DNA of 32,000 nt from Wolbachia endosymbiont of Onchocerca ochengi (GCF_000306885.1 NC_018267.1:810001-842000), one strand, 5' to 3'; positions 1 through 32,000 are shown, numbered from the stretch's first letter. Notes: generated from the sequence alone by a model not told the origin. Program-made: numbers and translations.

Positions 1-620
1 AGTAAAGTCAAAAAGATACATTAACTAATAGGCTAATGTTTATACTATAAAATACTGATAAGGCTAATACTTTTCATGTGGCTGTTATAAATGGTTATTG
101 AGATATTATAGAAATTTTTCTAGATGAGAGTATTATAGTGCATATGTAAATGTTTCTGACTTTTCTAAGCTTTCTGTGCGTTAAGAAGTAGGTATTACTA
201 TACTTATATTAGTATAAATCATTATACACCGCTGTATTACGCTTCCTATTATGATGAATTGGAGGTTATAAGATTCTCTTTGTGGAGGAGGATAAATGCT
301 TATGTTGCGTTTAGCATTGATGGATCTGAGGCTTTATACATATTGCCGCTTTAAATGGAGATAAGAATGTCATAGTAGAATTTCTCCTCAATCAAAAGGA
401 TCAAATGTGTTAATGATACTGATAAAGAGAGTTTGGACATCTTTGTATTTCACTTGCTCAAGGGAAATATTTAAAAGTTGTAAAACTCTTTATTAGAAAA
501 GGAGCAAATATTAATATTACCAGAGAAATAGGTTTACACTGTTATACTTTGCTACTCAAGAAGATCACTCGACACTGTCAGAAAGAGTTATTCAAGTGAT
601 TCGGTATTACTTTCTCCTTA
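1..620 (+). pseudogene. Ankyrin-repeat protein gene relic; runs off the left edge and is broken by stops and frameshifts
   Basis: Hand translation gives repeat units of about 33 aa. 51-146 reads NTDKANTFHVAVINGY*DIIEIFLDESIIVHM. 223-306 reads YTPLYYASYYDELEVIRFSLWRRINAYV. 330-401 reads GFIHIAALNGDKNVIVEFLLNQKD, which is a -1 frame change relative to the previous unit. In-frame taa/tga stops follow at about 405-420. Next comes GHLCISLAQGKYLKVVKLFIRKGANINITREIGL (KGANINI at 498-518). This matches the ANK consensus (TPLH.A...G..#V..LL..GA.#N). Confidence 0.65.
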
Positions 621-2001
621 TAAAAAGCTATATCATACTATTAACACATTTTAAGAAAAAGCAACAAGAAAGGTTTTTATGTAGCATTTTTAATGCAGAT
701 ATAAAATAAGTTCTCTAATTTACTTTTTTTAAAGGAGCATGGAGCTAAAATGTATAGTGAACATACAGTAATTACACGTAGCTTATTTCAAACTTTATTA
801 TCACAAGGCAGCAAATTGCTTCTAAAAAACTTAGAAACCTTAACTAAAATTTATAAGCGTATCGCCACAGGGTAAATGAACATCGAAAAAGTGAGAGAGA
901 GAAACTTTCGCTTTGAGTAAGTTACTTAATAACTTTGAGAAACAGATAGACTTTAACGAACAGTTTACATCTGAGCCTAATTCAGGCTTAGTTATAAGAT
1001 ACCCAGTGAGCATCAAGCTATAAACTGAAACTAAAAGTAATTTTGCTATTCACTTAGTACAAGTAATCACATTGTTCCTATTTATAATAGGACTGGTAAT
1101 AAACTTGCTTATTTTAATAGTAATTCAGTATCCATCTTTAGATTTGAAAGTACCGGTCAATTTATGGAAATTATAAAAAATGAGTAAAATCTGCTAACTT
1201 TGAAATAGGGGACAAAGGCTTACTTTGTCGAACACTTTGATGTTAATAAAGTTAATAGTAAATCATTCAGTGAAGATAGGTAAATTTCAGCAAACAAGAT
1301 TAAGGTAAAGTGTTAATTTCTAGGAGAATAAGATAAGGAGCTTGGTCTAGAGTATTGTTATACAGTTTTAATACTAGAGAATATCTTTGTGACTTGGAAA
1401 ATAGAGAGAATATAGAAGAGTAATGTAAGAATAAGATCAATTTTTTTTGAAGGCTTGAAACGCAAGCTTGAAGAAGCAGAGCAGACACATAGAAACAATT
1501 TTTATTGGGAAAGCCGGTTTGAAAGAAGCAATTAATTTTATAGCAACAAGCTCATTGCTGATTTTTTTACTGGTCTAATCCGATTAGGAAGCTAATTGTC
1601 TAAGAAAGCAGATGATAAACATGAGACTCATCTAAATGATCTAACAGTGGACAGCCAAGTTCCTAATATTTTTTGTCACACTGTTTTTATTTAATACTTC
1701 TTACTGGTGAATATATCATACTGTTGTCACTTTAAATCTGCAAAATTATTCTAACTTCTAGTTTTGATTAGAAGAAAATAAAAAAACAGGGGAATAGGGT
1801 AAACCAGGCTTTATATAGTGATATATCAGTCGCAGGCTTTGTTGTGTAGCGAGTAGTAGCAAAAGAGAAGAAAAAAAGGAAATTTGAAAGGAAGCGATTA
1901 TTCTTTTGAAAAATGAATATTTTGAGAAGTAAAAGTTATTATTGTAGCAGGTTTCGAGCTATAGCAAACTAATTATAGAGAAAAGTTCAGAGAAAAAAGA
2001 T
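621..2001. other. ORF-free, stop-riddled DNA; presumed decayed gene sequence, not assigned
   Basis: There is no ORF of 60 aa or more except one antisense-looking 62-aa ORF (1300-1488). Plus-strand frames give short Lys/Leu/Glu-rich helical-looking runs. This could be the non-repeat part of the ankyrin gene, but I recognise no family motif. Confidence 0.3.
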
Positions 2002-2078
2002 TGGTGGGCCTGGGGAGAGTTGAACTTCCGACCTCACGCTTATCAGACGTGTGCTCTAACCAGCTGAGCTACAGACCC
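2002..2078 (-). tRNA. tRNA-Ile (anticodon GAU), CCA encoded
   Basis: The reverse complement reads GGGTCTGTAGCTCAGCTGGTTAGAGCACACGTCTGATAAGCGTGAGGTCGGAAGTTCAACTCTCCCCAGGCCCACCA. It has a 7-bp acceptor stem (one G-U) and GCTC/GAGC D stem. The CACGT/GCGTG anticodon stem carries loop CTGATAA. The T loop is TTCAACT, with one A-C mismatch in the T stem. It closely resembles canonical bacterial tRNA-Ile(GAU). Confidence 0.9.
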
Positions 2079-2087
2079 CTGATTTAC

Positions 2088-2357
2088 TCAAGCTGAAACT
2101 TGCACATTATTCGCAGGCAAAATGTCAATAAAAGTTTTTTTATTCATTGATTTTCTAAATTTAACCCAGCCTTCCACTTTAGCAAAAATCGTATGATCTT
2201 TACCCATACCAACATTTTTTCCAGGGTGAAATTTTGTTCCCCTTTGACGGACAATTATATTACCAGGAGTAACTTTCCCGTTTTTTTTTATTCCTAACCT
2301 ACGACCTGCAGAATTTCTACCATTACAGGAACTACCACCTGATTTTTTGGTTGCCAT
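2088..2357 (-). CDS. rpmA: 50S ribosomal protein L27
   Basis: 89 aa. [22 protein letters not shown]...[26 protein letters not shown] is the L27 signature. It lies directly downstream of rplU, as in the conserved rplU-rpmA operon. Confidence 0.95.
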
Positions 2358-2360
2358 ATC

Positions 2361-2669
2361 CTACCTCTTACCCTTGAAGTTAATTTCATTAATGCAAAGA
2401 ACAGTCACATGCTGTCTATGGCCAGTTTTTCTACGGTAATTTTTTCTTCTCTTCTTTTTAAAAATTATGACCTTTTCTTCTTTACGTTGTTCAAGTACTT
2501 TAGCTTTAACAGTGGCATTAAGTGAATAAGATAAATCGTTATCTGAAAGATAAATTACTTTACCGACCTCTACCTCCTTTCCTTCCTCAGCCTCTAATTT
2601 TTCTATTTTTATCACACTACCCTTTTTTACTAAGTACTGCTTTCCGCCTGTTTCAATCACTGCAAACAT
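2361..2669 (-). CDS. rplU: 50S ribosomal protein L21
   Basis: 102 aa. MFAVIETGGKQYLVKKG...KVIIFKKKRRKNYRRKTGHRQ is typical L21. A 3-nt gap separates it from rpmA. Confidence 0.95.
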   Translation of the reverse strand: MFAVIETGGKQYLVKKGSVIKIEKLEAEEGKEVEVGKVIYLSDNDLSYSLNATVKAKVLEQRKEEKVIIFKKKRRKNYRRKTGHRQHVTVLCINEINFKGKR

Positions 2670-2744
2670 ATCAAATATACACTTTTACTATTAATTTTGA
2701 TTGTAATCGTAAAGGATGTCATATATGCTGTCAAGACAAATGAT

Positions 2745-3130
2745 TCTACCTAAGTTACATTAAACGCCTCCAGTAAATATACGAATGTACCATAAGCTAC
2801 AGCAATTCCATGAGCTCTTAGTGTTATGTCTCACGTCACAATATAATCTTGTCATACTTTCATTATTTTCAGCGTCAACATTCATGATTATGTGTTGGTA
2901 ACATTTTTGCTATGTAATTTGCTTTCCTTAATCAACCAAGTATAGCGGAGTGTTGTTATTTTTATCTTTAATGTTGATATTAGGTATCTTTATTTAATAA
3001 GACATTGTGCTACATCTAATTATCTTTTATCTTCAGCATCAACAACATAATTAAATCATTAAATCTACTCAAGAATTTTTTCTTTCCATATCTTTTAATA
3101 TGCGCCAATTATCTTACAATTACTACTTTT
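2745..3130 (-). pseudogene. Second ankyrin-repeat gene relic
   Basis: Minus-strand translation of 2913-2969 gives KDKNNNTPLYLVD*GKQIT. Translation of 2841-2882 gives NVDAENNESMTRLY. At about 3025-3090 it reads KILE*I**FNYVVDAEDKR. These are ANK motifs (D..G.TPL...., GA.VDAE...G.T.L) interrupted by stops and frame changes. Confidence 0.55.
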
Positions 3131-3568
3131 AACAAGCAAATGTAATGACGTATATTTTTGTTCATTGTAGGTATAATATACCTCACATTGTATTATATTA
3201 TAATTTATCAATTTTATAATTACCATTAAAATCTTTCCCTATTTTTTTTATCTTTCTTTTGCACCTTATCCCTATTGCCACTTCTAGCATTACCTATATC
3301 CAGGAACTTACCTTCCATGTTTATCTTTATAAACTAAATTTTCTCTCCTTGATTCTTTCTACTTAATATTACTCTCAGTCTCCTTACTTCATATTGTGTT
3401 AAATCCCACTGGATCAAAATCAATGCTTGTAGCAATAATAAAATTCTTTATTTCACATTCAACTTTTTACTACTCTTGCTTTTTTAAACAAGCAATAAAA
3501 TATTTTACTGAGCTAAATTTACCATTTTTTGTTAATAATCTACTTATATAGATTCTTGCATTTCTATT

Positions 3569-3772
3569 TTATGTGTACTTGATTTGTATAAATCTCCATG
3601 CTGTTTCTTTGTCTATCCTATTTGACTTGTTTCTTTTACACTGCAAAACAACATCATCAAGACCTGAAATTAGCTCAAATTCTGTGTAGCAAGGACGTTT
3701 TTTACCCCATAACACGTAGAAAATGACACCTAAATACAACTCTTGATAGGTAATACCAAGAGGTAAAGACAA
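3569..3772 (-). mobile_element. Possible N-terminal fragment of an IS4/IS5-family transposase (orphan 67-aa ORF)
   Basis: The ORF reads ...YQELYLGVIFYVLWGKKRPCYTEFELISGLDDVVLQCKRNKSNRI. The I(L/F)YVL..G..(W)R.LP.(E/D)F segment resembles the DUF4096-type N-terminus of IS5-like transposases as I remember it. No DDE domain and no terminal inverted repeats are visible. This is a weak call. Confidence 0.25.
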
Positions 3773-3938
3773 CGGTTTATGTCCCAGGTAGAGTAATTTT
3801 TAGATATCTCCAACCTTGTATAATTTTGTCAATAATATCAATAAATAGTGAAAAAAGTAATCAACCTATATGTTCCAGTATACAGATATCAGAGCATAGA
3901 TTTAAAAGTATTACAAGATATGTTGTTAATATAAGAAA

Positions 3939-5363
3939 TTAATTACTTAATCTTTCACTTAAAATCAAATTCACAACATTAGGGTTAGCTTTTCCTTTAG
4001 TAAGTTTCATAACTTCGCCAACGAAAAATCCGTATAATTTTATCTTACCGCTTTTGTATTCTTGAACTTTATCTTGGTTGTCATTGATGATTTTGCTGAT
4101 AATTTTTGATATTTGTTCTTTATCAGCTATTTGTTTCAGGTCCTGCTCTTCTATAATAAGAGATGCAGGTTTACCAGTCTCAAACATAATATCAAAAACC
4201 TGTTTACCAAGTTTAGCGGATATTGTTTCATCAACGATAAAATCCAAAAGTTTTGATAGGGCATTTGCTTTGACTGGAGAGTTCGTAATATCAATACCTG
4301 CTTTATTCAAACGACCTAAAAGTTCTACGGTTAGCCAAGTAACTGCGAGCTTTGAATCGTGCTTTTTTGTTAACTCCTCAAAGTAATCAGCAATTGCTTT
4401 ATCAGAAATAATGACGTCCGCGTCATATTCGCTGATACCCAATTCCTTGATATATCGTAGTTTTTTTTGATCTGGTAATTCTGGTAAAGATGACTTAATA
4501 GAGTCGATTTTATCCTGGCTTACTTCGATAGGCAATAAATCAGGTTCAGGGAAATACCTATAGTCGCTTGCATCCTCTTTATTCCGCATCACTTTTGTTT
4601 TTCCTAAAGCGATATCAAACAATAAGGCATCTTGATTTACCTCTTCACCATTCTCTAAAACTTCAATTTGCCTTTGTATTTCATACTCTATAGCTTGAAT
4701 AATGTAACGTATTGAATTTAAGTTTTTTATTTCACAACGAGTGCCAAATGTGCTACTACCTTTTGGGCGCACAGAAACATTTGCATCACAACGAAGTGAA
4801 CCCTTTTCCATATCACCATCACATGAACCAATGTAACGCAAAATCTGCCTCAATTTTTTCATAAATTCTGCAGCTTCTATAGATGACCTAAGATCCGGCT
4901 CTGAAACGATTTCCATTAAAGGAACTCCTGCACGATTTAAATCTACGTAAGTTTTGCTTTTTTCATGGATGCTCTTTCCTGCATCTTGCTCTAAATGAAT
5001 CCTTGCAATTCTTATTCCTTTTTCATTACTATCAATAAACACTATGCCGTTCTTAACTATTGGTTCAAAAAATTGAGTTATCTGGTAACCTTGTGGTAAA
5101 TCAGGATAAAAATAATTTTTTCGGTCAAAGTAAGAGCACTTATTAATCTCTGCGGAAAGTGCAAGGCCGGTGCGTATCACCTGTTCTATAGAGTAGTAAT
5201 TCAGTATTGGTAGTGTACCTGGCATTGCTGCATCAAATAGAGAAACTTGAGTATTGTGCTCAGTACCAAACTTAGTTGATGAACTAGAAAATAGCTTTGT
5301 CTTAGAGGAAACTTGAGCATGCACCTCAAGTCCGATTACTGCCTCCCAATTCTCTTTTGCCAT
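3939..5363 (-). CDS. gatB: Asp-tRNA(Asn)/Glu-tRNA(Gln) amidotransferase subunit B
   Basis: 474 aa. [13 protein letters not shown]...[19 protein letters not shown] and [11 protein letters not shown] are GatB hallmarks. The C-terminal GatB/YqeY domain is present. Confidence 0.95.
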
Positions 5364-5658
5364 GCATTTGATTTAAATAATAATTTAAATATTCTGTAAA
5401 ATTAGCATAAAAAGTCAAAATAAAACTTATGATTTAAGATCATCATGTTGTAAACGAATATTACAATTTTAGGTAAAAACGCAAAAACTACTTGACAATC
5501 TCCACCGGTTTCTTTCTACTATACAATAAAGTGTTTAAGACAGTGTCGTCAACACTGAAAACAGATAGTGAGTAAGGCTCCATTCACCTTTTTCTTTATT
5601 TGATAAGCTTAAATACCAAACTAGATAATACTGGAACGACAAAAAATCAAACACACCT

Positions 5659-7578
5659 CTATTTATTCTCTTTTTTGTTATCTATATCCTGATAATCAGA
5701 ATCTACCACTTTCCCTTCCTCATTATTTGATGTGGATGAGCTAGTAGAGTTTTCTCCACTATGTTGTTGAGATTCTTTATACATAACTTCTCCAAGCTTC
5801 ATAGATAATTGAGAGAGGTTAGTAATCTTCTGCTGTATTGAATTAGTGTCATTAACGTTACTAGATTTGCTAGCTTCCTTTAACTCATTGATCGCATTTT
5901 CAATAGCAGATTTATCGCTTGATGAAACTTTATCACCATATTCCTTCAAAGATTTTTCTGTATGATGAATTAGACTATCTGCCTGATTTTTTACTTCAAT
6001 AAATTTCTTACGCTCCTCATCTTCTTGTGCTTTCTCTTCAGCTTCTCTCACCATACGACTTATTTCGTCATCAGATAGACCACCTGAAGACTGAATACGT
6101 ATTTTTTGCTCTTTCCCAGTAGCTTTATCTTTTGCAGAAACGTGTACTATTCCATTCGCATCTATATCGAATGTCACCTCAATCTGAGGGATCCCACGAG
6201 GAGCAGGTGGTATTCCTTCTAAACTGAATTGGCCAAGCAACTTATTATCGGCTGCCAGTTTCCTCTCACCTTGATGTACTTTGATAGTAACAGCAGCTTG
6301 ATTATCTTCTGCAGTTGAAAATATCTGAGATTTTTTAGTAGGAATTGTAGTATTACGTTCAATAAGTGGAGTAAATACTCCCCCTAAAGTTTCGATACCA
6401 AGAGAAAGTGGTGTCACATCAAGCAATAACACATCTCTTACATCACCTTGAACAATTCCTGCTTGTATTGCAGCCCCAATTGCCACAACTTCATCAGGAT
6501 TTACTCCTCTATGTGGATCTTTGCCAAAGAATTCTTTAACCTTCTCAATTACTTTTGGCATACGAGTCATACCACCAACAAGCACCACTTCACCGATTTG
6601 ACTAGCAGATATACCAGCATCTTCAAGAGCTTTTTTACAAGGGATCATAGTTTTTTTAATTAAATCATTCACTAAACTTTCAAGTTTAGCCCTTGTTAAC
6701 TTCATATTTAAATGTTTTGGGCCACTTGCATCAGCTGTAATAAACGGCAGATTTATTTCTGTTTCCATTGCGCTTGATAACTCAATTTTCGCTTTTTCCG
6801 CAGCTTCTTTGACCCTCTGCATAGCCATCGGATCATTTCTTAAGCTAATGCCAGTATTTCTTTTAAACTCATCCAATAAATAACTTACTACTGCGTCATC
6901 AAAGTCTTCACCGCCAAGATGAGTATCACCGTTTGTTGCTTTTACCTCAAAAACCCCATCACCTATTTCAAGTATTGAAACATCAAATGTACCACCACCA
7001 AGGTCATATACTACTATTGTGTGTCCATGTTTTTTATCAAGACCATAAGCAAGTGCTGCAGCAGTAGGCTCATTAACTATCCTGAGTACATTTAACCCAG
7101 CAATTTTTCCTGCATCCTTTGTTGCTTGGCGTTGTGAGTCGTTAAAATATGCTGGCACTGTTATTACAGCATCCTTTACCTCTTCTCCAAGATAAGCTTC
7201 CGCTGCTTCTTTCATGTTTTGCAGTATAAATGCACCAATTTGACTAGGAGAGTATTCTTTATTACTAGATGTTTTAACCCATGCATCGCCATTTTTTGCT
7301 GCAAACACTTTATATGGAACATTGAGATTTTTTATCTCAGGATCACTATGTTGACGGCCTATTAATCTCTTAGTAGCAAAAAAGGTATTACTTGCATTTG
7401 TAGTTGCTTGTCTTTTTGCAGGAGCGCCAATCAATCTCTCTCCTGATGAAGTAAACGCAACTATGGATGGAGTAGTTCTTGCTCCTTCTTTATTTTCTAT
7501 TACCTTCGTATCTTTACCATGCATTATCGCAACACAAGAATTTGTTGTTCCAAGATCTATACCTATTGCTCTCCCCAT
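5659..7578 (-). CDS. dnaK: Molecular chaperone DnaK (Hsp70)
   Basis: [17 protein letters not shown]..., [10 protein letters not shown] and [10 protein letters not shown] are Hsp70 signatures. I chose the ATG at 7578 (protein starts [10 protein letters not shown]). A GGGAG Shine-Dalgarno sequence (complement of 7587-7591) lies 8 nt upstream of it. The ORF-track start at 7611 adds 11 non-conserved residues. No grpE or dnaJ is adjacent. Confidence 0.95.
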
Positions 7579-7665
7579 AATGAATACTCCCTTGTAAATA
7601 TTACTTAACATAAGGATATATAAGTATGGAACTTGCCAATTACAAGTCCCACTCAGGATTTCTGG

Positions 7666-9438
7666 TTAGCTATTAGAGCTCAAAAGACGTGAAAGCCATC
7701 TAGTTAACCAAAAGTTATTTTGCAATCCACCTGAGTAATTAACCTTCTCATTGTCGTTACCCTCGGTTTTATAACCAGAATTTTGCAGTGGCTTACAATC
7801 ATTTAAATTAACATTATCTCCTCGTTTTAAAATGAATGCATCTACACTTAAATTATTATCAGCATTAACGTTCAATTTAATATTGAATTCTTTTTCAATC
7901 GTAGAAACTGTATCACGCTTATTATTAAAAATGTGTGTAATAATTGAGCTATGTGCCAATAAATCAAATGATCCATTTCGGTTTCTACTAGCAACATATT
8001 GTAATTCTCTTAATACTGATGCAACAATTACTTCATTTGATTTTACTTTACCAACTCCCCTACAGTGTAAACATTCTATAGTATTGATTTCCTGTATGCT
8101 TGGTTTAATCCTTTGCCTTGAAAATACCATTAAACCAAAGTCATTTATATAGCTAAACTGAACTTTAGCTTTATCATCTTTAAATGCCTGCCTAACGGCA
8201 AATTCAACAGCTCTGCAATATTGATATTTTAACATACCAATAAAATCTACTACTATTAACCCTGACAAGCCTCTTAAATTTACTTGTCTTGATATTTCAG
8301 GTACTGCTTCCATATTGGTTCTATAAGCTGTTTCTTCTATACTATCTTCCTCCATCATTTTTCCCGAGTTTACATCTATTGAAACAAACGCTTCAGTTAA
8401 AGTTATTATTAAAGACCCACCAGATGGTAATTTTACCCTATTGCTATATAGCTCAGAAACTTGATCCTCAATTCCGTAGTAAGTAAATATCGGAACAAAA
8501 CCTCTATACAGCCTATAGCGTAACTTACTACCCTTTAATGCATTTTCAGTATATTGTTTTACTACTTCAAAAGCTTCTTTTCCAGATACTATAATTTCCA
8601 CATCATTGCTACAAAAATCACGAATAGATCTCATAATCAAGTCTGCTTCGTTATAGATCAACGATGGAACATTTGTAGAGGAAGCATTTTTTTGAATGTT
8701 CTGCCACAGTGAAAATAGATAATTATAATCCTGCTCAATTTCTTTTTTACTTTTTCCTGAGCCAATGGTCCTTATTATTAAACATGACTTTTTTGGCAAG
8801 CTTATTGAATCAAGTATGTCCTTTAATTGCTTTCTGATATTGGCATCTTCAATTTTGCGAGATATTCCACCTTTGCTCATGGAATTGGGCATGAAAATAC
8901 AGTATCTACCCACTAAAGTTATGTAAGTTGTAAATGAAGCTCCCTTATTACCTCGTTCCTCTTTAGTCAGTTGAACTAATATTTTTTGATTAACCGCAAT
9001 AACATCCTGTAACTTGTACTTCTTATACAAAGATACTTCCCTTACAAAGCTACTACTCGATTCATTAATATTTTTATTAGCTGCAGAATCTGAAGAAACA
9101 TTCGTTGATACACTACTATTTTCCTCTGTGTAATCACCATTTGAACAACTTTCAAAAAAAGCTTCCTTTTCTTTTTCTGAAATATTAAAATAATCTGGAG
9201 ATATTTCGGAAAAAGATAAAAACCCTTGCTTATTTTTTCCATATTCAATAAATACAGCCTGCAAAGAAGGCTTTATACGCTTTACATAAGCAACGTATAT
9301 ATTTCCTCTTAACTGCCTTTTCTCTTTAAATTCTTGTTCAAACTCTACAATCTTATTATTGACTGATAAAGCAACCCTTACTTCATCAGAGCAGATAGAA
9401 TTTTCTATCAATAGTAACCTTTTACTATTATTTACCAC
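7666..9438 (-). CDS. rne: Ribonuclease E/G family endoribonuclease; short form with an insertion in the S1 domain
   Basis: 590 aa. NIYVAYVKRIKPSLQAVFIEYG..KQGFL (S1 domain), QLTKEERGNKGASFTTYITLVGRY and VSIDVNSG are catalytic-core motifs of RNase E/G. No long C-terminal scaffold region is present. Confidence 0.85.
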   Translation of the reverse strand: MVNNSKRLLLIENSICSDEVRVALSVNNKIVEFEQEFKEKRQLRGNIYVAYVKRIKPSLQAVFIEYGKNKQGFLSFSEISPDYFNISEKEKEAFFESCSNGDYTEENSSVSTNVSSDSAANKNINESSSSFVREVSLYKKYKLQDVIAVNQKILVQLTKEERGNKGASFTTYITLVGRYCIFMPNSMSKGGISRKIEDANIRKQLKDILDSISLPKKSCLIIRTIGSGKSKKEIEQDYNYLFSLWQNIQKNASSTNVPSLIYNEADLIMRSIRDFCSNDVEIIVSGKEAFEVVKQYTENALKGSKLRYRLYRGFVPIFTYYGIEDQVSELYSNRVKLPSGGSLIITLTEAFVSIDVNSGKMMEEDSIEETAYRTNMEAVPEISRQVNLRGLSGLIVVDFIGMLKYQYCRAVEFAVRQAFKDDKAKVQFSYINDFGLMVFSRQRIKPSIQEINTIECLHCRGVGKVKSNEVIVASVLRELQYVASRNRNGSFDLLAHSSIITHIFNNKRDTVSTIEKEFNIKLNVNADNNLSVDAFILKRGDNVNLNDCKPLQNSGYKTEGNDNEKVNYSGGLQNNFWLTRWLSRLLSSNS

Positions 9439-9585
9439 TTGCCTTTCATTCTAAACTTAACTCTATATTATTAATATACCGTAGATTGTCAAGAATCTTA
9501 CGATCTATACTGTTCAAAGGATACAAAATAGTTGACTTTTAGTGTTTCTTGTAATAAACTTAAAAGGAACTTATACTTATTAAGT

Positions 9586-9786
9586 ATGGCAAAAAAGAAT
9601 GTTTCTTTGCTTGTTAAGCTAGTTAGTAGTGCAATTAAGAAAACAAGTACTGGTGAAGAAAAATTAACGGGCTATTTTTACACAAAAAAGCGTAATCCAA
9701 AAAAGCTCATTAGAAAACTAGAGTTTAGGAAATATGATCCAGTAGCCAGAAAGCATGTATTGTTTAAGGAAGAAAAATTAAAGTAG
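9586..9786 (+). CDS. rpmG: 50S ribosomal protein L33
   Basis: From the ATG at 9586 the protein reads [16 protein letters not shown]...[39 protein letters not shown], which aligns with L33 (KLVSSAGTG.FYTT.KN....KLE.RK.DP..R.HV.YKE.K.K). The ORF-track start at 9532 is a TTG that adds an unconserved leader. A candidate promoter is TTGACT (9532-9537), 17 nt, TAAACT (9555-9560). Confidence 0.9.
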
Positions 9787-9810
9787 TTTTCTATAAGGAA
9801 GTTTTTTGTC

Positions 9811-10086
9811 ATGCAAAATTTACAATTAAGTTATCCAATAGTGATAGAGTTGGGTGACATAAAAGACACAAAACTGAAATTAATGAAGGTTATCGCACAG
9901 CTAATAAGTAAGAAATATAGAACACAAAAAAAAGCAGCAACTGCTCTAAAAATTGATCAACCTAAAGTATCTCAAATTAATAAGTCAAAAATCGAAGGGT
10001 TTTCTTTAGAGTACCTGTTTAACTTACTAGTTGCACTTGGTCAAGATATAGATATGGAAATAAGGTATAGTTCTAAATCTATATAA
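9811..10086 (+). CDS. XRE-family helix-turn-helix protein, antitoxin-like (COG5606/HigA-like architecture)
   Basis: 91 aa. TQKKAATALKIDQPKVSQINKSKIEGFSLEYLFNLLVALGQDIDMEI matches the pattern TQ.eaA..LgvtQPrVSdl..GKi..FSld.L...l.aLG..v.#.#. That pattern is typical of small XRE antitoxins normally paired with an upstream Gp49/RelE-like toxin. No such partner is present. Confidence 0.7.
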   Translation: MQNLQLSYPIVIELGDIKDTKLKLMKVIAQLISKKYRTQKKAATALKIDQPKVSQINKSKIEGFSLEYLFNLLVALGQDIDMEIRYSSKSI

Positions 10087-10559
10087 TAAGGTTTCCTATT
10101 CGCTCTTATTTAGGAAGATATGCCGATAATACTAACAAGAATTTCCAAAATCTATACTTAATAGTTTTTTAGGTTACTAGCAATAGATCAAGCATATAAG
10201 AACACTGTATTATTATATTTTATAAAAACGGGATACATTTACAGCTCTATAACTTGTTTGAATACTTTGCTGATATGCCTTAGCTTGAGTGAGTTAATAA
10301 CGTAAAAACGAACTTTTCTTACACGTGCTTGTTAGCTTGATAAAACTAGTTTACTGGGTACATTCTTTATCAACCTTTTTTTATGTAAAGGCATATACTA
10401 GTTGATAAATTTATAAAAAACTTACAGGATAAATTGAGTCAGTAAAAGATTTTTATTATCTTTAGCTTTAATTAAATTTCTATATATAGTTTTTCTATTT
10501 TTATATACTGCCGTGCGTTACTTCTTGAAGATATAAACTAGAATTAAGATATACTTAGT

Positions 10560-11540
10560 GAAGGTGATACTTCTAATATTATTAGAAGCTTCTCCAAGTC
10601 CTAAAGTTGTTATTGAAAAGATGATAATAAATAAACCGAATTACAAAGAACTAATTAAAAGCCTTCGCCCTGAAAATTTTATCTTCAGTACTTGCATATC
10701 ATAAACATCAAAAGTTGCTATTACACATCAGTACTACGTACATGCTGAATGTTTCTACAAGCTTTTGATAAATATTTACTAGTTCCTTTTTGGATATATG
10801 AATATATTATGAATCCTATGAAAAAGAAACAATTGTAACTGCACAAACCAAGAAATTAGCAGTGTAAGGGTGATCATGAGTAAATGCCTCAATAAAAGGC
10901 TCACTTAAAAACGCTGAGTAGACTTTTTCGATAGTAATTGTAAGAACAAGTAGAAGAAAATCTCCAGTTATAATTCTTTTAAGGTACATAAAAAGCCTTA
11001 TATGATTTAAGCTTGTTCGAAAATAAAATAAGTACCGTTTATCTAAAGCCAGTTATAACTTTGTCATAGATTGTTAAAATTCCATATTAAGTACTAATTT
11101 AACAACTTTTTCAATAAACTCTGGACGGCATATTTTTATACCACTGCTCCTGTACTAAAGGCTAATACAGCAATTTTGCGAGAACCGGTGTATAAGTAAC
11201 TCCTTAGCACATTCAAAGGAATGTTTTTCTTTATTTTCTATTCCTTCATCTCGTCTCAGGTTCCAGGAAAAGGCTCTTTAAAAACAGAAAATAATGGATT
11301 TAAAAATGCATAAAGTTTTCAACTTTTCGCGAAGAGTTACTATATGGTTATGGGTGAATCTTGCAAAATTACATACTCAAAAGTTATGCTCTATTGATAT
11401 ATGGCTTCGACAGTCTGTAGTGAGCATGAGTGTGCAAATTTACTTACCAAATGGAAATCAGATTCGGATGTAACTTACTATGTAATTTTTTATTATATTT
11501 GCTTAAATTCATCATTATTTAACCATGAAACGGCTCTTTA
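10560..11540 (-). pseudogene. bioA: bioA relic (adenosylmethionine-8-amino-7-oxononanoate aminotransferase)
   Basis: Minus-strand hand translation across frames gives several matches. 11403-11438 reads FAHSCSLQTVEA (cf. F.ADSGS.AVE.A). 11139-11177 reads KIAVLAFSTGAVV (cf. IAA.I.EP.VQGAGGM). About 11040-11075 reads QSYNWL*INGTYFIFEQA*II*GFLCTLKEL*LE (cf. DEV.TGFGRTG..FA.E...I.PD.LC..K.LTGG). 10840-10881 reads THDHPYTANFLVCA (cf. HGH(S/T)YT.NPLACA). There are many stops. About 80 aa of the N-terminus appears to be deleted. Confidence 0.7.
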
Positions 11541-12170
11541 ATTTACTCGAGAGAGGTATTTGCATTAGATGTTTCGTTATTGATCCGCTATAATTTAAGT
11601 ACTGATGCTTTAAGACCTTTACTCCGTCATGACAATTCTATGCTTCAAAATTATCCATGAAACTAGGTGATCCGTTTAGAACCATTCCTAGAATAGGAGC
11701 ATTTCTAGCACGTAGAGCTTTCAGATTTAGCAACGGTGATTAGACTGTATAAAGTGTAGATCTGGCAACTAGAACTCTCGGAATGATAAGTTTTTTTGAT
11801 TAGATCAATCATCAGCATAGAGTTCTGTTAACTAAAATTTCTCTAGCACCTTCTATAATTAAGTTATGTATTTTAAGCAAACCTAATCTTATCAATATCG
11901 ATATTATCCATTGCTAAACAATGTTGCTAAGTGAGAAGATAGATATTCTTTATGAATGAAACTTTTTTATTAATATTTACGTTAATCAAGCCGCTTATTT
12001 GATCACTATATTGTACTTAGAATAGCTTCAGTCTAGATAATTTTGAAATATAAATATCAAACTTACAAGCAAAGATAATTGCTTACAATAGTTTTACTAA
12101 CACTAGCCTGTTTTTTTTTTGAAATATCCGCACTTACTCAAAATTTCAAAGAAAATATTTTATAAGTAGC
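11540..12170 (-). pseudogene. bioD: bioD relic (dethiobiotin synthetase)
   Basis: Minus-strand translation of 11827-11863 gives LIIEGAREILV (cf. L.#EGAGG#.VP). Translation of 11665-11778 gives RVLVARSTLYTV*SPLLNLKALRARNAPILGMVLNGSP (cf. #.LV....LG.INH.LLT.EAL...g#...G.#.Ng). The expected P-loop region coincides with a T10 homopolymer at 12111-12120. Confidence 0.7.
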
Positions 12171-12660
12171 ATTGACCTTATTTGCATAGTCTTTGAATTA
12201 TCCTTTTCAGATCAGGCAAAAGAATTATTTAATTACCAAATTTGTCGCAAATTTCCAAGATACCTGATAAATGCACTTGTGCTTGGAAAATACAATGTAA
12301 ATTCTTATGAATTAAAAAAACACCCTTTTAGCTCTAGGTAAGGTAGATAGCTTTCCAATTCTTGTTTAGGTAAATACTAATAAGTTAGTACAGGTAAATG
12401 AGGACTTCATAAAAATTCTAGTTCATTTATTGGATGAACTACTCAGTAAATGTAAAAGGAAAGCGAAAACATCTGGATTACTGTATGATTTTTTTACTAT
12501 TTTTTAAACTTCTTATTTACTGGAGTGGTAAGTTCAAAATGACAAGGCGTGAAAACTAAGATCTAGCGTTTCTATCTTGCCTAAGATGAATTCAACTTCT
12601 CTTTGCAACATGTTCTATATCTGTTTTCAAATCTCAAGCATATCGTGGATAAAATCCAAA
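12170..12660 (-). pseudogene. bioC: Probable bioC relic (SAM-dependent methyltransferase), heavily deleted
   Basis: Minus-strand translation of 12524-12562 gives ILVFTPCHFELTT followed by PVNKKF. This is compatible with methyltransferase motif I (ILD#GCGTG.LT..L...F). The position between the bioF/bioH and bioD relics fits. Only one motif is legible. Confidence 0.35.
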
Positions 12661-13085
12661 AAAACAAATTTTCAATAATAGGATGAGCTTGCTTTGCTAA
12701 AAAACTACCTTATATGTACTTCTTTTGCAGCCACATTGAGAAAATGTGTAATTTTTTGCTTACACGTATCCATCTTAAAGCTTTGTATCGTTGCTTTTAA
12801 TCTATTTGTGATTTTTGCGTAATCACAAGGTTAAATCTCAGAAAATTGATAAAAGCTTGAACGTTGGTAAATATATTCAACTTTCCACTTAAGGAGGTTA
12901 GCTTCATTAGTCTGAGAACATACCTAATACTAATAGATATACTATCCTCTGACAGATCTAGATTTTCTTTTTCAAAAGAACTAAGATTTAAACGATAGTG
13001 GAAAATTTAAAAAAATCATTCATTTATAAGAAGGTAGAAAAACTTGTGACCAATCATCATATCCATGACGAAATACAAAGTTGTA
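12660..13085 (-). pseudogene. Possible bioH-like alpha/beta-hydrolase relic, heavily deleted
   Basis: Immediately downstream of the bioF relic end, minus-strand translation of 13038-13076 gives VFRHGYDDWSQVF (cf. #.##HGWG.....W of BioH-type hydrolases). I could not read a nucleophile-elbow motif. The call rests mostly on position. Confidence 0.25.
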
Positions 13086-14230
13086 GTTTATGTTTTTTGA
13101 AAGAATATTTATTGAATAATTTACGTTACTTTTAGTGTTATTCATACTGAGTATAATACGTAATCTTGATGTGTTAGGAAAAACAGGTTGCATGTAGCAA
13201 AGGTAATTAACTCTGTTTCAAAAGCTCTTCCTTTGAACTCATCATTGTATTTTGCTACCTAAAATTGTCAGCATAATTGTGTAGCTAAGTTACCTGTGTT
13301 AAATTCAAGGTTTCACAATTTGTCTTTCAAGTTTTCAGCTTTAAAAAATAAGGTACTACCTGATCAGCAAGATGTTTTGTACTAAATTCTTAGGCTTTGG
13401 CTGCTGCATCATGATCATTGGAAAAAGAGAAACTGAATAAATAAATAATCCTTACACCTATTGATAAGATAATCCTTTATAATATTAGAACAAGCAACAT
13501 ATGTACTAAAGTATCATAAGACTTTACTAACAGTGTCTGAAACTAAATGTGGAATTTTTTTAAAGGTTAACGGTAGAGAAGCAGTACCTATTATGTCCAA
13601 TAATACCTGTTGAATGTGTTTCATTTAAATACAGAAGGCTTTACGTTCTTTGCTAAGATTAAAAAATTTTCTCTGTTGATGCGATGCTCCGTCCATCTTG
13701 AAAATTGTTTCAGTAATAATGAACTTCAATAGTTCAGTCTAATATAGTTCACATAACTTATGCTTATTGGAAAAGATAATAGATTTACTACCACAAGTGT
13801 TGATTAATTCGATAAGTTTCTAAGGAGTGTTAAATTAGCCTGGAAGTTAGAGTGAAAAATGAGAGCTAACTCGGTTCTTTTATCCTAAACGATTTTCTTC
13901 TCAAAGTGTTTAAATATTTTTTATTACCTAAAAGTAACTGAGAACAGGTAGACTCTATTACAAATCACTGGTTCTACAAGTTTTATTGCCTAAAATAGCG
14001 TTTCCTATTGACTTGAATAGAGGTTATTATTAAAATAAAGAAATTAATAAAATTCTTACCATTTAAGTCAAAGTTTCTTATAATCCATGATGTTTTTCTT
14101 TATTTCATAATATATTACAACACTCATTGTATAGCTTGTACATAGTCCTGTTCTCTTATCAAGAAAGAACTTAAATCATGAAAGAAATCAACTTTTGCTA
14201 AGAACAATGTACACGTACCTAGAATTAAGG
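13080..14230 (-). pseudogene. bioF: bioF relic (8-amino-7-oxononanoate synthase; class-II PLP alpha-oxoamine synthase family)
   Basis: Minus-strand hand translation gives several matches. 13831-13866 reads ALIFHSNFQANL (cf. AL.F.SG(F/Y).AN). Around 13688-13702 it reads IITETIFKMDGAS (cf. #.TE.#FSMDGD.AP), followed by LLYLNETHSTGIIG (cf. L.VD(E/D)AH..G..G). The segment with the PLP-lysine codon at 13523-13525 reads IPHLVSDTVSKVL*YFSTYVACSNIIKDYLINRCKDYLFI. 13134-13172 reads TSRLRIILSMNNT (cf. RPPTVP.GT.RLR#.L...H). There are multiple stops and at least three frame changes. The family is certain. The BioF assignment, as opposed to ALAS or Kbl, rests on context. Confidence 0.75.
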
Positions 14231-14269
14231 TCTGTTATGGTAATATTCTTAGTATGGGTATTATTAAAA

Positions 14270-14700
14270 CTAGTAAAGATCAAATAAAGATGCTCTAATC
14301 TCATTGCTAACTTGGATGAGCCTTCAGAATCAGTACCAGTTAATATACTGATAAAAATTCTTAGAGCTCCTCTTGAAAACATAGCCAATGTTGATTTATT
14401 CAATTTTTTTTACTATTACAATAGTTAGAATTATACTGCAAAAGTTCTATATTCGTTTGTTAGCTAGGTGGAAGGAAAAAAAGTATAGGACGAACTTGCA
14501 AACACTATGTTCTCTTACTGGTACCAATTCTGTTTTTACGGTGAAAAATTATTTGTAGCTTACAATCTGATACTAAACAAGATAGTTATTACTTATTTCA
14601 AAAATTAGGATTCCTAAAACTTGCTCTGTTTAGAAAAAATTAAGAACTCTCTCTACGAGAAGGACGGCTTTTTAAAATAGAAAATTATCATAAATTTTCC
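14270..14700 (-). pseudogene. bioB: bioB relic (biotin synthase); C-terminal part legible, N-terminal part deleted or unreadable
   Basis: The 71-aa ORF at 14188-14403 contains LAMFSRGALRIFISILTGTDSEGSSKLAMRLEHL at about 14290-14388. This aligns with the E. coli BioB C-terminus [38 protein letters not shown]. Upstream frames at about 14450-14520 give a ...PPS*QTNIELL... segment compatible with P.SVPIN.L. I could not read the radical-SAM CxxxCxxC motif with confidence. Confidence 0.5.
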
Positions 14701-14879
14701 TATTTTTCTCAAATTAATCAGGATTATCCTTTTAATATAAATTACTTATTACTTAAATAGTATAGCCATTTTAAGTATTTTTTTATTGGCTAGTTCATAG
14801 AGTTAGTGTCATATGTATAAGATGTTAAAGTAATCTATTATAGTGGATTTATATAAAAAAGCTCATAAAACACAACTAG

Positions 14880-14952
14880 TGGCTGAGGAGGGATTTGAAC
14901 CCACAACCAAGAGGTTATGATCCTCCTGCTCTGCCAACTGAGCTACTCAGCC
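14880..14952 (-). tRNA. tRNA with CAU anticodon (elongator Met or lysidine-modified Ile2; not the initiator)
   Basis: The reverse complement reads GGCTGAGTAGCTCAGTTGGCAGAGCAGGAGGATCATAACCTCTTGGTTGTGGGTTCAAATCCCTCCTCAGCCA. The acceptor stem is a perfect 7 bp and the anticodon loop is ATCATAA. The T loop is TTCAAAT, with one U-U mismatch at 50:64. No CCA is encoded. The G1:C72 pair and the A29:U41 pair argue against tRNA-fMet. The AGAGCAGG....CTTGGT context resembles ileX-type tRNAs, but I cannot decide by eye. Confidence 0.85.
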
Positions 14953-16246
14953 TAATATTAAAAATCCTACTATACATATGATCTATATATTTTATATAAT
15001 ATTCAAAGTTAAACAAAGATTCAAGCTTTTCAGAGTCAATAACTTCAAGTAAAGACTTATCTTGTTTTAATTCAGACAAAAAATTACTATTGTCTCGTTT
15101 TACTTTCATTGCATTCCTTTGAACGATTTCATATGCTTTTTCTCTTGTTAGACCACTCCGCACTAATTCAAGTAATATGCGCTGTGAGAAAATCAATCCT
15201 TTTGAAGAATTTAAATTTTTTTCAACATTTTCTTTATTAATCACCAATTTATCTACTAAATCTGTTAATCGCACCAAAGCAAAATCCATCACTATGCAAG
15301 CGTCAGGAACAATGCATCTTTCCACGGACGAATGCGATATATCTCGTTCGTGCCATAACGCAACATTTTCTAACGCAGGAAATATATAACTACGTATTAA
15401 ACGTGAAAGTCCAGTTAAATTTTCACTTAAAATAGGATTACACTTATGTGGCATAGCAGAACTTCCTTTTTGCCCAGTAGAAAAATATTCGGAAATTTCT
15501 CCAATCTCAGTTCTTTGCAAATGACGAATTTCAATGGCAACATTTTCTATTGAGCTTGCGATTACTCCTAAAACTGAAAAGAACATGGCATGTCTATCTC
15601 GAGGAATTACTTGAGATGACACGGTTTCAGGTATAAGTCCCATTTTCCCTGCTACATATTCTTCAACAAATGGATCAATATTTGCAAAATTTCCTACTGC
15701 ACCTGATATTTTACAAGTTGAAACTTCTCTTTGAGCATTGACTAGCCTTTGATAGTTGCGTTTAAACTCTGCATAAAACCTAGCAAATTTTAACCCGAGT
15801 GTTGTTGGCTCTGCGTGCATTCCGTGACTACGTCCTACACACACAGTATCTTTGTAGTCCTCAGCTTTTCTCTTTAATACTTTAAGTAAATTCTTTAAGT
15901 TCTTGAGTAAAACATCACACGATTCTTTCATCTGTACAGCAAGACATGTGTCCAATACATCAGAACTCGTCATACCATAATGAAGATAACGAACGTCAAC
16001 TCCTACTTTTTCAGCAACATACGTTAAAAAAGCTATAACATCGTGTTTTACAGTGGATTCAATCTCATTAATACGTTCAATATCAAATTTGATAGCACCA
16101 GAAAGTTTTTTAGCAACATCATTTGGAATTACTCCTAACTCTGCTTGAGCCTCACATACTAATCTTTCTATTTTAAGCCATATATTAAACTTATTGTTTT
16201 CCTTCCAGATGGCAGATACTTCTTCACAACTATAGCGAGGAATCAT
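14915..16246 (-). CDS. purB: Adenylosuccinate lyase; the 3' end runs 38 nt into the tRNA(CAU) gene
   Basis: 443 aa. MIPRYS..E#..IW...NKF..WL.#E, the SSAMPHK.NP signature loop and the C-terminal adenylosuccinate-lyase domain are all present. The conserved protein ends near ...IDHMYSRIFNI. The last 12 codons (RLSSSVGRAGGS) translate the 5' half of the tRNA. Confidence 0.9.
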   Translation of the reverse strand: MIPRYSCEEVSAIWKENNKFNIWLKIERLVCEAQAELGVIPNDVAKKLSGAIKFDIERINEIESTVKHDVIAFLTYVAEKVGVDVRYLHYGMTSSDVLDTCLAVQMKESCDVLLKNLKNLLKVLKRKAEDYKDTVCVGRSHGMHAEPTTLGLKFARFYAEFKRNYQRLVNAQREVSTCKISGAVGNFANIDPFVEEYVAGKMGLIPETVSSQVIPRDRHAMFFSVLGVIASSIENVAIEIRHLQRTEIGEISEYFSTGQKGSSAMPHKCNPILSENLTGLSRLIRSYIFPALENVALWHERDISHSSVERCIVPDACIVMDFALVRLTDLVDKLVINKENVEKNLNSSKGLIFSQRILLELVRSGLTREKAYEIVQRNAMKVKRDNSNFLSELKQDKSLLEVIDSEKLESLFNFEYYIKYIDHMYSRIFNIRLSSSVGRAGGS

Positions 16247-16349
16247 TAAACGACCTCCGTTTTATTTCTAGCATGTAAGAACCAAGATTACATGCTGGAA
16301 TGATACTAATTTAGTTATAAAAAGCATTTTTCTGTGGTCGTAACCAGAA

Positions 16350-16910
16350 TCACCTTTGATCAACTTTATCACTATCAGCAGTTTCTTTACCTAAGTTCTG
16401 CTCAACCTCTTGTTGTTGTAACTCTTGGCTTTGCAATTTTACTTGTCTCAACTCATGTGCATCTGTTTCTGATCTAACAACATACACAGTGATTGGTACC
16501 ACTACTTCACTATGAAGCTCTATATTCACTTGATACTGACCTAAATTTCTTACCTTCACTCCATTAAAAGATACTTTACGGTAATCAATTTCATGTCCTT
16601 GCAATAAAGACTTTGCAACTTCTTTTGTTGTTACAGAACCAAAAATTTTACCATCCTCAGAAGCTTGCTTCACTAATATTACAAACTTATCGATAAGAGA
16701 TGCTGCCAGCTCTTTTGCTAAATTTAATTTTCTTATATTTTCCTCTTCTAAAAAGGAACGTTGCTCTTCTAGCTTCGCTATGCTTTCCCTAGTAGCTTTA
16801 ACTGCCTTTTTTTGTGGGAAAAGAAAATTACGTGCGTAACCAGGCTTCACTTTTACAATTTCACCTAGTTTACCAAGCGTTCTTATGTTTTCCTTCAAAA
16901 TCACCAACAT
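16350..16910 (-). CDS. rplI: 50S ribosomal protein L9
   Basis: 186 aa. ML#ILKE.#..LGK.GE#VKVK.GYARNFL.P.K.A..AT is the L9 N-terminal domain. It is the last gene of the rpsF-rpsR-rplI cluster. It has an acidic/Gln-rich C-terminal tail. Confidence 0.95.
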   Translation of the reverse strand: MLVILKENIRTLGKLGEIVKVKPGYARNFLFPQKKAVKATRESIAKLEEQRSFLEEENIRKLNLAKELAASLIDKFVILVKQASEDGKIFGSVTTKEVAKSLLQGHEIDYRKVSFNGVKVRNLGQYQVNIELHSEVVVPITVYVVRSETDAHELRQVKLQSQELQQQEVEQNLGKETADSDKVDQR

Positions 16911-16917
16911 AAATCAC

Positions 16918-17193
16918 CTAAGCTTTTTTAGTACAATAAGGAACAAGAGCTAGAAAACGTGCCCTTATAATTGCTAAACGAAGTTTTCTTTGCCTTCTTG
17001 CACACACACCCGTTAATCTTCTGGGTAATATTCTGCCATAGTCAGAAGTAAACTTAGATAACAAATCTGTATTTTTATAATCTATATCCTCATCTTTAGA
17101 TGTAGCAAGAGGACAAGCTTTAGAACGCCTAAACCCAGTCCTATTATTCATAGATAGATAGGAATCATTAAAACTATTTCGTTTTTTTACCAT
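16918..17193 (-). CDS. rpsR: 30S ribosomal protein S18
   Basis: 91 aa. [37 protein letters not shown]#PY is the S18 signature. Its start codon overlaps the rpsF stop (TAATG at 17191-17195), which suggests translational coupling. Confidence 0.95.
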
Positions 17194-17969
17194 TATGCAC
17201 TTTGCTCCTCAACTTGTTTATTTATCATATGAGATTTACCTTCAGAAAATTTATCAACTTGTACAGATAAGTGGCGAATAATATTCTCATTAAGCTTTAT
17301 TCTGCGTATAAATTCGTTCATAATACTTGAGGTAGAACTTATGCACATCATACAGTAATGGCCACTCTTCATCTTATTTATCGGATATGCGAAATCTATA
17401 AGACCCCAATATTCATATTTTATCAATCCTGAAGCTTCAACATTTTCTAGAATCACTTTCAACGTTTTATCTAATTGATCTAGGTTTGTTATTTCACAAT
17501 CTTTCAAAATTTCTTGAAGAACCTTTGCTAGATTCTCTGAAATGCTTTCTTTTAAAGCACTTGCTATGTTACGAATAAATATACTCTTAGCAACTTGCTT
17601 ACCACCTTCCGAAAGCTTTATAAAATTTTGTGTCATTCCTAAATCTTTTAACCCACTTTTTAGCTCTTTACCAATTTTCAATTTAACTTCTTTCAAATTT
17701 GAAAGATCTCCTTCCAGCTCGACCCACAAAATTTTTGCAAAATTTTCTAAGAAATTGGAATAATTAACTAAACTTTCTTGAATAGTATTAAACCGTGCTT
17801 CCAATTCTTGCTTCGTAAGCTTGTTATTTTCCAGAAATTTTTTGACTTTTTGAAAAATAACATCTATCTTAATACTTTTTAGTAAAACAGCTAGTTCTTG
17901 GACCATCTCTTCTACTTCTTGCTGTAACAAGCCCTGCTGCGCTACAAAAGTAAACTCATAAAGACTCAT
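17193..17969 (-). CDS. rpsF: 30S ribosomal protein S6 with a large internal insertion (258 aa, versus about 100-135 aa typically)
   Basis: Residues 1-32, [32 protein letters not shown], align to the S6 N-terminus (M..YE..F#......Q.V......). Residues about 179-240, [34 protein letters not shown]...IIRHLSV, align to the S6 core (....E.WG.R.LAYPI.K...GHY....). About 145 residues of Lys/Glu/Leu-rich sequence lie between them. The frame is uninterrupted and the operon position is canonical. Confidence 0.8.
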
Positions 17970-18017
17970 TATGTCTTCCCTTGATACTGACCAAATTTTT
18001 TATTATATATGACTTTT

Positions 18018-21000
18018 TTATATAGGCAAGCTATTTGTATCAATCTCTATACTTTTAACCCAACTTAAATTAGATATTTCATAAGCAATCTGAGGGGTAA
18101 TTGAATATGTATCCGGTAACAAGATGTTTACCTTATATTTTTCAAAAAAGAGTTTCAACATTATCTTGGTCCTGCCACCACTTTTTAACACTGAATTTAG
18201 TTCCATAGCAATTTTTTGCGAATTTGCATGTCCAGTTAAGATTAGTCTTTTTATTACAGAAGTGATTCTATCTGTAAATTCAGATATATCCTTTCCTGCT
18301 AATCTTGTTATATTTTCTGAAGTTTCAAGATCAATTATAACAAATGTTCCTGGCGAAAATAGACTTCTTTTCTCTTCTATTACTTCATTTTTGTAAAATG
18401 CTATTTCAGAAACATTATATGGGTCAGAGAGCGTAAGTATAACAAATCTTCCACGCTTTGAGGTTCTCATACGTACATTTAATACTACACCAGCAGTTTT
18501 TGTCGTTCTACCCTCTCCAATAAATCCAATGTTTAATTTTTTCAAAATAGTTCTAAATCTTTTAAGTGGATGATCAGTTAAGTAAAATCCCAGTGAAAAT
18601 AACTCGTGCTCTAGTTTTTCTTCTTTATTGAAATCTTTCACATCTTTAAGTTTCGGTTTTAGGACATCAAGATTATCAAACAAACCAGCTTGATTTGACT
18701 CCTTATGTTGTCTGTTTTTATTTGCAAAGTAAATCAATGTGTCTATTGACTCATATAGCTGCCTTCTGTTTTGATGCACACTATCAAATGCTCCGGCCTT
18801 AATTAGGCTCTCTAGTGCTCTTTTATTTATTATATGTCCCGAATTTTGAATGAATTCCCATATATTCCAATAAGTGCTCGAATTTGTGTGCACTATTACC
18901 TCTGCTATAGAAGAACCAACATTACGCAAAGCTGCAATACCATAGCGTATATATTCGCCCTCTATTGAAAATAGAGCTTGAGACTTATTTACGTCAGGTG
19001 GAAGAACAGCAATCCCACAAAGTTTTGCAGCATGATAAAACAAGTTCAGCTTATCTCTGTTGCTAATATTCAAATTCATCAAAGCTGTGAAAAATTCTAA
19101 TGGATAGTTGGCCTTGAGGTAAGCCGTTTGGTAAGATATCACTGCATATGCAGCTGCATGAGATTTATTAAATCCGTAACCAGCAAATTTTGCAACAAGA
19201 TCAAAAATATAACTTGCTCTGTCATAATCAACAGCATTTTTCATTGCTCCTTGGATAAAAAGTTCACGTTGCTTATCCATCTCTTCTTTGATTTTCTTAC
19301 CCATAGCACGCCTTAATAGATCTGCTTCAGCTAAACTATATCCGGAGAGAATACGTGCTATTTCCATTACTTGCTCTTGGTAAATTATTACTCCAAACGT
19401 TTCTTTTAATACTTCTTCGAGTAAAGGGTGAATATAGTCTGGTTTTTCAAGTCCGTGTTTTCTTGCAATGTAAGTTGGAATGTTATCCATAGGTCCTGGA
19501 CGATAAAGGGAAATTAAAGCGATAATATCTTCAATGCAGTCTGGTTTTAACTTGATTAGAACCTCTCTCATTCCAGAACTTTCAAGCTGGAACACCCCGA
19601 TTGTATCACCTTTTGAGAGCATTTTGTAAGTTCTGTAATCATTTAATGAAATTGAAGAAATATTGATTTTTTCCCCATTACGATTAATTAAACGGCATAC
19701 ATGATCTATTAGTGTTAATGTGCTAAGTCCGAGGAAATCAAACTTTATTAGCCCAGCTTTTTCCACATATTTCATGCTGTACTGAGTGATTGGCAAAGTA
19801 GAATTTGGATCGTAATAAACAGGAACAAAGTTTTCTAATTTTTGGTCGCATATCACAATTCCAGCAGCATGAGTTGAAACGTGACGATATATTCCCTCAA
19901 GCTTAAGAGAAACATCAAGAAGTTTTGCAATCACTTCATCACTATCTCGCTCTTTTTGCAGATTCTGATCAAGCTCTATTGCTTGTGACAGAGTCACAGG
20001 GTTTACTGGATTAAACGGAACCATTTTAGATATTTTATCCACTTGAGCATAAGGCATCTGTAACACCCTCCCAACGTCTCGTAGTACGGCCCTTGCCTGC
20101 AATTTCCCGAAGGTGATTATTTGAGCGACATGACCGTACTTCTTTCGTACATAATCAATAACTAAGTCTCTCTTTTCTTGACAAAAATCGATATCAAAGT
20201 CAGGCATCGATATACGATCAGGGTTTAAAAATCTTTCAAAAATCAGACCAAATTTTGTTGGATCGAGGTCTGTGATCTGTAACGCCCAAGCAACAATTGA
20301 TCCAGCGCCAGAACCTCTTCCTGGACCAACTGGGATGCCATTTGCCTTGCTCCAACGAATAAAATCAGAAACTATGAGAAAATATCCAGAATAATTCATT
20401 GAGGTTATCACGCTCAGTTCGTAGTTCAGGCGATCATAGTACTGCTCAATGTTTATGTCTATTTCATTTGCAATGCGTAATTCTAAACCTGTAATTGCTT
20501 GTTCCCTCAGTTCTTCATTTTCAGTTTTATTCTCTCGACAAGGAAATTTAGGCAAAATAGGCTGCCTACTTCTTGGCATGTAAGAGCATCGCCTAGCTAT
20601 CACTAAAGTGTTATGAATTGCTTCAGGAATATCACTAAATAGCTCCTTCATTTCTATCACAGACTTAAAATAATGCTCAGTAGTTGGTTTTTCCCTATTC
20701 TTTTCGAAAGAATAACTTACCTCTGATATGCACGTTAATATATCATAAGCTTCATAGTCAGATTTATTTAAAAAAAATACGTCGTTAGTTGCAACAAGTG
20801 GTACATTGTGCTGATAAGCAAAGTCTATTAAGACTTCTTCAAGTTCTAATTTTTCATTAAGCCTATGACGCTGCAATTCAACATATAAATGACCATTGAA
20901 TGCTGAGAACAGTCTTTTTACTGTTTCCCTATCCTGCTTCAATAATAATTGAGCTAATATTCCATCAGATCCACCAGTTAAAGCGATCAGACCTGAACTT

Positions 21001-21353
21001 AAACTTAATAACTCAGTAAAATCGGCATAAGGAATATCGTGGCTGTTTTTGCGCTTTCTAAAAGAATCACTTACTAAAGTAACCAAATTGGTATATCCTT
21101 GCTCATTTTTTGCAAGTAATAATATGGGTAAATTTTGTTCTGATTGTCGAACTATAATATTGCATCCTATTATTAGCTGTATCCCCCTACTTGCTGCATA
21201 TTCTGCAAACTCAAGTGAGCCAAATAAGTTACCTGAATCAGTAACCGCAACTGCTGGCATTCTATATTGCAAGCAAAGGCCGATCAGTTCCTCAATTTTG
21301 ACTGAACTCTCAAGCAATGAATAAACACTGTGAACACGCAAGTGTATGAACAT
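18018..21353 (-). CDS. dnaE: DNA polymerase III alpha subunit
   Basis: About 1111 aa from the ATG at 21353 (MFIHLRVHSVYSLLES is the PHP-domain start). PDFDIDF, GLIKFDFLGL and the FNKSHAAAY motif are present, as is a C-terminal OB-fold region. The ORF-track TTG at 21365 adds 4 residues. Confidence 0.95.
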   Translation of the reverse strand: MFIHLRVHSVYSLLESSVKIEELIGLCLQYRMPAVAVTDSGNLFGSLEFAEYAASRGIQLIIGCNIIVRQSEQNLPILLLAKNEQGYTNLVTLVSDSFRKRKNSHDIPYADFTELLSLSSGLIALTGGSDGILAQLLLKQDRETVKRLFSAFNGHLYVELQRHRLNEKLELEEVLIDFAYQHNVPLVATNDVFFLNKSDYEAYDILTCISEVSYSFEKNREKPTTEHYFKSVIEMKELFSDIPEAIHNTLVIARRCSYMPRSRQPILPKFPCRENKTENEELREQAITGLELRIANEIDINIEQYYDRLNYELSVITSMNYSGYFLIVSDFIRWSKANGIPVGPGRGSGAGSIVAWALQITDLDPTKFGLIFERFLNPDRISMPDFDIDFCQEKRDLVIDYVRKKYGHVAQIITFGKLQARAVLRDVGRVLQMPYAQVDKISKMVPFNPVNPVTLSQAIELDQNLQKERDSDEVIAKLLDVSLKLEGIYRHVSTHAAGIVICDQKLENFVPVYYDPNSTLPITQYSMKYVEKAGLIKFDFLGLSTLTLIDHVCRLINRNGEKINISSISLNDYRTYKMLSKGDTIGVFQLESSGMREVLIKLKPDCIEDIIALISLYRPGPMDNIPTYIARKHGLEKPDYIHPLLEEVLKETFGVIIYQEQVMEIARILSGYSLAEADLLRRAMGKKIKEEMDKQRELFIQGAMKNAVDYDRASYIFDLVAKFAGYGFNKSHAAAYAVISYQTAYLKANYPLEFFTALMNLNISNRDKLNLFYHAAKLCGIAVLPPDVNKSQALFSIEGEYIRYGIAALRNVGSSIAEVIVHTNSSTYWNIWEFIQNSGHIINKRALESLIKAGAFDSVHQNRRQLYESIDTLIYFANKNRQHKESNQAGLFDNLDVLKPKLKDVKDFNKEEKLEHELFSLGFYLTDHPLKRFRTILKKLNIGFIGEGRTTKTAGVVLNVRMRTSKRGRFVILTLSDPYNVSEIAFYKNEVIEEKRSLFSPGTFVIIDLETSENITRLAGKDISEFTDRITSVIKRLILTGHANSQKIAMELNSVLKSGGRTKIMLKLFFEKYKVNILLPDTYSITPQIAYEISNLSWVKSIEIDTNSLPI

Positions 21354-21915
21354 AAAAAACTTCAAACCAGCAATAAAAGAATACCATTAATTTACTTACA
21401 AGGATATAATTTCATGGAAACGAAAGCTTACTCAAAGTAACAACAAAAATTCCTTAATAACCCTTAGCTAGTTCCTTTACTATAAAATTAAAGTGTTTAA
21501 TTTTCAGTTTATGTAAATTAAATGATGAAAGCACTATGTAGTTTATGTTTTAATATTGAACTTTTTGTACTATGTGTACCTTATATTTTTACACCTTTTC
21601 TAAGGTTTTACCTATATATAGTCTAAAATATATGCTTATAAGGCACTTAAGGTAGTATAGAATACAAGTTTCTAAAATAAGAGAGCAAGTGACTAATTAT
21701 TACAGTGCTTTTTTACCTTTTTTCTTTGTTTAATAAACTTTTTAAACACTTATAGCTTTAAAGTCCAAGAAACGTCATCTCAGTACTAAAGCGTTAGGAC
21801 CCGAAAGTTTCTTAAGTTAGTGAACATAAAAGTAACTGCTTTATGCAAGAAGTAACATTTTTATGAAAAATTAAAGTCAGTATTAACTACTTAAACAACT
21901 CTTTTCTAGGCTTAT

Positions 21916-22734
21916 CTATTCCATTGTATGCGGCTTCAGCTCATTAACATGTAAACTCTTCAGTCCTACCTTATAGTTAGGATAAATTAGAGAGATACTA
22001 AAATCTTTTTTAATTTTAATATTACTCACTTTTTTTGATCCTAAGTAAAAACTTTGTGCATAATCTGGCAAAGAAGAAATTTCTATCAACTCTGGAATGC
22101 TAACATTTAGAAGTTTGGCTGCATATGTTACCACCTCAGATTGTGTAGCAGGTAAATTGTCTGCACAGTTATATATTTCTCCAGGTTTTATATTCAGCAT
22201 GGAAGAAAATAGAATATTAGATATATCTTCAACGTGAATACGAGAGAAAAGATGCCCTTCTTTTCGCACATTTCTTGCTTTATTAACTTGTAAGTCAACT
22301 AGTACGTTTCTGCCAGGACCGTATATTCCAGCTAAACGAAAAACATGTACAGGTAACTTGCTATTTAGCCATTTCTTTTCGGATTTAAGGCGGCTTTTTC
22401 CTCTGCTTTCTACAGGTTTTGTTTCAGATTCTTCTGTAACCCAATTACCAGCGTGATCACCATAGACGCTAGTTGTGGACAAATAGCCAAGCCATTTAAT
22501 ATTTTGAAGGTAATGACCATATCTCTCTAGCACATCATCACCATCCGGTGGAATGGAAACTAAGACATGTGTTACGTCTTGAAATGTATCTTTGCTTACT
22601 TTTTTGTAATTAAAAAGATTAATGCTTTGTACATCTTGACTCTTCGAAGTACCGCTGATTTTCCAATCTAAACTCAGTAAAATTTTTGATAAAAATTTAG
22701 CTACATACCCATAACCAAAACAAAATAAATGCAT
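21916..22734 (-). CDS. NAD(P)-binding Rossmann-fold protein (SDR/epimerase-dehydratase-like family)
   Basis: 272 aa. The N-terminal FGYGYVAKFL is a degenerate glycine-rich dinucleotide-binding turn. The overall pattern (YLSTTSVYGD..G.WV.E, FRLAGIYGPGRN) matches the small conserved alphaproteobacterial epimerase-like proteins. Confidence 0.7.
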   Translation of the reverse strand: MHLFCFGYGYVAKFLSKILLSLDWKISGTSKSQDVQSINLFNYKKVSKDTFQDVTHVLVSIPPDGDDVLERYGHYLQNIKWLGYLSTTSVYGDHAGNWVTEESETKPVESRGKSRLKSEKKWLNSKLPVHVFRLAGIYGPGRNVLVDLQVNKARNVRKEGHLFSRIHVEDISNILFSSMLNIKPGEIYNCADNLPATQSEVVTYAAKLLNVSIPELIEISSLPDYAQSFYLGSKKVSNIKIKKDFSISLIYPNYKVGLKSLHVNELKPHTME

Positions 22735-22739
22735 AGAAA

Positions 22740-23420
22740 CTAATTTTTAAAATTTTTCTTAATAAACTCTACACCTAATTTTATTCCCTCTTCATTGATA
22801 ATATGTCCTAATCCATGAATTGGGTACCCCTCGACATTTATTCCATTTTTCTTTAGAGCTTTAACCGTTAAGTCAAGAGAAGAAAAAGGCACTATATCAT
22901 CGGCATCACCATGAATAAGACACATATTAGGTTTTGACTTGATATTTGGTGCAACTTTTGAAGGTGAAAGAAATCTACCAGAATATACAACAACCGATGC
23001 ACAAGATTGAGTGCGGGTAAGAGCTGTATGTATCGCAAGCATCGCCCCTTGAGAAAATCCGACTAAAGAAAGCTGTGTATCTTTTAAGCCAAACTTTTTC
23101 AATTTTGTATCAATAAAATGATTTACTATTAACGTGGCATTTTTGACTCCACTGTACAATGCTTCTTCACTGCGATTTTCTAAACTAAACCACTGATAGC
23201 CATCACCTATTTCTCTTTCAAACGGAGCATTTGGTGCTACAAAACACGAGTCATGTAAAGACTTGCTCATAACTTTAGCAAGATGAACAAAGTTATCACC
23301 ACTTGATCCCCAGCCATGTAAACAAACAATCAAATTTTTCTTGTTTCCACTTACACAAATTTCTGGACCTTTAAGTTCAATCATTTCTTTTCTTTTTGTA
23401 TTTATACTTTTATCTAGCAT
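22740..23420 (-). CDS. Phospholipase/carboxylesterase-family alpha/beta hydrolase
   Basis: 226 aa. LHGWGSSGDNF, the nucleophile elbow GFSQGA, HGDADDIVP and GLGH give a Ser-Asp-His triad in the Abhydrolase_2 arrangement. Confidence 0.8.
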   Translation of the reverse strand: MLDKSINTKRKEMIELKGPEICVSGNKKNLIVCLHGWGSSGDNFVHLAKVMSKSLHDSCFVAPNAPFEREIGDGYQWFSLENRSEEALYSGVKNATLIVNHFIDTKLKKFGLKDTQLSLVGFSQGAMLAIHTALTRTQSCASVVVYSGRFLSPSKVAPNIKSKPNMCLIHGDADDIVPFSSLDLTVKALKKNGINVEGYPIHGLGHIINEEGIKLGVEFIKKNFKN

Positions 23421-23536
23421 TAATTTGTGCTTTTGTAAAAGCTATATTCAATGTTCTCATTATTAATGAGAAAAGGAAATTATGTTTGTGTAACGGGTTA
23501 TTTAGGTATATATTATAAACTTATTTAACAAAAATT

Positions 23537-23836
23537 ATGAATATCGACGATAAAGCAGTTTTAAAAATTTATAAACCAACAAAAACTGCAACCCAATCTG
23601 GTTTGGGTAACACACGTTTTTGGTATCTAAAAATTAAGCCAGATTCCTATTATATTGAACCTTTGATGGGGTGGGTAGGTTCAAAAAATCCAAAAAACCA
23701 AATCATATTAAAGTTTAATTCCCTTGAACAAGCAATATCATATGCAAAAAAACGCAACGTTAAATTCATAATTGAAATGCCAAAAAGTATTAGGAGGTTA
23801 CCAAAATCTTACGCAAGTAATTTTACATCAAAGTAA
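23537..23836 (+). CDS. ETC complex I subunit conserved-region protein (NDUFS4-like)
   Basis: 99 aa. IYKPTKTATQSG......W.L......IEPLMGW.GS.....Q..L.F.S.E.AI.YA.K......E.PK.....PKSYA.NF is the NDUFS4/AQDQ-like pattern found in alphaproteobacteria. Confidence 0.8.
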   Translation: MNIDDKAVLKIYKPTKTATQSGLGNTRFWYLKIKPDSYYIEPLMGWVGSKNPKNQIILKFNSLEQAISYAKKRNVKFIIEMPKSIRRLPKSYASNFTSK

Positions 23837-23969
23837 GTTTTATTGTAGTTTAAATCTTATGGATGCTTTTATGTACATAAATGGTATCACCACAGTGTCA
23901 GTTACTTGGATGATAGGAAGAACTTATTATAACACTGATACCTGTAAATTTATTGCGCGATTTTTGTGA

Positions 23970-26376
23970 ATGAAAATGAACTCCTTTTAAAGATAGTTCT
24001 AGGGAAAATTACTTAATTTTAAAAGTAACCTTAGAAATATATACAAAGGGTATCAAGAGCAGTAATGTAGTATATCATCACTCTTTTATATTTTTATATT
24101 GAAATATGATGACTCCATTGATAAACCATACAAAATTACCAAAGTTGCTTTTATATCGTTGTATGATAAAAGTAATAAAATACCAACTCTTAGTGAAATC
24201 CTGTAACAGCACTAAACCATTTTTGCCACCTTTATTACTACCCTGCATTGAAAAAGGGAAAGAAGATTTAAAGTTTGAAATTTGCAATTATAAATGGTAA
24301 AAAAAATTAAGTAAGTATGATATGGATTACATTTTATACAAAAGTTTCTTCAAGGAAGCAAAAACAGGTCGTATAAGTAATATAACTCCTTTGTCTATTT
24401 TAATGATAAATTAGTAAACATAGAACTTCAACATATCTTATACCAGGAAACTTCTGGCAGTGGTGTTAAATAAAGCATATTGAAAGCATTTTCTCAGTAA
24501 AACCTAAGAACTTATTAGTATATAGCACAAAATAAGAATGGTAAATACTATTTTGAACAGAAAATAAATATTATTGATTCACGAGATAATAAAGTGTTGC
24601 AAAAAGCATAATATCTTACAGTACAGAAGAAGCAGAAAAGCAACAGCAAATGATATACATATACTATCTAATATACTAGATGATATATTATCATCAAGTA
24701 AGTGCATTTATTAAATTTCTCACAAAAGGTCCCATAGGTAAACAACTAAAAACTCTTACTAACACTACTATACTAATGACAAACTTATAAACTCTATAGA
24801 AAAGTACTTAACCGACGACCAGTCAAGGCTTGGTAGATTATTGTTAATCACTGACTACAAATCTAGTTTAGAAATTAAACGAAACAAAACTGAAAATCAT
24901 TTCTCTATATTTAAATGAAGATCGACTCTTATCTTTTATTAAAGTATTGAAACCAAATCAGATAAAAAACACCTGATCTAATTTAAAAGCAAATCAGTCC
25001 AGAGTACTTGTTTAAAATATAGACTATCATCAACTTGTAGAACTAGCAAAAGATTTAGCTGAATAATATTTAACCATTCTTCCTAAAGAACGAGTAATTA
25101 CTAAATTTAAGTTCTAGTAGACATTTTAGAGAAAGATAAATTAAGAGCTTTAATTAATAAGCTAGATTACTATAAACTCAAAATGGTAGCTCAAAATCTA
25201 ACTGATCCTAGAAAAATTAAAGTTATAATTAATTCTATAATTGATGAGAAACCCTAAACTTTCATTCAGAGCGTACATAATAAGCAATTAGCAAAACTTC
25301 TAAATAATCTCGATGCAAAAGAGCTTAAAGATATCTATTAACAAGCTATCTTACGAGAAGAATGTTTTACCCCGTGATTGGTATAACCTTAGGCAACCAA
25401 GATCAATCCAAAGCTATTATTGAAAAGTTGAAAGAGAAATTTAAGAAGATGAAGTGAGAAGTTGAAGGAGATTACTTTTAGTAAAGTTGACTAAATGCAC
25501 TTTAGAGAGAGAGAGAAAGATTTTTGAAAGTGTAATAATGTTTCTCCTCAAGATTACAATTCTGAACCTCATAGAGAAGCATGACATATATTTAACATTA
25601 ACCCAAACATCATAAATTAGTATTTATAAGCCTAAAGAGAAAGTACTGTAGTGTCGAGGGCTGGTTTAAAATTTTTGAACAACATTTTGAGTAATTTATA
25701 TGTATAATAATTTATAGAATAAAGTTCAATCCTTGAAGAGGAATGATGCTTATAGCAGTACAAGGAAAAAGACTAATGAAAAAGCAATAGGTCAGATTAT
25801 GAGAATATCGATCTTGTTATGCTAAAATAAATACTGACAAGTATGTAACAGACTTGAAAAAAGTAGCAAAAAAGAAATTGTTAGTACTTTAAGTACTGGG
25901 TTACAAACAGTACAAGCCTAAATCTAAGAGACACTATTGATAATAGTTAAAGATTTGATAAAAAATCTTAGTAACTTTAAATAGTAATTAACTGGCTTTT
26001 AATGAGGAAAAACTAGCATTTTTCAGATCTATATAAATGTAACATATAAAATTATAGCTGTACCAGCTAAATATCTAAAAGGATTGCGTATAAGTGATCC
26101 ACATTTAGAGCTTTAGCAATTCATTTACTTTGGCTTATCATTACAACGGCAGCTAAACGGCCAACTAAATATCTACCTGTTGTTGGTTAAAGAAGAATGG
26201 AATAATTAACGGGAAAACTCACAAAAATAAGACCTATTACGTATTAAGTGATATGTACGCAAGTAGAGAAAACTTTGATAATGTCGATTTACTACTAGAT
26301 TATGTTATAAACATACTTCTCAAAATAAAACACGTTTATACTAACTATATTTACGGAATTCTGCAATTTAAATTTT
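23970..26376. other. About 2.4 kb of ORF-free, stop-riddled DNA; presumed decayed gene(s), unassigned
   Basis: The only ORFs are two mutually antisense ORFs of about 65 aa at 24078-24300. Plus-strand frames at 24.8-25.5 kb give interrupted Leu/Lys/Asn-rich helical segments, for example LINKLDYYKLKMVAQNLTDPRKIKVIINSIIDEKP*TFIQSVHNKQLAKLLNNLDAKELKDIY. Minus-strand frames look hydrophobic, but that can be an AT-bias artefact. I recognise no family motif. Confidence 0.3.
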
Positions 26377-26405
26377 GCTTACATTGTGTTACAATGTGTA
26401 TAATT
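26376..26405 (+). promoter_or_regulatory. Candidate sigma-70 promoter of the nitroreductase gene, with a palindrome in the spacer
   Basis: TTGCTT (26376-26381), 18 nt, TATAAT (26400-26405). The ATG lies 20 nt downstream. The spacer holds the inverted repeat ACATTGT-gtt-ACAATGT (26382-26398). A perfect -10 hexamer is not rare in AT-rich DNA, so confidence is modest. Confidence 0.3.
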
Positions 26406-26424
26406 CATATTCTTAAATGAAAAA

Positions 26425-26988
26425 ATGGTAAATACGCAAGATCTATTAACGTTGATGAAAATAAGGCACAGCGGGTGCTTATATGATCCGGATAAAGTAG
26501 TAAATCAGGAGGAGATCAATTCTCTGATAGAAGCAGCTCGGCTTTCTCCTTCATGTTTTGGTGATGAACCTTGGAGATACGTAATATGTAATAAGCAGAG
26601 TAATCAAAGTTCATGGAAAAAGTTACTGAGTTGCCTTAATGAATCCAATCAAAAATGGGCGAAAAATGCGCAAGTATTAATTATATCATTAAGTGCTAAA
26701 AATTTCCGAGAGCTGGATAAGGGGGAGAATTTTTGGGCTAAGCATGACACTGGTGCAGCAAATTATGCACTTATGTTACAGGCCGCATCTACAAACTTAA
26801 TGGCACATCAAGTAGGTGGCTTTGATAGAAACAAAATAGTAAAAAAATTTAATATACCTAATGATTTTAATATAACATCGGTGATAGCGGTTGGTTACGA
26901 AGAAGAAGGTGCTGAAATTAAGGAAAAAAAAAGAAGGCCAGTAGAAGAAATATTCTTTTATGATGAGTGGCCCAGTGAACTGACTTGA
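26425..26988 (+). CDS. Nitroreductase-family protein
   Basis: 187 aa. RHS......D.V...EI..LIEAARLSPS.....PWR#V# is followed by a C-terminal ...VGY... segment. This is the classical nitroreductase-fold pattern. Confidence 0.8.
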   Translation: MVNTQDLLTLMKIRHSGCLYDPDKVVNQEEINSLIEAARLSPSCFGDEPWRYVICNKQSNQSSWKKLLSCLNESNQKWAKNAQVLIISLSAKNFRELDKGENFWAKHDTGAANYALMLQAASTNLMAHQVGGFDRNKIVKKFNIPNDFNITSVIAVGYEEEGAEIKEKKRRPVEEIFFYDEWPSELT

Positions 26989-28133
26989 CCACTTTTCTGT
27001 TAATACTATAAAATATGGTTGTTTAGTAAGTAGGTTTTCTCATTTTTCTTTCTTGAACTTCTTGTCAAGATTTTCATAAAATTATTTATTTTTAAACCCG
27101 TAATTCATGCTACTTTATATATCTTCGCAAAAGTTATAAATAGCAGAATACCAATTATTTCATTAAAAACAGGAGCCTTCAGATAGTATTTCAGCACTTT
27201 TAAATAGCAATGTTATCAAATCCTTTAATAAGGATCTCATATAATTTGGTATATTATACTTTTCTTAAAAAACTTTTATGGTTCTCATATATGATTTTAA
27301 CTTACCTTTATTTCAATGCTCTACTTTGTTTGTTTAAAAGGATGAATATATCTCAGATAGGAAAATTTTCTCTAGGTTTACTTTAAGATAAGCAAAAGGT
27401 TTGTATATATAGAATGAATAAAGAATATTTTGATCGTCAATTGATTTTGTTCATCAAAAGCACTGAGATCAGTATAGCTACTGCTATTAAAATTACAGAT
27501 GTTGCTTAGTCAACATTGCGAATGCTTCTGATAATAAGATTATAAAAATTAAACAAATGATTTTTGGATTTCATCTTAATAGTTTACTTAGTAAGTATCA
27601 GGAGCCTGAATACTAAATCGTCTTCTAGATATAGTTCATTTGAGATTCTATATCGAATAATAGCAGAATGATTTTCAATCCTTTTTGCAAAGTCTTGCCA
27701 AAGTTTTGCTGCTTGTTTTTGAGAAACTTAACTTAGTTATATAAATAATCTTTGTCATTGTTATTTTTGCTTCCGCCTTAAACCAAATAAACTTAGGTTA
27801 TCAAAAGTATCTAAAATATTTTTTAGTACTATCAGATCTTTAGAAAGCAGATTCTTGACAAGAACCTACATTACCAAGAGGAAAGTTACACTGCATAGCT
27901 TCAAATTTGTCAAGAGCAGGATGAAAAAAGCTAATTTTAGAACTCTGCTGCTTTAATTAGTCCATTACTAATTTTTCTATTAGAAACACTTTCTTCCTTT
28001 CCAACTTAAGTTCAGCTGAAAGAGCATTTCACTATTGCTTGACATTAACTTAGCATCTACACTACAAAAAACTATAGCGTATAAAACAGCTATAATCAGA
28101 AAAGAAGTTTTTGTTTATATAGTCTTTGCTATA
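26989..28133. other. About 1.1 kb of ORF-free DNA; presumed decayed gene sequence, unassigned
   Basis: There are no ORFs of 60 aa or more. The minus strand at about 27,650-28,030 gives NALSAELKLERKKVFLIEKLVMD*LKQQSSKISFFHPALDKFEAMQCNFPLGNVGSCQESAF*. This is protein-like, but I do not recognise it. Confidence 0.25.
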
Positions 28134-28928
28134 ATGGTGAGCAGTTTAACAGACAAAATTCCCTACGTAAAAATGCATGGTACTGGTAATAACTTTGTTA
28201 TCATAGACTCACGTTCAACAAACAATTTAGAATGGAGCTATAGGGAAATTGCCAACCAAAATGGCTGCGATCAAGTTATAGTTATCACTAACTCTAGTAT
28301 AGCTGATTGCTTCATGCACATTTATAACGCTGATGGTAGCAAAGTTGAAATCTGTGGAAATGCAGCGCGTTGTGTTGGATATTTAATAATGTTAGAAAAA
28401 GGTACTGAGTACTCTACCATTGAGCTAGTAAATAAGCGTATTTTAGAGTGTTTTAAAGTCGGTAATAAATTAATAAAGGTTAATATGGGCAAGCCCTTGT
28501 TTAAATGGTATGAGATTCCTCTATCCATTGAATGTGATACTCTTCACTTACCTATAGAATTTGAGATGCTTAAGGATCCAGTTGCAGTAAATATTGGCAA
28601 TCCCCATATAATCTTTTTTGTCGATAATATAGGTACAATACCATTACTAAATTTGGGACCAAAGTTGGAAAATCATGCATTCTTTCCAAAAAAAACTAAT
28701 GTTAGTATTGCACAAATTGAAAAATCTGGAGAAATAACTTTGAGAGTCTGGGAAAGAGGTACAGGTACTACTGCTTCATGTAGTAGCGCAGCTTGCGCAG
28801 TATTTGTTGCATCTGTACTTCGTAAGTATCTGCCTACTAAGCAAACTTCAGTAAATTCACCAGGAGGGAACTTACTAATCGAATGGGTAAATAATGTATT
28901 TGTAGTTGGTAATATAGGGTTTCTATAA
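28134..28928 (+). CDS. dapF: Diaminopimelate epimerase
   Basis: KMHGTGNNFVIID, the active-site segments EICGNAARC and GTTASCSSAACA (both catalytic Cys), and NIGNPH are present. I chose the ATG at 28134, which gives about 264 aa, a typical size. The ORF-track TTG at 28035 adds 33 non-conserved residues. The exact start is uncertain because no clear Shine-Dalgarno sequence is visible. Confidence 0.9.
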   Translation: MVSSLTDKIPYVKMHGTGNNFVIIDSRSTNNLEWSYREIANQNGCDQVIVITNSSIADCFMHIYNADGSKVEICGNAARCVGYLIMLEKGTEYSTIELVNKRILECFKVGNKLIKVNMGKPLFKWYEIPLSIECDTLHLPIEFEMLKDPVAVNIGNPHIIFFVDNIGTIPLLNLGPKLENHAFFPKKTNVSIAQIEKSGEITLRVWERGTGTTASCSSAACAVFVASVLRKYLPTKQTSVNSPGGNLLIEWVNNVFVVGNIGFL

Positions 28929-28935
28929 CAATACT

Positions 28936-29814
28936 TTAAACTTGATGCATTACTTCCAAGATTTTTTTACCAATCACCGCTGGAGTTTCTGCAATTGCAA
29001 TTCTAGCACTTTTCATAACCTCTAACTTTGCAGCAGCACTTTCGCCACTAGAAGAAATAATAGCCCCAGCGTGCCCCATGCGCTTTCCTGGAGGTGCTGT
29101 TTGACCAGCTACAAATCCAACAATTGGCTTTTTAGTTTTCTCTTCCTTTACAAAACTCGACACATCTTCTTCTTCGTTCCCACCTATTTCACCAATAATT
29201 ACAATGCCATGGGTATCTTCATCTTTCAAAAACAGTTCCATACAATCAACAAACGTCATGCCATGAACAGGATCACCTCCAATTCCAATGCATGTTGATT
29301 GACCAAGGCCAACAGTAGTCGTTTGCGCTACTGCTTCATAAGTTAAAGTTCCAGAACGAGATATAATTCCTATATGTCCACGCTTGTGAATATGTCCCGG
29401 CATAATTCCTATTTTACATTCCTCAGGCGTAATAATCCCAGGACAATTTGGCCCAATCAATCTACTTTTTGAACCTACAAGCATATATTTAACTTTTACC
29501 ATATCAAGTATAGGAATGCCCTCTGTAATACAAACTATTAGTTCTATTTCTGCATTTATCGCTTCAAGTATTGCGTCAGCGGCAAACCTAGCAGGTACAT
29601 ATATTACTGTAGCATTTGCACCAGTTTTTTCTTTGGCCTCCGCTACAGTATTAAAAACTGGCAAATCAAGGTGAGTGCTTCCACCTTTGCCAGGAGTTAC
29701 ACCACCAACTATCTTTGTTCCGTAACTAATTGCTTGCTCTGAGTGAAATGTACCCTGTGCACCAGTAAACCCCTGACATATTAATCTTGTATCTTTATTT
29801 ACCAAAATAGACAT
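28936..29814 (-). CDS. sucD: Succinyl-CoA synthetase alpha subunit
   Basis: 292 aa. [32 protein letters not shown] and the phosphohistidine loop GHAGAI are present. It starts 3 nt after the sucC stop. Confidence 0.95.
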
Positions 29815-29817
29815 GCT

Positions 29818-30978
29818 TTACTTTACCTCTTTTACTATCTTCTGTGCAGCTTCATCGAGCTCATCCGTAGCAATAATACTTAACCCTGATTTCTCTAAAA
29901 TTCTTTTTCCTTCTTTAAAATTAGTACCTGATAATCTAACCACTAGAGGAACTCCAATACTCATTCCTTTTACAGCTTCAACAATTCCACTTGCAACAAC
30001 ATCACAACGCATTATCCCGCCAAATATGTTAACTAAAATTCCTCTTACGTTACTATCAGACAATATAATCCTAAATGCTTTGGTAACAGCTTCCTTATTT
30101 GCTCCACCGCCAACGTCTAAAAAGTTGGCTGGCTTTGCTCCGTAGTACTTTATTATATCCATTGTTGCCATAGCAAGACCTGCACCATTCACCATGCAAC
30201 CAATATTGCCATCCATTTTTATATAACTAAGCCCATGTTTTGAGGCTTCTATTTCTTCCTTTACTTCTTCATCATAATCACGGAGTTGCGCAATTTCTGG
30301 ATGACGGTATAAAGCATTGTCATCAAAATCAATCTTTGCATCGAGCGCAACAAAATCTCTAGAATCTGTCTCAGCTAGTGGATTAATCTCTATTTGATTT
30401 GCGTCAGTTGCAATAAATGCATTATATACACTTTTTGCAACACTTGTTATTTTTTTTATTTGTTCTGGACTTAAATTAAGACTACTGCTTAACTTTCTAC
30501 TATCAAAACTTGCAAAACCAGAAGCAGGACTAATATCGAGCTTCACTATTTTCATAGGAGAGCTCTTCGCAACTTTTTCAATATCCATTCCACCTTCTGA
30601 AGAAAATATGAATGTTGGCCTGCTAAGTTTTAGATCAACTACTAAACCTAAATAATACTCTTTCTTAATAGTTGAACCCTCTTCAATGTAAACCCTTTTT
30701 ACTTGCTGCCCACTTGGCCCTGTTTGATGAGTTAGCAAAGTCATACCAATCATATCCTTCACAAGCTGTTGAGCTTCTTCAGTTGACTTTGCCAGTCTTA
30801 CACCGCCAGCTTTGCCCCTTCCACCTGCATGAATCTGAGCTTTAACTACAAGTATGTCAGACTTCAGTTGATTTATTTTAGTCTCTATTCCTTCTGCAGA
30901 CGTAGTAACAAAACCGCTTAAAACTGGAACATTAAATTTACGTAAGATCTCTTTTGCTTGATATTCATGAACATTCAT
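29818..30978 (-). CDS. sucC: Succinyl-CoA synthetase beta subunit
   Basis: 386 aa. MN#[33 protein letters not shown] and [10 protein letters not shown] are present (ATP-grasp and ligase-CoA domains). Confidence 0.95.
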
Positions 30979-31005
30979 AAAACAACCAATATAAACTATT
31001 AAAAA

Positions 31006-31206
31006 TTATAAACCATAACGCTGTCTTCTACTCTCTTGTTGGCGCCTTTTTTTTTTAACTTCAGCTTTCTTTTTAGCTCTTACTTCTGATTTCTTTTCAT
31101 GATATTGTTTTTTTATTTTTACCCCTCTTCCTTCTTTCTGAATTGTTTTTTTTAATATTGGAAAAGCCCTACTTACATCACCATAATGAACTGATACTTC
31201 AATCAA
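31006..31206 (-). CDS. rpsU: 30S ribosomal protein S21
   Basis: 66 aa and very basic. #.V.V..GD#..A...LKK.#QKEG......K...YEK.SE.R..K is the S21 pattern. It has a TTG start. Confidence 0.85.
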   Translation of the reverse strand: MIEVSVHYGDVSRAFPILKKTIQKEGRGVKIKKQYHEKKSEVRAKKKAEVKKKRRQQESRRQRYGL

Positions 31207-31400
31207 ACTCTACCCCTTGGATAATTACCTCAAAAACCTACTTGTAAATTAGAAAATTAACATTGTCAATTATTTTATAAACTCAAGCATTAAGTTATAA
31301 CATAACTGAACGTTAAATTCTGACTACTAAGAACATCAAAGTCTTTTAACTTACTGTGTATAAAACTATCTCACACTGGAACAATAAGGGTAGGCCAATA

Positions 31401-31904
31401 TTAGTTAAAATTCTCATTACTTATGGTATCTTTTTGTTGTTGACTCTGTTGTTTATACATAGCTTCAAAATCTATAGGATCCAATATAAGAGAAGGAAAC
31501 CCACCACTACTTGTAACCCGTGCAATTATTTCCCTTGCAAAAGGAAAAAGAAAAGTAGGCCCACCTATAAATAAAGCTTGTCTAGCCCCCTCTGCACTTA
31601 GCTTTGCTGAGTTTTCTATTGAAAAAAGACCACAGTATTTCGTTTCACAAATAAAAGCAACACTATCTTTCATACTTTCACTCTCTATCACTGCTTTGAC
31701 TTCTATATGCAAAGTAACTTCATGGAAAGATTTTTCTTCATCATTTTCTTCGTTACTTTCAGCTCCTTTCAACTTCACTGAATTGACATTAACCATTACA
31801 TTAATACTGGGAGCTTCCTTTAAAGAAAGGAATGGTGAATTCGGGTTTTCAAACGATAGATCCTTAATATATTGGCCATGAATTTTTATTTTGTACTGTG
31901 ACAT
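31401..31904 (-). CDS. secB: Protein-export chaperone SecB
   Basis: 167 aa. YIKDLSFENPN.P, CETKY.G#F.I... and FLFP#AR.II...T..GGFP.L.L.PIDF are SecB signatures. Confidence 0.9.
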   Translation of the reverse strand: MSQYKIKIHGQYIKDLSFENPNSPFLSLKEAPSINVMVNVNSVKLKGAESNEENDEEKSFHEVTLHIEVKAVIESESMKDSVAFICETKYCGLFSIENSAKLSAEGARQALFIGGPTFLFPFAREIIARVTSSGGFPSLILDPIDFEAMYKQQSQQQKDTISNENFN

Positions 31905-32000
31905 TTCTTACGCCTCCATAATTAAGTTGAAGTATTTAACGTTTTCTTCTACAATATAGTCATTTATAGATAAATAGTAAATCCAAATCGCAGATTGACA

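Follow-up and report, generated by a model that had tools for sequence, protein, structure and literature searches.

The window analysed here, a stretch of 32,000 nucleotides from Wolbachia wOo, the obligate intracellular endosymbiont of Onchocerca ochengi, contains pseudogenes of all six genes for biotin (bioB, bioF, bioH, bioC, bioD, bioA) between positions 10551 and 14640. Taken as a whole, the region is with high confidence best explained as a decayed, laterally acquired biotin operon of the BOOM type. A reading of the sequence alone had described this apparently empty region as the corpse of a complete biotin operon in which every gene is broken, and our results agree with this. All six genes were recovered by frameshift-tolerant alignment as pseudogenes only, packed into 4090 bp. 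Every one of them scored far beyond the null expectation, with 49-60% amino acid identity to the wCle proteins. The 30 in-frame stops, 46 frameshifts and large deletions are spread over all six genes, and the operon has lost about 24% of its length. Between the end of the XRE gene at 10086 and the tRNA-Met gene at 14879-14952, no open reading frame of at least 80 amino acids was found. Since intact reading frames are absent in all six genes, the relic lacks the capacity to make biotin and is a dead member of the BOOM family, not a working one. Its GC content is 29.7%, compared with 32.1% for the window.

Detection of the six relics

The six BOOM proteins of wCle were used as references and aligned to the unmodified DNA of the window with a home-made program for frameshift-aware protein-to-DNA alignment (DP). 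On the correct strand the DP scores were 201-583 per gene, whereas the wrong strand gave 36-53. Twelve dinucleotide shuffles gave mean scores of 40-46 with a maximum of 64. The six relic scores lie 37-79 SD above the shuffles, on the expected strands and in BOOM order. The sequence-only reading, which had proposed this type of alignment, had also named the outcomes that would speak against it, namely no matches to Bio proteins, or matches to unrelated paralogues in non-collinear order; neither was observed.

The relic is only just detectable: a Pfam search of the raw three-frame translations found BioD alone (AAA_26, E 1.6e-6), one gene out of six. When raw pieces of the BioF and BioB relics were searched against proteins, 4 and 1 word-sharing candidates, respectively, and zero matches were obtained; almost no exact 5-mers are common to the relic and any real protein. 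With the repaired translation, the BioA and BioF proteins of Wolbachia BOOM were the top matches among 5.8 billion clusters. An Rfam search of the relic found nothing.

Anatomy of the pseudogenes

The bioB pseudogene (biotin synthase) is located at 14209-14640 on the plus strand, followed in order by bioF, bioH, bioC, bioD and then bioA on the minus strand. It scored 301, versus 40 on the wrong strand, with 58% identity and 4 frameshifts. Only the C-terminal 140 codons remain, corresponding to residues 179-318 of wCle BioB; the ~178 codons at the start, and with them the radical-SAM cysteine motif, have been deleted, so that 45% of the length is kept. Also with E. coli BioB, tblastn gave a match on the plus strand (E 9e-8). 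A BioB C-terminus had been read at 14290-14388 on the minus strand. The signal is there ('NLDEPSESVPVNILIKILRAPLENIAN'), but on the plus strand, the minus strand being antisense. The six genes are therefore not all collinear on the minus strand as had been proposed, although this holds for the five from bioF to bioA.

The bioF pseudogene (8-amino-7-oxononanoate synthase, 14201-13095, minus strand) had the highest score of 583, with 54.6% identity, 10 stops and 14 frameshifts. Residues 4-396 were aligned, codons ~150-183 are deleted and 92% of the length is kept. The alignment span reaches about 60 nt into the region between bioB and bioF, and the ATG is preserved at 14143. The predicted PLP-lysine codon at 13523-13525 is indeed AAA (K), within 'TVSKVL'. 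When a BioF fragment was compared with plasmids by tblastn, the best matches were all annotated as bioF. An origin from ALAS or KBL was ruled out by these matches and by the repaired translation, which led to BOOM BioF.

The bioH pseudogene (BOOM-type pimeloyl-ACP methyl ester esterase, 13091-12768, minus strand) scored 201 compared with 40±4.3 for the shuffles, at 48.6% identity. It consists of the N-terminal half only (residues 1-108 of 217, 50% of the length), and the HG start was found at its expected place in 'FVFRHGYD'. The bioC pseudogene (malonyl-ACP O-methyltransferase, 12736-12130, minus strand) scored 310 compared with 42±3.4, at 50.8% identity, with 6 stops, 6 frameshifts and 80% of its length kept. 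Its SAM-binding methyltransferase motif I could be located, in a degenerate or destroyed form ('A*DLKTD'). The bioH relic showed no signal with the hydrolases of E. coli, Azospirillum and Desulfobacteraceae (scores 27-30), and neither BioC nor BioH of these bacteria gave a signal on the relic (scores 25-37), so that bioC and bioH are detectable with BOOM references only.

The bioD pseudogene (dethiobiotin synthetase, 12101-11533, minus strand) keeps 93% of its length, with a score of 367, 57.8% identity, 6 stops and 8 frameshifts; both expected blocks were found, as 'IIEGAREILV' and 'LLNLKALRARNAPILGMVLNG'. The bioA pseudogene (adenosylmethionine-8-amino-7-oxononanoate transaminase, 11482-10551, minus strand) scored 550 with 60.1% identity, 6 stops and 12 frameshifts. 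Codons ~97-161 are deleted, 72% of the length is kept, and the BioA blocks read earlier by eye are present in the alignment. A stop-free piece of 78 amino acids had BioA equivalogs as its best matches among 1.84 billion proteins; the top ones are anonymous metagenomic BioAs, which do not reveal the BOOM affinity. These matches, together with that of the repaired translation to BOOM BioA, ruled out another class-III aminotransferase.

The insertion site and its counterparts in related Wolbachia

The relic is bounded by native genes. On the left is an XRE-like HTH gene (9811-10086, plus strand) and on the right a tRNA-Met(CAT) gene (14879-14952, minus strand, found by ARAGORN and Rfam) with its 3' end toward the relic, in a conserved rpmG-XRE-tRNA-Met-purB synteny. 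The tRNA-Met gene adjoins purB in all Wolbachia loci compared. The XRE gene is not the orphan it had been taken for, as a homologous ORF stands beside tRNA-Met/purB in Wolbachia without the relic. Arrival by insertion next to the tRNA had also been suggested. The relic does abut the 3' side of tRNA-Met, but its borders showed no att-like repeat of the tRNA beyond the chance-level length of 9 nt, leaving tRNA-targeted integration unsupported. The flanks showed no mobile-element scars and no transposase or integrase remnants.

The synteny comparison that had been called for detected homologous relics at the tRNA-Met/XRE site in WOLB0982 and wDimm of supergroup C, with about 92% DNA identity to the wOo relic in WOLB0982 and stronger erosion in wDimm. 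In Wolbachia of supergroups D and F the corresponding locus is empty, and the gaps at this site in wStur, wLbra, wLsig and wMoz showed no BOOM trace. In wCtub and wDcau (supergroup J), lenient-scoring blastn detected collinear DNA traces with E values of 2e-16 to 4e-7, where the best of 42 controls reached 9e-5, and one protein-level score (111) was added to this signal. About 4.1 kb of DNA is left in wOo and about 2.4 kb in wDimm, and the traces in supergroup J amount to about 1 kb.

When wOo/WOLB0982 were compared with wDimm, stops were found in the same codons of bioF (32, 150), bioC (121, 191) and bioD (34), and a 1-nt insertion at bioF codon 171 is common to both. Most of the shared stops are of the types CAA>TAA/TAG and TGG>TAG/TGA, and at 3 of the 5 codons the two lineages have different stop triplets. 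Since nonsense changes of these types arise most easily when mutation is AT-biased, and since the triplets differ, the common stops may be parallel hits. The wDimm relic, the supergroup J traces and the same-codon stops suggest one old insertion, probably inactivated early, before the lineages split. We slightly favour the view that the sites in supergroups C and J (wOo, wOv, WOLB0982, wDimm; wCtub, wDcau) are orthologous, and that the operon was acquired once and probably inactivated before their divergence.

It is unlikely that BOOM was inserted separately and later into one hotspot in the lineages of wOo-type Wolbachia, wDimm and supergroup J, and decayed in each. Wolbachia has acquired BOOM repeatedly, with five acquisitions counted by Driscoll 2020, a tRNA-adjacent site could be a hotspot, and the relics differ among themselves (73% DNA identity) as much as they differ from wCle (67-74%). 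However, DNA that evolved neutrally after a split is expected to show 73% identity. The boundaries and the orientation are the same in all lineages, wDimm is co-linear with the flanks 10111-10478 and 14672-14878, and the same-codon stops and the common 1-nt insertion also argue for a single insertion.

The relic belongs to the BOOM family of Wolbachia

The order and orientation of the six genes are the same as in five intact BOOM loci, those of wCle, Cardinium cEper1, wCfeT, wStri and a Wolbachia MAG. With independent guides, the score sums were 2301 for wCle, 2295 for wStri, 2122 for wCfeT and 1671 for Cardinium, whereas the non-BOOM proteins of Azospirillum, E. coli and Desulfobacteraceae reached 728, 449 and 380 on the relic. 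Over 1231 columns the relic shared 57% of its amino acids with wCle and wStri, 46% with Cardinium and 22-29% with non-BOOM proteins. The match to a mobile B-F-H-C-D-A operon that had been suggested is thus supported: by gene order, divergent bioB, scores and trees, the relic is BOOM.

Neighbour-joining (NJ) trees of 1155-1231 columns separated a BOOM clade from free-living bacteria with 100% bootstrap. The relic was placed within {wCle, wStri, wCfeT}, also with 100% bootstrap and with each of three guide proteins, in NJ trees that are built on a pseudogene translation and have a very long relic branch and few outgroups; the set left out Neorickettsia, Lawsonia, R. buchneri, Ehrlichia and Anaplasma. 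On the question of a horizontal operon or vertical ancestry, for which a phylogeny had been proposed, the nesting within the Wolbachia BOOM clade favours the former. We regard it as very improbable that the bio genes are a vertical remnant from an Anaplasmataceae ancestor, like the scattered genes of Ehrlichia and Anaplasma, and not a lateral BOOM. Ca. Mesenet, the sister genus of Wolbachia, has related bio genes in a different arrangement, with an identity of 75% to Wolbachia BOOM (51% for the relic), which makes a deep presence in the family conceivable. However, the layout of the relic matches BOOM exactly and includes bioH, which is missing in Mesenet, the relic falls inside the wCle/wStri/wCfeT clade and not outside Wolbachia BOOM, and supergroups D and F have nothing at this site.

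Inside the bioA relic, a 57-aa ORF at 10816-10989 is identical to wOo CCF78424.1, whose GenBank name 'alpha-ketoglutarate decarboxylase' is wrong for what is a piece of BioA. This identity and the relatives of PurB place the window in Wolbachia wOo. That a part of the relic is still used, either as this 57-78 aa BioA fragment or as a transcript from a retained bioB/bioF promoter region, is the least probable reading, because the ORF, although 98% conserved in wOv and related assemblies, annotated as a gene in GenBank and found in a genome whose pseudogenes are mostly transcribed (Darby 2012), comes from the middle of a PLP enzyme, with HGH degraded to HDH and TGG to TGD, is not clearly more conserved (1-2 changes in 57 residues) than the whole relic (~92% DNA identity to WOLB0982), and belongs to a genome for which Darby 2012 detected no pseudogene peptides.

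Discussion

BOOM biotin provisioning in bedbugs and planthoppers is the textbook case of a lateral gene cluster that makes Wolbachia a nutritional mutualist. In this pathway, BioC methylates malonyl-ACP, fatty-acid synthesis extends the product and BioH removes the methyl ester, giving pimeloyl-ACP. This is converted by BioF, BioA, BioD and BioB to KAPA, DAPA, dethiobiotin and finally biotin.

The history of the decayed BOOM operon may have been the following. A compact cassette of 5.4 kb, with bioB divergent from bioF-bioH-bioC-bioD-bioA, would have been transferred laterally from another Wolbachia or a co-resident intracellular bacterium into an ancestor of the supergroup C Wolbachia of filarial nematodes, probably C+J. 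It would have landed beside purB, with the XRE gene on one side and the 3' end of tRNA-Met on the other. After selection was lost, all six genes would have gained stops, frameshifts and internal deletions. The leftover DNA would then have drifted neutrally to a low GC content and been removed slowly and independently in each lineage. Judged from the shared lesions, the operon probably died before the filarial lineages split. As to its past function, which is deduced from the completeness of the gene set only, it is reasonable to assume that an ancestor of this lineage made biotin; inactivation may, however, have followed shortly upon the operon's arrival.

The core finding for wOo is already known, as two papers (bioRxiv 10.1101/2022.09.06.506778; PMC11376236) credit a 'completely disrupted' or 'highly disrupted' wOo biotin operon to Nikoh et al. 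2014 (PNAS 111:10257). The locus described here is evidently that operon. We found no literature on remnants in wDimm or supergroup J, with Nikoh et al. 2014 represented by the papers citing it, and bio pseudogenes are absent from the supplement of Sinha 2023. Publication of the supergroup J genomes dates from 2020, so that they were not included in Nikoh et al. 2014. Possibly new are the orthologous relic in wDimm, the traces in wCtub and wDcau, and the same-codon stops of wOo and wDimm. Our analysis adds the exact anatomy and evidence that the Wolbachia of Dirofilaria and supergroup J share the insertion of wOo in increasingly eroded form. If confirmed, this dates the gain and the loss before the radiation of these lineages. 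It would be an old, sixth BOOM acquisition beside the five now counted, and a vitamin-provisioning cassette would have been carried and then discarded by the ancestor from which a large clade of obligate mutualists of nematodes descends. The relic would also offer dated, neutrally decaying DNA on which to measure how fast reduced Wolbachia genomes mutate and lose sequence. The dead filarial copy shows that BOOM, once acquired, need not be kept, and that biotin is not the basis of the obligate symbiosis with nematodes. Surveys of pathways that use predicted proteins will record biotin genes as never present in supergroups C and J.

Among known systems, the BOOM loci of wCle (AP013028, BAP00143-BAP00148) and wStri are nearest to the relic by score and tree. 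They share its six genes, the order and the divergent bioB, with 49-60% amino acid and about 70% DNA identity, but in the relic all genes are dead, and the radical-SAM half of bioB and the C-terminal half of bioH are missing. The flanks also differ, being native housekeeping genes for the relic and transposases, phage or plasmid islands for intact BOOM. The BOOM of Cardinium hertigii cEper1 (CCM10336-CCM10341) has the same architecture, yet is farther away (46%, DP 1671) than wCle (57%, 2301). Partly decayed BOOM copies are known from wCfeF, where bioB is frameshifted, and from the Francisella-like endosymbiont of Hyalomma marginatum, where 5 of the 6 bio genes are pseudogenised. In both, as in the relic, the biotin pathway was lost after relaxed selection. 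Whereas these two represent early decay, in which a gene carries one lesion or a few, the wOo relic is far more decayed.

Detection and anatomy of the biotin gene relics

The window carries gatB, dnaK, rne, rpmG, the gene of an XRE-like HTH protein, purB, rplI and dnaE. Between the XRE gene (end at 10086) and the tRNA-Met gene (14879-14952, minus strand), which a sequence-only reading had described as gene-free, not a single ORF of at least 80 aa was found, and the three minus-strand frames held 130-141 stops each. Pfam searches on the raw frames recognised the BioD family alone (AAA_26, E 1.6e-6). With the Bio proteins of E. coli, Azospirillum and Desulfobacteraceae as first tblastn queries, minus-strand pieces of BioA (E 6e-10), BioD (5e-9) and BioF (6e-8) were detected together with a plus-strand BioB piece (14224-14566, E 9e-8); BioC and BioH gave no signal in the region with these queries. 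When the BioF fragment was searched against 72,556 plasmids, every match was annotated as bioF and none as ALAS. For BioA, the longest fragment free of stops (78 aa), searched with HMMER against 1.84 billion proteins, gave 60 matches at E<1e-3; all ten that were tested were TIGR00508 BioA equivalogs and not other class-III aminotransferases.

Unmodified window DNA was used throughout for the anatomy, the scoring and the affinity tests. It was aligned with a purpose-written local protein-to-DNA program with frameshift states and collinear chaining, guided by the proteins of wCle, the bedbug Wolbachia with an intact horizontally mobile biotin operon (BOOM). The bioB relic lies on the plus strand (14209-14640; wCle residues 179-318, score 301, 58% identity, 4 frameshifts). 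On the minus strand follow bioF (14201-13095; score 583, 54.6% identity, 10 stops, 14 frameshifts), bioH (13091-12768; residues 1-108 of 217, score 201, 48.6% identity), bioC (12736-12130; score 310, 50.8%), bioD (12101-11533; score 367, 57.8%) and bioA (11482-10551; score 550, 60.1%, codons ~97-161 gone). In bioF, codons ~150-183 are gone, the ATG is retained at 14143 and the PLP lysine is present at 13523-13525, where it had been predicted. The same wCle proteins scored 36-53 on the wrong strand, and 12 dinucleotide-preserving shuffles gave means of 40-46 (SD 3-8) with a maximum of 64. The claimed six-gene operon was therefore confirmed with scores of 201-583, and its collinearity on the minus strand held for bioF-H-C-D-A but not for bioB. 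The relic measures 4090 bp, compared with 5371 bp in wCle, where the operon is intact; the GC content of the relic is 29.7% versus 32.1% for the window.

An intact cassette of this kind would have provided the canonical pathway, with BioC/BioH-primed pimelate synthesis followed by BioF, BioA, BioD and BioB. From the completeness of the gene set, we infer that an ancestor may have supplied biotin to its host. The data equally allow that the insertion was never selected in a nematode host and decayed from the outset. No working part is left in the relic.

Several further observations were made. The wCle BioF as called starts ~20 codons upstream of its likely true start. This 'N-terminus' (6844-6905 of the wCle locus L054) aligns at the DNA level to window 14201-14144, and therefore wOo still retains some of the intergenic (promoter) region between bioB and bioF. 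The 57-aa ORF at 10816-10989 (minus strand) is 100% identical to wOo CCF78424.1, and the wOv homologue differs by one residue. Since this ORF is an internal piece of the BioA pseudogene, from mid-protein, its GenBank product name, 'alpha-ketoglutarate decarboxylase', is a mis-annotation. The purB ORF extends 13 codons beyond the conserved PurB end (14915-14952, minus strand; relatives align to residues 1-430 only); this extension, also seen in some other Wolbachia, covers 38 nt of the tRNA-Met gene. The stretches 23837-26424, 1-2000 and 26989-28034 are without an ORF of at least 80 aa and have 27-28% GC and an inverted skew. Pfam gave no match in the three plus-strand frames of 23837-26424; since it also missed five of the six bio relics, these stretches could be other decayed genes.

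The relic in related Wolbachia and its insertion site

The PurB protein of the window is 97% identical to that of the uncultured Wolbachia WOLB0982, 88% to that of wDimm (Dirofilaria immitis, supergroup C) and 87% to that of wCtub (Cruorifilaria, supergroup J). WOLB0982 has the same relic with 92-95% DNA identity and a better preserved bioF (score 747). wDimm has a shorter homologous relic, identical in site and orientation (73-79% DNA identity; BioF 285, BioH 176, BioC 351, BioD 90). It still contains bioH parts that are gone from wOo; therefore, deletions went on independently after the split. The wOo/WOLB0982 lineage and wDimm have nonsense mutations at the same codons of bioF (32, 150), bioC (121, 191) and bioD (34), and WOLB0982 and wDimm have in common the bioD codon 20 nonsense and a 1-nt insertion at bioF codon 171. 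These same-codon stops are suggestive, though not proof, of an inactivation before the wOo-wDimm split, because most affect CAA or TGG codons, the easiest targets under AT-biased mutation.

In the wCtub gap, the BioF protein scored 111 (shuffles 37.8±5.6, maximum 57), and at the DNA level this gap matched, in collinear order, bioB, bioF and the 3' end of bioA from the wOo relic, from WOLB0982 and from intact BOOM (E 2e-16 to 2e-7). In wDcau, the gap matched bioC/bioD and the 3' end of bioA (E 2e-11 to 4e-7). The best of 42 reversed or shuffled controls reached E 9e-5, and the supergroup D, F and 'wStur' gaps gave nothing below 1e-4 in the same DNA comparison.

In supergroup D and F Wolbachia (wLsig, wLbra, wMoz, Paracimex), the XRE gene is located 0.1-1.1 kb from tRNA-Met/purB, with no BOOM signal in the XRE-tRNA-Met gaps. 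The XRE gene, previously regarded as an orphan, is therefore native synteny and did not arrive with the island. Insertion targeted at the tRNA gene found no backing: the far boundary has no repeat of the tRNA end and the locus no integrase or transposase remnant. Taken together, the sequence-only reading of the relic is supported with three corrections: the strand of bioB, the XRE gene and the missing att evidence.

At the same tRNA-Met/XRE site, the Wolbachia 'wStur' has a 1.9-kb ORF-poor gap (L009 11371-13279) with no detectable BOOM similarity. Between tRNA-Met and the bioB relic, the non-coding segment 14668-14760 shows 74% conservation in wDimm and wDcau, and 93 bp of it match an unrelated wCle intergenic spot (L054 21167-21259) with 80% identity. 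Rfam gave no match for the segment, which may represent a small repeat or a regulatory element.

The simplest reading is that a single insertion occurred in the ancestor of supergroups C and J, before their divergence, and would have been followed by long, slow erosion.

Relation to published work

The wOo genome paper describes the biotin pathways only as almost entirely lost. The core finding is already known, because two papers explicitly state a disrupted biotin operon in wOo (bioRxiv 10.1101/2022.09.06.506778, crediting Nikoh et al. 2014, and PMC11376236). A supergroup C or J relic goes unmentioned in Lefoulon 2020, Driscoll 2020 and Sinha 2023; possible novelties are the wDimm relics at the orthologous site and the supergroup J traces. 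The interest is modest; it would be higher if the C and J orthology were confirmed and unreported.

Affinity and layout of the operon

Since exact 5-mers of the raw relic peptides are almost absent from database proteins, the relics of BioF and BioA were joined across frameshifts into a hybrid query, with universally conserved motifs alone restored, which was used for retrieval only. Among 5.8 billion clusters, the BioA and BioF of Wolbachia BOOM ranked first (group A strains, wStri, wCle, wCfeT, Nomada, wApol, wVulC, wCfeF), followed by Ca. Mesenet and Cardinium. Whole operons were compared for wCle (L054), Cardinium cEper1 (L055), wCfeT (L056), wStri (L057), a Wolbachia MAG (L059) and Ca. 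Mesenet (L058). Each lineage was guided by its own proteins, so no common guide biased the summed scores, which were 2301 for wCle, 2295 for wStri, 2122 for wCfeT, 1800 for the Wolbachia MAG, 1710 for Mesenet (five genes), 1671 for Cardinium, 728 for Azospirillum, 449 for E. coli and 380 for Desulfobacteraceae. Over 1231 concatenated columns, the relic was 57% identical to wCle and wStri, 54% to wCfeT, 51% to Mesenet, 46% to Cardinium and 22-29% to non-BOOM sequences.

The proposed tree check placed the relic within the BOOM clade and within {wCle, wStri, wCfeT} in 100% of NJ bootstrap replicates, with wCle, wCfeT or Cardinium guiding the reading path, and as sister to wCle+wStri in 69-100%. 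A horizontal-operon origin is thus supported by sequence affinity, and a vertical origin of the Ehrlichia type is very unlikely in this comparison with Wolbachia, Mesenet, Cardinium, Azospirillum, E. coli and Desulfobacteraceae.

The order bioA-D-C-H-F-B is established, and the operon is known to move among Cardinium, Lawsonia, Neorickettsia, R. buchneri pREIS2, Legionella, Midichloria and some Wolbachia. The sequence-only reading was right about this type of operon. A Desulfobacteraceae MAG (L047 572-4789) has bioB-F-H-C-D on a single strand, the BOOM order except that bioB is not inverted and bioA is missing, and its sequences are just 22-35% identical to BOOM or the relic; purB (7611-8906) follows ~2.8 kb downstream of these genes, beyond two ORFs. 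In Ca. Mesenet, whose genus is sister to Wolbachia, BOOM-related genes (L058 899-9287) are present that are 75% identical to Wolbachia BOOM. Unlike BOOM, its bioB-F-C-D are co-directional on one strand, bioA is 3.6 kb off and bioH is absent. In contrast, all five BOOM loci (wCle, Cardinium, wCfeT, wStri and the Wolbachia MAG) show a tight bioF-bioH-bioC-bioD-bioA block with a divergent bioB, the same layout as in the relic.
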